Positions 1 to 64,000 of a stretch of DNA of 64,000 nucleotides are shown in pieces. Numbering within the stretch: position 1 is the stretch's first letter; every line of letters begins with the position of its first letter. Location: the NCBI GenBank assembly GCA_964392895.1, contig CAYMRL010000002.1:436295-500294 (forward strand). The letters are read 5' to 3'. The DNA comes from an uncultured bacterium (lineage in GTDB: Bacteria; Deinococcota; Deinococci; Deinococcales; Trueperaceae). The position numbers were made by a program, and so were the translations under genes. Under the pieces are notes generated by a model, which saw only the letters and a list, made by a program, of their open reading frames with translations, ran no database searches and was not told where the DNA came from.

Positions 1-221
1 CGCGCGTCGGGCGCGTGGTGCTCGTCAGCGAGGCTCCGCGCACCGCGGGGTTCATCAGCGAGGTCGCGGCCACCATCAGCGAAGAGGTCATGGATTCTCT
101 GCTCGCGCCGCCGCTGCGCGTGACGGGCTTCGACACCCCCTACCCTTACGCGCAAGACCGCGAGTACCTGCCTGGGCCGAATCGCATCCTCAAGGCCGTG
201 CAGCGCGTGCTCGATTACTAG
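1..221 (+). CDS. 2-oxo acid (pyruvate/branched-chain) dehydrogenase E1 component beta subunit, C-terminal fragment (5' end lies outside the window)
   Basis: ORF ends ...[42 protein letters not shown], typical of the transketolase-like C-terminal domain of E1beta. It sits immediately upstream of an E2 gene, with a GAGGAG RBS following its stop. Confidence 0.75.
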
Positions 222-232
222 AGGAGCGCTGA

Positions 233-1669
233 ATGTCGCGAGAGATGCTGCTGCCTGAGCTCGCAGAGTCCGTCGTCGAGGGCGAGATCGTGCGTTGGCT
301 CGTCGCCGAGGGCGAGAGCGTCGGCAAGGACCAAGCGGTCGTCGAGGTCATGACCGACAAGGTGACGGTCGAGCTGCCGGCCCCGTTCGCCGGAGTGCTC
401 GAGAAGCACCTGGCTGCCGAGGGCGACATCGTCAAGGTTCATCAGCCGATAGCGCGGTTCGCCAACGCCAACGCCGACGCAGTCGGCGCTGGCGCCAGCG
501 CCACCGAGACCGCGAGGTCCGTGGCCCCGCCGGTTCAGGACGACGGCGAGCCCGATGACGGCGACAAGCTGAGCCTGTTCAAACCCGGTGCGGGAGGCGG
601 TGACATCACGGTAACGCTGCGCTCTCCGTCGCGTGCCGGACCGAGCAGCGTCGTGGCCGACCCGCCGCCGTCGCCTCGCGCCGCACCGGCGCCGGCGCCC
701 GCCGTCGCGCGCGCTAACCCTCCCTCGGTCGGCCGCGGCGCCTACGGCCGCGTGCTGGCTGTCCCTGCTGCACGCAAGCTCGCGCGCGAGCTCGGGGTGG
801 ACGTCGAACAGGTCCTTGGCAGCGGTCCGCACGGACGCGTCAGAGTCGACGACGTCAAGCAACACGTCAGCGGTGGGATCGCCGCTGCTCCTGCGCGCAC
901 CGCCGACGTCTCGACTCAGCGCGGTCCCGTGGCTCCTTCCCGCCACGCCTGGCCGGAAGCCGACGGCGTCGAGGAACGCACGCCCTTCCGCGGCATCCGG
1001 CGCGCCATCGCCAACCAGATGGTCGCCTCGCACCTGCAGACGGTCAGGACGCTGCACGTCGACGAGGCGGACGTCACTGCGCTTGTCAACCTCCGCGAAC
1101 GCCTCAAGCCCGTGGCTGCCAGGCGCGGCGTGAAGCTCTCGTACCTACCGTTCGTGATGAAGGCCGTCGCGGCCGCGCTGGCCGAGTTCCCCAGCCTCAA
1201 CTCGAGCCTGGACGAGGACAAGGGCGAGGTCGTGCTGAAGCGCTACTGCAACCTCGGCATGGCCGTCGCGACCGACAACGGCCTCGTCGTGCCGGTGGTG
1301 AAGGGTGTCCACCGCCTCTCGCTCCTGGAGGTGGCCAACGAGATCAACAGGCTCGCCGCCGCTGCGCGTGACGGCACGCTGAAGCCCGAGGATGTCAGAG
1401 GCGGCACGTTCTCAGTCACCAACATCGGCAGCCTCGGCGGGCTCTTCTCGTTCCCTATCATCAACACGCCCGAGGCCGCCATCCTCGGCGTGCACCAGAT
1501 CAAGAAGCGGCCGGTCGTCATGCCGGACGACAGCATCGCGGCGCGGTCGATGATCTACCTGAGCCTGTCGTTCGATCACCGGCTCGTCGACGGCGCCGAG
1601 GGGGCGATGTTCACCAGCCGCGTGATAGAGCTGCTCGAGACGCCCGAGGCGCTGTTCCTGGATCTCTGA
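233..1669 (+). CDS. Dihydrolipoamide acyltransferase (E2) of a 2-oxo acid dehydrogenase complex
   Basis: N-terminal lipoyl domain (VEVMTDKVTVELPAP), Ala/Pro-rich linkers, an E3-binding region (AVPAARKLARELGVD) and a catalytic domain with the DHRLVDG motif. ATG at 233 follows a GAGGAG RBS. Confidence 0.85.
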   Translation: MSREMLLPELAESVVEGEIVRWLVAEGESVGKDQAVVEVMTDKVTVELPAPFAGVLEKHLAAEGDIVKVHQPIARFANANADAVGAGASATETARSVAPPVQDDGEPDDGDKLSLFKPGAGGGDITVTLRSPSRAGPSSVVADPPPSPRAAPAPAPAVARANPPSVGRGAYGRVLAVPAARKLARELGVDVEQVLGSGPHGRVRVDDVKQHVSGGIAAAPARTADVSTQRGPVAPSRHAWPEADGVEERTPFRGIRRAIANQMVASHLQTVRTLHVDEADVTALVNLRERLKPVAARRGVKLSYLPFVMKAVAAALAEFPSLNSSLDEDKGEVVLKRYCNLGMAVATDNGLVVPVVKGVHRLSLLEVANEINRLAAAARDGTLKPEDVRGGTFSVTNIGSLGGLFSFPIINTPEAAILGVHQIKKRPVVMPDDSIAARSMIYLSLSFDHRLVDGAEGAMFTSRVIELLETPEALFLDL

Positions 1670-1672
1670 GCC

Positions 1673-2071
1673 CTAGAGCTCGACGACATCCAGGACGCTC
1701 TCCAGCGCCTTGAAGTCCTTCACGTTCCGCGTGCCGAGCGCCATCTCGCGACTGATTGCGGTTGCAGCGATCATCATGTCGACTCTGCGCAAGCGACTGA
1801 GAGTTCCTCCTCCAGCGGTGATGGCTTGGCACACAGTGCGATAGACCTGAGATTCGCGGTCGGCGAACGGTAACCCGGGCCCGTAGAGGCTGCGGACGTT
1901 GTGGAGCTGCAAGCCTGCCTGCACCGCGATCTTGGCATCCGAGGAGAACTCGCCCTCGGCGAGCTCCGCGTAGCAGATAGCCGAGGTGTAGAAGCGTGCG
2001 TTCGGATAGCGTGCCACTGCCTCCGGACGCAGGCCAGTGATCAGAAGGTTCGTATCGAGCAGAACCTTCAT
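1673..2071 (-). CDS. vapC: PIN-domain toxin VapC
   Basis: 132 aa starting MKVLLDTNLLI with acidic PIN residues. Overlaps the upstream antitoxin gene by 4 nt. Confidence 0.75.
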   Translation of the reverse strand: MKVLLDTNLLITGLRPEAVARYPNARFYTSAICYAELAEGEFSSDAKIAVQAGLQLHNVRSLYGPGLPFADRESQVYRTVCQAITAGGGTLSRLRRVDMMIAATAISREMALGTRNVKDFKALESVLDVVEL

Positions 2072-2367
2072 TCGCGGTCTGGGGAGCCGATCGTGCCCGA
2101 GGCGTCTCTGCCTGCTTCGAGCATCTCGAGCAGCGCCCTTGTCGTTGCGTCATCGCGCTCGATCGCGAAAGAAGCTGCGAGCACCTGCTCGGCGGTAGCG
2201 CCGCCGGTCAGGTCGCTAGTGGCTTTGGCTATCACGACAGATGTGGCTCGCCCCTGCACCGTCACCATGTACTCGCCCTCGCCCGCCTCGACCTCGCGGA
2301 CGATTCTTGAGGCGTGCTGCTGCAACTCTCGAACCCCGATAGGCTTCACCCTTAAATCGTAGCACAT
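2068..2367 (-). CDS. vapB: Phd/YefM-type antitoxin (VapB partner of VapC)
   Basis: IGVRELQQHASRIVREVEAGEGEYMVTVQGRATSVVIA matches the Phd/YefM N-terminal fold. The start is ambiguous: ATG at 2367 or GTG at 2349. Confidence 0.65.
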   Translation of the reverse strand: MCYDLRVKPIGVRELQQHASRIVREVEAGEGEYMVTVQGRATSVVIAKATSDLTGGATAEQVLAASFAIERDDATTRALLEMLEAGRDASGTIGSPDRE

Positions 2368-2397
2368 CTACGTAAAACTACGTATCCTTGCCTGGTC

Positions 2398-2439
2398 CAG
2401 AACGAAACAAAGGATGGTGGTCAGTAGCGACCACCATCC
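2398..2439 (-). terminator. Rho-independent terminator downstream of ppdK
   Basis: Perfect 11-bp inverted repeat GGATGGTGGTC-AGTAGC-GACCACCATCC at 2412-2439. On the minus strand it is followed by TTTGTTTCGTT. Confidence 0.6.
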
Positions 2440-2485
2440 CAGCTGCTTACTTGATCTCAGCGACGCCCCTAGAACACCACTCCGG

Positions 2486-5275
2486 CTAAGCCGTCACGAG
2501 CTCCTTGGCCGGCTCGGTAGGAACCGGCTCCGGCTCCGAGGGGTGCCTGCCACGCATCTCGCCACGCCCGAACTTCAGAGCCGCGTGCGCAGCGGCCAAC
2601 CGCGCCACCGGCACCCTGAAGGGCGAGCAGCTCACGTAGTCGAGGCCCAGCCTGTGGCACAGCTCGATGGAGGTCGGGTCGCCGCCGTGCTCGCCGCAGA
2701 TGCCTACCTCGAGGTCGGGCCTGACCTTGCGGCCGAGCTGCGTCGCGATCTCCATCAGCTTGCCGACGCCGCGCGGGTCGATGCGGTCGAAGGGGTTCTC
2801 CTCGAGGACGCCGTGCTCGAGGTAGTACATCAGGAAGCCCTTCTCGGCGTCGTCGCGCGAGACCCCGTAGGCGGTCTGCGTCAGGTCGTTGGTGCCGAAG
2901 CTGAAGAACTGCGCGTGCTCGGCCAGCTCGTCGGCGATCAGGGCCGCGCGCGGCACCTCGATCATCGTGCCGAAGTGGTAGTCGACCTTCACGCCGGTCT
3001 CCGCCATCACGGCGGCAGCCTCGGCCTCGAGGCTCTGGCGTTGCACCGTGAGCTCGTTGACGTGAGCGACCAGCGGGATCATCACCTCGGGGTGGACGTC
3101 GACACCCTCGCGCTTCACCTGGCAGGCCGCCTCGAAGATGGCGCGCACCTGCATCTTGGTCAGCTCGGGTATCAGGATGCCGAGGCGCACGCCGCGGGTG
3201 CCGAGCATCGGGTTCGCCTCGCGCAGCTCGGTTACGCGCACCAGGTGGTCCTGCTTCTGCCTGATGACGCTCAGGGCGCTGTCGACGTCGCGCAGCGTCG
3301 CGTGGTGCTGCAGCTGCATCTTCAGGTCGGCGAGGTCGTGGGTGAGCTCGTCGTGCGACGGCAGGAACTCGTGCAGCGGCGGGTCGATCAGGCGGATTAT
3401 CACCGGCAGGGCGTCCATCGCGCGGAACAGGCCGACGAAGTCCTGCCGCTGCATCGGCAGCAGCTCCTCGAGAGCTTCGGCGCGTTCGGTCGTGTTGCGG
3501 GCCATGATCATGCGCTGCACGATCGGCAGTCTGTCGGCCTCGAAGAACATGTGCTCGGTGCGGACCAGCCCGAGACCCTCTGCGCCGTTGGCGCGGGCGC
3601 GCTCAGCGTCGGCGGGGTAGTCGGCGTTGGCCCTGATGCCGAGGCTGCGGATCTCGTCGGCCCAGCCGAGCAGCCTGGTCAGGTACGGGTTGGTGATGTC
3701 GGGGACGACCGTCGGCAGCTTGCCGAGGTAGACGTCGCCGAGGGTGCCGTCGACCGAGATGTGGTCGCCCTCCTTGATGACGAGCCCGTCGACCGTCATC
3801 TGGCGGGCCGTCAGGTCGATCTCCAGCGCCGCTATACCGACGACAGCCGGCTTGCCGAACTGGCGCGCGACCAGAGCCGCGTGGCTGGTGCGTCCGCCGC
3901 TGCTGGTGACGATGCCGTTGGCGGCGAGCATGCCGTGAACGTCGTCAGGCTTGGTCTCCGGCCGCACCATGATCACGTCGCGGCCGTCGACCTTCGCCCA
4001 GCGCTCGGCGGTGTCGGCGTCGAAAGCGACCATGCCGACAGCCGCTCCCGGCGAGACGTTGAGGCCGCGCGCCAGCAGGCGCGCCTCCTGGCGGGCCTTG
4101 GTATCGAGTTGCGGGTGCAGGAAGTAGTCGATCTGGTCGGGCTTGACGCGCTTGACGGCCGTCTCGCGGTCGATCAGGCTCTCCTCGACCATGTCGACGG
4201 CGATCTTGACCTCGGCCTGCGCGGTGCGCTTGCCGTCGCGGGTCTGCAGGACCCAGAGCTTGCCGTGCTCGACCGTGAACTCCATGTCCTGCATGTTGCG
4301 GTAGTGCTTCTCGAGCCGCCGCGCGATGCTGGCGAACTCCTCGTAAGCCTGCGGCATCACGACCTTGAGATCGTCTAAGTCCTTGGTCGGGCGTATGCCT
4401 GCCACCACGTCCTCGCCCTGAGCGTTGACGAGGAAGTCGCCCTCGATGTGGTTCTCACCGGTGGTGGCGTTGCGGCTCATCGCGACGCCCGTCGCGCAGT
4501 CGTCGCCCATGTTGCCGAACACCATCGTCTGGATGTTGACGGCGGTGCCGAGGTCGTGGCGGATGCCGGCGGCGTTGCGGTAGTCGATCGCGCGCTTGCC
4601 GTTCCACGACCTGAAGACCGCCTCGGTCGCGAGCTTGAGCTGCTCGAGCGGCTCCTCGGGGAAGTCGGTGCCGGTGTAGGTCTTGACGATCTCCTTGAAC
4701 TTGCGGGTCGTCTCTTTCCAGTCGGCGGCGGAGAGCTCGGCGTCGCTGGCGACACCGGCCGCCTTGCGCTTGGCGGTGATGACCGCCTCGAACACCTCGT
4801 CGGGCACACCCAACACGACCGAGCCGAACATCTGCACCAAGCGGCGGTACGAGTCGTAGACGAAGCGCGGTTCGGCTGTCAGCGCGATCAACCCGCTGGC
4901 GACCTCGTCGTTGAGGCCGATATTGAGGATGGTGTCCATCATCCCCGGCATCGAGAACTTGGCGCCGGAGCGGCACGAGACCAGCAGCGGGCGCTCCGCG
5001 ACGCCGAACGCCTTACCGGTCAACTTCTCGACGCGCCTGAGCGCCTCGAGCTCCTGCTCCCACATTCCTTCGGGAAAGCGCTCGCCGGCTGCCAGGTAGG
5101 CGTTGCAGGCCTCGGTCGTCACCGTGAAGCCGGGAGGCACGGGCACGCCCAGGCGTGTCATGTCGCCCAAGTTCGCCCCCTTGCCGCCCAGCAGCGCGCG
5201 CGCTCCGTCCCAATCACCAGCGAGCGCTTCGGCTTCGCTCACCTGATCGAACAGGTAGACCCACTTCTTGCTCAT
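2486..5275 (-). CDS. ppdK: Pyruvate, phosphate dikinase
   Basis: 929 aa starting MSKKWVYLFDQV..GGKGANLGDMTRLGVPVPPGFTVTTEACN, with the central phosphohistidine domain (TSHAAL) and the C-terminal PEP-utilizing domain. Confidence 0.9.
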   Translation of the reverse strand: MSKKWVYLFDQVSEAEALAGDWDGARALLGGKGANLGDMTRLGVPVPPGFTVTTEACNAYLAAGERFPEGMWEQELEALRRVEKLTGKAFGVAERPLLVSCRSGAKFSMPGMMDTILNIGLNDEVASGLIALTAEPRFVYDSYRRLVQMFGSVVLGVPDEVFEAVITAKRKAAGVASDAELSAADWKETTRKFKEIVKTYTGTDFPEEPLEQLKLATEAVFRSWNGKRAIDYRNAAGIRHDLGTAVNIQTMVFGNMGDDCATGVAMSRNATTGENHIEGDFLVNAQGEDVVAGIRPTKDLDDLKVVMPQAYEEFASIARRLEKHYRNMQDMEFTVEHGKLWVLQTRDGKRTAQAEVKIAVDMVEESLIDRETAVKRVKPDQIDYFLHPQLDTKARQEARLLARGLNVSPGAAVGMVAFDADTAERWAKVDGRDVIMVRPETKPDDVHGMLAANGIVTSSGGRTSHAALVARQFGKPAVVGIAALEIDLTARQMTVDGLVIKEGDHISVDGTLGDVYLGKLPTVVPDITNPYLTRLLGWADEIRSLGIRANADYPADAERARANGAEGLGLVRTEHMFFEADRLPIVQRMIMARNTTERAEALEELLPMQRQDFVGLFRAMDALPVIIRLIDPPLHEFLPSHDELTHDLADLKMQLQHHATLRDVDSALSVIRQKQDHLVRVTELREANPMLGTRGVRLGILIPELTKMQVRAIFEAACQVKREGVDVHPEVMIPLVAHVNELTVQRQSLEAEAAAVMAETGVKVDYHFGTMIEVPRAALIADELAEHAQFFSFGTNDLTQTAYGVSRDDAEKGFLMYYLEHGVLEENPFDRIDPRGVGKLMEIATQLGRKVRPDLEVGICGEHGGDPTSIELCHRLGLDYVSCSPFRVPVARLAAAHAALKFGRGEMRGRHPSEPEPVPTEPAKELVTA

Positions 5276-5479
5276 GGCTCGGCCTCGCCTTCCCGGACTG
5301 CCGGGCGGGCACGAGCAGGGCCCGCTGCGGCGAACGCGCGGGCGGCCTCAGTGATGATGTGGAGTCGCGGCTGACGCGCGTGTCCGTCCAGGCAAGGATA
5401 AGAGCGCGCCGCAGCGCGCTCTCAGTGCCTAACGTCCCGCTTCTAACGCATCGCGAGCGGCGCGGCGCTCACGCCGGCG

Positions 5480-6337
5480 TCACTCAGCCGGCGGGTAGTC
5501 GAAGGAGGTGATCAGCCTGTCGGTGAAGCTCAGACCCGTGAGCTCCTCGGCCGTGAACGTCCCTTCGAAGGTCCGGAAGCTGGCGTCGCCCATGCGCACG
5601 GTCACGACGTACTTGGTCTCGGCATTACCGCAGGCGGAGTACTGGTTGACGACGACCTGGAACGAACCCGTCGGAGGCGTGCTGCCGGCCCAGGTGACGT
5701 TCTCGGTGCGCTTGTCGGAGCCGCCGCAAGCGGAGTTGGAGTCGAGGTCGAGCGTGCCACCGGACTCGACGTCGCGGTTGCCCCAGTAGACCCAGTCTCC
5801 CGCCGGGTCCTGCACCAGCAGATCGAGGTCGCTCGGCACGTCCCAGGAGAGGCTGATCTGCAGCTCACCGGTGCCGACGCCTTCGACGGCCACGCCGTGC
5901 GACGCGGCAGTGCCGGCGCCGTTACCGTTGCCCACCGCGAAGCTCAGGATGTAAGACGGCTCGTTCAGATCGGGCGAGAAGTTGAGGACGATGTCCTGCG
6001 ACTCGGTCTCCTCGACCTGGATCTCGTAGTAGTCGGGTGTGCCGGTCACCGAGACGTAGATGGTCGTGAACGGAGCCGAGCCGGAGATGCTGAACAGAGC
6101 GCTGCCGCCGGGGATGATCGTCTCGGCGCCGGTAACCGAGGCGTCAGGGGCCTCGGGGTCCGAGTCGGGCACGCCCGTTTGGAGGGTGCCGCTGATCTCG
6201 TCGGCGGTCGCGCCCGAGACTATGGTCTGCACGTTCGGAGGAGTCTGAGGCGATGAGCAGGCTGCCAGCAGTGTGATCAGCGCGGTGAGCATCACTCCGG
6301 CGGCGTACCGCGGAAGGTCATGGCGTTGGTTGGTCAT
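5480..6337 (-). CDS. Hypothetical secreted lipoprotein
   Basis: Signal peptide with a lipobox (LLAACSS). Gly/Ser/Thr-rich with two SACG(G/N) motifs. No recognisable family. Confidence 0.55.
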   Translation of the reverse strand: MTNQRHDLPRYAAGVMLTALITLLAACSSPQTPPNVQTIVSGATADEISGTLQTGVPDSDPEAPDASVTGAETIIPGGSALFSISGSAPFTTIYVSVTGTPDYYEIQVEETESQDIVLNFSPDLNEPSYILSFAVGNGNGAGTAASHGVAVEGVGTGELQISLSWDVPSDLDLLVQDPAGDWVYWGNRDVESGGTLDLDSNSACGGSDKRTENVTWAGSTPPTGSFQVVVNQYSACGNAETKYVVTVRMGDASFRTFEGTFTAEELTGLSFTDRLITSFDYPPAE

Positions 6338-6571
6338 TCGAGTCCGTTCTCCTTGCTTCTGGTGCCCGGGTCGGTAATCGCTCTGCGTTCGGCGGGTCGG
6401 CCATCAACGAGCAGCCACGAGCGCTGTCTGTCGCGGCAGGATTGTACGCCCCTTAGATGAGCGCAGTCTGTTGAGACCGGCAGGGGTTGGAAACCGCGCT
6501 TTGAGCTCTTCGTCGGCCCGACGACTTGCGCGGCACGCGCTTGGGCCGCTGCCGCACGTAAAATCGGCCCA

Positions 6572-8374
6572 GTGAAGCGCTCCGACCTCCCGGTACTGCC
6601 GACCGGGCCCGGCTGTTACCTGTTCATCGACCTCAGCGGCAAGGTCGTCTACGTCGGCAAGGCTGTCAACCTGCGCAGCCGTGTGCGGTCGTACTTCGGC
6701 AGGCATACGGGTCAGAAAGAGCGGTACCTGACGCGCGACGCCGCTACGCTCGAGTTCATCGTCGTCAACGACGAGGTCGAGGCGCTGATCCTCGAGTCGA
6801 ACCTGATCAAGCGCCACAAGCCGCACTACAACGTCCAGCTCAAGGACGATAAGAGCTACCCGTTCCTGAAGCTGACCAAGGAGGCGTACCCGACGCTCGT
6901 GATGACGCGGCGCGTCGAGAAGGACGGCGCCACCTACTTCGGTCCCTACCCGAGCGCCGGTTCCGTGAGGCGCGTCCTAGACCTCGTCTACAGCACGTTC
7001 AAGCTGCGCAAGAACTCGGGTGTGCCGCTGGCGACGCGCAAACGGCCCTGCCTCAGGTACCACATGGGCCGCTGCCTGGCGCCGTGCGCCATGGAGGTAG
7101 AGGCCGCCGAGTACGCCAAGGTCGTGCGCGAGGTGAAGGCGTTCCTGGAGGGCCGCGTCGGCGGCGTCATCGAGGACCTGCGCGCCGAGATGCTGGCGGC
7201 AGCGGCCAGGCAGGACTTCGAGCTGGCCGGCACCTACCGCGACAGGCTCGACGCCCTCACGCGCCTGACCGGTTACGACGCCAGCGTCGTCCAGTCGGCC
7301 GGCGGCGACCTCGACTTCCTCGGTCTCGCCAAGGCCGGCAACTTCGCGATGGTGCAGCTCTTCCAGATGCGCTCTGGCCGGGTCATCGGGCGAGACAAGC
7401 GCTTCCTGACTCAGGCGGCGGACGCCTCCGACGCCGAGGTGCTCGAGCGCATGATGGTCGACTACTACGCTCAAGCCACCCAGCTGCCGCCGCTGGTGCT
7501 GGTGCCGGACACGGCCGAGCTCGACGTCGAGACCTGGGAGCGCTTCCTCAGCGGCAGGGCCGGGCGCAGGGTGAAGATCTCGAGTCCGCAGCGCGGCGAC
7601 AAGGTCGCGCTGATGGAGATGGCGCAGCGCAACGCCGTCACGGGTGTGGAGGCTGAGATAGCTCTGCTGGAGCGCCGCGGTGAGACGCCGGGCGTCAAGG
7701 AGCTGCAGCAGCTGCTAGGGCTCGAGTCGCCGCCGTGGCGCATCGAGGGCTTCGACATCTCGAACCTGATGGGCGAGCACACCGTCGCCAGCATCGTCTC
7801 GTTCGAGGGTGGCAGGGCCAAGCGCAGCGACTACCGCAAGCTCCGCATCCGCGACGCCAGGGCATCGGACGACTTCTACGCCATGCGCCAGGCCGTGCTC
7901 AGACGCTTCACCGGCTCGCTCGCCGACACGCTTCCTCAGCCCGACCTGCTGCTCATCGACGGCGGCAAGGGTCAGATCGGCATGGCGAAGAGCGCACTGG
8001 CGGAGGCGGGGGTGGACGTGCCGCTCGTCGGCCTCGCCAAGAAGCAGGAGACGCTCATCACGGCTGCCGGTGAGGAGGTCCTCGTGCCGCTGAGCCACCC
8101 CGGCCTCAAGCTGCTCATTCACGTGCGCGACGAGGCGCACCGCACCGCCGTCGGCTACAACAGGCAGCGTCGCGGCAAGGCGCTGACGCGCAGCGTGCTC
8201 GACGACGTGCCAGGCATCGGACCCAAGCGCAGGGACGCCTTGCTGGCGCACTTCTCGAGCGTCGACGAGCTGCGCGGCGCCGACCTGGAGACGCTGGCGG
8301 CGGTTCCAGGGGTCGGACGCTCAGCGGCCGAGGCCGTCAGGGAGCACTTTGCGCTGGAGGCGAAGGCTCGGTAG
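6572..8374 (+). CDS. uvrC: Excinuclease ABC subunit C
   Basis: GIY-YIG N-terminus (GCYLFIDLSGKVVYVGKAVNLRSRVRSYF), UvrBC domain and C-terminal RNaseH-like/HhH regions. GTG start at 6572. Confidence 0.9.
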   Translation: MKRSDLPVLPTGPGCYLFIDLSGKVVYVGKAVNLRSRVRSYFGRHTGQKERYLTRDAATLEFIVVNDEVEALILESNLIKRHKPHYNVQLKDDKSYPFLKLTKEAYPTLVMTRRVEKDGATYFGPYPSAGSVRRVLDLVYSTFKLRKNSGVPLATRKRPCLRYHMGRCLAPCAMEVEAAEYAKVVREVKAFLEGRVGGVIEDLRAEMLAAAARQDFELAGTYRDRLDALTRLTGYDASVVQSAGGDLDFLGLAKAGNFAMVQLFQMRSGRVIGRDKRFLTQAADASDAEVLERMMVDYYAQATQLPPLVLVPDTAELDVETWERFLSGRAGRRVKISSPQRGDKVALMEMAQRNAVTGVEAEIALLERRGETPGVKELQQLLGLESPPWRIEGFDISNLMGEHTVASIVSFEGGRAKRSDYRKLRIRDARASDDFYAMRQAVLRRFTGSLADTLPQPDLLLIDGGKGQIGMAKSALAEAGVDVPLVGLAKKQETLITAAGEEVLVPLSHPGLKLLIHVRDEAHRTAVGYNRQRRGKALTRSVLDDVPGIGPKRRDALLAHFSSVDELRGADLETLAAVPGVGRSAAEAVREHFALEAKAR

Positions 8375-8963
8375 CCGGCGGGTTCGACTCGCTCTGCTTC
8401 GCCTCCGCCCAGGCCGAGCGCGACAGCTCCATGTGGACGTCGACGCGGCCGGTGTGCTCGACGCGGCGTCTCACCTCGAGGAAGCCGACCTTCTTGAACG
8501 CGCGTTGCGCGCGTTCGTTGTCGCCGAACGTGTTGAGCGTGACGGTCTCTAGGCCCAGGACCGTGAACGCGTACGACAGCAGGGCCTTCATCGCCTCGGG
8601 TCCGTAACCCGCCGACCAGTGGCTGCGCTCGCCGATGATGATCCCGAGCGTGGCGCGGCGGCCACGGAGGTCGTAGAGCTCGGTCGTGCCGATGAACTCA
8701 TCGCGTTCGTCGAAGATCCCGAAGGTCGCCCTGTCGATGCGGCGTGAATCGGTGCGCAACAGGCGCTTGAGCAGCCACAGCGGCATCCGGTTCGGCGGCG
8801 TGCCGTTGAGATGAGCGATCTCGGGGTCGCGGAAGTGGCTCTGTAGCCGCCGCCAATCTGACTCCGAGAACTCATCGAGCGGCCTGAGGGTCACTCGGCC
8901 GTACGCCGGTCGCATGTGAACGAGTTTACTCCCGCAGGAGCGATCTTCCGGCGCCGGCCTCAC
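8337..8963 (-). CDS. GNAT family N-acetyltransferase (RimJ/RimL-like)
   Basis: 208 aa with acetyl-CoA-binding-like motifs (FGDNERAQRAFKKVGF). Convergent with uvrC, overlapping its 3' end by 38 nt. Confidence 0.7.
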   Translation of the reverse strand: MRPAPEDRSCGSKLVHMRPAYGRVTLRPLDEFSESDWRRLQSHFRDPEIAHLNGTPPNRMPLWLLKRLLRTDSRRIDRATFGIFDERDEFIGTTELYDLRGRRATLGIIIGERSHWSAGYGPEAMKALLSYAFTVLGLETVTLNTFGDNERAQRAFKKVGFLEVRRRVEHTGRVDVHMELSRSAWAEAKQSESNPPATEPSPPAQSAP

Positions 8964-9044
8964 AGCCGTGGCTATACTGCCCGTTGCTACCAGGCGCTTG
9001 GCCGCGGAACGTCAACCGGAGCCGATCGGCGCGAGAGGAGTCAC

Positions 9045-10016
<972 letters not shown>

Positions 10017-10037
10017 CCCACCGAGCGTGATCACGCC

Positions 10038-10922
10038 ATGATCTCCGGCCGCAGCCGCGCCATCCTGGACAGGTACGCGCTGGCTTCGCGCTCGCTGAGC
10101 CGCCTGACCGGCGAGCGCAGCAGCACCGAGGCCGGGCAGAGCGTCGAGTTCCACGACTTCAGGCCCTACCAGCCCGGCGATGAGCTGCGCTACGTCGATT
10201 GGCGCGTCTACGCGCGCAGCGGCAGGCTCTACACACGCCTCTACCAGGCCGAGCGTGCGGTGCAGCTCCACCTGGTGCTCGACACCAGCGCCAGCATGGG
10301 CCTCGGCCGCAAGGCGCGCTTCGCTAGGACGCTGGTGCAACTGCTCAGCTACGTCGCGCAGCGCGACGCACCCACACAGCTCCACCTGCTCGACGGCACC
10401 AGCAGCCGGCGCGCGCAGGGTCTCAGCGGGATGCGCGAGACGTGGCGCTTCGTCGAGGAGGCCAAGGTGCTGACCGGCGCCGACATCGGGCCGGTCACCG
10501 GCCTCAAGCGCTTCGCGCTCTCGCTGCCGTCGATGCGGGGCAGCGCGCTGGCGCTGGTGGTCTCTGACCTGCTCGAGGACGCTCCACTGCAGCCCGCGCT
10601 CGCCGCGCTGAGGGCCAGGGGCATGGACGCCGGCTTCATCCAACTGCTGTCGGAAGACGACCTCGAGCCGCAGCTCGGCAGCTTCGAGCTTCACGACGTC
10701 GAGACGGGCGAGCGCCTGCCGGTAGGCCCCGAGGACGTCGCCGCCTACCGGGAGGAGGCGTCGGCCTTCGTGAGACGCACCCGCTCGGCGATCCTCAAGG
10801 CCGGCTTCAGGCACCTGCTGCTGAAGCTGCCGCGCGAGGAGGCCGGCGCCAGAAGCGGCGGCGATGTCGAGCGCGACGCCTTCGCGGCCCTGGTGCGCGA
10901 GGCTCTGCTGGTCAAGCGTTGA
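10038..10922 (+). CDS. DUF58 (vWA-like) protein, MoxR partner
   Basis: The DFRPYQPGDELRYVDWRVYARSGRLYTRLYQAE motif is characteristic of DUF58. Immediately downstream of MoxR. Confidence 0.7.
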   Translation: MISGRSRAILDRYALASRSLSRLTGERSSTEAGQSVEFHDFRPYQPGDELRYVDWRVYARSGRLYTRLYQAERAVQLHLVLDTSASMGLGRKARFARTLVQLLSYVAQRDAPTQLHLLDGTSSRRAQGLSGMRETWRFVEEAKVLTGADIGPVTGLKRFALSLPSMRGSALALVVSDLLEDAPLQPALAALRARGMDAGFIQLLSEDDLEPQLGSFELHDVETGERLPVGPEDVAAYREEASAFVRRTRSAILKAGFRHLLLKLPREEAGARSGGDVERDAFAALVREALLVKR

Positions 10923-11001
10923 GCGCGGGCTGAGACGTAGCAGAGCGGCTAGTGGCGAATCCGCTCGCTTTCGGCGGGTGGCGTCGCTACCATCGAGCGC
11001 G

Positions 11002-11793
11002 GTGGGAATCATAGGTGCCAAGCTCGATGACGGGCTGCAGGTCATCCGCGAGCTCGAGCGCGGAGTTTCGTCGCGCGTCTACCTCGCCAGCGACGGCAAG
11101 CGGCTCAAGGCGCTCAAGCTGTTCCGCCCCGAGAACTTAAGACGCGCCCAACGCGAGCTGCTCTTCGGCAAGGGCTTGGAGCACCCGCACCTCAACCCGG
11201 TCGAGAGAGACCTGACGCTCGACGGCAACCCCGGCGTGCTGATGCCGCTCGCTCCCGGCAAGCGCCTGGCCGCTTGGAGCGAGGGGAGGTCGACGGCCGA
11301 GGTCATCGACTCCCTGGTCGGCGTGGCTGACGCGGTCGCCTACCTGCACGAGCGCGGCATCGTTCACCGCGACGTCAAACCGGAGAACATCCTCGTCGAC
11401 GAAAGGGCCAACGCCCGCCTGCTCGACTTCGACCTGGCGGCTTGCGTCGGCGACAAGGCCGACGCGGCGCTGGCTGGCACGATCGCCTACCTGAGTCCCG
11501 AGGTCGCGCAGGGCGGTGTGCCTGCCTTCGCCAACGACCTCTACTCGCTGGGAGCTCTGCTGTACCAGACCCTGACCGGCCAGGTGCCGTTCACGGGCTC
11601 GGCGGCCGAGGTGATGACGGCTCACGGCACCGAGACCCCGCAGCCGCCGTCGGAGTTCGATGCGCGGCTCGCCTCGTACGATCCACTCGTCATGAGCCTG
11701 TTGTCGAAGGACCCCGACGCGCGGCCGCCCGCTGCCGTCGTTGCCAAGACGCTCGAGCGACTGGCTCTGGCCTCTCGCGCCGGCCGCGTATGA
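11002..11793 (+). CDS. Minimal Ser/Thr protein kinase (kinase domain only)
   Basis: HRDVKPENILV catalytic loop, DFD(LA) and TIAYLSPE activation segment, and an invariant Lys (ALKLF). GTG start at 11002. No transmembrane or sensor domains. Confidence 0.7.
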   Translation: MGIIGAKLDDGLQVIRELERGVSSRVYLASDGKRLKALKLFRPENLRRAQRELLFGKGLEHPHLNPVERDLTLDGNPGVLMPLAPGKRLAAWSEGRSTAEVIDSLVGVADAVAYLHERGIVHRDVKPENILVDERANARLLDFDLAACVGDKADAALAGTIAYLSPEVAQGGVPAFANDLYSLGALLYQTLTGQVPFTGSAAEVMTAHGTETPQPPSEFDARLASYDPLVMSLLSKDPDARPPAAVVAKTLERLALASRAGRV

Positions 11794-11800
11794 TTGACGT

Positions 11801-13993
11801 GTGACCGACAGGTTGGCTCTCCTGGCGATGGCGGTCCTGACGCTCATCGCCGTTGCGGTGGCTCCGTGGGCCGCTTACAACCGCGAGACAGGCGCGCGCA
11901 GCGCTGTCCTGCTTCTGCCAGAAAGGCACTTCGACTTCACGGGCCGCACTCCGCCCGTCGACGTTCCCGGCTCCGGCGTCGTGTTGCTGCTGACGCTGCT
12001 GGGCGCCGCAGGCATCGGTGCGGCCGCCGCGGCGCCGGAACGTACCCGCAGGGTCGTGTGGCTGGGCTTCGGCGCGCTTCTCGTCGGCGTCACCGCTTGG
12101 GGGTACTCCAGCTTCAACGCTGCCGTCGGTGACGCGCGCATCGGCGCGTTCGAGAACGAGGTGACGGCTGCCATCGCCGCCGCGAGGCCCAACATCGACG
12201 TCGAGCGGCTGCAGGAGGCCCTAGCCGGCGCGCGCGAATCGACGCTCGACGAGAACATCGCCGCCGCCCGCACCGCCGGTCTGGTGATCAGGCGTCTGCC
12301 GTACACGAACTCCGGTTTCGGACCGACGGCGTTCTTCGCTGTCGTCACCGGCCTGCTGGCGCTGCTGTTCGGCGCCAAGGTCTGGCCGCGCGCGGCGCGC
12401 GCGATCGACGGCACGGTGAAAGCGGCCGCGGTGCCGGCCATCTCGATCGTCCTGGCGCTGCTGGCGGCGGCGGTCGTGATCCTCGCGCTGCAGCCGACCC
12501 CCCTGGGGTCCAACATCGACATGTCCTCGTTCTTCACCAGGCTGGTCGGGCGCATCGACACGCTGTGGCACGCGTACTACACGATGTTCCACGACTCGCT
12601 CGGCACGGTGAACGGCTTCGCGGAGTCGCTGAAGATCGCGACGCCGCTGATCTTCACCGGCCTCGCCGTGGGGTTCAGCTTCCAGGCCGGGCTGTTCAAC
12701 ATCGGCGCGCCGGGGCAGATGGTGATCGGCTCCATCTTCGCGATGCTCGCGGCTCTCTACATCCCAGGACCGAAGGCAGTCGTCTTGCCGCTCGCCATCC
12801 TCTCGGCCGCGCTCGGCGGCGCTCTGTGGGGTGGGCTCGCTGGTTGGCTCAAGGCTCGGTTCGGCGCCAACGAGGTGATCAACACCATCCTGCTCAACTT
12901 CGTGGCGGCGTCGGTCCTGCTGTTCATCCTGTCCGCCGGCAACGTGTTCGCGGCCGCCGCCGTGCGGATCATCGTCGTGCTCGTCGCCGGCGCCGTGGCT
13001 GCCTTGGTGCTGATGCTGATTCCTGCGGTCCGGCGCGCGGTCGGGCGCGCTCCTCGGGCCGTGTTCGCCGGCTTCGCCGTCTTGCTCCTCTCCGGCTGCG
13101 TGGTGGCCGGGCTGCCGCGCGCCGGGGACGCGCCCGTCACGCTGCGCATGCCGTTCAAGGTGCCTGGCAACGAACCGAAGTCTCGTGAGCTGAACGTACA
13201 GGCGCGGCTGCCGCAGCTGCCGGCGATCGTCGGCATCGACCTGCGCGCGAACCCCGGCGTAAACGTCGTGCGCATCGACTACGCCAAGATCCTCGCCCCG
13301 TTGGCGGCCCTCGCGGCTCTCGCGCTGCTGGGGCGCTGGCGCGCCTTCCGCGCCTGGCCCATGCGGCTCGTCGGCGCTGTCGGCGTCGGGGTCGTCGTGT
13401 ACCTGCTAGGGATGCTGTTCCAGCTCACGGCCGTTCCGACGGCGATACCGCCTACCAAGCTGAACCTGTCGTTCCTGCTGGCGTTGGCGGCGGCGGTGCT
13501 CGTCTATGTGCTGCTGTTCCGCACCCGCTGGGGTTACGAGCTGCGGGCGGTCGGCCTCGCGCCGCGGGCGGCCGAGTACGGCGGCGCCAACATCGCGCGC
13601 AACACGCTCATGGCCATGGCGATAAGCGGCGGGCTCGCCGGGCTCACCGCCACCCACTACGTGCTCGGCGGCGCGCTCGAGGACTACGCGCTGCGCCAGT
13701 CGATACCGACGAGCGACGGGTTCGACGGCATAGCGGTCACGCTCCTCGCCGCCAACAACCCGTTCGGTACCGTCCTGGCCGCGTTCCTGTTCGGCGTGCT
13801 CAAGTACGGCGGGTCGGTGCTGAACATCACCTTCCCCGACCTGACCCGTGACGTCGTGAGCATGATCCTCGCCCTCGTCGTCTTGTTCATCGCCGCTCGA
13901 GGGTTCATGCGCTTCCGCGCCGCGACCGCGCCGGCCAAGCCCGCGGCCGATGACGCCAAGGAAGCCGCCAAGCCGGCGACGGGGGAGATCTGA
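11801..13993 (+). CDS. ABC transporter permease, BMP/nucleoside family (YufP-like), with a ~250-aa N-terminal membrane extension and an internal insertion
   Basis: The core KIATPLIFTGLAVGFSFQAGLFNIGAPGQMVIG matches YufP-type permeases. The N-terminal 250 aa are hydrophobic and Ala-rich with no match to known families. Confidence 0.6.
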   Translation: MTDRLALLAMAVLTLIAVAVAPWAAYNRETGARSAVLLLPERHFDFTGRTPPVDVPGSGVVLLLTLLGAAGIGAAAAAPERTRRVVWLGFGALLVGVTAWGYSSFNAAVGDARIGAFENEVTAAIAAARPNIDVERLQEALAGARESTLDENIAAARTAGLVIRRLPYTNSGFGPTAFFAVVTGLLALLFGAKVWPRAARAIDGTVKAAAVPAISIVLALLAAAVVILALQPTPLGSNIDMSSFFTRLVGRIDTLWHAYYTMFHDSLGTVNGFAESLKIATPLIFTGLAVGFSFQAGLFNIGAPGQMVIGSIFAMLAALYIPGPKAVVLPLAILSAALGGALWGGLAGWLKARFGANEVINTILLNFVAASVLLFILSAGNVFAAAAVRIIVVLVAGAVAALVLMLIPAVRRAVGRAPRAVFAGFAVLLLSGCVVAGLPRAGDAPVTLRMPFKVPGNEPKSRELNVQARLPQLPAIVGIDLRANPGVNVVRIDYAKILAPLAALAALALLGRWRAFRAWPMRLVGAVGVGVVVYLLGMLFQLTAVPTAIPPTKLNLSFLLALAAAVLVYVLLFRTRWGYELRAVGLAPRAAEYGGANIARNTLMAMAISGGLAGLTATHYVLGGALEDYALRQSIPTSDGFDGIAVTLLAANNPFGTVLAAFLFGVLKYGGSVLNITFPDLTRDVVSMILALVVLFIAARGFMRFRAATAPAKPAADDAKEAAKPATGEI

Positions 13994-14932
13994 ATGGATC
14001 AGGTGATCCTCCTCGCTCTCGCCTCCTCGATGATCCGCGCCACGACGCCGCTGCTGTTCGCGGCGCTCGGCGGCCTGTTCAGCGAGCGCTCAGGCGTCGT
14101 CAACATCGCGCTCGAAGGCATCATCCTGTTCGGCGCGCTGGCGGCTGCCGTCACCACGCAGCTGATCGAGGCGCCGTTCTTGCGCGATAACCCGGTCGCG
14201 GTGGTCTGGTTCGCGCCCTGGCTCGGCGTGCTCGCCGGGGCGCTGATGGGCGGCCTGGTCGGCTGGATCCACGCCGTCGTCTCGATCCGTTACCGCGCCG
14301 ACCAGATCATCTCGGGCACCGCCATCAACCTGATGGCCGTCGGCATCCCGGCCGTGGTGCTGTACGGGCTCTACGGCAACACGTCAACCTCCGCGACGAT
14401 ACGCAACCGCCTGCCGACGTGGCAGCTCTTCGGCATCGACGGCTTGGCCTTCTCTCCGCTCGTCTACCTAGCGTTCCTGTTGGTGCCGGTGGTGTGGTTC
14501 GTCGTGTTCCGCACGCCGTTCGGGTTGCGGCTGCGCGCGGTCGGCGAGCATCCCGAGGCTGCCGACTCCCTCGGCGTCAACGTCTTCCGCATGCGCTACG
14601 CGGGCGTGATCATCTCGGGCATGTTGGCCGGGCTGGGCGGCGCCTACCTGTCGATCGGCAACCTCAACCAGTTCATCGCCGAGATGTCGGGCGGCCGCGG
14701 CTTCATCGCCCTGGCGGCGCTGATCTTCGGCAAGTGGCACCCGCTCGGCGTGCTGGGCGCGACGCTGCTGTTCGGCGCGTTCCAGGCCACCGAGGTGTTG
14801 CTCGGCGGCGGACAGCTCGTGCCTCCGACGGTCGTGCAGAGCCTGCCGTACGTGCTGACGATGATGGTGCTGGCCGGCTTCGTCGGCAGATCGATCGCGC
14901 CCAAGGCCACCGGTAAGCCGTTCGTCAAATGA
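13994..14932 (+). CDS. ABC transporter permease, BMP/nucleoside family (YufQ-like)
   Basis: TPLLFAALGGLFSERSGVVNIALEGIILFGALAA is YufQ-like. Its start overlaps the previous stop (ATGA). Confidence 0.7.
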   Translation: MDQVILLALASSMIRATTPLLFAALGGLFSERSGVVNIALEGIILFGALAAAVTTQLIEAPFLRDNPVAVVWFAPWLGVLAGALMGGLVGWIHAVVSIRYRADQIISGTAINLMAVGIPAVVLYGLYGNTSTSATIRNRLPTWQLFGIDGLAFSPLVYLAFLLVPVVWFVVFRTPFGLRLRAVGEHPEAADSLGVNVFRMRYAGVIISGMLAGLGGAYLSIGNLNQFIAEMSGGRGFIALAALIFGKWHPLGVLGATLLFGAFQATEVLLGGGQLVPPTVVQSLPYVLTMMVLAGFVGRSIAPKATGKPFVK

Positions 14933-16476
14933 CGCGGAGTTCCGTCTCAGATCGTCGCGCCGGCATCTTGCTGCACCCGACCAGCCTCCCGGGCCCCAAC
15001 GGCATCGGTGAGATCGGCGCCGAGGCGCGGGCCTGGGTCGACTTCCTCGCGTCGGCCGGGATGCGGCTGTGGCAGGTTATGCCGCTCGGTCCGACCGGCT
15101 ACGGCGACAGCCCCTACCAGTGCTTCAGCTCGTTCGCCGGCAACCCGTACCTCATCGCCCTCGACGAGCTGGTCGAGGCGGGCTGGCTCGAGACGGCCGA
15201 GCTGACGCCGCTGCGACTGCTGCCCGCCGGCGCCGTCGACTTCGGAGCGGTGATCCCTGTCAAGCTCGACCTGCTGACGCGCGCCGCCGAGCGGTTCGCG
15301 ACCGGCGCCTCGGCCGAGCAGCGCGCCGCGCTCGCGGCGTTCCGCGCCGAGCACGCCGCGTGGCTCGACGACTTCGCCCTGTTCATGGCGCTGAAGGGCT
15401 CCCACGGCGGCAGGGCGTGGGGCGAGTGGCCGGCGCCACAGCGCGACAGGCACCCACCGGCTTTGGCCGCGGCACGGAGCGACCTGGCCGCTGACATAGA
15501 CAGGTTCGCGCTGTGGCAGTTCTGGTTCTTCGAGCAGTGGGGCGCCCTGAAGGCGTACGCCAACGCCAAGGGCGTGAACGTCGTCGGGGACGTGCCGATC
15601 TTCGTCTCGCTCGACTCCGCCGACGCCTGGGCCAACCGTGAGCTGTTCTTCTTGGATGGCGAGGGCCAGCCCACCGTCATCGCCGGCGTGCCGCCCGACT
15701 ACTTCTCCGCGACCGGTCAGCGCTGGGGCAACCCGCTCTACCGCTGGGACGTGTTGGCGCAGCGGGGCTACGACTGGTGGATCTCAAGGGTGCGCGCGGC
15801 TCTGCGGCTCGTCGACCTGCTGCGCATCGATCACTTCCGTGGGTTCGCCGCCTACTGGGAGATACCGTCCAGCGAACCCACCGCCGTCAAGGGGCGCTGG
15901 GTCGACGGTCCCGGTCAGGCGCTGTTCGACGCCTTGCGCGCCGCGCTCGGCGAGCTGCCGCTCATCGCCGAGGACCTGGGCGTGATCACGCCTGACGTCG
16001 AGGAGCTGCGCGACGCCAACGGCCTGCCGGGCATGAAGGTGCTGCAGTTCGCGTTCGCAGGCGGCTCCGACGATCCGTACCTGCCGCACAACTACCCGCA
16101 TAACTCCGTCGTCTACACCGGTACCCACGACAACGAGACGACGCGCGGCTGGTACGCCACCGCGCCGGAGCGCGAGCGCGACTTCGTGCGCCGCTACCTC
16201 GCCAGGGGTGACGAGCGCGTCTCCTGGGACATGATCAGGCTCGCCCTCGCCTCCACCGCCGACCTCGCCATCGTGCCGCTGCAAGACGTGCTCGACCTGG
16301 GACCGGAGGCGCGGATGAACACGCCCGGCGTGCCGGCCGGTAACTGGTCGTGGCGCTTCAGGTGGCACGAGGTGCCGCACTGGGTCGCGCCTGAGCTCGC
16401 CAAGCTGGCCGACATCTATGGGCGGCTGCCGTCCGCCGGGCCGGTCGACACGGCCTACAGGCAGTCGACCACCTGA
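14929..16476 (+). CDS. malQ: 4-alpha-glucanotransferase (amylomaltase)
   Basis: RRAGILLHPTSLPGPNGIGEIG...WQVMPLGPTGYGDSPYQCFSSFAGNPYLI is the GH77 signature. Confidence 0.9.
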   Translation: MTRSSVSDRRAGILLHPTSLPGPNGIGEIGAEARAWVDFLASAGMRLWQVMPLGPTGYGDSPYQCFSSFAGNPYLIALDELVEAGWLETAELTPLRLLPAGAVDFGAVIPVKLDLLTRAAERFATGASAEQRAALAAFRAEHAAWLDDFALFMALKGSHGGRAWGEWPAPQRDRHPPALAAARSDLAADIDRFALWQFWFFEQWGALKAYANAKGVNVVGDVPIFVSLDSADAWANRELFFLDGEGQPTVIAGVPPDYFSATGQRWGNPLYRWDVLAQRGYDWWISRVRAALRLVDLLRIDHFRGFAAYWEIPSSEPTAVKGRWVDGPGQALFDALRAALGELPLIAEDLGVITPDVEELRDANGLPGMKVLQFAFAGGSDDPYLPHNYPHNSVVYTGTHDNETTRGWYATAPERERDFVRRYLARGDERVSWDMIRLALASTADLAIVPLQDVLDLGPEARMNTPGVPAGNWSWRFRWHEVPHWVAPELAKLADIYGRLPSAGPVDTAYRQSTT

Positions 16477-16551
16477 GGTTCGCTACCCCTTGACCGCCCC
16501 AAGCGAACCAGCCGGCGCATGCGCCGAAGGCTAGTCGTCTATCTGGGTCCG

Positions 16552-17394
16552 CTACCCCTTGACAGCTCCTGCGGTCAGCCCGGCGATGAACTGCCGCGAC
16601 ATAAGCAGGTAGATGACCAGCAGCGGCAGGCTGGCGAGCAGCATCCCCGAGAACACCAGGCTCCAGTCGATCAGGTGCTGACCGAAGAAGATCTGCATGC
16701 CGAGCGGGATGGTCCGCCAGGTCGGGCTGGGCAGGAACAGCAGTGGGAAGAAGAAGTCGTTCCACCACGGCACGACGTTGACGATGACCACGGTCGCCAG
16801 TCCCGGCCGCACCAGCGGCAGCATGATGCGCCAGAAGGTCTGCTGCTCGGTGCAGCCGTCGATGCGGGCGGCGTCCTCGAGCTCGCGCGGCAGGTTGCGG
16901 AAGAAGACGCTGAGCAAGAAGACCGACATCGGCATGCCAGAGGCAGTGTAGGTGAGGATCAGGGCGAACGGCGTGTCGATGAGCCCGAGGTCGCGCATCA
17001 GGATGTAGAGCGGCAGGATGCCGAGGCGGATCGGGATCATGATGCCCGCGAGGAAGAACAGGAACAGCACGCCTCTGAGCCTGAACGAGTAGCGCGCCAG
17101 CGCGTAGGCGGCGGGAGCCGCGGTGAGCAGCAGCAGCAGCGCTGAAGCGCTGGTTATCAGCAGGCTGTTACGCAGGTAGACGCCGAAGTTGGCTCTCGCC
17201 CACACGGCTTTGAAGCCGGCCACGCTCCACTCCTCTGGCAGGCCGAGCGGGTTGCGGAAGATCTCGGGCGTCGTCTTGAAGGCGGTCAGGACCATCAGCA
17301 CGACCGGGTAGAGGAAGATCGCGGCCAGCGCCGTCAGGGCGAGGTAGATGAGGACCCTCGAAGCGGTGCGGTTGCCTGCTCCTGCAGTGGTCAT
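16552..17394 (-). CDS. Sugar ABC transporter permease (MalG-like)
   Basis: Six TM segments with the EAA-loop region (ELEDAARIDGCTEQQTFWRIMLP). Confidence 0.8.
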   Translation of the reverse strand: MTTAGAGNRTASRVLIYLALTALAAIFLYPVVLMVLTAFKTTPEIFRNPLGLPEEWSVAGFKAVWARANFGVYLRNSLLITSASALLLLLTAAPAAYALARYSFRLRGVLFLFFLAGIMIPIRLGILPLYILMRDLGLIDTPFALILTYTASGMPMSVFLLSVFFRNLPRELEDAARIDGCTEQQTFWRIMLPLVRPGLATVVIVNVVPWWNDFFFPLLFLPSPTWRTIPLGMQIFFGQHLIDWSLVFSGMLLASLPLLVIYLLMSRQFIAGLTAGAVKG

Positions 17395-18380
17395 CAGTAC
17401 TCCGTCTGGCTGCGCGTCGTGAAGCGCACGCCGAAGGCGGAGGCGATGCCGATGATCACCAGCATCAGCACCCCGATGGCCGCCGCGATGCCGATCTGGC
17501 CGGGCTCACCGCCGGTGGTGGGGTCGCCGAAAGCCGTGCGGTAGAAGAACGTCGCGAGCAGGTCGGTCGCGTAGCTCGGCGCGCCGGACGCTCCCTGCAT
17601 GACGAAGACCAGCTCGAAGGCGTTGAAGTTCCAGATGAAGGTGAGGATCGTGACCATCGCGATGCTCGGCAGCAGCAGCGGCAGCGTGACGAACCTGAAG
17701 GTCGACCAGGCGCCGGCGCCGTCGACGACGGCCGCCTCCTCGAACTCCTTGGGGATCGCCTGGATGGCGGCGAGGTAGACGAGGATCGGGAAGCCGAGCC
17801 AGGCCCAACCGTTGACCAGGATCACCGTGAACAGCGCCGTGTCGCTCTGACCGAGCCAGGGCTGGACCGACCCGCCGAGCCCGAGGCGCTTCATGGCTTG
17901 CGGGATGGCGCCCCAGGTCGGGTTGAGCATCATGCGCCACAGGAACCCGACGACGACGAGCGACAGCGTGTGCGGCAGGAAATAGGCGGCCTGGAAGAAC
18001 GCGAACGCCTTGAGCTTCTTGGCGAGAAGCACGGCGACGAAGAGGCCGATGGTCGTCTGGATGGCGAAGGTGATGACGAAGAAGAGAGCGTTGTGGCCGA
18101 GCGCGTTGAAGAAGCGCTCGTTGTACGGCCAGCGGGACAGGACGGTGACGAAGTTCTGGATCCCGTTGAAGGAGCGCCTGATGAAGCCGTCCCATTCGAA
18201 GACGCTGTAGGTCAGAGACGAGATCAGCGGGTACGCCATGAACGCGCCGTAGATGAGCAGCGCCGGCAGCAGGAAGATCAGCAGGTGGCCGTTCTGAGAC
18301 CACCACTTTCTGGTTCGGCTCACTTCGCCTCCCTCACGCCGCCGGCGCCTACTGCTGGCGCCGCTAGCGCTGTGCTCCAA
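17394..18380 (-). CDS. Sugar ABC transporter permease (MalF-like)
   Basis: EAA motif (FEEAAVVDGAGAWSTFRFVTLP). The true start may be internal; the first TM begins near LLIFLLPALLIYGAF. Confidence 0.75.
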   Translation of the reverse strand: MEHSASGASSRRRRREGGEVSRTRKWWSQNGHLLIFLLPALLIYGAFMAYPLISSLTYSVFEWDGFIRRSFNGIQNFVTVLSRWPYNERFFNALGHNALFFVITFAIQTTIGLFVAVLLAKKLKAFAFFQAAYFLPHTLSLVVVGFLWRMMLNPTWGAIPQAMKRLGLGGSVQPWLGQSDTALFTVILVNGWAWLGFPILVYLAAIQAIPKEFEEAAVVDGAGAWSTFRFVTLPLLLPSIAMVTILTFIWNFNAFELVFVMQGASGAPSYATDLLATFFYRTAFGDPTTGGEPGQIGIAAAIGVLMLVIIGIASAFGVRFTTRSQTEY

Positions 18381-18441
18381 GGCGGGCGCCCGGCTTTCGA
18401 CCGGGCGCCCACGTCACACGAACCTAACGAGTCCTACTGCC

Positions 18442-19674
18442 TTACTGGAAGTCGTACCACTCGGAGACGCCGCGCTGGATGTTGGCGACGGCCTCGGCGA
18501 CGCTCTTGTCGCCGGCCATGACCGCCTGCATCTCGTTCTGCAGCAGCGTCGAGCCGCTCGGCTGACCGAAGCGGAACGCGGTGAGCATCAGATAGGGGGT
18601 GCCGACGTCGTTCATGAGGTCGACGATGCCCGCGAGGGCTTCGCTGGTCGGCGTCACGCCCGGCACGGCCGAGATCTGGCGCAGCTCGTCGGAGAACATC
18701 TGGCCGTACTCCTGCGAGGCGAGGAACTCTATGAAGCGCAGCGCGGCAGCTTGGTTGGGGCTGGCGGCGTTGACACCGTAGGAGCCGTCGACGTAGTAGG
18801 AGACGCCGCCGCTGCCGGCGGTGGCGCCGGGGAGCGGGAAGGCGCCGACGCGCAGCGCCGGGTTGAGGTTGGCGAGGGTGCCGAGCTCGTAGGAGCCGCC
18901 GATCAGCATGCCGGCCTGTTCGAAGGCGAACAGCGACTGCATGTCGGGGTAGGAGACGCCCATGTAGTTCTCGGCGAGGTACGGCTGCATGGCGACCATC
19001 TGCTCGAGGGCGGCCGTGAAGCGCGCGTCGGTGAAGTCGGCGTTGCCTCCGGTGATGTCGTTGAAGAACGTTGTGCCGCCGTAGTAGGACGGGCCTACGC
19101 CGCCGAAGAGCGTTTCGAGGGTCCACGGCTCGAGCGCGCCGTTGGCGAGCGCGTTGACGCCGGAGGCCTTGATGGCGTCGCCGACGGCCTGGAACTCGGC
19201 CCAGGTGGTCGGGACGCTGAGGCCGAGGCGCTCGAACATGCCGACGTTGTAGAGGACCTGCACGGTCTGGAGAGCGAACGGCACGCCGTAGACGCCGCCG
19301 TCGGCGCGGTTGGTCGCGCCGAGCAGGATGCCGGGGTCGAAGCCGGCGAGGGCGGGCACCTTGTCGTCGAGTCGGACGATCAGGCCGGCCTGAGCGAGGG
19401 GCTCCATGCCGCCGTAGGCGCGCAGGTGCACGATGTCAGGGCCGCCGCCGCCCTGCAGGGCCGTGGCGAGGATGGTGTTGTACTCGGTGTTGAGGTACGG
19501 GGTGAAGGTGACGTTGATGTCGGGGTTCTGGGCGTGGAACGCGGCGATGAACTTCTCGTAGGCGGCCACGTCCTCGGTGCGCCAGCTCCAGAACGTCAGG
19601 TTGGTCTGCGCCACCGCGCTGGCGGCGAACGCCAGGGCGAGGGCGAGAGCGAATGAACGGAACAGCTTCGTCAT
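18442..19674 (-). CDS. Sugar ABC transporter substrate-binding protein (probable maltodextrin system, convergent with malQ)
   Basis: Start placed at MTKLFRSFALALALAFAASAVAQ, the signal peptide (ATG at 19674). Family 1 solute-binding-protein fold features. Confidence 0.8.
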   Translation of the reverse strand: MTKLFRSFALALALAFAASAVAQTNLTFWSWRTEDVAAYEKFIAAFHAQNPDINVTFTPYLNTEYNTILATALQGGGGPDIVHLRAYGGMEPLAQAGLIVRLDDKVPALAGFDPGILLGATNRADGGVYGVPFALQTVQVLYNVGMFERLGLSVPTTWAEFQAVGDAIKASGVNALANGALEPWTLETLFGGVGPSYYGGTTFFNDITGGNADFTDARFTAALEQMVAMQPYLAENYMGVSYPDMQSLFAFEQAGMLIGGSYELGTLANLNPALRVGAFPLPGATAGSGGVSYYVDGSYGVNAASPNQAAALRFIEFLASQEYGQMFSDELRQISAVPGVTPTSEALAGIVDLMNDVGTPYLMLTAFRFGQPSGSTLLQNEMQAVMAGDKSVAEAVANIQRGVSEWYDFQ

Positions 19675-19790
19675 ACTAGCCTCCCATTTCGGTCCATGCG
19701 GCTCTCGCCGCCAGACCTGCAACCGTGGTACCTGCTTGCGTGCATACCAATCATATACCACTTTGGCGATCGTGGGAAGGCTGGCTGAGG

Positions 19791-21013
19791 CTAGGTCCTG
19801 AAGATCACGTTCTCCCGCTTGAAGTTGCGCAGCGCGAACACGAGGAAGATCACGACCAGCGCGAGCATGGAGAGCCACGTCGTCGCGACGGCGCCGGCGG
19901 TGGCGTTGCCCCTGATCGTCTCGTCCATCAGCACCAGCACGTTGACGACGGGGATGCGGTAGATGACGTCACCCGCGCCGATCAGGTCTCTGAACTGCAG
20001 GAACAGGATCGGGAGGATGAACACGAACGACAACGGCGCGACGTAGCTCTGCGCCTCCTTGAACGAGCGGGCGAACATCGTTATCGCCAGCAGCAGGGCC
20101 GCGACCGCCGCAGCCAACAGCACCGCGCTGATCGTCAGCATGCCGAGCGTGGCCAGGTTCACCGAGACGGTGCCGCCCATGACCTGCACCATCGCCTCGG
20201 CCTCCTCGCCGAGGCGCGGCATGAACACGCCGCGCATCAAGAGGCCACCGACCAGGTAGCCGACGATCGCCATGACCGCCGCCGAGAGCCCGAAGGTCAG
20301 GGTGGCGAGGAACTTACCGATCACCGCTTCGATGCGGCGGATCGGTGTCACGAGCAGCACCTCCATGGTGCCGCGCTCCTTCTCGCCCGCCGTGGCGTCG
20401 ATGGCGGTCATCTGCCCGCCGGTCAGCGTCCAGATCGCGATGAAGAACGGGATCATCCACGAGAGCTGCCCGCCGGCGCGCTCGGCGGCGCTGCTGGCGT
20501 CTACCACCTGCACCGACACCGGCGTGAGCACGCTCGGGTCGAGCCCGGCGGCGCTGAGCCGCTGCGCCACCACCTGCTGCTGGAACGCGGCGACAGCCTG
20601 CTGCACCTTGCCGGAGTTCAGCTCGCTGCGCATGTTGCCGACCTTGGTCGCGAGCTCGATCGAGCTCGCTCCGCCGGCGGCCAGGGTGGCCGCGAAGTCG
20701 TCGGGCACGGTGATGGCCGCGACGACGGTATCGGCCTGCACGGCCGCTACCGGGTCGGCGACCTCGACGAGCGCGACGTTCTGCGCCTCGAGCATCGCGC
20801 GCAACTCGGCCGGCACGTTGGCGAGACCCACGACGCCGATCTCGGTCACGGTCTCCGCCTCGCGCTCGAACAGGCCGCCGAGCAGCAGCGGCATCCCCAG
20901 CATCATCAGCGGCAGCATCAGGAGGGGGATCAGCAGGTTCGATACGATCGCGCGCCTGTCGCGCAAGGTCGAGACGATCTCCTTCTTGGCTACCAGCCAC
21001 ACCTTGTCAGGTC

Positions 21014-21017
<4 letters not shown>
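19791..21017 (-). CDS. ABC-2 type exporter permease (NatB-like)
   Basis: 408 aa, N-terminal TM followed by a large extracytoplasmic domain and a C-terminal 5-TM bundle. Its start overlaps the ATPase stop by 4 nt. Confidence 0.7.
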
Positions 21018-21760
<743 letters not shown>

Positions 21761-21803
21761 TCAGAAACCTCGCTGTCATCGTACCAAGGGCTATCATCGT
21801 TCC

Positions 21804-22574
21804 ATGAGCGAGCGTGAGCATGCCGCGCTAGACGGGTATCAGCTCATCCCGCGAGTCCTCCACGACATCGAGGTGGCAGACACGTCGGCGTACCTGCTGG
21901 GTCGCCGTCTGAGCGCCCCGTTGGTCGAGCGCGTCAAGTCGCGCGCCGGCGCCGAGGAGGGACTCGTGGCCGTCGACGCCGACGAGCTGCTGGCCAAGCA
22001 GGCGGGCGGTGAGGGCGTCATCGCCGTGCTAGGTCCGCGCCGCATGGCCGAACTGGTGCCAGCGGTCAGGAGCCTCGTCGAGCTGTCGCCGGCCGCCATC
22101 GCGCTCGACTTCGCTCCGCTCGCCGACACGCCTCCGTTCGGAACCGTCGAGTGGCGCCCGCGCACCCGCGAGGACATCGCCGAGATTCGCGCCGCCGCGG
22201 GCGGACCGTTGTGGCTCTTCGGTATCGCCAGCGCCGCCGACGCGGCCGTCGCTGCCGAGGCGGGGGTGGACGCGATCGTCGTCGGCTCGCAGGCGGGCCG
22301 TCGGCTCGGGGCGCCGGCCTGCATCGACTCGCTCACCGAGATCATCGACGCCGTGGCGGGGATGCTCACCATCGCCTGCGCGGGGCCGGTGCGCGACGGC
22401 ATCGACGTGCTTAGGTACCTGGCCGTCGGTGCCGAGGCCGTCGTCGTGTCTGACGGGCGGCCGCTGACCACCCTGGCGGCCGAGCTCGAGTACGCGATGA
22501 GGCTCACGGGCTGCGCGAGCCTCGCCGACGTCAGCTACGACATCTTGTTCGCGCCGCTGTTCGAGGAGCCGTGA
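21804..22574 (+). CDS. FMN-dependent alpha-hydroxy-acid dehydrogenase family-like protein, short and divergent
   Basis: IPRVLHDIEVADTSAYLLGRRLSAPL, GVDAIVVGSQAGRRLG and a C-terminal DG..VLRYLAVGAEAVVV..GRP region resemble glycolate oxidase/lactate oxidase blocks. At 256 aa it lacks roughly 100 aa of the barrel. Confidence 0.45.
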   Translation: MSEREHAALDGYQLIPRVLHDIEVADTSAYLLGRRLSAPLVERVKSRAGAEEGLVAVDADELLAKQAGGEGVIAVLGPRRMAELVPAVRSLVELSPAAIALDFAPLADTPPFGTVEWRPRTREDIAEIRAAAGGPLWLFGIASAADAAVAAEAGVDAIVVGSQAGRRLGAPACIDSLTEIIDAVAGMLTIACAGPVRDGIDVLRYLAVGAEAVVVSDGRPLTTLAAELEYAMRLTGCASLADVSYDILFAPLFEEP

Positions 22575-22599
22575 CCGCCGTGATAGCTGTGAGCCGCCT

Positions 22600-23199
22600 G
22601 TGATCGCGCTGATAGAGGGCGAGGTCCGCGACGTGCGCGAAGCCAGCGTCGTCGTCCAGGCCGGCGCGTTCGGCATCGAGGCGTTCGCTCCGGCCTCGAC
22701 GCTGTCGCGCTGTGCCAAAGGCTCGTTCATCACGCTCCACACGCACTTCCTGGTGCGCGAGGAGCAGCCGGTGCTCTACGGCTTCCACGAAGCCGACCAG
22801 CTCCTGGTGTTCAGGCGCCTGCTCGAGGTCGGCGGCGTCGGCCCCAAGGTCGCCCTCGGCGTGCTGTCGACGTTGACGCCGGCGCTGATCGCCGCGGCGG
22901 TCGACAACGGCGACGCCGGGCTCCTGACCAGCGCCCCCGGTGTCGGTAAGCGCACCGCCGAGCGCATCGTCTTGGAGCTGAAGGGCCGGCTGCCCGAGGA
23001 GCTGCTGGCCGGGAGCGGACCGGTGGCCACACGCGCCTCGCGCCTGGTGGCACCGGCTGCTCAAGACGCTGTCGAGGCGCTGCTGGCCCTCGGTTACCGC
23101 GAGGGTCAGGTCAGGGGGTTGGTGGCGGAGCTGGCGGCGAAGGAGCCGGAGGAGAGCGCTGAGGCTCTGATCCGGCGGGCGTTGGCGCGGCTCAGGTAG
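22600..23199 (+). CDS. ruvA: Holliday junction DNA helicase RuvA
   Basis: MIALIEGEV...LYGFHEADQLLVFRRLLEVGGVGPKVALGVLS with HhH motifs and C-terminal domain III. GTG start at 22600. Confidence 0.85.
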   Translation: MIALIEGEVRDVREASVVVQAGAFGIEAFAPASTLSRCAKGSFITLHTHFLVREEQPVLYGFHEADQLLVFRRLLEVGGVGPKVALGVLSTLTPALIAAAVDNGDAGLLTSAPGVGKRTAERIVLELKGRLPEELLAGSGPVATRASRLVAPAAQDAVEALLALGYREGQVRGLVAELAAKEPEESAEALIRRALARLR

Positions 23200-23204
23200 G
23201 CGTC

Positions 23205-24326
23205 TTAAGCCGGGATACCTGCGGCCAACGCCTCCTTGGGCGCCACGCACGGGATGCCGAACGCGCTGCCCACGCCCTCGTATGTGAGCATGCCGGCATG
23301 AGTGTTGAGCCCGAGCAGCAGCGCGGGATCGGCGAGGAGCGCGCGCGTGGGGTCGGCGGCGAGCTTCAGTGCGTAGGGCAGCGTCTGGTTCGACAGCGCC
23401 TTGGTGCTGGTGTTGGGCACGGCGCCCGGCATGTTGGCCACCCCGTAGTGCACGACGCCGTCGACGACGAACGTGGGCTCTGCATGGGTCGTGGCCTTGA
23501 TGGTCTCGATGCAGCCGCCCTGGTCGACGGCGACGTCGACGATGACCGAGCCCTTCTTCATGATCCCGAGCATGTCGCGCGTGACGAGCCGCGGCGCGCG
23601 TGCGCCGGGGATCAGCACGGCGCCGATGAGCAGGTCGGCGGTGGCGAGCAGCTCGACGATGTTGCCGACGTTGCTGGCGCGCGTCTCGATCTGGCCGCTG
23701 AAGATGTCGTCTAGGTACTGCAGGCGCGCGTGGCTGACGTCGAGGATCGTGACCTTGGCGCCGAGCCCGAGCGCGATCTTGGCGGCGTTGGTGCCCACCA
23801 CGCCGCCGCCGAGGATGGCTACCTCGCCCTTGGAGACGCCCGGCACCCCGCCGAGCAGCAGGCCGCGGCCGCCTTGCGAGCGCTCGAGGAAGTGTGCCCC
23901 GACCTGGGTGGCCATGCGCCCTGCGACCTCGCTCATCGGCGTGAGCAGCGGCAGGCTGCCGTTCGCGGCCTGCACGGTCTCGTAGGCGATGGCGGTGGTG
24001 CCGGACGCCAGCAGCGCCTCGGTCAGGGGCCTGTCGGCGGCGAGGTGGAGGTAGGTGAACAGCAGCAGGTCGCTTCTCAGGTACTGGTACTCGGCGGCCA
24101 CCGGCTCCTTGACCTTCATGACGAGCCTTTGGCCCCAGGCGGCGGCGGTCGCCACGATCTCCGCGCCGGCGGCGACGTAGTCGGCGTCGGTGAAGCCGGA
24201 GCCGTCACCGGCGCCGGTCTCGACGAGCACGCTGTGGCCGGCGTGGGTCAGCGCATGCACGGCCGCGGGCGTCGCCGCGACCCGGTGCTCTAGGGTCTTG
24301 ATCTCCTTGGGGATGCCGATGTTCAT
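23205..24326 (-). CDS. ald: Alanine dehydrogenase
   Basis: [26 protein letters not shown] Rossmann motif [22 protein letters not shown]. Confidence 0.9.
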
Positions 24327-24469
24327 GGCGTTCGCTCCTAAGCGCCGGGCACTCTCTGCCCGGTGCCCGTTGTAGTGGCGGGCTTGCCGGTCGTCTTAAC
24401 TCTACTCTCGTGCTGCGCGGCGCGCCGCGGCGTTCTGCTCACATCGGCGCCAAACACCCCTCGACAGAC

Positions 24470-25381
24470 CTAAACCCCGCCCAAGAAGACCCGCAACAGC
24501 TCGATGCGGCTCGCATCCTGCTCGTTCGGCTCGGCCAGCGCGACCAGGGCGCCGGACGGGTCGACCAGCGCGCTGCGTGACGTCAGCCTCACTCGGTCGC
24601 GCTTCCCCTGTTTGACGGCAAGGGTCTGCTCGGGATCCAGCGCGACGACCGGCAGCCCCAGGGCCTCGAGTGCGGGAACGTCGGGCGCTGCGTCGACCTC
24701 AGCGAGTGGGGTCGCGCTGCCCAACTGCACGCCCCCCGAAGCCGTCCGTACCAGGCCGCTCAAATGCGCGGGCAGCCCCAGCGCCGAGCCGAGATCGCGG
24801 GCGAAAGACCTTATGTACGTTCCCGCTGCGACGGTCAGCTCGATCAGCGCCGTCGGATGCTCACCCAGCACCGGCGGCAGCTCGTTGGTCAGGGGGCGCG
24901 GCAGATCGTCTCTGCGCGGCGCGAGCGCCTTCAGCGTCACCGTGCGGTAAGCGACTGGACGAGGCGGCAGGTCGACGGTCTCGCCGCGCCTAGCCGCAGC
25001 GTAGCTGCGCTCACCGCCCTGCTTTATCGCCGAGTAGGCGGGCGGCGCCTGCTCGCGCAGGGCCAGGAACGGCTCGAAGGCGGCGGTCAGCCGCTCCTCG
25101 CTCAGGTCGGATGCGTCGGCGGTTTCGAGTATCGGCCCCTCGGCGTCGAGCGTCGGCGTGCTCGCGCCGAACGACACCCACGCCAGGTAGCTCTTGTCGT
25201 GACCGGTCAGGTAGGGCGAGAGCTTCGTCGCCTCACCGACGAGCAGGAGCAGCACGCCTGTCGCTAGCGGGTCGAGGGTGCCGGCGTGCCCGATGCGGCG
25301 CGTGCCTAAGAGCCGCCTGGCGCGCGCGACGACGTCGTGAGACGTGAGGCCGAGCGGTTTGTCGACACACTTGATCCCCAC
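24470..25381 (-). CDS. truB: tRNA pseudouridine(55) synthase
   Basis: VDKPLGLTSHDVVARARRLLGTRRIGHAGTLDPLATGVLLLLVG includes the catalytic Asp motif. Confidence 0.85.
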   Translation of the reverse strand: MGIKCVDKPLGLTSHDVVARARRLLGTRRIGHAGTLDPLATGVLLLLVGEATKLSPYLTGHDKSYLAWVSFGASTPTLDAEGPILETADASDLSEERLTAAFEPFLALREQAPPAYSAIKQGGERSYAAARRGETVDLPPRPVAYRTVTLKALAPRRDDLPRPLTNELPPVLGEHPTALIELTVAAGTYIRSFARDLGSALGLPAHLSGLVRTASGGVQLGSATPLAEVDAAPDVPALEALGLPVVALDPEQTLAVKQGKRDRVRLTSRSALVDPSGALVALAEPNEQDASRIELLRVFLGGV

Positions 25382-25402
25382 GCTGCTACGGGGTCTGGTG
25401 GC

Positions 25403-27052
25403 TCAGAAGAACAGCGACTTCGCCCACGGGCTGATCAGCACGGCGACGAGCAGGCCGATGTGCAGCGTGAGCTGCGCCAGCAGCGTCTCGAGCCCGCTGC
25501 GGCGGCGGCGGAAGGCGTCGCCAAGCAGCAGCCCGAACAGGAACAGGACCGCGACCGGTGTGCCGAGGACTATCGCGTAGAGGCTGGCCGAGATGACCGT
25601 CGCGATGGTCCCGTCGTAGCGCTTAGCCAGCGGCGGGATGAGGAAGGCTCTGAAGAAGAGCTCGACGAGCGGAAGCAGGATCAGCGCGGCCACGACGAAC
25701 GGCGTGAGTTGCAGCAGGTCGAGGTAGAAGCCGCCGAGGATGCCGCCCATCGGCTGGTAATGCAGGTACGCGAGCATGACGCCGAGCATCAGCAGTCCCC
25801 AGCCGACGCCGATCAGCGGCTTCTTCGAGTCGCCGAGCAGCTTCTCGAGCGGTTCGAAGCCGTTGCCTTGCGCTCGGCGCGAGACGAGCAGCGCCAGTAG
25901 TACCGCCATCGTCAGCAGGAACAGCGCGCGGGCGTCCGATCCCTGCGACGGGGTGAGCAGGACGAGCGGGTTGTCGTAGCGGATGACCCCGAAGAAGATC
26001 GCGGCCAGCAGAGCGATGAGCACGGCGGCGATGAGGATGCCGTACACCTGCCCTACGCTCCAGAGGCGTGGACCGTCGAAGACCTCGAGGGAGTTCGAGC
26101 TGGCGATCCGGCTCTCGCCGACGAGGTGCGCCCCGACGACCACCAGGAGCAGCAGCAGCCAGACGATGGCGTTGCCGGCGATGAACGACAGCAGGTTCTC
26201 GCGCCTGAACGACTCCCGCATGGCGAGGTTACCGGCCTGCAGGTCGCCTTCCGAGTAGTAGATGAGCCCAAGCGAGCGCAGGTCGCGGCTCTGGGCCTCG
26301 ACATCGCGGGAGCCGCGGAGCTGGTGAGCGATCTCAAGGTTGCCGGTGGCTCCCTCGGTGTTGCCCTGTGCCCACTGAGCCATGCCGAGCAGCGAGCGCA
26401 CGGAGGGGTTGCGATCGTCACCGGTGAGCGACATGTAGTCGACCAGTTGTCGCTCAGCCGCCGCAGCGTCGCCGAGCCGCAGCTTGAGCGAGGCGTCCGC
26501 GAGGCGGAAGTTGACGTCGAGGGAGTCGGCTGAGATCGCGGCGGCGTAGTGCTCGAAGGCTTGAGTGTACTCGCCGCGCTTCTCGGAGATGCGGCCGGCC
26601 GTCAGGTTGACGCGGCCCTCGAGCTCGCGGTTGGCGCGGTCGATGAGGCGGCTGCGCGCCTGCCGCAGGTAACCTTCGGCGTCAACGACCCGGTCCGTCG
26701 CCAAGGCAGCCTCGGCGAGCAGCACCATCGGCCAAGCGTCGGTCACGACGTTCTGCACGCGCCTCAGGCGCGTCTCTGCGCTCGCGACCTCTCCCAGTGC
26801 GAGCTCGACGCGCGCCAGGGTCAGGTCTGCGTCCGCGAAGCCCGGTCTCACCTGCAGAGCGTTGAGGCAGGCGAACTTGGCGTTCTCGAGGTCGCCGCGC
26901 GCTTCGAATAGCAGACACTGCTGGTAGTAGCGATTCTCGTCGAACGACTGCGCCGACGCGAGACTCCCGGCGAACGTCGCGACGAGAGCCGCGAGCGCCA
27001 ACACGGTGCGCAGTCGACCTACGGATCCGAGCAGACCCGAACCTAGACTCAT
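25403..27052 (-). CDS. Membrane protein: N-terminal periplasmic TPR repeats fused to a C-terminal CPBP (CAAX-protease/Abi) intramembrane domain
   Basis: Signal peptide, several TPR-like repeats (YYQQCLLFEARGDLENA...), then about 7 TM segments. The CPBP EELFFRAFL motif and the C-terminal His-containing helices are present. Confidence 0.6.
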   Translation of the reverse strand: MSLGSGLLGSVGRLRTVLALAALVATFAGSLASAQSFDENRYYQQCLLFEARGDLENAKFACLNALQVRPGFADADLTLARVELALGEVASAETRLRRVQNVVTDAWPMVLLAEAALATDRVVDAEGYLRQARSRLIDRANRELEGRVNLTAGRISEKRGEYTQAFEHYAAAISADSLDVNFRLADASLKLRLGDAAAAERQLVDYMSLTGDDRNPSVRSLLGMAQWAQGNTEGATGNLEIAHQLRGSRDVEAQSRDLRSLGLIYYSEGDLQAGNLAMRESFRRENLLSFIAGNAIVWLLLLLVVVGAHLVGESRIASSNSLEVFDGPRLWSVGQVYGILIAAVLIALLAAIFFGVIRYDNPLVLLTPSQGSDARALFLLTMAVLLALLVSRRAQGNGFEPLEKLLGDSKKPLIGVGWGLLMLGVMLAYLHYQPMGGILGGFYLDLLQLTPFVVAALILLPLVELFFRAFLIPPLAKRYDGTIATVISASLYAIVLGTPVAVLFLFGLLLGDAFRRRRSGLETLLAQLTLHIGLLVAVLISPWAKSLFF

Positions 27053-27360
27053 AACTCCCCTTCACAAGCTCAGCGGCTGCCACTGCACCCGAGGGTTCCG
27101 GCTCTCCCTAACGCTCGCTAAGCCACGTCCCGACCACTATTGACCGGTAGGGCAGGCGAGGTGGTTAGGTCATTCACTTATCTCATGTTGAGCGATGCGG
27201 CTCTGGGACGCGACTCCTAACCAGCGACGACGCTTGCCATGAAGGTTGGCTTAAGCGCTTGTTCGCTGCCCCTAATGACCGGCGGTTACCATGCTGTCGT
27301 GACCCGTGCACTCGCCAGCGCATTCGTAGCCGCCTGCCATCACCGGGTCGGAGCCAGAGC

Positions 27361-27729
27361 ATGAGCCTAGTCCAACTGTTCTTCATCATCCAGCTAGCAC
27401 TGCAGCTGCCGGCGATGGCCGACGGCACCGAGGTGCGCCTCGTGTCCCGCGACCTGCTGACCGTCTACGCGACGGCGACCGTCGTCGCGGGCGACCTGAG
27501 GTTCGACGAGTTCCCCACCCCCGGCACCGAGGTGCGGGTGCTGATCTTCCCGCCGGACGCGGGACCGGCCGAACAGGCGGAGGCGCTGAGTGGCGCAGCC
27601 GCGCTGGCGGGCAGCGTCAGCCTCGGCGGTGACGACGTGATGCTGATCGACCCGGAGGTCGACGCGCCGGTCTCCCTCAAGCAACTGCTGCTTCACGAAC
27701 GCAACGTCCGACTGGTACTGCCCAGATGA
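27361..27729 (+). CDS. Hypothetical protein upstream of the two-component system
   Basis: ORF with a hydrophobic N-terminus (MSLVQLFFIIQLALQLPAMA). It ends 12 nt before the response-regulator start. No recognisable domain. Confidence 0.35.
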   Translation: MSLVQLFFIIQLALQLPAMADGTEVRLVSRDLLTVYATATVVAGDLRFDEFPTPGTEVRVLIFPPDAGPAEQAEALSGAAALAGSVSLGGDDVMLIDPEVDAPVSLKQLLLHERNVRLVLPR

Positions 27730-27740
27730 CAGGAGGAGAG

Positions 27741-28409
27741 ATGTCACGCAAACGCATCCTCATCGTCGAAGACGACGTCGACATCCTCAGGCTTCTCAGC
27801 CGCGAGCTCAAAGACGCCGGCTTCGAGGTCATGGCTTACGAGAGCGGCATCCGCGGCCTGTCAGCGGTGCGCGAGAACCAGCCCGACCTGGTCATCCTCG
27901 ACCTGGGGCTCCCAGACCTCAGCGGCCAGGAGATCGCCAGACGCGTGCGCCGGACCGGAGACACGCCGATCCTGATCCTCACCGCTGCCGACGAGGTCGG
28001 TACCAAGGTCGAGATGCTCAACGCCGGCGCCGACGACTACCTCGCCAAGCCGTTCCACGTTCAGGAACTGCTCGCGCGCGTCAACGTGCAGCTGCGCAAA
28101 CGCACCCTCGGCAGCGCGCTGAAGGTCGGCGAGATGAGCATCGACCCCGTCAGACGTCAAGTGAAGTGGGGCGAGGAGGAGGTGCGCCTCAGCCCGCGCG
28201 AGTACGAGCTGCTCGTGTACCTCGCCGGGCAGCCGGGTCGCGTCTACAGCCGCAAGGAGATCGAGAACAACGTCTGGGGCGAGGACCTGCCGCCGAGCAG
28301 CAACGTCGTCGACGTTCACATCGCCAACATCCGCGGCAAGCTGCGCGACGCCGGCGGCTTCGGGGTCATCCGCACCGTCAGAGGCGTCGGCTACGCGCTG
28401 AAGTCCTGA
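27741..28409 (+). CDS. OmpR-family response regulator
   Basis: ILIVEDDVDI...DLVILDLGLPDLSG receiver domain plus a winged-helix C-terminus (VRLSPREYELLVYLA). AGGAGG RBS 7 nt before the ATG. Confidence 0.85.
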   Translation: MSRKRILIVEDDVDILRLLSRELKDAGFEVMAYESGIRGLSAVRENQPDLVILDLGLPDLSGQEIARRVRRTGDTPILILTAADEVGTKVEMLNAGADDYLAKPFHVQELLARVNVQLRKRTLGSALKVGEMSIDPVRRQVKWGEEEVRLSPREYELLVYLAGQPGRVYSRKEIENNVWGEDLPPSSNVVDVHIANIRGKLRDAGGFGVIRTVRGVGYALKS

Positions 28410-28439
28410 CCGCTCACCGCTGCCTAGGAGAGGCCTAGC

Positions 28440-29777
28440 TTGCCGGAGCTGAACGCCCCGCGCCTGTCGCTGACTTGGAGGGTCGCGCTGCTGGCCGGCG
28501 CCGCCACGACGGTGTTGGCAGGGCTGACCCTGGTCGTCTCCTACCTCACGGTTCAGAACGGGCTGTACGGCGACCTGCGGCGCGCTCTGCGCGAGGACGC
28601 CGACATCGTGGCGCAGCTCTACGACACGGGTGGCAGCGCGGCAGAGCAGATAACCGGCCCGACGGGCGGCAGCATCATCCAGGTCTACGGTGCCGGTGGC
28701 GAGCTGCTGGCGGCTTCGCGCTCGGAGTTCGAGAGGTCCATCGCCGCCATCCCGCCTTCGGACGTCGTGGGGGCGCGGCGCGTGGCGACGCGCTGGAGCG
28801 GGAGGCTCTCCGGTCGGGAGATGGAGGTGGCGCTGGCGCCGTTCAGTCTCGGGGTCGTGGCTGTGCTAGCCGATCCCAGCTACATCGCCGACAGTCTGAG
28901 GGAGCTCTCGCGCTCGTTGCTGCTGGCCGGCGGGCTGCTCGTGGTCGTCAGTCTTCTGCTCGGCTACGGCGTCGCCGCCGGCTCGCTGCGGCCGGTCGCG
29001 CGCCTCGCTAACCGCGCTGCCCAGCTGGGACCGGAGCGACTCGAGCCGATCAGCTACCGCGGTCCCAACGACGAGGTGGGACGGCTGGCGCACAGCCTCA
29101 ACGACCTGCTGGCCCGCGTCAGGGAGTCGCGCGACGCGCAGCGCGTGTTCCTCGCCGAGACCAGTCACGAGCTCAGGACCCCGCTCACCAGCCTCACGGG
29201 TTTCCTCGACCGGGCTGCGCGGACCTCCGGCCCCGAAGCCGCCGAGGACCTACGCGACGCCCAGCGCGTCGCTACCACGATGGCGCGCCTAGTCGAGGAT
29301 CTGTTGCAGCTCTCGCGTGGGGCGGTCGTCAAGGATGCCGAGATCCACCTCGTCGACCTCGGCGCCGACGTCATGCGGCCCGTCGCGGCTGAGTTCGATG
29401 GCGTCGAGCTGGAGGCTCCGCGCGGCGTGCTGGTGCTCGGCGACCCGCAGCGTCTGCGTCAGCTGGTGCGTAACCTCGTGGCCAACGCGGTGCGCGCAGC
29501 CGGGAGACCGGCGGGTGTTCGGATACTGCTCGAGCAGCAGGGTGAGCGGGCCGTGGTGCGAGTCAAGGACGACGGCCCCGGCATCGCCCCTGAGCTGCTC
29601 GAGAAGATCTTCGAGAAGTTCTACAAGGGAGCTGGCGGGGGGTCCGGCCTGGGCCTGGCGATCGCCAGGCAGGTAGCGGTGCACCACGGCGGTGCCCTGA
29701 CGGCCGTCAGTCGACCGGGCGAGACCGTGTTCGAGTTGCGGCTGCCTCTCGTCGCCGAGGAGGAGGACGAGGGCTAG
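28440..29777 (+). CDS. Sensor histidine kinase
   Basis: Two TM segments with a periplasmic loop, HAMP, H-box [13 protein letters not shown], and ATP-binding N/G boxes ([19 protein letters not shown]). TTG start. Confidence 0.8.
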
Positions 29778-31456
29778 AGCCTCGGCAGCGTCACGCCGCG
29801 CTGACCCTGGTACTTGCCTTTGCGGTCGCCGTACGTGACCTCGGGTCGTTCTCCTTGGAAGAACAGGAGCTGGACTATGCCCTCGTTGGCGTATACCTTC
29901 GCCGGTAGCGGGGTGGTGTTGGACAGTTCCAAGGTCACGTGACCTTCCCAACCGGGCTCTAAAGGCGTTACGTTTGCGACGATCCCACAGTTTCGGACAA
30001 ATACCCCGGCCTGCAGTGCGAAGTTGCCGGCTTCTGGGACCGTCAAGCAGTAGACGTCCTCTTCGCCGCGAAGGTGGCGGACGGCGGTGACCTTGTGGTT
30101 CTTGTACTCGGGCTTACCTCGGAAGGCAGCGACAACAGAGGGGAAACGCCTGAAGACCGACCGGTCGCAGCCGAGGAATCTGGCCGCAACTCTTATGGAG
30201 CCAGCGGTATCCAGTGCGTTACGGACCTCGTCCTCGCCTATCCCTTCGCGAAGGCGCAGTCCGCGAGCGTGCTCAGCTTGGCGCCTCCGTCTGCCTGGGC
30301 TAGCCATCAGCCATGCTCTACGGGAGCGCTCTGCTTGGGCGGCTCGTGCGTCTTGGTTGCCATCCCAGAAGGTGGCTTGACGGTAGGCTTGGAGGTCACG
30401 CTCTTCCTGGGTCCAGCGCACCCGATGTTGGGCGAGTAATGCCTCCCTGCGATCGGCATACGCAGGATCGTGCCAGAAGGCCATGGCGCGAGCACGCTGA
30501 ACGGCGCTGAGGTGTCGTGCCCAAGCAGGGTCCTGTCGACGTCGCACGAAGGACGCCTTGATCGCGGCTGCGTGCTCCTGCGAATCGAAATCGTCCCCAT
30601 AGCTGATGGAGTTGGGAAGCTTGATGTGCTCACCTGCCGGCATGCGCGTCAGGTTCCAGGGGTTGTTGTTGCGCCGGTCGTGATCTAAGTGATGACGATG
30701 TGTGCCTGCCTGCTCCTCGTAGATACCGTTGCGCACGTTCCACTCGTCAGCCAGCCGATGAGTCGTTTCGTAGCGTCCGGCCAACGGCAGATAGGTCATC
30801 TCGTAACCGCGGAAGAGCTTGCGGTAGAGCGGCATCAGTGCGGTGCCCGGCCTTAGCTCACCGGCGTCTCGCCAAGCGCCATCCCTAAGCATGAACCCGT
30901 GATCTTCGGTCGCGTGGACGATAGAGCCATCGTCTAGCTCGATCTCGACAAGCGAGTCTCGACCAACGAATCGGGGCGCGTCGAGGAGCGTCACTATGAG
31001 GCGTCCGTTAGGGCCCATGCTGTAGCCGAAGAACATCTCGCCTTCGCGAGCCCGGTCGGCCATCTCCTCGATCGTCGGTGCCGTTCCGTCGACCAGTGCC
31101 ACGCGCGTGTCGCCCCTGAAGCAGCGGGCGTACGAGGACTTACCGAGGGCGATGACCATCGTGTCGTCAGGTATCCGTAGATACTCGACCGACCGAGTGA
31201 GCACGAAGCTGTTCGGCGGGATTATGCACGTGTCGTCACTCGATTCGACGAGGCTACGAGTATCGAAGTGCTTAGGATCGACGACGGTGTTGAACGCGTT
31301 GACGAAGATGCGCCACTCGGGAGCGGCGCGCAGGTCGTAGCCGAAGCTCGAGAGGCCGTAACTGATGACGCCCTCGCGCACCAACCGGTCCTCGAAGGGC
31401 GTGATCATCCCCTCTTGTGCCCTGGCGCGGATCCACCGATCTGACTTGATGCTCAT
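29774..31456 (-). CDS. dcd: dCTP deaminase interrupted by an in-frame intein (extein 182 aa plus intein 378 aa)
   Basis: N-extein [21 protein letters not shown]...GKSSYAR. C-extein [44 protein letters not shown]...[15 protein letters not shown]. The joined sequence is colinear with bacterial Dcd. ATG at 31456. Confidence 0.85.
29990..31123 (-). mobile_element. Intein (378 aa) in dcd with Hint blocks and an HNH homing-endonuclease domain
   Basis: Begins [13 protein letters not shown] (block A), has block [13 protein letters not shown], an HNH motif [25 protein letters not shown], and C-terminal blocks ..[24 protein letters not shown] followed by the +1 Cys. Boundaries were checked on the nucleotide sequence. 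Confidence 0.75.
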
Positions 31457-31558
31457 AGCGAGCAGTCTAGTCTTTCGGGCTGTCACGGCAGCCACGGGCG
31501 CCGCCGTGCACGTGAAGTGATTACAATGTGATATCATGATGATTACAAGGAGGCTCGC

Positions 31559-32443
31559 ATGATCCGAGTGCAAGAGAAACCCGCCGCCAAAGTCAACGGC
31601 TTCATAGGCTTGGTACTGGTGTTCGGAGCGGCTGCCGCGGGTGTGTGGCAGTTCGTGATGGGAGTCGGCATCACGTCCGGCAGCGCAGGACAGGTGCTGT
31701 TCGGCATCGCTCTGGTGATAGCGGCTTTCATCTTGCTCGGCGGCCTGTTCACGGTGCAGCCCAACGAGTCGCGGGTGTTGGTGTTCTTCGGCAACTACGT
31801 CGGCAGCGTTCGCGACTCAGGCTTCTGGTTCACCAACCCGTTCACCAACAAGAAGCGCGTGAGCCTGCGGGTCAGGAACTTCAATAGCGAGCGGCTGAAG
31901 GTGAACGACGCCGACGGCAACCCAGTCGAGATCGCGGCGGTGATCGTGTGGCGCGTCGTCGAGTCCGCCAAGGCGGTCTTCGACGTGGACGACTACGAGG
32001 AGTTCGTCGACATCCAAGCCGAGACGGCGCTGCGCAACCTGGCGACCCGCTACCCCTACGACGCCAGCGGCCTCGAGAGACCTAGCCTGCGGGAGAACCC
32101 CGATGAGCTGGCCGGCGCTCTGAAGATCGAGCTCGACGCCCGCCTCGAGATCGCGGGGGTCGACGTGATGGAGGCGCGGCTGACGCACCTGGCCTACGCG
32201 CCGGAGATCGCGCACGCCATGCTCAGGCGTCAGCAGGCTCAGGCGGTGGTGGCGGCCCGCAAGCTGATCGTCGACGCCGCGGTCGGCATGGTCGAGGATG
32301 CCATCGCCGGACTTGCCGCCGGCGGCGCCGTCGATCTGGATGGCGACAGGCGCGCCGCCCTCGCCAACAACCTGATGGTGGCGCTCACCAGTGACAGCGC
32401 CGTCGCACCCGTCATCAACACCGGCACGCTGCACGCCGGCTGA
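31559..32443 (+). CDS. SPFH/band-7 domain membrane protein (stomatin/HflKC-like)
   Basis: N-terminal TM segments, then an SPFH core ([19 protein letters not shown]...) and a coiled-coil tail ([14 protein letters not shown]). AAGGAGG RBS. Confidence 0.8.
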
Positions 32444-32459
32444 GGCGAGAGGTGAAGTC

Positions 32460-34292
32460 GTGATCATCCCTCGCAGCAACGACAAGAAGAAGACGTCCGA
32501 GCCGAGAGGAGCGGCCCTTTCGCGGCGGAGACCAGCTCTGCTGTTGGCGGCGGTGCTCGCGGCCGCCACACTGCTCGCACACGCTGGCGCTCAAGCCGGC
32601 GAGAGCGGGGCCGGGCCGGCCGTCGCTGAGGCCGTTGTCTATCAACTGAGCCAGGGCGGTGTGGCTCTCGGCGACGTCGGCGTCGCTGTCAGCGAGACGG
32701 CGGAGGGCTTCCGCTCAGAGTCGTGGGTCGACCTGCCCGGCCTGCTCAAGTTCGACGACGTCCTGGTGACCGGACCCGACGGCGCCGCCGTCAGCTACCA
32801 GCTCGCCGGCGTGGTCCAGGGCATCGACGTCGCGATGAGCGTGACTTTCGACACCGAGGGAGCGCACGCCGAGCTGACGCAGGCGGATCAGAGCGGCTCG
32901 TTCTCGGTCCCGTCAAGCGAGCCGCTGTACGTCTTCGACAACAACCTCGTGGATGGTCTGCAAGTACTCCTCCATGTCGCGTCCAGGAGCCCCGAGGCGC
33001 CACTCGACGTCGCGATCATCGTGCCGCAGGCGGGAGCGTTGGGGCGGGTTCAGGTCGGCATCCGCAGCGGGCCCGCCGGCGTCTCGGAGGTGGAGGCGGT
33101 CGGCCGCAGTGTGAGCGCGCGCGGGGCCGACGTCGTCATGCAGGTCGGGCCGCAGCGGCTCGAGTTCGAGGCTTGGATCGACGAGGACGGCGTCCTGGTC
33201 GCGCTCGACCAGCCGGTCGGCGCCGTGCGCTATGCGCGCCGTTACGACCTGTCTCGTGGGGCGCAAGGTGGCACCGGCGGAGGCCCGCTGCCGGTGAACG
33301 CGGCCGAGGAGCTCATCGCTGCCACCTCCGAGTGCGTCGAGACGCGCGAGCTGAGCGTGGTCTCGACCGGCACAACCCTGCGCGGCGTGCTGTCCCTGCC
33401 GCGGCAAGCTTCCGTGGCGCCCACCGGGTCCGGTGCGCCGACACTCGTGCTGCTTCCCGGCAGCGGCGCGGTCGACCTAGACGGTAACGCAGCGCCGCTG
33501 ATAGGCAACTCCGGCTACCACCAACTCGCCAACGCCCTCGGTTGCCACGGCTACGGCGTGCTGAGGATCGCCAAGCTCGGCATCGCGCCCTCCAGCGGCG
33601 ACGCCAACGACGTCACCCTCTCCACCTACGCCCAGAACACCCGCGACTGGCTCGATCTCCTGGCCGCCACACCCGGCGTCGACCCCGCCAGGCTCGGCCT
33701 GATCGGCCACTCCGAGGGTGGCCTGATCGCCCTCTACGCCGCCACCGAGGGCTACGTCGAGCCGGCCGCGCTGGTCCTGATCGCCACGCCGGGTAGGCCG
33801 TTGGACGCGCTGCTGCGAGAGCAGCTGCTCGCCTCTCTGGTTCGCGCGGGGACCGACCAGGAGGCGCTGGCAGCCTACGCGGGGCAGATCGACGAGCTGC
33901 TCGCCGCCGTGAGGGCCTCGACCGGGACCGCCTTGGACCTGAGCGGCGACCTGGCCGACAACGAGTTCGCGCCTCTGTTCGCGCCCGTCGCCGGCCTGCT
34001 GCGAAGCGAGTTCGAGGTCGACCCGGCCGAGCTCGCCAGCCGCGTGCGCGCCCCGACGGTGGTGATCCAGGGTCTCAAGGACGTGCAGGTGCTGAGGGTC
34101 GACGGGGCCGCGCTGGCCGCCGCGCTGCCTGCTGCCTTGCACCTCGAGCTCGCCGACCTGACGCACAACCTCGTCGACACCCCTCTGGCCGCCGAGGCGA
34201 TGCTGTTGCCGGGCCGCGACGCCGTGATCTCGCAGACACTGGTGACGGCGTTGGCGACGTACCTGCACGGCTCGCTCAAGCTGGCGCGTTGA
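32460..34292 (+). CDS. Secreted alpha/beta-hydrolase fold protein with an N-terminal beta-rich domain
   Basis: Signal peptide (LLLAAVLAAATLLAHAGAQA), nucleophile elbow GHSEGG in the C-terminal half, and a proposed GTG start at 32460. Confidence 0.6.
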   Translation: MIIPRSNDKKKTSEPRGAALSRRRPALLLAAVLAAATLLAHAGAQAGESGAGPAVAEAVVYQLSQGGVALGDVGVAVSETAEGFRSESWVDLPGLLKFDDVLVTGPDGAAVSYQLAGVVQGIDVAMSVTFDTEGAHAELTQADQSGSFSVPSSEPLYVFDNNLVDGLQVLLHVASRSPEAPLDVAIIVPQAGALGRVQVGIRSGPAGVSEVEAVGRSVSARGADVVMQVGPQRLEFEAWIDEDGVLVALDQPVGAVRYARRYDLSRGAQGGTGGGPLPVNAAEELIAATSECVETRELSVVSTGTTLRGVLSLPRQASVAPTGSGAPTLVLLPGSGAVDLDGNAAPLIGNSGYHQLANALGCHGYGVLRIAKLGIAPSSGDANDVTLSTYAQNTRDWLDLLAATPGVDPARLGLIGHSEGGLIALYAATEGYVEPAALVLIATPGRPLDALLREQLLASLVRAGTDQEALAAYAGQIDELLAAVRASTGTALDLSGDLADNEFAPLFAPVAGLLRSEFEVDPAELASRVRAPTVVIQGLKDVQVLRVDGAALAAALPAALHLELADLTHNLVDTPLAAEAMLLPGRDAVISQTLVTALATYLHGSLKLAR

Positions 34293-34307
34293 CCGTGGAC
34301 GACGCCC

Positions 34308-34532
34308 GTGCCTGAGCGCAAGCGCTTCCTGCTCCGGCTCGACCCGCGCCTCTACGGTGCGCTGGAGAAGTGGGCGGCCGACGAGTTGCGCAGCGTCAAC
34401 TCGCAGATCGAGTTCTTGCTGGGCGAGGCGGCGAAGCGGGCGGGGCGGGCTCCGAAGGGCGCCGCCGAGTCGGTTGCCGCCGATCGGCATGCGGCCGAAG
34501 AGGCAGGTTCAGCCGAGACCGAACTGGACTAG
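34308..34532 (+). CDS. Ribbon-helix-helix (Arc/CopG-like) DNA-binding protein
   Basis: 74 aa with [34 protein letters not shown], the beta-strand plus two-helix RHH pattern. Confidence 0.5.
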
Positions 34533-34638
34533 CCGGGGCGGGCGCCGGTCAGTGGGGAGGGCGTATACTCGAAGACGTTCCACAATCTGGCCTCGCGATC
34601 TAGGGCGTACCTGCCCGACGTGAGGATAGGGAGGCGCA

Positions 34639-35721
34639 ATGAAACGTCGCGAGTTCCTGAAGAAGGCCGGTGCGGCCGCGGTCGGTGCCGGCTTGTCGCC
34701 ACTGATGTTCGCAAAGGCGCAGAACTCTCAGACCTACCGCTGGGGGATGCCGACCTCGTGGCCGGTTGGGCTGGACACTCTCCACGGCGGAGCGCAGAAC
34801 TTCGCCACCTACGTCAACGATCTCTCACAGGGCCAGATGCAGGTGGAGGTACATCCAGCGGGCTCTCAGATCGGGGCGCTCGAGGTATACGACGCCGTTG
34901 CGTCCGGTGCGTTCGAGTTGGGTCACACCGCCTCCTACTACTACCTCGGCAAGACGCCGGCGCATGCGTTCTTCACCTGCGTGCCGTTCGGCATGACGGT
35001 TGACCAGATGAACGCCTGGGTGTACACCGGCGGCGGCCAGCAGTTGTGGGACGAGCTGAACGCCCCCGATGGCTTGGTCGGTTTCCTGGCGGGAAACACC
35101 GGCGCGCAGATGGGGGCCTGGTTCAACAAGGAGATCAACTCGCCGGAAGACTTGCGAGGCGTGTCGTTCCGAACCGCGGGCCTCGGTGGCCAAGTGTTGG
35201 CCGCAGCCGGCGTCAACGTTCAGACGTTGCCGGGCGGCGAGATCTTCCTAGCACTCGAGCGCGGCGCCATCGATGCCGCCGAATGGGTCGGTCCACACGA
35301 CGACGAGATCCTCGGGCTTCACCGCGCCGCGAGCTACTACTACGGCCCTGGTTGGGCGGAGCCGGGCGCGGCGTTGTGCGTGTACGCCAACCTGGATGCG
35401 TTCTCAGCACTGCCCATGCACCTACAGCAGACGATCAGGATCGCTGCCAAGGCGGCCAACGTCCAGATGGCTTCTGACTACGCTGCCAAGGACCCTGCCG
35501 CCTATCAGCGCATCCTCGCTGCCGGCGCCCAGCCGCGGGTCTTCCCCGATTCGGTGTTGGCGGTTCTCCACGACAACTGGGTAACCATCAACGACAACCT
35601 GCGTAACACTAACGAGGGCTACCGGCGCATCTCCGACTCCGCCACGACCTTCCTGGACGCCATCAGGCCGTTCGACCGCGGGAACCGGCACGCTTTCCTC
35701 GAGTTCGTCTACGGTCGCTAA
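34639..35721 (+). CDS. TRAP transporter substrate-binding protein (DctP family) with a Tat signal
   Basis: MKRREFLKKAGAAAVGAGL twin-arginine signal; the DctP-family fold is conserved throughout. Confidence 0.8.
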   Translation: MKRREFLKKAGAAAVGAGLSPLMFAKAQNSQTYRWGMPTSWPVGLDTLHGGAQNFATYVNDLSQGQMQVEVHPAGSQIGALEVYDAVASGAFELGHTASYYYLGKTPAHAFFTCVPFGMTVDQMNAWVYTGGGQQLWDELNAPDGLVGFLAGNTGAQMGAWFNKEINSPEDLRGVSFRTAGLGGQVLAAAGVNVQTLPGGEIFLALERGAIDAAEWVGPHDDEILGLHRAASYYYGPGWAEPGAALCVYANLDAFSALPMHLQQTIRIAAKAANVQMASDYAAKDPAAYQRILAAGAQPRVFPDSVLAVLHDNWVTINDNLRNTNEGYRRISDSATTFLDAIRPFDRGNRHAFLEFVYGR

Positions 35722-35753
35722 GACTCGGTAGTAACGAAGTAGCGCTGGTGTCG

Positions 35754-35786
35754 ACGTGGGGCGGCCGAGAACCGGGCGCCCCACGT
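35754..35786. terminator. Hairpin between the convergent dctP and dctM genes
   Basis: ACGTGGGGCG...CGCCCCACGT 10-bp perfect inverted repeat with a 13-nt loop. No clear T-tract. Confidence 0.4.
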
Positions 35787-35819
35787 ACGTCTGTACTCAC
35801 GGCTCGGACAGCGTCGCTC

Positions 35820-37184
35820 TCAGCGCGCGAGGCTAGGGAGCAGGTTGACGATGCCTGGGAACAGCGCGACCAGGATGACGGCCAACAACTGGATGGCCAC
35901 GAAGGGGATGACGCCGCGGTATATGTGCGACGTCTGTATCTCGGGTGGCGACACACCCTTCAGATAGAACAGCGCGAACCCGAACGGAGGCGTCAGGAAC
36001 GACGCTTGGAGGTTGATGGCAACGAGGACACCGAACCATAGCATCATGTCTGCCCCGAAGAACTGAGAGGCGATTGGCGCCACCAGTGGCACGACGATGA
36101 ACGTGATCTCGATGAAGTCGATGAAGAACCCGAGCAGGAAGATCACCAGCATCGTGAAGAACAAGAAGCCGAAGGCCCCACCCGGCAGGGTGAGCAAGAA
36201 CTCGTCCACCACGCGTCCGCCACCGAGCGCTGTGAACACCATCGAGAAGGCCGTTGCGCCTACCAGGATCATGAACACCATGCTGGTCAGCTGGACCGTC
36301 TGGTGCATGGTGGCCTTGAGGTTCGTCAGGTTCAAGCGGCGGTTGATGGCTGCGAGGACCGTCGCGCCCAAGGCGCCGGCGGCGCCGGCTTCGGTCGGTG
36401 TGGCGATGCCGAAGAAGATCGTGCCGAGCACCAGCAGGATGAGGATGAGCGGCGGGATCAGGCTCCTGAGCACTTTGAGCGCGAGCCGCCACCCGTGAGC
36501 TGTGCGGGCGTCCGCCGGCAGCGCGGGAGCTTGGTCGGGGTGTCGCCAAGCCACGAAGATGATCCGGATGATGTAGAGAACGGCCAACATCAAGCCGGGC
36601 ACGAAAGCACCAAGGAACAAGTCGCCGACCGAGACGCCGATCTGATCGCCGAGGATGACGAGCACGATGCTTGGAGGGATGATCTGGCCGAGCGTGCCGG
36701 ATGCCGCGATCACTCCTGAGGAGAGTCGCTTCGAGTAGCGGTACTTGAGCATGACCGGTAACGCCAACACACCCATCGTGACCACCGAGGCGCCGACCAC
36801 GCCCGTGGACGCCGCCAACAGCGCACCTACCAACACCACGCTTATCGCCAACCCACCACGTAAGGTTCCGAAGAGCATGCCCATGGTCTCGAGAAGGTCC
36901 TCGGCCAGCCCCGACTTCTCCAGCATCACGCCCATGAACACGAAGAACGGCACCGCGACTAGCGTGTAGTTGTCCATGATCGTGCCGAAGATGCGCTGCG
37001 GAAGGATGTTCAGACGCGCGACGTTGAAGATCGGGTCCCACGGCAGGCTCAGGCCGAGATAGTGGTTTAAGAAGTCCGATCCGATCATCGTGAACAGGAT
37101 CGCCGTGCCGCCAAGCGTGAACGCGACCGGGAACCCCGCCAGTAACAGCAGGACCACGGCCGCGAACATCCATAACCCGAGCAT
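35820..37184 (-). CDS. dctM: TRAP transporter large permease (DctM)
   Basis: Begins MLGLWMFAAVVLLLLAGFPVAFTLGG; about 12 TM segments. Its ATG overlaps the dctQ stop by 1 nt (CTGATG). The longer printed ORF upstream is a frame-shadow. Confidence 0.85.
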   Translation of the reverse strand: MLGLWMFAAVVLLLLAGFPVAFTLGGTAILFTMIGSDFLNHYLGLSLPWDPIFNVARLNILPQRIFGTIMDNYTLVAVPFFVFMGVMLEKSGLAEDLLETMGMLFGTLRGGLAISVVLVGALLAASTGVVGASVVTMGVLALPVMLKYRYSKRLSSGVIAASGTLGQIIPPSIVLVILGDQIGVSVGDLFLGAFVPGLMLAVLYIIRIIFVAWRHPDQAPALPADARTAHGWRLALKVLRSLIPPLILILLVLGTIFFGIATPTEAGAAGALGATVLAAINRRLNLTNLKATMHQTVQLTSMVFMILVGATAFSMVFTALGGGRVVDEFLLTLPGGAFGFLFFTMLVIFLLGFFIDFIEITFIVVPLVAPIASQFFGADMMLWFGVLVAINLQASFLTPPFGFALFYLKGVSPPEIQTSHIYRGVIPFVAIQLLAVILVALFPGIVNLLPSLAR

Positions 37185-37810
37185 CAGGTTCCGACCGGGC
37201 CGGCTGCGGGGGCGATTTCGCTTGCTTCGGTCGCCGTCGCGGGCTTGTCGTGCGGCGACCCGGAGTCCTCTCGCCCGCTCAGGAAAGCGATGTGGCGGAT
37301 CGTCAGGGACACCGCCTGGAGCAGGAGCAAAGCGAACGCGACGATGATCAGGGCCTTGATCGGGTAACGGGGCAGGCCACCAGGATTGGGGCTGACCTCG
37401 AGGGCCTGCCAGCTGCGCCTGACATAAGGAAGGCTGAAAACGATGCCTAGGACGAAGAACGGTACTGCCATGAGCCAGATCCCGAGCAGGTCGACGACAG
37501 CCCTCGTTCTTGCGCTCATGCGGACGAACAGGATGTCGACGCGTACGTGGGCGTCGAGGCGCCAGACCATTGCAGCGCCGAGCAAGAAGACTAGATCGTA
37601 GGAGAGCGTCTGCAACTCCAGGTAGAAGTTGCCGCTCATCTTCGCGATCAGCTCGCGTCCGACCAGCTTCTCGAGCGGCCCGTAGAAGTAGCGAGTCAGC
37701 ACGTTGTACACGCCGACCAGCACCATGAACAGGCTGACCCACCATGTCGCGCGACCGATGATACCGGTGACCTTGTCGATCAGAGCGGCCACCCATAGCA
37801 TTTGCTTCAC
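37184..37810 (-). CDS. dctQ: TRAP transporter small permease (DctQ)
   Basis: 4-TM protein (MKQMLWVAALIDKVTGIIGRATWWVSLFMVLVGVYNVLTRY) directly upstream of and overlapping dctM. Confidence 0.7.
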   Translation of the reverse strand: MKQMLWVAALIDKVTGIIGRATWWVSLFMVLVGVYNVLTRYFYGPLEKLVGRELIAKMSGNFYLELQTLSYDLVFLLGAAMVWRLDAHVRVDILFVRMSARTRAVVDLLGIWLMAVPFFVLGIVFSLPYVRRSWQALEVSPNPGGLPRYPIKALIIVAFALLLLQAVSLTIRHIAFLSGREDSGSPHDKPATATEASEIAPAAGPVGT

Positions 37811-37950
37811 TGCGCCTCCAGCCGCAGGGCGAAACCCAGCTAGTTGCCCAGGAGTTGGTTCGGATGCGGTTTGCCGCGCATCCTAACAGCCGGCGAAGGT
37901 GCAGTGACAAGCCCAGACCCATACCTGGGCGCCTGACGGCCGGCGTCTTT

Positions 37951-39075
37951 CTAGCGCCTTAGCCCTCGTAGGTACACGTCGACGTCTAGCTCATGAGCCG
38001 GCAGGTTCGTGTTCGGACGGAAGACCGGGGTGCCGTTGTCGACGCCGTGCAGGAAGTAGAGCCAGGCGAAGCCGTCATCCGTGTAGCGCACAGGGTCGAG
38101 CACCGCTCGCAACGCTGCGCGCCCCGGGTTGCCGATGGGTCCGTAGGGTAGGCCGGGACGGGTGTAGGTGTTCCACGGCGTGTCGACCCGCAAGTCGCCC
38201 GCCACGGCGTTGAGCTCCGGCATCGGCTTGCCGAGCCCGTACGCCACGGTCGGATCGGCCTGCAACGGCATCCCGAAAGCGAGCCGGTTGATGAACACGC
38301 CGGCGATGATGCCCATCTCGTCCTCCGCAGCCGCCTCGGCCTGAACGATGCTCGCCAGCGTCACCCAGCCGTGCACGTCGACACCGATCTCACCGAGCAG
38401 CGCGTCCAGCCCGTTCTCGGCACCGGGCACACCTGCCAGCATCGCGGGATCTTCGATGGTCGCCTCGAACGTGTCGACGAGCCACGCCAAGGCCGTCGCG
38501 GCGTCGGTTCCGACAGGCATGTCGTAGCCGGCGGGGAAGAGGTAGCCCTCGAGCCCCGCTCCTGTCGGCAGGTCGTCCGGTGCGACTTCAGGGCCCGGAG
38601 CGTCGACGATGGCCTGCAGTTCCTCCGCGGAGCCGACGCCGAACTCGGCCAATCTCGCTACCACCTCGACGGCGCGCCACCCCTCAGGGATGACGATGCG
38701 CACGGTTCGGGGTCTGCCGCCTGCGACCAGACGCTCCGCCAGTTCGGCGACGGACAGCGTCGGCGACAGGTCGTAGAGCCCCTCGCCGATCGAGTGGTCG
38801 AGATCCTTCAGACGTAGGTAGGTCGAGAACGCTCTGGCCGAACGCACCAGCCCGTGCTCCTCCAGCTCCGCCGCGACGCGCGAGGCACCCCAGCCCTGCT
38901 GGACCTCGAACTCGACGACCGACGGTGTCGATCCCGGCGCGGAGAGGAGGTAGTCGAGACCGAGCCAGCCACCGACGCCAAAGGCAGCCAGCAGCAGGAG
39001 TAGGGCGAGCGCCCAGCGTCCGCGGCGCCTACTCGGCTCCAGCTTGGCGGAGACGGTCTTGCCATCGGAGAGCAT
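37951..39075 (-). CDS. mltG: Endolytic murein transglycosylase MltG (YceG family)
   Basis: N-terminal TM anchor followed by the YceG domain (YLRLKDLDHSIGEGLYDL...VRIVIPEGWR). Confidence 0.8.
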   Translation of the reverse strand: MLSDGKTVSAKLEPSRRRGRWALALLLLLAAFGVGGWLGLDYLLSAPGSTPSVVEFEVQQGWGASRVAAELEEHGLVRSARAFSTYLRLKDLDHSIGEGLYDLSPTLSVAELAERLVAGGRPRTVRIVIPEGWRAVEVVARLAEFGVGSAEELQAIVDAPGPEVAPDDLPTGAGLEGYLFPAGYDMPVGTDAATALAWLVDTFEATIEDPAMLAGVPGAENGLDALLGEIGVDVHGWVTLASIVQAEAAAEDEMGIIAGVFINRLAFGMPLQADPTVAYGLGKPMPELNAVAGDLRVDTPWNTYTRPGLPYGPIGNPGRAALRAVLDPVRYTDDGFAWLYFLHGVDNGTPVFRPNTNLPAHELDVDVYLRGLRR

Positions 39076-39550
39076 CAGCCGGCACCACCGTCAGGGTCGG
39101 TCACGGGCTCGGCGCTGGCCAGCGCCCTCTGCAGGTACGACTCGAGGATCAGCACAGCCGAAGCCTCGTCGACCAGTGCCTTCTCCTGACGCTTCCCGCG
39201 CGGCAGCGCGCCGTCGGCGATACGCTGCCCGGCCAACTTGGTGGTCAGGCGCTCGTCCTCGTACTCGAAAGCGATCCCGGAGCCCTGCAAGCGCTGCTGC
39301 AGCACGGTCCCGAACGCTCTGACCCGAGCGGTCTGATCCGACGAGCTACCGTCGAGTCTCAGGGGCAGGCCCACCAGCACCAGCTTGGCCTGCTCGCGCT
39401 CGGCAGCCTCCAGCACGGCTTCGACGTCGGTCTTATTGCCGCGCCTGAGAATCGCGCCGCGTCCGAACGCCAAGCTGCCACCGGTCTCGCCGACCGCCAG
39501 CCCGATGCGGGCTGCGCCGACGTCCAGAGCCAGTACTCGGCGGTGAGAGC

Positions 39551-39554
<4 letters not shown>
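39075..39554 (-). CDS. ruvX: Holliday junction resolvase-like protein RuvX/YqgF
   Basis: VLALDVGAARIGLAVGE...KLVLVGLPLRLDGSSSD is the RNaseH-like YqgF fold. Confidence 0.8.
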
Positions 39555-42229
<2,675 letters not shown>

Positions 42230-42348
42230 TTGTCGGCGCTCCAGTCGTTACGAGACCCGCGCCGGCCGCCGTGCTCGTCGCGGCCATGAGTACGGGCGGC
42301 TGCACAGTATACCGGCGGCAAGCCCACGGACGATGGCAGCGGCGCGGT

Positions 42349-43515
42349 ATGTTTCGCGGGATGTCGACGAGCAGCGTCTTGTTCAAGCGCGAGACCCGGC
42401 GCGCGCTGTTCCTCGGGTTCGCCACGTTCATGCTCATCGGCGTCAGCAACACCCTTTACGGTCCCGCCTTCGCGCAGTTCTCCGAGCGCTACGGTGTCGG
42501 CATCGACTCGGTCGGGCTGCTCGTGAGCGCCCAGTTCGGCGGGGCGCTGCTGGCGATGCTGGTGTCGATCTGGTCCCTGAAGCGCCTCGGTTACCGGCGG
42601 CAGCTCGTCATGGGCGGCGTGCTCACGATCATCGGTGCGCTGCTGGTCACTCAGGCTCCCAGCTGGGGATTGGCGCTCGCAGCCGCAGCCATCGGCGGTT
42701 TCGGCACCGGTGGTCTGGTGGTGAGCGTCAACCTCTTCGCGGCTCGGGTGTTCCAGTCGGCGGCGTCGCCCGCTCTCAACCTGATGAACGCGGTGTTCGG
42801 GCTCGGGGCGATCTCTGGTCCTCTGCTCGTGGCTGTCACCTTCCCGCGGCTCGAGGTGCCGTTCCTGATCCTCGCAGCGTTAGCGGCCGGGGTCGTGGTC
42901 ATGGCTGCCGGCGTCGACGCCCCTGCCGTCCGCAGCCCGGCGCTCGGTGCCGCGCGCGTGCCGATCGCGCCGCTGTTGGGCTTCGCGTTCGTGATGTTCT
43001 TCTACGTCGCGACCGAGGTCGGCATCTCGTCGTGGGAGACCGAGCACCTCAGCGACCACTTCGGGACGGTGCGCGCCGCCGCGTTCACCTCACTGTTCTG
43101 GATCGCGATAACCGTCGGGCGGCTGCTCGCCGTGCCGCTGTCGTCGCGGATCCATCCGGGCAGGCTCGTCACGTTCTCGCTGGGACTGAGCGTGGTCGGG
43201 TTGATCATCGCTCAGGTGCCGGCGCTGGCGCCGCTCGGCTACGCGCTCGCCGGTCTGTTCCTTGCACCTGTGTTCGCCACCAACACGGCCTGGTTCACAC
43301 AGTCGCTGGGCGAGAGGGCCGAGCGGTACGCGCCGCTAGCTTTCGCCATCGGGAACTTGGGGCCGGTGTCGACGTCGCCGCTGATCGGTCTGGCGGCCTG
43401 GACTTACGGAACCGGAGCCATCCCGACGCTGCTCGCCGTGACGGCTGTGTGCGGCACCTGCGTTGCCGCCGGCTTGTTGGCTACCCATGGGCGCTGGTCT
43501 AGCGCTACGGAGTGA
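42349..43515 (+). CDS. MFS transporter
   Basis: 12 predicted TM segments with MFS loop motifs (GRLGYRRQLVMGG). The start is uncertain (Met at 42349 or 42361). Confidence 0.7.
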   Translation: MFRGMSTSSVLFKRETRRALFLGFATFMLIGVSNTLYGPAFAQFSERYGVGIDSVGLLVSAQFGGALLAMLVSIWSLKRLGYRRQLVMGGVLTIIGALLVTQAPSWGLALAAAAIGGFGTGGLVVSVNLFAARVFQSAASPALNLMNAVFGLGAISGPLLVAVTFPRLEVPFLILAALAAGVVVMAAGVDAPAVRSPALGAARVPIAPLLGFAFVMFFYVATEVGISSWETEHLSDHFGTVRAAAFTSLFWIAITVGRLLAVPLSSRIHPGRLVTFSLGLSVVGLIIAQVPALAPLGYALAGLFLAPVFATNTAWFTQSLGERAERYAPLAFAIGNLGPVSTSPLIGLAAWTYGTGAIPTLLAVTAVCGTCVAAGLLATHGRWSSATE

Positions 43516-43566
43516 CCGTGACTGGCAGCGTTCCGAGACCGACCTAGCGAGGCGGCGGGGAGCGAC

Positions 43567-44763
43567 CTACTCCCGCCTCCGGACCTGCGACAGCGCCGCT
43601 AGCACCACCAGTGGCGGCCCGAGACTGGACCAGGCCGCCGCCGGCAGCATCCAGAACCCCGCGAGCGCGGACGGCCATAGACGCGTCTGCGGTAGCAGCA
43701 GGAACACCATCACGGCCACGGCTCCGACCAACCAGCGGGGAAGCGCGAACGAGCTTCTAGAGAACACCTCGCGCGCCGCCGCGGCCAGCCCGAAGGTCAC
43801 CGCGCCGAGCAGGAACGCATGAAGCAGGAAGACCCGCAGACCCTGTTGGTCGACCCACTGCTCGCCCGCCGGGGTCGCCAACGTGAGCTCGACGACAGCC
43901 TTCAAAGCCATCAGGATCAGCGTGCCGCGGACCAGCAGCAGCGTCCCGCTGTCTAAGTCGGCACCGCGGGGCCATAGCCGCCACGCGAGCAGCAGCCAAG
44001 CTCCAGCGGCGACGAAACCCGCCGCGCCCTCGACCCCGCCCAGGCCGGCGGTGCCGTACGCATCCGCGAAGAGCCGAGCGAACGACCTGACCGTCAGTGC
44101 GACCGTCAACGACCAGGCTGCGGCGCCGCCGAACGAACCGGTACCCGACCCGACGGCAAGAGCCAGTCCGGCCAGCACCCCGATGCCGAACCAGCCGTCC
44201 GCGAACGCGGTCAGGAACAGGTCGACGTAGGCGGCCATCGTCACGGGGGTCAGGGCGCCGCCGGCACCCTCCTTGGCCAGCAGGACCGCGCCGAGGAACG
44301 CCACGAGGAGCAGCAGGGTAGCGCCGTCGAAGAGGCGCAGCGGCAGGTCGCGCCTCAGCCGCCACGAGCCTATGAGGTAGAGCACCGCGAACACGCACCA
44401 CACGACGCCGTTGACGCCGGAGGCCATCATCGAGAGCGGCAGCTCGCGGCCTAGCAAGGGGAGCAGGCCGTAACCGCTGAGCAGGAAGGGTGGGTACGAG
44501 AGAACACCACACAGCAGCGCAGCCAGGGCCACGCCGGTGCCACCTGGCAACTTCCGTCCGCGCCTGCGCAGGGCCTCGTCGGCGAGCAGCATCAGCACCG
44601 GCGTAGCCCACGAGAAGAACATCAGGTGGGAGTGCGCGTGCCTGATGTCACCTAGCAGCAGGCCGAAAGGTGCGCCGAGGTAGACGGAGAAGCGGAACAG
44701 CACGCCGGTCAGCGCCGCCACCACGAAGCAGGCCAGCGCCAGCCGCCAGACGAGCAGCCTCAT
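43567..44763 (-). CDS. Hypothetical polytopic membrane protein (about 12 TM, His-rich helix IRHAHSHLMFFSW; possibly NnrS-like)
   Basis: Long ORF, hydrophobic throughout, with a conserved-looking His cluster near the N-terminus. The family assignment is tentative. Confidence 0.4.
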   Translation of the reverse strand: MRLLVWRLALACFVVAALTGVLFRFSVYLGAPFGLLLGDIRHAHSHLMFFSWATPVLMLLADEALRRRGRKLPGGTGVALAALLCGVLSYPPFLLSGYGLLPLLGRELPLSMMASGVNGVVWCVFAVLYLIGSWRLRRDLPLRLFDGATLLLLVAFLGAVLLAKEGAGGALTPVTMAAYVDLFLTAFADGWFGIGVLAGLALAVGSGTGSFGGAAAWSLTVALTVRSFARLFADAYGTAGLGGVEGAAGFVAAGAWLLLAWRLWPRGADLDSGTLLLVRGTLILMALKAVVELTLATPAGEQWVDQQGLRVFLLHAFLLGAVTFGLAAAAREVFSRSSFALPRWLVGAVAVMVFLLLPQTRLWPSALAGFWMLPAAAWSSLGPPLVVLAALSQVRRRE

Positions 44764-44773
44764 GAGCCGACCC

Positions 44774-45577
44774 TCAGACCAGCGTGCGGCGGATACGCGA
44801 GCTGATCGTGTCGACGACGACGACGAACAGCACGATGACGATCAAGATGGCCGAGATCTCGGTCCAACGCCTGAAGGATAGCCGCTGCACGAGCATCAGA
44901 CCGATGCCGCCTGCACCGACCAGGCCGAGCACGGCGGCGGAGCGCAGGTTGATCTCGAAGCGGTAGAGCAGGTTGGAGAGGAACTCGGGCAGCACCTGCG
45001 GCACGACGGCGTAGATGAACACCTGGACCTGGTTGCCGCCGGCGGCGCGGATCGCCTCCATGGGGCCCTGGTCGATGCCTTCGATGACGTCGGAGAAGAT
45101 CTTGCCGAGGAACCCGATCGAGTGCAGGCCCATCGCCATGATCCCCGCCGTCGGACCCGGTCCGGCCGCGGCCACGAAGATGACTGCTAGCAGGATCTCG
45201 GGGAACGTCCGGACCGCGACGAGGATCGCCTTGCCGGGCAGCGCGAACGCGCGCTTGCCCAACAGGTTGCCGGAGCCGAGGAACGCCAGCGGAAAGGCGA
45301 GGATGCCACCGAGGGCCGTCCCGAGGATGGCCATGTAGAAGGTCTGCATCATCGCCCTGAACGCTTGCGGGAACAGCTCCGCCTGCGGGTTGACGAGGCT
45401 GCGCAGCAGCGCGGTCAGGTGGACCGAGACGCCGGTGCGGAACCTCGCCCAGCTCGGGTAGTTCATCGTCATGACCGCGACGACGAACAGGGCGATGGCG
45501 GCGATGAGCGCGATGACGATGAGCGCGCGTGCGCGGCGCTGCTCGGCGGGTGGGCGTGGGACCAACGCTATGCTCAC
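44774..45577 (-). CDS. phnE: Phosphonate ABC transporter permease PhnE (second copy)
   Basis: PhnE-like TM core and EAA region. The proposed GTG start at 45577 lies 8 nt after the upstream gene's stop, with a GAGGA RBS. The longer printed ORF overlaps the upstream gene. Confidence 0.7.
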   Translation of the reverse strand: MSIALVPRPPAEQRRARALIVIALIAAIALFVVAVMTMNYPSWARFRTGVSVHLTALLRSLVNPQAELFPQAFRAMMQTFYMAILGTALGGILAFPLAFLGSGNLLGKRAFALPGKAILVAVRTFPEILLAVIFVAAAGPGPTAGIMAMGLHSIGFLGKIFSDVIEGIDQGPMEAIRAAGGNQVQVFIYAVVPQVLPEFLSNLLYRFEINLRSAAVLGLVGAGGIGLMLVQRLSFRRWTEISAILIVIVLFVVVVDTISSRIRRTLV

Positions 45578-45585
45578 TCTTGTCC

Positions 45586-46401
45586 TCAGATCAGCTTCGA
45601 GCGGGCCCAGACAGAGAGCCCGTCGATGAGCAGGACGACGGCGAAGATGACGAGGATCAGCATCCCCAGTCCGGGGTAGTCGAAGAAGTTCATGAACCGC
45701 TGCAGCAGGAAGCCGATGCCGCCGGCGCCGACGAAGCCGAGCACCACCGAGGCGCGCACGTTGATCTCGAACGCGTAGAGCACGAACGAGGTCATGGTGG
45801 CGGCGACCTGGGGCCACACGCCGTAGACGATGGTGCGGTTGCGCCCCGCGCCGACCGCCCTCAGGGCCTCGAGGGGACCGGGATCGGCCGCCTCGACGGT
45901 CTCACTGCCGAGTTTGGCGAGCACGCCGACCGTGAAGAACGTCAGCGCGATGACGCCGGGTAAGGCGCCGAGACCGACGATCGGCACGAAGATGGCGGCC
46001 CACAGCAGGTCAGGGATGCTGCGCAGCACCGTCAGCAAGGTGCGGGCGATCCACATCGAGACGGGGTCGAGAGCTGTGTTGGCGGAGGCGAGGAAGATCA
46101 GCGGTAGCGCTATGAGCGTCCCCACGATGGTGGCGACGTAGGCGATCTGCAGCGTCTCGACCAGCGGTCCCCAGATCATCGGCAGCGCGGTCGGGTCGGG
46201 GGTCATGCGGCCGAAGAAGCGGAAGAAGTCGCTGGCGCCGGTGAACAGCGCGGGCAGGTTGAACGCCGTCTGCCGGTACGCCAGCACGAACAGGGCCACT
46301 ACTATCGCGACCGTGCCGAGCGACTTCAGCCGACCCACCATGGGCGGCTTCGGCAGCGCGGTCACCGAGGCGCCAGCGCCTGACGGCCGCGGTTCAGGCA
46401 C
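45586..46401 (-). CDS. phnE: Phosphonate ABC transporter permease PhnE
   Basis: 271 aa PhnE family (IWGPLVETLQIAYVATIVGTLIALPL). Confidence 0.75.
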   Translation of the reverse strand: MPEPRPSGAGASVTALPKPPMVGRLKSLGTVAIVVALFVLAYRQTAFNLPALFTGASDFFRFFGRMTPDPTALPMIWGPLVETLQIAYVATIVGTLIALPLIFLASANTALDPVSMWIARTLLTVLRSIPDLLWAAIFVPIVGLGALPGVIALTFFTVGVLAKLGSETVEAADPGPLEALRAVGAGRNRTIVYGVWPQVAATMTSFVLYAFEINVRASVVLGFVGAGGIGFLLQRFMNFFDYPGLGMLILVIFAVVLLIDGLSVWARSKLI

Positions 46402-47167
46402 CGCGGATGTCCTTGCTGTGGTCGATCGGGCGCCCGTAGATGTCCTCGAAGACCTTGTCGGAGGCGTCCTCGGGCGGACCGTCGTAGACGATGAGGCCGT
46501 CGCGCATGCCGACGATGCGGTCGGCGTACTCGCGCGCCATGTCGATGAAGTGCAGGTTGACGATCGTCGTGATCCCGTCCTCGCGCGCGATGCGCTTCAG
46601 GTCGCGCATGACCGAGTGCGAGGTGGGCGGGTCCAAGCTGGCGACGGGCTCGTCGGCGAGCATCACCGACGGCTTCTGCGCCAACGCGCGCGCGATGCCG
46701 ACGCGCTGCTGCTGGCCGCCGGAGAGCGCGTCGGCGCGCACGAACGCCTTCTCGGGTATGCCCACGCGGCCGAGGCACTCGTGAGCCAGGGCCAGGTCGG
46801 ACGTCGGGAACATGCCGAGCACGCCGCGCCAGGCGGGCAGGTCGCCGAGGCGCCCCGCCAAGACGTTGCGGAGCACACCGGAGCGCTTCACGAGGTTGAA
46901 GGTCTGGAAGATCATGCCGACGTCGCTGCGGATCTCGCGCAGCTCGCGGCCGCGCGCTCGCGTCACGTTGCGCCCGTCGACGATCACGTTGCCTGCAGAC
47001 GGCACTACCAGGTTGTTGACGGTGCGGATCAGCGTCGACTTGCCCGCGCCGGAGAGGCCGACGATCACCACGAACTGCCCGCGAGGAACCTCCAGGCTCA
47101 CGCCTTTGAGCGCCTTCAGGCCAGTCCTGTAGGTGACTTCGACACCATCGAAGACGATGTGAGACAC
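46394..47167 (-). CDS. phnC: Phosphonate ABC transporter ATP-binding protein PhnC
   Basis: VIVGLSGAGKSTLIRTVNNL Walker A, LSGGQQQRVGIARAL signature, and the PhnC-typical N-terminal region. Confidence 0.85.
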   Translation of the reverse strand: MSHIVFDGVEVTYRTGLKALKGVSLEVPRGQFVVIVGLSGAGKSTLIRTVNNLVVPSAGNVIVDGRNVTRARGRELREIRSDVGMIFQTFNLVKRSGVLRNVLAGRLGDLPAWRGVLGMFPTSDLALAHECLGRVGIPEKAFVRADALSGGQQQRVGIARALAQKPSVMLADEPVASLDPPTSHSVMRDLKRIAREDGITTIVNLHFIDMAREYADRIVGMRDGLIVYDGPPEDASDKVFEDIYGRPIDHSKDIRGA

Positions 47168-47259
47168 GTGCGAGAGTACAACGGAAAGGCGCAGCGGCGA
47201 TAGCCACTGCGCCTCTCTCGCTGCGGTGCAATCCCGCAGGCTACTGCTGTTTCAGATGC

Positions 47260-48141
47260 TCAGCGCTGGAAGGTGCGCGAGACCTCGCGGACGATGTCGT
47301 AGGCCGAGGCTTCGATCGGGGCGAACGCCGTCACGTTGAACAGGGTCTGGGTCAGAACCTTGCCCTCTTCGGTGTTGGCGATGTCGATGAGCGCGTCGGC
47401 GATCTGCTGCTTCAGCGTCGAGTCGAGGCCGGCGCGGACGACGGCGCCGTCGTTGGGGATGTAGTCGGAGTAGCCGAGGATGCAGACGACTTCCTTGACG
47501 TCGGCGTAGTCGGCCTCGATGGTCTCGCGGCCGTCGGAGCCGGGCGAGCCGCCGAAGGTCACGCTGACGTCGACGTCACCGAGGTAGACGGCGAGGGCCG
47601 AGGCGTCGTGCGAGCCGGTGAAGACCGAGGTCATCTCCGTGTCGGGGTTGATGCCGTACGTGGTGGACAGGGTGACGTAGGGGAACTGGTAGCCCGAGGC
47701 GGAGCCGGGGTCGACGAAGCCGATGGTGCGGCCGCGGAGCTGCTCGAACTCGGTGATGCCGCTGTCGCAGCGCACGTTGAACTGCGCGCGGTAGCTGGTG
47801 GCGCCCTGGCGGACCGAGGCGAGGATGACCTCGGCGCCGTAGGCGTCGACGGCCTGCACGAGAGCGGCGGGGCCGAAGAGGCCGATGTCGACGCGGCCGG
47901 TGCCGACCGCCTCGACGAGGCCGACGAAGTTGGTGCTGACGAAGGTCTCGACGGGGATCAGCAGGCGCGAGGAGAGCATGTCGGCGATCGGGCCGAGGCT
48001 GTCGACGATCACGTTGGCTTCGCGGCTGGGGACCATGCCGAGCACCAGCTTCGAGGGGATGTCTCCGTCTTGCTGGGCGAAGCCGACGAACAGCGTGGCG
48101 GCGAGAACCACCGCTAGGACTGACTTGGTTAGACGCTTCAC
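47260..48141 (-). CDS. phnD: Phosphonate ABC transporter substrate-binding protein PhnD
   Basis: Signal peptide plus the PhnD-family fold (LVLGMVPSREANVIVDSLGPIADMLSSRL). Confidence 0.8.
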   Translation of the reverse strand: MKRLTKSVLAVVLAATLFVGFAQQDGDIPSKLVLGMVPSREANVIVDSLGPIADMLSSRLLIPVETFVSTNFVGLVEAVGTGRVDIGLFGPAALVQAVDAYGAEVILASVRQGATSYRAQFNVRCDSGITEFEQLRGRTIGFVDPGSASGYQFPYVTLSTTYGINPDTEMTSVFTGSHDASALAVYLGDVDVSVTFGGSPGSDGRETIEADYADVKEVVCILGYSDYIPNDGAVVRAGLDSTLKQQIADALIDIANTEEGKVLTQTLFNVTAFAPIEASAYDIVREVSRTFQR

Positions 48142-48286
48142 TAGTTCTCCTCCATGGGCCTAAGAGTGTCGCACCGGCGCAGGTCTTCCGAGTTGTCCCG
48201 TGAGAGAAACCCCACACCTGGGCGCTGCGTGGCCAAGATTAGCACGGTCCAAAGGGCGTCAAGGCGGACACTCCTTGAGAGAAGGT

Positions 48287-49000
48287 TCAGTCTGCGCGGA
48301 CCGCGTCGAGCCTGACGACTGCCTCTGCCAGCTCCAGGGTCGCGTCGATCAGCGGCACCTCGACGTCGGCCGGCGACAGGACCAACGGGACCTCGGTGCA
48401 GCCCGCTATCAGCGCAGCGGCTCCGGCGCCCACCAGCGACTGCGCTATCGCTATCATCTCAGCCCGCTGCCGGTCGCCGACAGCGCCCGACTTCACCTGG
48501 TAGAGCAGCTTCATGAACCGCTCGCGCAGCTCGCCTTGCGGCTCGAGCGCCGTGAAGCCTCGCTCCGCCAGCGCTGTCCGGTAGAGTCCCGCGTCGAGGG
48601 TCCCCGCTGCGGCCAGCACGCCCACGCCGGCCCGCGCAGGCACGATGCGAGAGGCGGCGTCGACCGCCGTGGCGACGATGCTGATCAGCCTCAACCCCGC
48701 TGCCGCCTCGATGTCGCTCTGGTAGGCGTGCGCCGCGTTGCATGCCATGACGAGCACCTCGACGCCTGCTGCCTTCAACCGCAGCGCCTTGTCGACGAGC
48801 GCGGGTGCGCTCGACGCGCCGCTCCCGGCGATGGAGGCGTTCCGGTTGGGCACCTCGGGATCGGCGTCGATGACCAGCCTGACGTGATCCTGATCCGCTG
48901 TCGCCCCCGTCGCTGCCGACAGCTCGATCACCTTGGCGTAGAAGTCGACGGTCGCCGCCGGGCCGAGCCCGCCTAGGACTCCGATCAGGGGGCGCCTCAT
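48287..49000 (-). CDS. Aspartate/glutamate racemase family protein
   Basis: MRRPLIGVLGGLGPAATVDFYAKVIE and a second catalytic-Cys region (IAGCTEVPLV). Confidence 0.75.
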   Translation of the reverse strand: MRRPLIGVLGGLGPAATVDFYAKVIELSAATGATADQDHVRLVIDADPEVPNRNASIAGSGASSAPALVDKALRLKAAGVEVLVMACNAAHAYQSDIEAAAGLRLISIVATAVDAASRIVPARAGVGVLAAAGTLDAGLYRTALAERGFTALEPQGELRERFMKLLYQVKSGAVGDRQRAEMIAIAQSLVGAGAAALIAGCTEVPLVLSPADVEVPLIDATLELAEAVVRLDAVRAD

Positions 49001-49995
49001 GCCAGCAGCACGTCCTGGTAGGCGTAGAGCGCGGGCGCGCCGCCTGTGTGCAGGAACACGACCCGCTCACCGCGCTCGAACCTGCCGCGGCGCACCAGGT
49101 CGATGAGCCCGGCAGCGGCTTTTCCTGTGTAGATGGGGTCGAGGAGTATCCCCTCGAGGCGCGCGAACAGCCTGACGGCCTCGACCATCGCGTCGGTCGG
49201 CAGCGAGTAGCCGGCGCCGACGTAGGCGTCGTGAACCACCACGTCGGCCGCCGTCACCGGCACGCTCGAGCCGCCGAGCTCGGCCGTGCGCCGAGCCAGG
49301 TCGAGGATCTTGGCCTCCTGCGGCGCCTTCTCCGCCCTGACGCTGATGCCGGTGACCGGGATGCCCGAGCTGGCGGCGGTGAGGCCGGCGACGATGCCGG
49401 CGTGCGTGCCGCCGCTGCCGCTGGCGGTGACCAGCGCGTCGAAGACCAGCCCCATCCCGTCGGCTTGAGCGAGCAGCTCCTGCGCGCAGGCGACGTAGCC
49501 GAGAGCCCCGAGCGGGTTCGAGCCGCCACCGGGGATGACGTAGGCGCTGCGCCCGTCGGCCGTCACCTCGTCGGCTTCACGCTGCATGGCGGCCGCCAGG
49601 TCGCTGCCGCCGGCTACGGGGGTGAGCTTCTCGGCTCCGAGCAGGTGGTAGAGGAAGTTGTTGCCGGTGGCGCCTTCCTTGTAGCTGCCGGGAACGCGCT
49701 CCTCGAGCACCAGACGACAGGCGAGCCCCTCGTGCACCGCCGCCGCCAGCGTCAGTCGGCAGTGGTTCGACTGCACCGCGCCCGTAGTTATCAGCGTGTC
49801 GGCGCCTTCGGCCAGCGCGGCGCCGACCAGGAACTCGAGCTTGCGCGTCTTGTTGCCGCCTGCGGCGAGGCCCAACAGGTCGTCGCGCTTGATCCACAGC
49901 TCCGGACCGCCGAGGTGCTCGCTGAGACGCGTCAGCGGTTCGAGGGGCGTCGGGCCGGCGGTGTAGCGGCGGCGTGGAAAGCGGTTGAGTTGCAA
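48997..49995 (-). CDS. PLP-dependent D-cysteine desulfhydrase / ACC deaminase family protein
   Basis: LWIKRDDLLGLAAGGNKTRKLEFLVGAALAEGADTLITTGAVQSNHCRLTLAAA is the fold-type II PLP enzyme signature with the Lys in GGNKTRKLE. Confidence 0.8.
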   Translation of the reverse strand: MQLNRFPRRRYTAGPTPLEPLTRLSEHLGGPELWIKRDDLLGLAAGGNKTRKLEFLVGAALAEGADTLITTGAVQSNHCRLTLAAAVHEGLACRLVLEERVPGSYKEGATGNNFLYHLLGAEKLTPVAGGSDLAAAMQREADEVTADGRSAYVIPGGGSNPLGALGYVACAQELLAQADGMGLVFDALVTASGSGGTHAGIVAGLTAASSGIPVTGISVRAEKAPQEAKILDLARRTAELGGSSVPVTAADVVVHDAYVGAGYSLPTDAMVEAVRLFARLEGILLDPIYTGKAAAGLIDLVRRGRFERGERVVFLHTGGAPALYAYQDVLLA

Positions 49996-50073
49996 GGGAG
50001 CCTCCAGTTCGACGACGATAGTAGCGTCTTACTGCACAGAGAGCCGACCGAGGTCGGTGCTATCGTTTTACCC

Positions 50074-51075
50074 GTGTCGAGCGACGTAGTCGGTCTCGAG
50101 AGTCGATTGACTGAAGACGAGTTGGAGCGGCTGTACGCTTTCGTCGAGGGCGGTTACCGCGACACCTCGGGTGGTGGTTGGCGCGCCGCTGCCGGTCGGA
50201 TCGCCAAGCGACTCGGGCTGAGGCGTACTCGACCGAAGCCAGAGAGGCGCGTCACCGTGCGTACTCTCGCCTCTCCCATCGACTCCGTCTACTCGCTGCG
50301 CTCCACCTACTTCACGGTGCAGACCAGCAAGATCCGCAACCACGCGCTGTTCGGGCACGGCCCAGGCGCGTTCAATGCTTGGGAGGCTACAGCTAGGCAG
50401 CTTGTCGGCAATCCCGACATCGCGCCTGAAGAGACCGTCCTCGCAGAGTTCAGCCGCAGGTTCCGACCCGCGAACCTCGCTGAGCTACTCTTCGAGGACC
50501 CCGTCACCCAGCTTCCGCACGACTCGAAGCTGTTCTCGCTGTCTCTCAGTGAGTACATGAGCGTTATGCCGTGGAGCGAGGATCTGAAGATGTGGCCGAA
50601 GTCCAGCGTCCCCGAACTGCGCTTGACCTCATATGGTCCCTTGAGCAGCCGGATTCTTCAGCTCGAGGTCTGGAGGCTGAAGCGCCTCGTTCGGTCGATA
50701 ATGCTGAGTGGTTACCAAGTAGATGCAGACAGCAGTGCGGGTTACTTCGTGAGCTTAGGCGATGACTACAGGTTCATGATCGCGGGTGGATTTCATCGCG
50801 CAGCGGTGGCGGCAGCCCTCGGCCTCGACGAGATTCCTGTGAGACTCGTGACTAACGCTGTCACATTGATAACTCTAGACCAGCTCCCTCTCTGGCCGCT
50901 GGTAAGGAAAGGCGTCTTCGATAGCACGAGCGCTGAGCTGATCCTAAGGAAGCTATTCGATGACGGTGGCGCCGAGATCGCGATACGCCTCGGCCTACAA
51001 CCGCATTCGGCGTCTACCGCGTCGTGCGAGCCAACCGCTCTTGTAGAGGTCGTCGGTTGGGACGCACGAGTATGA
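50074..51075 (+). CDS. Hypothetical protein with a C-terminal ParB/Srx-like motif, in a lower-GC gene
   Basis: SIMLSGYQVDADSSAGYFVSLGDDYRFMIAGGFHRAAVAAALGLDEIPVRLV parallels the ParB N-terminal domain block (SI..G...V.LGDG.YELIAGERRWRAA.LAGL.EIP) but lacks the GERR arginines. GC about 58% versus about 68% for neighbours, with atypical codons. Start is either GTG at 50074 or TTG at 49990. Confidence 0.45.
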   Translation: MSSDVVGLESRLTEDELERLYAFVEGGYRDTSGGGWRAAAGRIAKRLGLRRTRPKPERRVTVRTLASPIDSVYSLRSTYFTVQTSKIRNHALFGHGPGAFNAWEATARQLVGNPDIAPEETVLAEFSRRFRPANLAELLFEDPVTQLPHDSKLFSLSLSEYMSVMPWSEDLKMWPKSSVPELRLTSYGPLSSRILQLEVWRLKRLVRSIMLSGYQVDADSSAGYFVSLGDDYRFMIAGGFHRAAVAAALGLDEIPVRLVTNAVTLITLDQLPLWPLVRKGVFDSTSAELILRKLFDDGGAEIAIRLGLQPHSASTASCEPTALVEVVGWDARV

Positions 51076-51139
51076 TCGGCGAACCTGACGACGGGGCAGG
51101 CGCTGGCCGATGCAGTCGAGCGGCGCCAGGAAGTGACTT

Positions 51140-52150
51140 GTGAGCGACTCTGGCGTTTTCACCACAGTAGCTGTAGGGCTTGACGCGGCAGGACACTCAG
51201 GCATCGAGCGTAACCCGGGCATGGAGTTAGAGCTCGACTGGGTGCGTGACGCGCGCGTCAACCGGAGCGCGGTGGAGCGCCGCGCGGCCACGCTCACCAC
51301 GCGCCGCAGCGTCAAGAAGGATTGGCAGGCCGCCTGGCTGCTCAAGGCGATAACGGTCATGGACCTGACGACGCTCGCCGGCGACGACACGCCCGGCCGC
51401 GTCAGGCGCCTGTGCGCCAAGGCGGTGAGACCGGTCCGCGACGACCTGCTCGCAGCCATGGGCGTCGCCGACCTGAACATCAAGGTCGGCGCCGTGTGCG
51501 TCTACCACGAGATGGTGCCGACCGCCGTCGACGCGCTGCGCGGCAGCGGCGTGCCGGTCGCCGCTGTGTCGACGGGCTTTCCCGCCGGCCTCTCGCCCTT
51601 GAGCACGCGCATCGAGGAGATACGCCGCTCGGTCGCGGCGGGTGCTGACGAGATCGACATCGTCATCTCGCGGCGCCACGCCCTCACTCAGGACTGGCAG
51701 GCGCTCTACGACGAGGTGAAGGCGTTCCGCGAAGCCTGCGGCGACGCGCACCTCAAGGCGATCCTCGCCACAGGTGAGCTCGGCACCCTGCGCAACGTGA
51801 TGCGCGCCAGCCTGGTCGCGATGATGGCGGGCGCCGACTTCATCAAGACCTCGACGGGCAAGGAGACCGAGAACGCGACCCTGCCCGTCAGCCTCGTGAT
51901 GGTCAGGGCCATCCGCGCGTACTTCGAGCGCACGGGCCACCTGGTCGGGTTCAAGCCCGCGGGCGGCTTGCGCAGCGCCAAGGACGCCATGGCGTGGCTG
52001 ATCCTGATGAAAGAGGAACTCGGGAGGCGCTGGCTCGAGCCCGACCTACTGCGCTTCGGTGCCAGCTCGCTGCTCGGCGACATCGAGCGGCAGTTGGAGC
52101 ATCACGTGACCGGCAGGTACTCCGCCTCGTACCGCCACCCACTCGCATGA
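51140..52150 (+). CDS. deoC: Deoxyribose-phosphate aldolase, long DERA type
   Basis: Colinear with eukaryotic-type DERA: KKDWQAAWLLKAITVMDLTTLAGDDTPGRVRRLC...ADFIKTSTGKE contains the Schiff-base Lys. Start is GTG at 51140 or ATG at 51221. Confidence 0.85.
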   Translation: MSDSGVFTTVAVGLDAAGHSGIERNPGMELELDWVRDARVNRSAVERRAATLTTRRSVKKDWQAAWLLKAITVMDLTTLAGDDTPGRVRRLCAKAVRPVRDDLLAAMGVADLNIKVGAVCVYHEMVPTAVDALRGSGVPVAAVSTGFPAGLSPLSTRIEEIRRSVAAGADEIDIVISRRHALTQDWQALYDEVKAFREACGDAHLKAILATGELGTLRNVMRASLVAMMAGADFIKTSTGKETENATLPVSLVMVRAIRAYFERTGHLVGFKPAGGLRSAKDAMAWLILMKEELGRRWLEPDLLRFGASSLLGDIERQLEHHVTGRYSASYRHPLA

Positions 52151-52220
52151 GTGGGCGCGCTCGCATGAGCGGAACTGCTCGCATGACCGCGCCCGCGCGC
52201 AAACCGAACTGGAGCCGAGC

Positions 52221-54653
52221 ATGAGCATCAAGGAGATCTTCAGCAGCATGGAGTACGGGCCGGCTCCCGAGGCCGCCGACGTCGCCGAGGCCTGGCTGGA
52301 GCGCTTCGGCCGCCGCTTCGGCCACTTCATCGACGGGCGCTTCACCAGGCCGGCCTCAAGTGCGGCCGGTGCGACCTTCGCGACGTACCACCCCGGCGAC
52401 GGGCGCGAGCTGGCGCAGGTCTCGCAGGGCTCGGCGCGCGACGTCGACCAGGCGGTCAAGGCCGCGCGCAAGGCGCTGCCGGCCTGGCGCGAGATCGGCG
52501 GGCACGCCCGCGCGCGCTATCTCTACGCGCTGGCGCGCCACGTCCAGAAGCATGCGCGGCTCCTCGCGGTCCTCGAGTCCCTGGACAACGGCAAACCCAT
52601 CCGCGAGACCCGCGACATAGACGTCCCCCTGGTCGCGCGGCACTTCTATCACCACGCAGGTTGGGCGCAGCTACTCGACACCGAGTTTCCCGGCTACCGC
52701 GGCGTCGGCGTCTGCGGCCAGGTGATCCCCTGGAACTTCCCGTTGTTGATGCTGGCTTGGAAGGTCGCGCCGGCCTTGGCCGCCGGCAACACAGTCGTCC
52801 TGAAGCCAGCTGAGTTCACCTCGCTGACAGCCCTGGCGTTCGCTGAGCTCGCCGCCGAGGTCGGACTGCCGCCCGGTGTCCTCAACATCGTCACCGGTGA
52901 CGGTGCCACGGGTGCCGCGCTGGTGGGCCACGACGGACTCGACAAGGTCGCGTTCACCGGCTCGACCGAGGTCGGCCGCGCCATCCGCCAGGCCACCGCA
53001 GGTCGCGGGCTCAAGCTCTCCCTCGAGCTCGGTGGCAAGTCCCCGTTCATCGTGTTCGACGACGCGGACTTAGACAGCGCCGTCGAGGGCGTCGTCGACG
53101 CCATCTGGTTCAACCAGGGCCAGGTCTGTTGCGCTGGCAGTCGCCTGCTGGTGCAGGAGAGCGTGGCTGCCAAGGTCGAGCACAAGCTGCGCGAGCGCAT
53201 GGAGTCGCTGCGCGAGGGGCCGTCGCTCGACAAGGGGATCGACATCGGGGCGATCATCGCGCCGGTGCAGCTCTCCAAGATCGAGCGCCTGGTCGAGCAG
53301 GGCAAGGCGGAGGGCGCGCACTGCTACCAACCGAGCTGGTCGGCGCCCAAGGACGGCTGGTACTACCCGCCTACGCTGTTCACGAACGTAGCGCCCGCCG
53401 CGACCATCGCGCAGGAGGAGATCTTCGGGCCTGTCATCGTCAGCATGACGTTCAGGACCCCAGCCGAGGCGGTCGAGCTCGCCAACGACAGCCGTTACGG
53501 CCTGGCCGCCAGCGTGTGGACAGAGAACGTGAACCTCGCGCTCGACATCGCTCCGCAGCTCAAGGTCGGCGTGGTGTGGGTCAACTGCACCAACCAGTTC
53601 GACGCCGCCGCCGGCTTCGGTGGGTACAAGGAGAGCGGGTTCGGTCGCGAAGGTGGGCGCGAGGGGATGTACGAGTACCTGGTGCCTGCCTGGGAGGCGG
53701 ACCTGCCCAAGTACACGGCGGACGACCTCGTCGTGCCGGCCGGAGGCGACGACCTCGACGCAGGGCTCTCCGGTGTGGCCGGCGTTCCAGGCGTACCCGG
53801 CATGCCCGGCATCGATCGCACCCCGAAGCTCTACATAGGCGGCGCCCAGAAGCGCCCCGATGGCAACTACAGCTACCCGGTCCTCGGCGCGGACGGCTCG
53901 CGCGTCGGGGAGGCTCCGCTCGGCAACCGCAAGGACATCCGCGACGCGGTGGAGGCTGCGGTCAAGTCCGCCGGCTGGTCGAAGGCGACGGCGCACGGCC
54001 GCGCTCAGGTCCTCTACTACCTCGCCGAGAACCTCGCACTGCGCGCTCCCGAGTTCGAGGGCCGCCTGCGTGCCATGACCGGTGCCTCACGCCGCGCCGC
54101 CGCCCGCGAGGTGGAGACGAGCGTAGAGAGGCTCTTCACCTACGCTGCCTACGCCGACAAGTACGACGGCGTCGTGCACCCGACGCCGATGCGCAACGTG
54201 ACCCTCGCCATGAACGAGCCCTGGGGCGTGCTGGCCGTCGTCTGCCCTGACGAGGCGCCGCTGCTGGCGTTCGTATCGCTGGTGGCCCCGGCGTTGGCGA
54301 TGGGCAACCGCGTGGTGGCGGTGCCATCGGCGCGCTGGCCCCTGGCGGCCACCGACCTCTACCAGGTGATCGACACCTCCGACCTGCCGGGCGGCTCGAT
54401 CAACATCGTCACCGGCGTAAGGGACGAGCTGGCCAAGACCCTGGCTCAGCACGACGGCGTCGATGGCATGTGGTACGTGGGCTCAGCCGCCGGTAGCAAG
54501 ATGGTCGAGCGCGAGAGCGCAGGCAACCTCAAGGCGACCTGGGTCAACTCGGGTAAGCGCCGCGACTGGCTCGACCCGGCTCAGGGTGAGGGTCGCGAGT
54601 ACTTGCGGCGTGCCACCCACGTCAAGAACATCTGGGTGCCTTACGGGGAGTGA
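52221..54653 (+). CDS. Aldehyde dehydrogenase fused to a second, partial ALDH-like domain (810 aa)
   Basis: Domain 1 (about 1-480) is a complete ALDH with VIPWNFPLLM, LELGGKSP and catalytic Cys QGQVCCAGSR. A GVPGVPGMPG linker precedes domain 2, which resembles only the NAD-binding half (GVLAVVCPDEAPLL...GNRVVAVPS...GSINIVTG) without a catalytic Cys/Glu. Confidence 0.8.
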   Translation: MSIKEIFSSMEYGPAPEAADVAEAWLERFGRRFGHFIDGRFTRPASSAAGATFATYHPGDGRELAQVSQGSARDVDQAVKAARKALPAWREIGGHARARYLYALARHVQKHARLLAVLESLDNGKPIRETRDIDVPLVARHFYHHAGWAQLLDTEFPGYRGVGVCGQVIPWNFPLLMLAWKVAPALAAGNTVVLKPAEFTSLTALAFAELAAEVGLPPGVLNIVTGDGATGAALVGHDGLDKVAFTGSTEVGRAIRQATAGRGLKLSLELGGKSPFIVFDDADLDSAVEGVVDAIWFNQGQVCCAGSRLLVQESVAAKVEHKLRERMESLREGPSLDKGIDIGAIIAPVQLSKIERLVEQGKAEGAHCYQPSWSAPKDGWYYPPTLFTNVAPAATIAQEEIFGPVIVSMTFRTPAEAVELANDSRYGLAASVWTENVNLALDIAPQLKVGVVWVNCTNQFDAAAGFGGYKESGFGREGGREGMYEYLVPAWEADLPKYTADDLVVPAGGDDLDAGLSGVAGVPGVPGMPGIDRTPKLYIGGAQKRPDGNYSYPVLGADGSRVGEAPLGNRKDIRDAVEAAVKSAGWSKATAHGRAQVLYYLAENLALRAPEFEGRLRAMTGASRRAAAREVETSVERLFTYAAYADKYDGVVHPTPMRNVTLAMNEPWGVLAVVCPDEAPLLAFVSLVAPALAMGNRVVAVPSARWPLAATDLYQVIDTSDLPGGSINIVTGVRDELAKTLAQHDGVDGMWYVGSAAGSKMVERESAGNLKATWVNSGKRRDWLDPAQGEGREYLRRATHVKNIWVPYGE

Positions 54654-54809
54654 AGACCGCCTGACTGTTAACGCCCCCTGAACACGACCGGGACCAATGT
54701 CCCGTTCGCCGCTCACTGCCGTCTCGTAGCTTGTTGGAGTTGCCGGCCTCGGCCGCGGTCGGCTCTGACAACGTCCATGCGGCCTCATCACCACTTTCAG
54801 GAGGGCATC

Positions 54810-55226
54810 ATGTCCAGAGCAGTCAAGTTCCTACTCGCCGGTCTCGTAGCGCTCACCTTCGCCTTCGGCTCGGCGCAGGATGCCGAGCCGACCGTCTCGT
54901 TCACCCTCGTCGGCGGCGTCGGCGCCATGGGCTTCGAGTTCACCGGCGTCGGTGGCGACATCGACGGTGTCCGCAACCCTGACCTCAACGTCAAGGTCGG
55001 CGACGTGGTCGAGATCGTGCTGGTCAACGGCGACGGCATGGTCCACGACTGGGTCGTCCAGGCGTTGGAGCTGGCCAGCGACAAGGTGCGCGTCAAGGAC
55101 GAATCAGTCAGCTTCGTGTTCACCGCGACCGAAGCCGGCACCTTCATCTACATGTGCACCGAGCCCGGCCACGCGCTTCCCGATGCCAACTACGGCATGT
55201 TCGGGAACCTCATCGTCTCGGAGTAA
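54810..55226 (+). CDS. Secreted cupredoxin (type-1 blue copper protein)
   Basis: Signal peptide (MSRAVKFLLAGLVALTFAFGSAQ) and copper ligands in HDW...YMCTEPGH...M (Cys-X-X-X-His...Met). GGAGGG RBS. Confidence 0.7.
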   Translation: MSRAVKFLLAGLVALTFAFGSAQDAEPTVSFTLVGGVGAMGFEFTGVGGDIDGVRNPDLNVKVGDVVEIVLVNGDGMVHDWVVQALELASDKVRVKDESVSFVFTATEAGTFIYMCTEPGHALPDANYGMFGNLIVSE

Positions 55227-55245
55227 CCTCGCCTGGCGGGAGCTT

Positions 55246-55596
55246 CTATGAGGACGCGGGCGGTGAGTTGCCCGCGTCCTCGTTCTTTCTCGCCTGTAGC
55301 CATAGAGCCATCACGACTAGCAATGCCGTCACCGCCCCGAAGAGCGGCCGGCCCAAAGCCCAGCACAGCAGGGTCACCGCGAGCCCGAGCGCCAGCGATT
55401 TGGTCGAGGTCGAAGTGACGCCCTGGCGCGAGACGGTTCCAGCTAATCCGCCAAGATAGGCCGTCACGAACGGGAAGAAGTAGAAACCATAGCTCGCTCG
55501 CAACCACTCGCCGAATGCTGGCCAAGTGAGCAGCAAGACAACTCCCAGCAGGATGAGGCTGCTCGCAAGAATCATGAGCGATTTCGAGAGCGTCAC
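55246..55596 (-). CDS. Small hypothetical membrane protein (about 116 aa, 3-4 TM)
   Basis: Hydrophobic ORF directly downstream of, and co-directional with, the Cys-rich secreted protein gene. Its 3' end overlaps the terminator hairpin. No family recognised. Confidence 0.35.
   Translation of the reverse strand: MTLSKSLMILASSLILLGVVLLLTWPAFGEWLRASYGFYFFPFVTAYLGGLAGTVSRQGVTSTSTKSLALGLAVTLLCWALGRPLFGAVTALLVVMALWLQARKNEDAGNSPPASS
55250..55291 (+). terminator. Rho-independent terminator after the cupredoxin gene
   Basis: GAGGACGCGGGC-GGTGAGTT-GCCCGCGTCCTC 12-bp perfect stem followed by GTTCTTTCTC. Confidence 0.6.
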
Positions 55597-55686
55597 TGCA
55601 CCACCTCGTCACGCCGCTACAAGCATTCTAGAAGGAAAGTGAAAGGCGATGAGCCTAATCGTTTAGGGGACTGACCGTGCCGGAAA

Positions 55687-56139
55687 CTACAACCTAAACC
55701 AGTTCGAGCACGACGCAATACAGAAGCCGTTTGTCCAGCGGCGATCGCAATACCTAACCTGTGTGACCCACTCGTACATCGTTTGACTGCTTACGATTGC
55801 GCATGTAGCGCCGAATACGACTGCCACAGTAATTCCGAGACTGGGGTTAATCAAGCCTGCGGCCGCAGTTGACCCTCCACCGATCGCCCAGCAGGCCACA
55901 TTAACGTAGAACCAACCACTAGGAACATACGCCTCTCGAGTTTCAGTCCATGTGCCTTCACACGTGGGACCTCCGGGATCAACAACGTTTGGCGCTTCCG
56001 CTGGGGGCGTCGTGCTCGCATAAGCTAGAAGCAATGCTGACTCGATTGTCTGCTCCACGCAACTAGACTCGATTTGTGGAGCAGCATTGGCGATGGTGCT
56101 TGCAGCCAACAGTGCAACGAAGAGTGTAAGTAGCGACAT
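55687..56139 (-). CDS. Cys-rich secreted hypothetical protein in a low-GC islet
   Basis: Start at MSLLTLFVALLAASTIANA (signal peptide, ATG at 56139). Mature region of about 130 aa with 8 Cys and a hydrophobic C-terminal stretch. GC about 50% with foreign codon usage (cta, ctt, aca, caa). Confidence 0.45.
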   Translation of the reverse strand: MSLLTLFVALLAASTIANAAPQIESSCVEQTIESALLLAYASTTPPAEAPNVVDPGGPTCEGTWTETREAYVPSGWFYVNVACWAIGGGSTAAAGLINPSLGITVAVVFGATCAIVSSQTMYEWVTQVRYCDRRWTNGFCIASCSNWFRL

Positions 56140-56451
56140 GCGTACTCTTAGCCTACAAAGCAGTGCTCTCATTGCTGCCTCCCCAATGATGTGCGTTATG
56201 TACGCGTAATTCAATTAGAGACTGCGGTCAAGCGTATGAGATACCGAAGAAGTAGAATCTCATGAAGTTGCCACATCAGTTCGCAGCCTAGCTCATGAGA
56301 CTCACTAATAGTGCCCTATAAGCCTCAAGTGTCGGCAGCAAAGCGGGAGCATAGCTCAGAGTTCTGCCGTCCTATGGTCTTCCTAAGGTCACGCGGTTCG
56401 CGCATGAAGCCATAGCCAAGTTTCGTCGCTCCAGAGCGGTATCCTTGGCTT

Positions 56452-57657
<1,206 letters not shown>

Positions 57658-57670
57658 GCGCGCTACTTAA

Positions 57671-58624
57671 GTGACGGCGTGGCTGGCCGTCGTCCTCGGC
57701 TTGGGGACGCTCGTGTTCGGAGCCGAGATCCTGGTGCGTGGCGGTAGCAGGCTCGCCGCCCGGCTAAGGATCCGGCCGATGGTCATCGGCTTGACTGTTG
57801 TGGCCTTCGGCACCAGCATCCCCGAGCTGGCCGTCGGCATCGAGGCGGTGCAGCGCGGCGCTGGGGCGTTGGCTGTCGGCAACATCGCGGGGACGAACAT
57901 CGTCAACGTACTGTTGATCCTCGGCCTCGTCGCTCTGATCCGACCGCTGGAGATCCAAGGGCAGACGCTGCGCTTCGAGCTGCCGGTCATGGTCGCCGCG
58001 GCCGGGCTGTTACTGGTGATGGCACTGGATGGCGGGTTCTCCCGCTTGGATGGGCTCGCGCTTGTTGCGTACGGCGCTCTGTACACGTTCGCTGTCGCGC
58101 GGCTGTCGTTGCGCGAGACGGTGACCGAAGTCGGAGTCGCGGCTCGTGTCGGCGTCAGAGCTCAGGACCTGCTCGTCGACCTCGTGCTGCTGGCGGCAGG
58201 CATAGCTCTGACGATCCTCGGGGCAGACTGGCTCGTCGACGGCTCGGTCGGCCTCGCGCGATCGTTCGGCGTCTCCGATGCCGTGATCGGTCTGACCATA
58301 GTCGCTTTGGGAACTTCGGCGCCGGAACTGGTCACCGCGATCGTCTCGAGCATCAGGGGTGAGCGCGGTATCGCCATCGGCAACCTGATCGGCAGCAACG
58401 TCTACAACGTCGCCCTGGTCCTCGGTACCGCCGTGGTCGCGGCGCCCGGAACCGTGCCCGTGGCCAGCGACCTCGTCCGTATCGACCTACCGGCGATGTT
58501 CCTAGTCATGTTGGCGTGCGTGCCCGTGTTCGTGAGTCGCAGCCGTGTTTCGAGGCTGGAGGGTGGGATCTTCGTGTCTGCTTACGTCTTGTACATGGCC
58601 GCGCTGGCGGTGTTCAGAACGTGA
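57671..58624 (+). CDS. Ca2+/Na+ antiporter (CaCA family, YrbG-like)
   Basis: Two alpha-repeat motifs (GTSIPELAV and GTSAPELVTAI) and about 10 TM segments. GTG start. Confidence 0.8.
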   Translation: MTAWLAVVLGLGTLVFGAEILVRGGSRLAARLRIRPMVIGLTVVAFGTSIPELAVGIEAVQRGAGALAVGNIAGTNIVNVLLILGLVALIRPLEIQGQTLRFELPVMVAAAGLLLVMALDGGFSRLDGLALVAYGALYTFAVARLSLRETVTEVGVAARVGVRAQDLLVDLVLLAAGIALTILGADWLVDGSVGLARSFGVSDAVIGLTIVALGTSAPELVTAIVSSIRGERGIAIGNLIGSNVYNVALVLGTAVVAAPGTVPVASDLVRIDLPAMFLVMLACVPVFVSRSRVSRLEGGIFVSAYVLYMAALAVFRT

Positions 58625-58667
58625 GAAGATGTCGTGATGACCGCCGCCTGTGAGAGCCGCGCCTAGC

Positions 58668-59699
58668 ATGCGGGCCTTGGCCAAACTCGAGCCCAGGGAG
58701 GGCATCTGGCGTATCGAAGCCGGCGTCCCTTCCCCAGGCCCGAACGACGTGCTGATCCGCATCAGCAAGACGAGTATCTGCGGCACCGACGTCCACATCT
58801 ACAACTGGGACGAGTGGTCGAAGCGCACGGTGCCCGTAGGACTGATCATAGGTCACGAGTACGTCGGTGTCATCGAGGCAGTCGGCTCCGAGGTGACGGG
58901 TTTCGCCGTCGGTGACCGGGTCTCGGGCGAGGGGCACATCACCTGCGGACACTGCCGCAACTGCCGCGCCGGCCGCCGGCACCTGTGCCGCAACACGCTC
59001 GGTGTCGGCGTGCAGCGGCAGGGCGCCTTCGCTGACTACCTCGTACTGCCGGCCTTCAACGCGTTCAAGCTGCCCGACAGCATCCCTGACGACGTCGCCT
59101 CGATCCTCGACCCGCTGGGCAATGCCGTGCACACGGCGCTCACCTTCGATCTGGTCGGCGAGGACGTACTGATCACCGGCGCGGGCCCCATCGGCCTGAT
59201 GTCAGCTGCGATCTGCCGCTTCGTCGGCGCGCGCCACATCGTCATCACCGACGTCAACCCCGACCGTCTGGCGCTGGCGTCGGCGCTGGGCGCCACGCGC
59301 GCCGTCAATGTCGCCGACCCCGCTTGCGACCTGCGCGACGTGATGGCCGACCTCGGCATGACCGAGGGCTTCGACGTCGTGCTAGAGATGTCGGGAGCCC
59401 CGGCCGCGTTCGGGCAACTCCTGGACACGGTCATCCACGGCGGCAAGGTGGCGCTGTTGGGGATCCCCAGCCGCGACATCGCCATCGACTGGAACAAGGT
59501 CATCTTCAAAGGCCTGACGCTGCAAGGCATCTACGGCCGACAGATGTTCGAGACCTGGTACAAGATGCGCAACCTGCTCGAGGCGGGTCTGGACGTGACG
59601 CCGGTGATAACACACCGCTTCCCGATGGCCGACTTCCAGCGCGGGTTCGACATCATGCGGTCGGGCAAATCGGGGAAGGTCATCCTCGACTGGGGTTGA
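58668..59699 (+). CDS. tdh: L-threonine 3-dehydrogenase
   Basis: [50 protein letters not shown]...[12 protein letters not shown] has the Zn-ADH catalytic and structural Zn motifs ([15 protein letters not shown]). Confidence 0.9.
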
Positions 59700-59705
59700 G
59701 TCCCT

Positions 59706-59830
59706 ACCTAGGCTAGGCAGTCGCCGGCTGAGTTCCGCATGGCTTGTGCGCGTACCCCTGTACTAGGCAGTTGCCCGCTGTGTTCCAAGTGGCTACTACG
59801 CATACTCCTGTACTAGGCAGATGCCTAGCA
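59706..59830. repeat. Intergenic 50-bp tandem repeat, about 2.3 copies, each unit starting CTAGGCAG
   Basis: Units at 59713-59762 and 59763-59812 are about 80% identical; a third partial unit starts at 59813. Flanked by CCTAGG palindromes at 59706 and 59881. Confidence 0.55.
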
Positions 59831-59908
59831 TAGGGGTAGACGCATTCGGGTCTCACCCTCGATCTCCCGAGCCTAGCCCGCCTAGGCGATCGCCCGGCCG
59901 AACCAGCT

Positions 59909-60628
59909 TCACATCGACAGGTAAGCGCTCCTGACATCGGGATCAGCCAGCAGCGCCGCTCCCGTTCCCTCCTTGCGCACCTCGCCGTTCTCCAGCACGT
60001 AGGCGCGGTCGGCGATGCGCAGGGAGCTGAGCACGTTCTGCTCGACGAGCAGCACGGTCACCCCGGTCTGACGGATCTGGCTCAGCGCCTTGAACACGGT
60101 GGCGGAGAGCGCGGGCGAGAGGCCGATGCTGGGCTCGTCGACGAGTAGCAGCCGCGGCTCGCTCATCAGGGCGCGGCCGATGGCGAGCATCTGGCCTTCG
60201 CCGCCGGACAGGGTGCCTGCCAACTGGCCGGCGCGCTCGGCCAAGCGCGGGAACAGCTCGAGCACGCGCTCGCGATTGCGCTTCGCGACGGCTCTCGCGT
60301 GGGGCAGGTAGTCGGCGCCGGAGTCGAGGTTCTCGCTCACGGTCATCAGCGGGAACAGCTGGCGGCCTTCCGGCACGTGCCCCACCCCGGCGCGCACCAC
60401 GCGGGCGGACGACATCCCGGCGAGGTTCGTGCCGCCCAAGGCCCTGACTGAACCGGCGCGGAGCGGCAGCACCCCGCTGATGGCGCGCAGCAAGGTGGTC
60501 TTGCCGGCGCCGTTGGCGCCGATTATCGTCACCAGCTCGCCCTCCTCGACGTGGAGGTCGACGTCCCACAGGACGGTGATCTTGCCGTAGCCGACGCGTG
60601 CGCCGGCGACTTCGAGAGCGCGGCTCAT
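59909..60628 (-). CDS. livF: Branched-chain amino acid ABC transporter ATP-binding protein LivF
   Basis: Walker A GANGAGKTTLL, signature LSGGEGQMLAIGRAL, and the LivF-type short C-terminus. Confidence 0.85.
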   Translation of the reverse strand: MSRALEVAGARVGYGKITVLWDVDLHVEEGELVTIIGANGAGKTTLLRAISGVLPLRAGSVRALGGTNLAGMSSARVVRAGVGHVPEGRQLFPLMTVSENLDSGADYLPHARAVAKRNRERVLELFPRLAERAGQLAGTLSGGEGQMLAIGRALMSEPRLLLVDEPSIGLSPALSATVFKALSQIRQTGVTVLLVEQNVLSSLRIADRAYVLENGEVRKEGTGAALLADPDVRSAYLSM

Positions 60629-61365
60629 GCTTCCTCCTCGCCCAGGTACGCCTCGATGACCTTCGGGTCGGAGGTGACCTCGGCGTAGGTGCCGCGAGCC
60701 AGCTCGCGGCCGTAGTCCATCACCAGCACGCGGTCGGCGAGGTCGCGCACGACCGGCATGACGTGCTCGATGAACACGACGGTCACACCGCCGTCGCGGA
60801 CGCTTCTGACGAGCTCGACGGCGTCCTTGGCCTCGGCCGGACGAAGGCCCGCCATCACCTCGTCGAGCAGCAGCACGCGTGGGGCCGTCGCCAGCGCGCG
60901 CGCGATCTCGAGGCGCTTCTCCTGCAGGAGGTTCAGGTCTTCGACGGGCGCGTGACGCAGATCGCCGAGACCGGTGCGGTCGATCGCCTCGTCGGCGCGG
61001 CGCCGCGCTTCGGCTGTCGGCACCGCCGGCCCGCCGAACAGGGCGCCGACCATCACGTTCTCGTCGACGCTCATCTCTGGGAACGGCTGCACCACCTGGA
61101 ACGCGCGGCCGAGCCCGAGGTGGGTGCGTTTGAAGGTCGGCAGGCTGGTGATGTCGGTGTCTCCGAGACGGATGGTGCCGCTACTCGGAGTGAGCAGTCC
61201 CGAGAGAAGGTTGAGGGTCGTCGTCTTGCCGGCGCCGTTGGGGCCGATAATCGCGAAGATCTCGCCCTTCTCGACCTCGAAGCCGAGGCCGCTGACGGCC
61301 GCCAGGCCACCGAAGCTGCGGCTCAGGGCGTTGACGGAGAGGATCGTCTCAGCCATGCGAGCCAC
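60625..61365 (-). CDS. livG: Branched-chain amino acid ABC transporter ATP-binding protein LivG
   Basis: GPNGAGKTTTLNLLSG Walker A; LivG-type C-terminal extension. Confidence 0.85.
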   Translation of the reverse strand: MARMAETILSVNALSRSFGGLAAVSGLGFEVEKGEIFAIIGPNGAGKTTTLNLLSGLLTPSSGTIRLGDTDITSLPTFKRTHLGLGRAFQVVQPFPEMSVDENVMVGALFGGPAVPTAEARRRADEAIDRTGLGDLRHAPVEDLNLLQEKRLEIARALATAPRVLLLDEVMAGLRPAEAKDAVELVRSVRDGGVTVVFIEHVMPVVRDLADRVLVMDYGRELARGTYAEVTSDPKVIEAYLGEEEA

Positions 61366-62373
61366 CTGGGCCGCTCGGCTTGCTCTGGCGCCTGGTCAGG
61401 CGACGGAGCACACCTACCAGGCCGCGCGGCATGAACAGGATCGACACCACGAGGACCACCCCGTACGCGACGAGGTAGCCGTCGGACATGACGCGTTTGA
61501 GCGTCTCCTCGAGTCCGGACAGGACCAACGCCGCCAAGATGGGCCCGACCGTCGTGTAGAGCCCGCCGAAGATCGGCGTCACCAGGGCGAGGACCGTGGT
61601 GTGGACCGAGAACGTCGACTCAGGGTTGACGCTGCCGAACCTGTGCGCTTCGATCGCGCCGAGCATGCCGACGATGGCGCTGGAGACGACGAACGCGAAG
61701 AGCTTGGTGCGGGCCGCGTCGACCCCCATCACGCCGGCGACGAACTCGTTGGTGCGGATGGCGGTGAACGCGTGCTTGAGGCGCGAGTTCTGCATCAGGA
61801 GCGACACGAGTATCGTCACGGCGAGCAGGCCGACGTAGACGAGGAAGTAGCCCTGGTTGCGCAGGAAGGCGACCTCCCAGCGCTCCATCTCGCCCGGCAC
61901 GAACACCGGCCTGAACAGCGGAGGCACGTTGGTGCCGACCGAGCCGCCCGTGATGCTGAACGGCATGTTGTGCACGAAGGTCTTGATCACCTCGGTGAAA
62001 GCGAGGGTGGCGATGGCGAAGTAGATGCCGTAGAGCCTGAGCGTGGCCGAGCCGAGGATCAGCGCGAGCATGCCGGCGACCAGCCCTGCCACGGGGATGC
62101 TCAGCCACAGCGGCGCATCGGTCAGCTTGAGGAGCACGGCGGCCGAGTAGCCGCCGGCGCCGTAGAAGGCGGCGTGAGCGAGCGAGAGCTGGCCGGTCCT
62201 CGCCACCAAGTCCCACGAGAGCGCCAACACGCCTAGGGCGACGGCGCGTATGCCCAAGGATAGGTAGCTGACGGAGGCCTGGCCGAACTGCGCGCGCAGC
62301 ACGTTCGGCAGCAGCATCAGCAGCGCCACGAACGCCAGCGCCATGCCGAGCTCGAGCCAGACACCGCCGCGCC

Positions 62374-62389
<16 letters not shown>
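61349..62389 (-). CDS. livM: Branched-chain amino acid ABC transporter permease LivM
   Basis: 346-aa polytopic permease of the LivM family. Confidence 0.8.
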
Positions 62390-63240
<851 letters not shown>

Positions 63241-63318
63241 TCAGGACCTGGGGTGGGGAGTGTGCGCGCCAACGACGCGCACACTCCCGATCGCGGCTGG
63301 ATCAGCCGCCGAGGACGG

Positions 63319-63990
63319 TTAGAAGCAGGATGCCAGCGGCGCGGTGGCGCGGTCGCCGGGCCAGACGATCTCGCGCACGCCGTTCTGGTACTGGAACACC
63401 AGCCACATCTCGGAGCCGAAGCCCTGGTGCTTGCCGACGATCGACGGTGAGAAGCTCCAGTCGCCCATCGGCGAGCGGAAGGTGCCGGTCTTCAGCTGCT
63501 CGATGACAGCGGCCTGGTCGGTGCTGCCGGCGGCGTTGATGGCGTCGGCGTAGCTCCAGAGCTGAGCGTAGGCGAGGGCCGACATGTAGTTGTCCGGGTC
63601 GGCGCCGTGCATGGCGCGGTAGGCGCCGGCGAAAGCGACGGCCTCGGAGTTGGGCAGGTTCGGCAGGTAGCCGATGAGGCCGGTGACGCACTGGGCCTCA
63701 GGGGCGGCACCGAACTCGGACGGCCAGCCGGGAGGGGCGCCGAAGATGTACGGCGGGGCGACGTTGAGCTCGCGCACCTGAGCGGTGAGTGGCTGCGCGT
63801 CGGAGTCGTAACCGATCCAGTAGAGCATGTCGGCGTTGGTCGCTCCGACCTTGCTGAGGGTCGCGCGGAAGTCGCCGGTGCCGCCCGTCAGGGTCGACTG
63901 GAACGCTTCGAGCAGCGCGACTTCGATGCCCATGCCCTGCAGGCCGAGCTGAAGGCCGGCGGCGCCCGGCGTGCCGAACGCGCCGTTCTC
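63319..63990 (-). CDS. Branched-chain amino acid ABC transporter substrate-binding protein (LivJ/K family), C-terminal part; 5' end lies beyond the window
   Basis: The reading frame stays open from the window edge to the TAA at 63319. The periplasmic binding-protein type I fold is head-of-operon to livHMGF. Confidence 0.7.
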   Translation of the reverse strand, partial: ENGAFGTPGAAGLQLGLQGMGIEVALLEAFQSTLTGGTGDFRATLSKVGATNADMLYWIGYDSDAQPLTAQVRELNVAPPYIFGAPPGWPSEFGAAPEAQCVTGLIGYLPNLPNSEAVAFAGAYRAMHGADPDNYMSALAYAQLWSYADAINAAGSTDQAAVIEQLKTGTFRSPMGDWSFSPSIVGKHQGFGSEMWLVFQYQNGVREIVWPGDRATAPLASCF

Positions 63991-64000
63991 GTGCAGGATC

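Follow-up and report, generated by a model that had tools for sequence, protein, structure and literature searches.

The gene for dCTP deaminase (Dcd) in the window, by which we mean the whole stretch of 64,000 nucleotides analyzed here, is interrupted in frame by 378 codons. This raises the question of whether the interruption is a homing intein, by which route it would leave the protein and what kind of nuclease it carries. The evidence presented below makes it very probable that the insertion is a bona fide homing intein, located in dcd directly after an active-site Arg, with class 1 splicing as the most likely route and a nuclease of the HNH type. We infer that the window copy splices, in what order the chemical steps would occur and which site the nuclease would target.

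The dcd precursor gene and the insertion point

The precursor gene is located at 29774..31456 on the minus strand, a strand assignment that was left unstated in the initial annotation, and consists of 560 codons plus a stop codon (29774-29776). Searches with the precursor identified the Pfam family DCD (PF22769, E=3e-27), with the match split into two stretches, and the NCBIfam equivalog dCTP_deam (TIGR02274), with a score of 132.5 bits that is above the cutoff of 92.8. The start at position 31456 is confirmed by the sequence alignment to 4DHK, which begins at residue 3 of the latter; both a longer open reading frame with a TTG start that reaches 31573 and the gene-caller start at M17 (P0001) are probably wrong. 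The protein that begins at M17 is identical on 13 contigs from several samples.

The N-extein (31124..31456, minus strand; Dcd residues 1-111) ends in GKSSYAR and aligns to residues 3-120 of 4DHK, and the C-extein (29777..29989, minus strand; residues 490-560) begins with a Cys at position +1 that is present in all 122 intein-bearing homologs. Translation of the segment in between (29990..31123, minus strand; residues 112-489) yielded exactly 378 residues, CFRGDTRV...GVFVRN, from Cys1 to Asn378. Conceptual removal of this segment restored a Dcd of 182 residues, which could be aligned without gaps across the junction to both 4DHK (E=1.3e-72) and 3KM3, in agreement with the colinear protein of about this size that had been predicted from the sequence.

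The residues S107 and R111 and the Glu in the motif TLELSN of the window Dcd align with Ser111, Arg115 and Glu138 in the E. coli sequence used, which is self-consistent in both length and numbering. Judged from this alignment, the insertion point directly follows the active-site Arg that is equivalent to Arg115 of E. coli Dcd. In the NCBI records among the matches, such proteins are named “hypothetical protein” or “dCTP deaminase domain-containing protein.”

Hint fold, empty sites and distribution

The window protein was matched by the profiles Intein_splicing (PF14890, E=1.5e-12), intein_Nterm (TIGR01445, E=4e-8) and, weakly, intein_Cterm (TIGR01443). The AF2 model of the intein (pLDDT 88) matched the Hint folds of the Mtu RecA, Npu DnaE and Ssp DnaB inteins in a Foldseek search (E~4e-7). 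The N-terminal part of the Hint domain (30839..31123, minus strand), to which TIGR01445 belongs, contains block A with the Cys1 codon (31121-31123) and block B with T183-E-D-H186, and the C-terminal part (29990..30097, minus strand) contains block F and block G, GVFVRN.

The intein is also the very segment that is absent from syntenic relatives. Comparison with the corresponding Trueperaceae loci revealed a precise presence or absence of 1134 bp between GKSSYAR and CGIVAN; in the blastn alignments, similarity ends at window position 29989/29990 and restarts at 31121, and the coordinates in the loci of the relatives abut. The empty dcd junction in L007 or L010 reads ...TACGC[GC]CG[CG] followed immediately by TGCGGCATCGTCGCC.... 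At approximately 90% extein identity, the intein is present in P0002/L104 and absent from L006 and L007. When reference genomes were searched with the extein, the top 80 matches all proved to be uninterrupted, among them Trueperaceae proteins with 84-91% identity. The placement of the host in the Trueperaceae is based on extein identity and synteny.

These data bear on the possibility, raised in the initial annotation, that the 378 residues are not an intein but an accessory domain conserved within a subfamily of Dcd. Such a domain would fit the finding that more than 2500 database proteins match the precursor, and that the 120 top-ranking ones, which come from phages as well as from several phyla, all have the intein-bearing architecture of about 560 residues. 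Yet it accounts neither for the intein profile matches and the invariance of Cys1, Asn and Cys+1, nor for the occurrence of the module in unrelated hosts (portal proteins, GyrA and RtcB), and it is refuted by the Hint fold and by the precise absence of the segment from close relatives; we assign it next to no probability. A bacterial intein-like (BIL) domain was rejected as well, since the +1 nucleophile and the terminal Asn are both there. The initial description, in which an in-frame insert running from Cys to Asn interrupts dcd behind GKSSYAR and is followed by Cys at +1, was thus borne out by the profiles, the gap-free alignment of the spliced extein, the Hint fold and the empty sites that it had suggested looking for. 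In this comparison of sequences, the insert occurs sporadically and always at a single exact site, which is empty in close relatives, as is expected of a homing intein.

Several observations point to mobility. Viral contigs, at least 14 of them, have the same intein at the same site, in some cases as a mini-intein of 166-191 residues, and the intein family is also represented inside T4-like portal proteins, GyrA and RtcB. These sister inteins are similar to the window intein over the full length (1-378) with 30-40% identity and share its Hint and HNH architecture as well as the HxxxH pair, but they reside in different host genes. A family HMM search of the six-frame open reading frames of the window identified no second intein of the Dcd family, and a Rfam scan of the whole window gave no matches. 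As a further sign of mobility, GC3 is 0.68-0.78 in the intein as compared to 0.87-0.885 in the neighboring genes. The nucleotide identity to the nearest intein-bearing relative is 72% for the intein and 70-84% for the host genes. A recent arrival of the intein was therefore rejected; being about as diverged as the host genes, it does not look as if it had homed recently in this lineage.

Splicing of a homologous precursor has been demonstrated for gp069 of the Aphanizomenon phage vB_AphaS-CL131, from which a spliced Dcd of approximately 25 kDa was obtained in E. coli (PMC6293099). The phage intein resides in the same host protein at an identical insertion point, GKS(S/T)YAR, then CF...N, then CGI, and it has the same layout of HintN, HNH_3 and helix-turn-helix. 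The two precursors are colinear over 98% of their length, yet only 36% identical overall, and the inteins have a length of 351 residues in CL131 and 378 residues in the window.

Since the same intein is widespread at the same site and a phage copy has been shown to splice, the Dcd intein is not new, and the window copy cleanly exemplifies an element of a known type. The earlier impression that Dcd is a little-known intein host holds in so far as the host is obscure, but the intein is already published (PMC6293099) and very common in databases; an earlier report of a bacterial Dcd intein, MacGregor 2013, is cited in the same paper. As an HNH homing intein in an enzyme of nucleotide metabolism it provides a natural example of textbook quality, and it is useful for annotation because empty sites, copies in phages and derived mini-inteins are available as a matched set.

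Splicing residues and class assignment

Conservation was counted among the 122 intein-bearing Dcd homologs and in a wider representative set with 42 complete copies. Cys1, the His at B:10, the Cys at F:4 (Cys470, codon 30047-30049, minus strand), Gly477, Asn489 (codon 29990-29992, minus strand) and the Cys at +1 were invariant among the 122 homologs, and Cys1 was also invariant in 42/42 of the wider set. The N-terminal nucleophile of class 1 inteins is thus present, and formation of a thioester is predicted.

Thr at B:7, His at B:10, Asp at F:4, His at F:13 and His at G:6 are the usual helpers in class 1 inteins, where they assist in splicing rather than define the class. Like the class 1 inteins of Mtu RecA, Ssp DnaB and Npu/Ssp DnaE, the window intein combines the Hint fold with Cys1, Thr at B:7, His at B:10, the terminal Asn and Cys at +1. 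In the solved class 1 inteins, however, F:4 is Asp and G:6 is His in most cases, whereas the window intein has Cys at F:4, Gly at F:13 and Arg at G:6, so that the efficiency or mechanism of splicing may differ. The penultimate Arg (position 488, G:6) had been singled out as a peculiarity, but it is unremarkable because this position varies across the family (S34/H31/R27/Q11/A7, n=122), and inteins without His at G:6 are still able to splice (PMC4031507). By these sequence counts, the Cys for Asp at F:4, the Gly for His at F:13 and a His281Pro substitution in the nuclease, all absent from the initial annotation, are more unusual.

In the proposed class 1 route, the 560-residue precursor would be translated and the Hint domain would fold, after which Cys112, the first residue of the intein, would undergo an N-S acyl shift. 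Cys490 at position +1 would then receive the N-extein by trans-thioesterification, and cyclization of Asn489 would free the intein, with an S-N shift sealing the Dcd of 182 residues.

Class 3 inteins are characterized by a nucleophilic Cys at F:4, which adjoins both junctions (PMC2807308, PMC4031507), and the window intein has this Cys in common with MP-Be DnaB, Msm DnaBi1 and Dra Snf2, which belong to that class. The presence of this Cys in 122/122 Dcd inteins, with Asp at this position in relatives from other hosts, would fit a class-3-like or hybrid route, in which Cys470 attacks the N-terminal junction via an intermediate that is branched at block F, or passes the N-extein on from Cys1 to Cys+1. 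Class 3 inteins, however, have no N-terminal nucleophile and carry Trp at B:12 and Thr at G:5, and their +1 residue is usually Ser or Thr (PMC2807308, PMC5222942). In the Dcd inteins, Cys1 is invariant in both sets although class 3 does not require it, and B:12 and G:5 are mostly Phe (120/122) and Val (115/122), so that the WCT triplet lacks its Trp and Thr and reads Phe-Cys-Val, and the +1 residue is Cys; the nearest relatives in both sequence and fold are class 1 inteins. Assignment to class 3 was rejected because of the invariant Cys1 and the altered triplet, and we consider a class-3-like or hybrid route very unlikely. WCT inteins with Cys1 or Ser1 were reportedly described by Tori and Perler in 2011.

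Among 208 related intein copies, Cys at F:4 goes together with loss of the His residues at G:6 and F:13, and Asp at F:4 with their retention. In raw counts, G:6 is His in 130 of the 139 sister copies with Asp at F:4, as compared to 18 of the 58 copies with Cys. This covariation suggests that Cys at F:4 may serve as an alternative aid to Asn cyclization. It is rather unlikely that the Dcd inteins represent a class 1 subtype with a three-Cys active site that acts as a relay or as a redox or zinc switch, and that the copy studied here is losing its nuclease while splicing is kept. The Cys that replaces Asp at F:4 would in that case make the penultimate His and the His at F:13 dispensable. If this were true, the supply of dUTP/dUMP, and hence of dTTP, would be conditional on the state of the cell, and the Trueperaceae copy would represent an early step from a selfish element to a regulator.

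The non-canonical residues at G:6, F:13 and F:4, together with the substitution of one conserved His, could also be taken to mean that the intein no longer splices and that dcd is a pseudogene here. This is highly improbable. The open reading frame is intact, and the window copy differs at only one (His281Pro) of the 170 columns that are conserved to at least 95%, and at none of the conserved splicing or extein columns. The protein is identical across strains that are 1-1.4% apart in nucleotides. Furthermore, CL131 gp069 shares the non-canonical features, with Cys at F:4, Gly at F:13 and a penultimate residue other than His (Lys in CL131), and yet it splices (PMC6293099).

The HNH endonuclease module and residue 281

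The homing endonuclease module (30098..30838, minus strand; residues 207-453) comprises a beta-sheet, a beta-beta-alpha-metal HNH core, long helices and a C-terminal helix-turn-helix. The HNH motif (30614..30694, minus strand; residues 255-281) reads H255 H256 ... N268 ... H277-xxx-P281, and its spacing agrees with the colicin-type H-N-H motif with four His residues. Both this motif and the TEDH of block B, as initially annotated, are present in the translation. The residues H255, H256, N263, N264, N268 and H277 are kept in 118-122 of the 122 homologs. A helix-turn-helix-like, putatively DNA-binding segment (30122..30235, minus strand; residues 408-445) is modelled as four short helices, and its motif GSIRxAARxLxxDRSxFRRFP is conserved out to phage CL131.

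The profile searches that had been proposed at the outset gave clear matches for the Hint domain but a weak, sub-threshold match to Pfam HNH_3 for the window copy (E=0.012; 15.7 bits, cutoff 24.8). An E-value below 0.01 for HNH_3 was reached by 12/50 members of the intein family, with values of up to 2.5e-19 in the sister copies of portal proteins. A search of PDB sequences with the family profile recovered Dcd and Hint domains and no HNH protein, and the Foldseek search with the whole intein returned only Hint domains among the matches listed. When the central module was modelled separately, the fold search matched I-HmuI, and the beta-beta-alpha-metal fold was present. The model-based match to I-HmuI and the strong HNH_3 matches in full-length intein homologs support the assignment of an I-HmuI-like HNH endonuclease to the window intein.

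I-HmuI (PDB 1U3E), from an intron within the gene for DNA polymerase in Bacillus phage SPO1, is 18% identical to the window nuclease and has the same helix-turn-helix arrangement. It is a free-standing, intron-encoded nickase that is located outside any Hint domain, whereas the window nuclease is embedded in one, has a colicin-like HH...N...HxxxH pattern and contains a much longer helical linker. The nuclease fold agrees with the initial call of an HNH rather than a LAGLIDADG endonuclease. This type was, however, wrongly considered unusual: the whole family of the Dcd intein is of the HNH type, and HNH inteins have been known since 1997 according to a citation of Dalgaard et al. in PMC5050341.

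Once freed, the intein of 378 residues would act as an HNH nuclease that resembles I-HmuI and has a helix-turn-helix at its C-terminal end. The family-wide conservation of nuclease residues suggests that the family nuclease would cut or nick intein-less dcd alleles, at the sequence coding for GKS(S/T)YAR followed by CGI, and repair of the cut allele would copy the intein into it.

The one deviation of the window copy affects this module. Residue 281, which by spacing corresponds to the fourth His of the colicin-type motif, is His in 119/122 homologs and in 41/42 complete copies of the wider set. A Pro at this position was found in the window copy only, where it is encoded by CCC (30614..30616, minus strand), one nucleotide away from the His codon CAC. 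The set of four His residues is thus incomplete in the window copy, with H255, H256, N268 and H277 intact. The fourth His is kept in the CL131 phage copy and lost in the chromosomal window copy, where Pro281 is fixed among strains with a nucleotide divergence of 1-1.4%. From these alignments, His281Pro is a lineage-specific change.

Because the substitution affects the fourth HNH His, the nuclease of the window copy may be weakened, and we lean slightly towards the view that its activity has been reduced or abolished in this lineage. For enzymes of the I-HmuI type, fewer His ligands suffice. Given this, and given that what the fourth His does in HNH enzymes has been called “elusive” in the literature, the change may also be tolerated. 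With a weakened or lost nuclease, the element would persist in the lineage by vertical inheritance, since imprecise loss would destroy Dcd.

The combination of a nuclease hit by His281Pro and splicing residues that are all intact could also point to a domesticated switch, in which disulfides or zinc at Cys1, Cys F:4 and Cys+1 pause the maturation of Dcd under oxidative stress, and in which the nuclease decays since regulation has become the reason for keeping the element. For redox control exerted by cysteines of an intein, Msm DnaBi1 offers a precedent (PMC6195587), the three invariant cysteines are expected to meet at the active site and the host lineage falls within the Deinococcota. A pause of this kind would affect the supply of dUTP/dUMP for dTTP synthesis. 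But the nuclease residues are strongly conserved family-wide, as is characteristic of selfish homing elements, close relatives live without the intein and the phage copies share the Cys triad, so that we consider a switch quite unlikely.

With a homing intein as the preferred reading, the covariation at F:4 and the His281Pro substitution may interest intein specialists, although neither overturns current understanding. The natural His-to-Pro variant in an otherwise perfectly conserved copy represents a ready-made test of whether, in the homing cycle, loss of the nuclease precedes loss of the intein.

An intein in the dCTP deaminase gene

The dCTP deaminase gene (dcd) is located on the minus strand of the window, where an open reading frame of 560 codons plus stop (29774-31456) encodes a precursor with a 378-aa insert (29990-31123, minus strand; CFRGDTRV...GVFVRN) directly after the motif GKSSYAR. 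Translation showed that the initial annotation had described the length, sequence and junctions of the insert accurately throughout, with the strand omitted. The insert is a real intein, as recognized there, and a member of a known, published kind; this reading is borne out by profile matches, a gap-free spliced extein, a Hint fold and empty sites in related genomes. The frame is longer in the mechanical ORF list, where it starts from a TTG at 31573; the public gene call P0001 (544 aa) begins at Met17. Because the alignment to 4DHK, a Burkholderia Dcd structure, begins at Met1, with the conserved MSIKSD at 31456, we place the start at 31456; P0001 is probably short by 16 residues at the N-terminus. 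The dcd stop region (29774-29777) shares 4 nt with the 3' end of a convergent HAMP/HisKA histidine kinase gene (28440-29777, plus strand), so that no terminator would fit between the two.

The precursor was matched by the Pfam model DCD in two separate stretches (E=3e-27) and by the NCBIfam model dCTP_deam (132.5 bits, cutoff 92.8). It was also matched by Pfam Intein_splicing (aa 121-489, E=1.5e-12), by NCBIfam intein_Nterm (E=4e-8) and weakly by Pfam HNH_3 (E=0.012), while the insert was matched by an NCBIfam model of an intein-containing RtcB-family protein (E=8e-41). Joining aa 1-111 and 490-560 yields a Dcd of 182 aa, which is colinear with the Dcd structures 4DHK (E=1.3e-72) and 3KM3 (E=3e-66), with no gap at the junction in either alignment.

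The E. coli Dcd sequence used for alignment has a length of 193 aa, the same as PDB 1XS1, and is numbered self-consistently. In this alignment, K106-S107-S108-Y109-A110-R111/C490 corresponds to R110-S111-S112-L113-A114-R115/L116 of E. coli Dcd, and the Glu of TLELSN to Glu138. The catalytic site of the E. coli enzyme includes Ser111, Arg115 and Glu138. Since R111 is the equivalent of Arg115, the intein sits directly after an active-site Arg, which is a typical intein placement.

The Dcd of cyanophage vB_AphaS-CL131 (gp069) is interrupted at aa 133-483 by a HintN and HNH_3 insert, and its expression in E. coli gave a product of ~25 kDa, the size of spliced Dcd (Sulcius et al., 2018; PMC6293099). 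Earlier intein-bearing Dcd proteins, from one proteobacterium and one member of the Chloroflexi, are cited in that paper, and HNH-type inteins were recognized in 1997 (Dalgaard et al., as cited in PMC5050341). A JGI record among our matches is annotated as [quoted passage not shown]. CL131 gp069 is colinear with the window protein over 98% of its length at 36% identity and has the same junctions, YCLT block F, GNF with the F:13 Gly, and HNH and HTH segments, but its penultimate intein residue is Lys rather than Arg. What goes beyond the published description is the pattern at positions F:4, G:6 and F:13, the broad distribution, the set of empty sites and a lineage-specific His281Pro.

Splicing residues and intein class

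A search of 5.8 billion proteins with the precursor gave more than 2500 matches, of which the best 120 were all Dcd proteins with an intein (~560 aa, 58-82% identical); named sources were Trueperaceae, Deinococcus, Thermaceae, Anaerolineae, Gemmatimonadota, Longimicrobiaceae and one gammaproteobacterium. Cys1, the block-B His, Cys470 (VYCLTV, F:4), Gly477 (F:13), Asn489 and Cys+1 were invariant in 122 aligned sequences, and the HNH residues nearly so. The penultimate residue was Ser in 34, His in 31, Arg in 27, Gln in 11 and Ala in 7 of these sequences, so Arg, which had initially been called unusual, is simply among the residues that the family tolerates at this position.

In class 1 inteins, the first residue is Cys, Ser or Thr and makes a linear thioester (PMC5222942, PMC4031507), whereas class 3 inteins do not need an N-terminal nucleophile and have the F:4 Cys within a Trp-Cys-Thr triplet and mostly Ser or Thr at +1 (PMC2807308). 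Class 3 membership was rejected for the dcd intein because Cys1 is invariant in the family, the triplet positions are Phe-Cys-Val and +1 is Cys. Class 1 is thus the best reading, and the element is most probably a class 1 homing intein whose HNH nuclease is of the I-HmuI-like type.

Among 208 related intein copies (P0121-P0270), counted without correction for shared ancestry, copies with Asp at F:4 had His at G:6 in 130 of 139 cases and His at F:13 in 91; those with Cys at F:4 had His at G:6 in 18 of 58 cases, another residue in 40, and Gly at F:13 in 36. These counts suggest that the F:4 Cys variant assists Asn cyclization and junction activation by another route. The variant is functional, since CL131 gp069 splices with the same residues.

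Intein fold and HNH nuclease

An AlphaFold model of the intein (49 homologues as input, mean pLDDT 88.3) contains beta structure towards both ends of the intein (residues 1-120 and 344-378), between which lie a beta-beta-alpha unit (about 141-175), long helices (181-285) and four short helices (297-334). Foldseek matched this model to solved Hint domains in the PDB, namely Mtu RecA (E=4e-7), Npu and Ssp DnaE, and Ssp and Npu DnaB. The nuclease has the same order of elements as I-HmuI: beta-sheet, beta-beta-alpha-metal core, helices and C-terminal helix-turn-helix.

The motif H255-H256...N268...H277-x3-P281 is spaced like the colicin-type four-His H-N-H motif, where metal binding falls to the first and third His, the second acts as general base and the fourth serves as an extra ligand or protonates the leaving group. 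His281Pro (codon CCC; His would be CAC) is the sole departure of the window protein among 170 columns conserved at 95% or more in the 122 sequences, and His occupies this position in 41 of 42 complete copies of the intein from a wider representative set, mostly in other host proteins. A sequencing error was ruled out because Pro281 is common to strain variants 1-1.4% apart in DNA. The substitution may mark the onset of nuclease decay.

Empty sites, age and mobility

When the spliced extein was searched against one genome per GTDB species, dcd was uninterrupted at all of the best 80 loci. Fourteen of these belong to Trueperaceae, Truepera, Deinococcales or unclassified MAGs, with 84-91% extein identity and GKSSYAR/CGIVAN. 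Several intein-less loci are syntenic with the window, their dcd lying between a histidine kinase gene and a Band_7 gene. In blastn, alignments to the syntenic empty loci end at window position 29989/29990 and restart at 31121 with abutting locus coordinates, which is a precise presence/absence of 1134 bp. In four intein-less Trueperaceae/Deinococcota genes (L015, L018 and L019 at ~3333, L028 at 1227), +1 is Val or Thr (GKS[S/T]YAR/V/T-GIVAN), so Cys+1 is dispensable for Dcd. Val at +1 could not support splicing, so entry of the intein into a Val allele would be lethal or non-productive, and the Val allele may be a form of resistance to the intein.

The intein is also present in similarly close relatives, the nearest of which (P0002, locus L104) has 82% identity and shares synteny with the window on the kinase side. 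DNA identity to L104 is 72% in the intein, as compared to 80% and 84% in the two exteins and 70-77% in neighboring genes; the element is thus an old one in the lineage and not a recent arrival. Phosphonate-type ABC transporter genes directly upstream of dcd in L104 (6-3284) are 83% identical to window positions 44772-48092, ~13 kb away, so the two genomes differ by a rearrangement beside dcd. GC3 is 0.68-0.78 in the intein, 0.75 in the C-extein (29777-29989) and 0.82 in the N-extein, as compared to 0.87-0.885 in neighboring genes. Though the segments are short, the lower values in intein and C-extein fit a foreign origin with incomplete amelioration and could represent the co-conversion tract of the original homing event.

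In IMG/VR viral contigs, at least 14 dcd genes contain an intein at the identical site. Some of these copies are full-size and have the HNH motif, others are mini-inteins of 166-191 aa that lack it, a range of forms to be expected from the homing cycle. Two mini-inteins that keep the F:4 Cys, in IMGVR_UViG_3300049489_000838 (L096, ~191 aa) and IMGVR_UViG_3300022744_000020 (L097, ~166 aa), appear to be natural derivatives that have lost the endonuclease by deletion.

When the intein by itself was used in an exhaustive HMMER search, 3802 representatives were matched, 267 of them with E<1e-30. Full-length matches inside T4-like portal proteins and GyrA (four and one, respectively, of seven matched proteins scanned outside the 2000-3000-aa class), together with RtcB as indicated by NCBIfam, imply that the family moves between host genes. 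Several proteins of 2000-3000 aa (P0123, P0128, P0138, P0151 and others) have 5-7 separate intein matches each and appear to be multi-intein precursors. In Bacillus phage SP-15, whose DNA is hypermodified, a "hypothetical protein" (H7/H8; KT624200.1, 12609-13775) matches the intein portion of the precursor (aa 101-490) at 25% identity and is probably an unannotated intein in a host gene.
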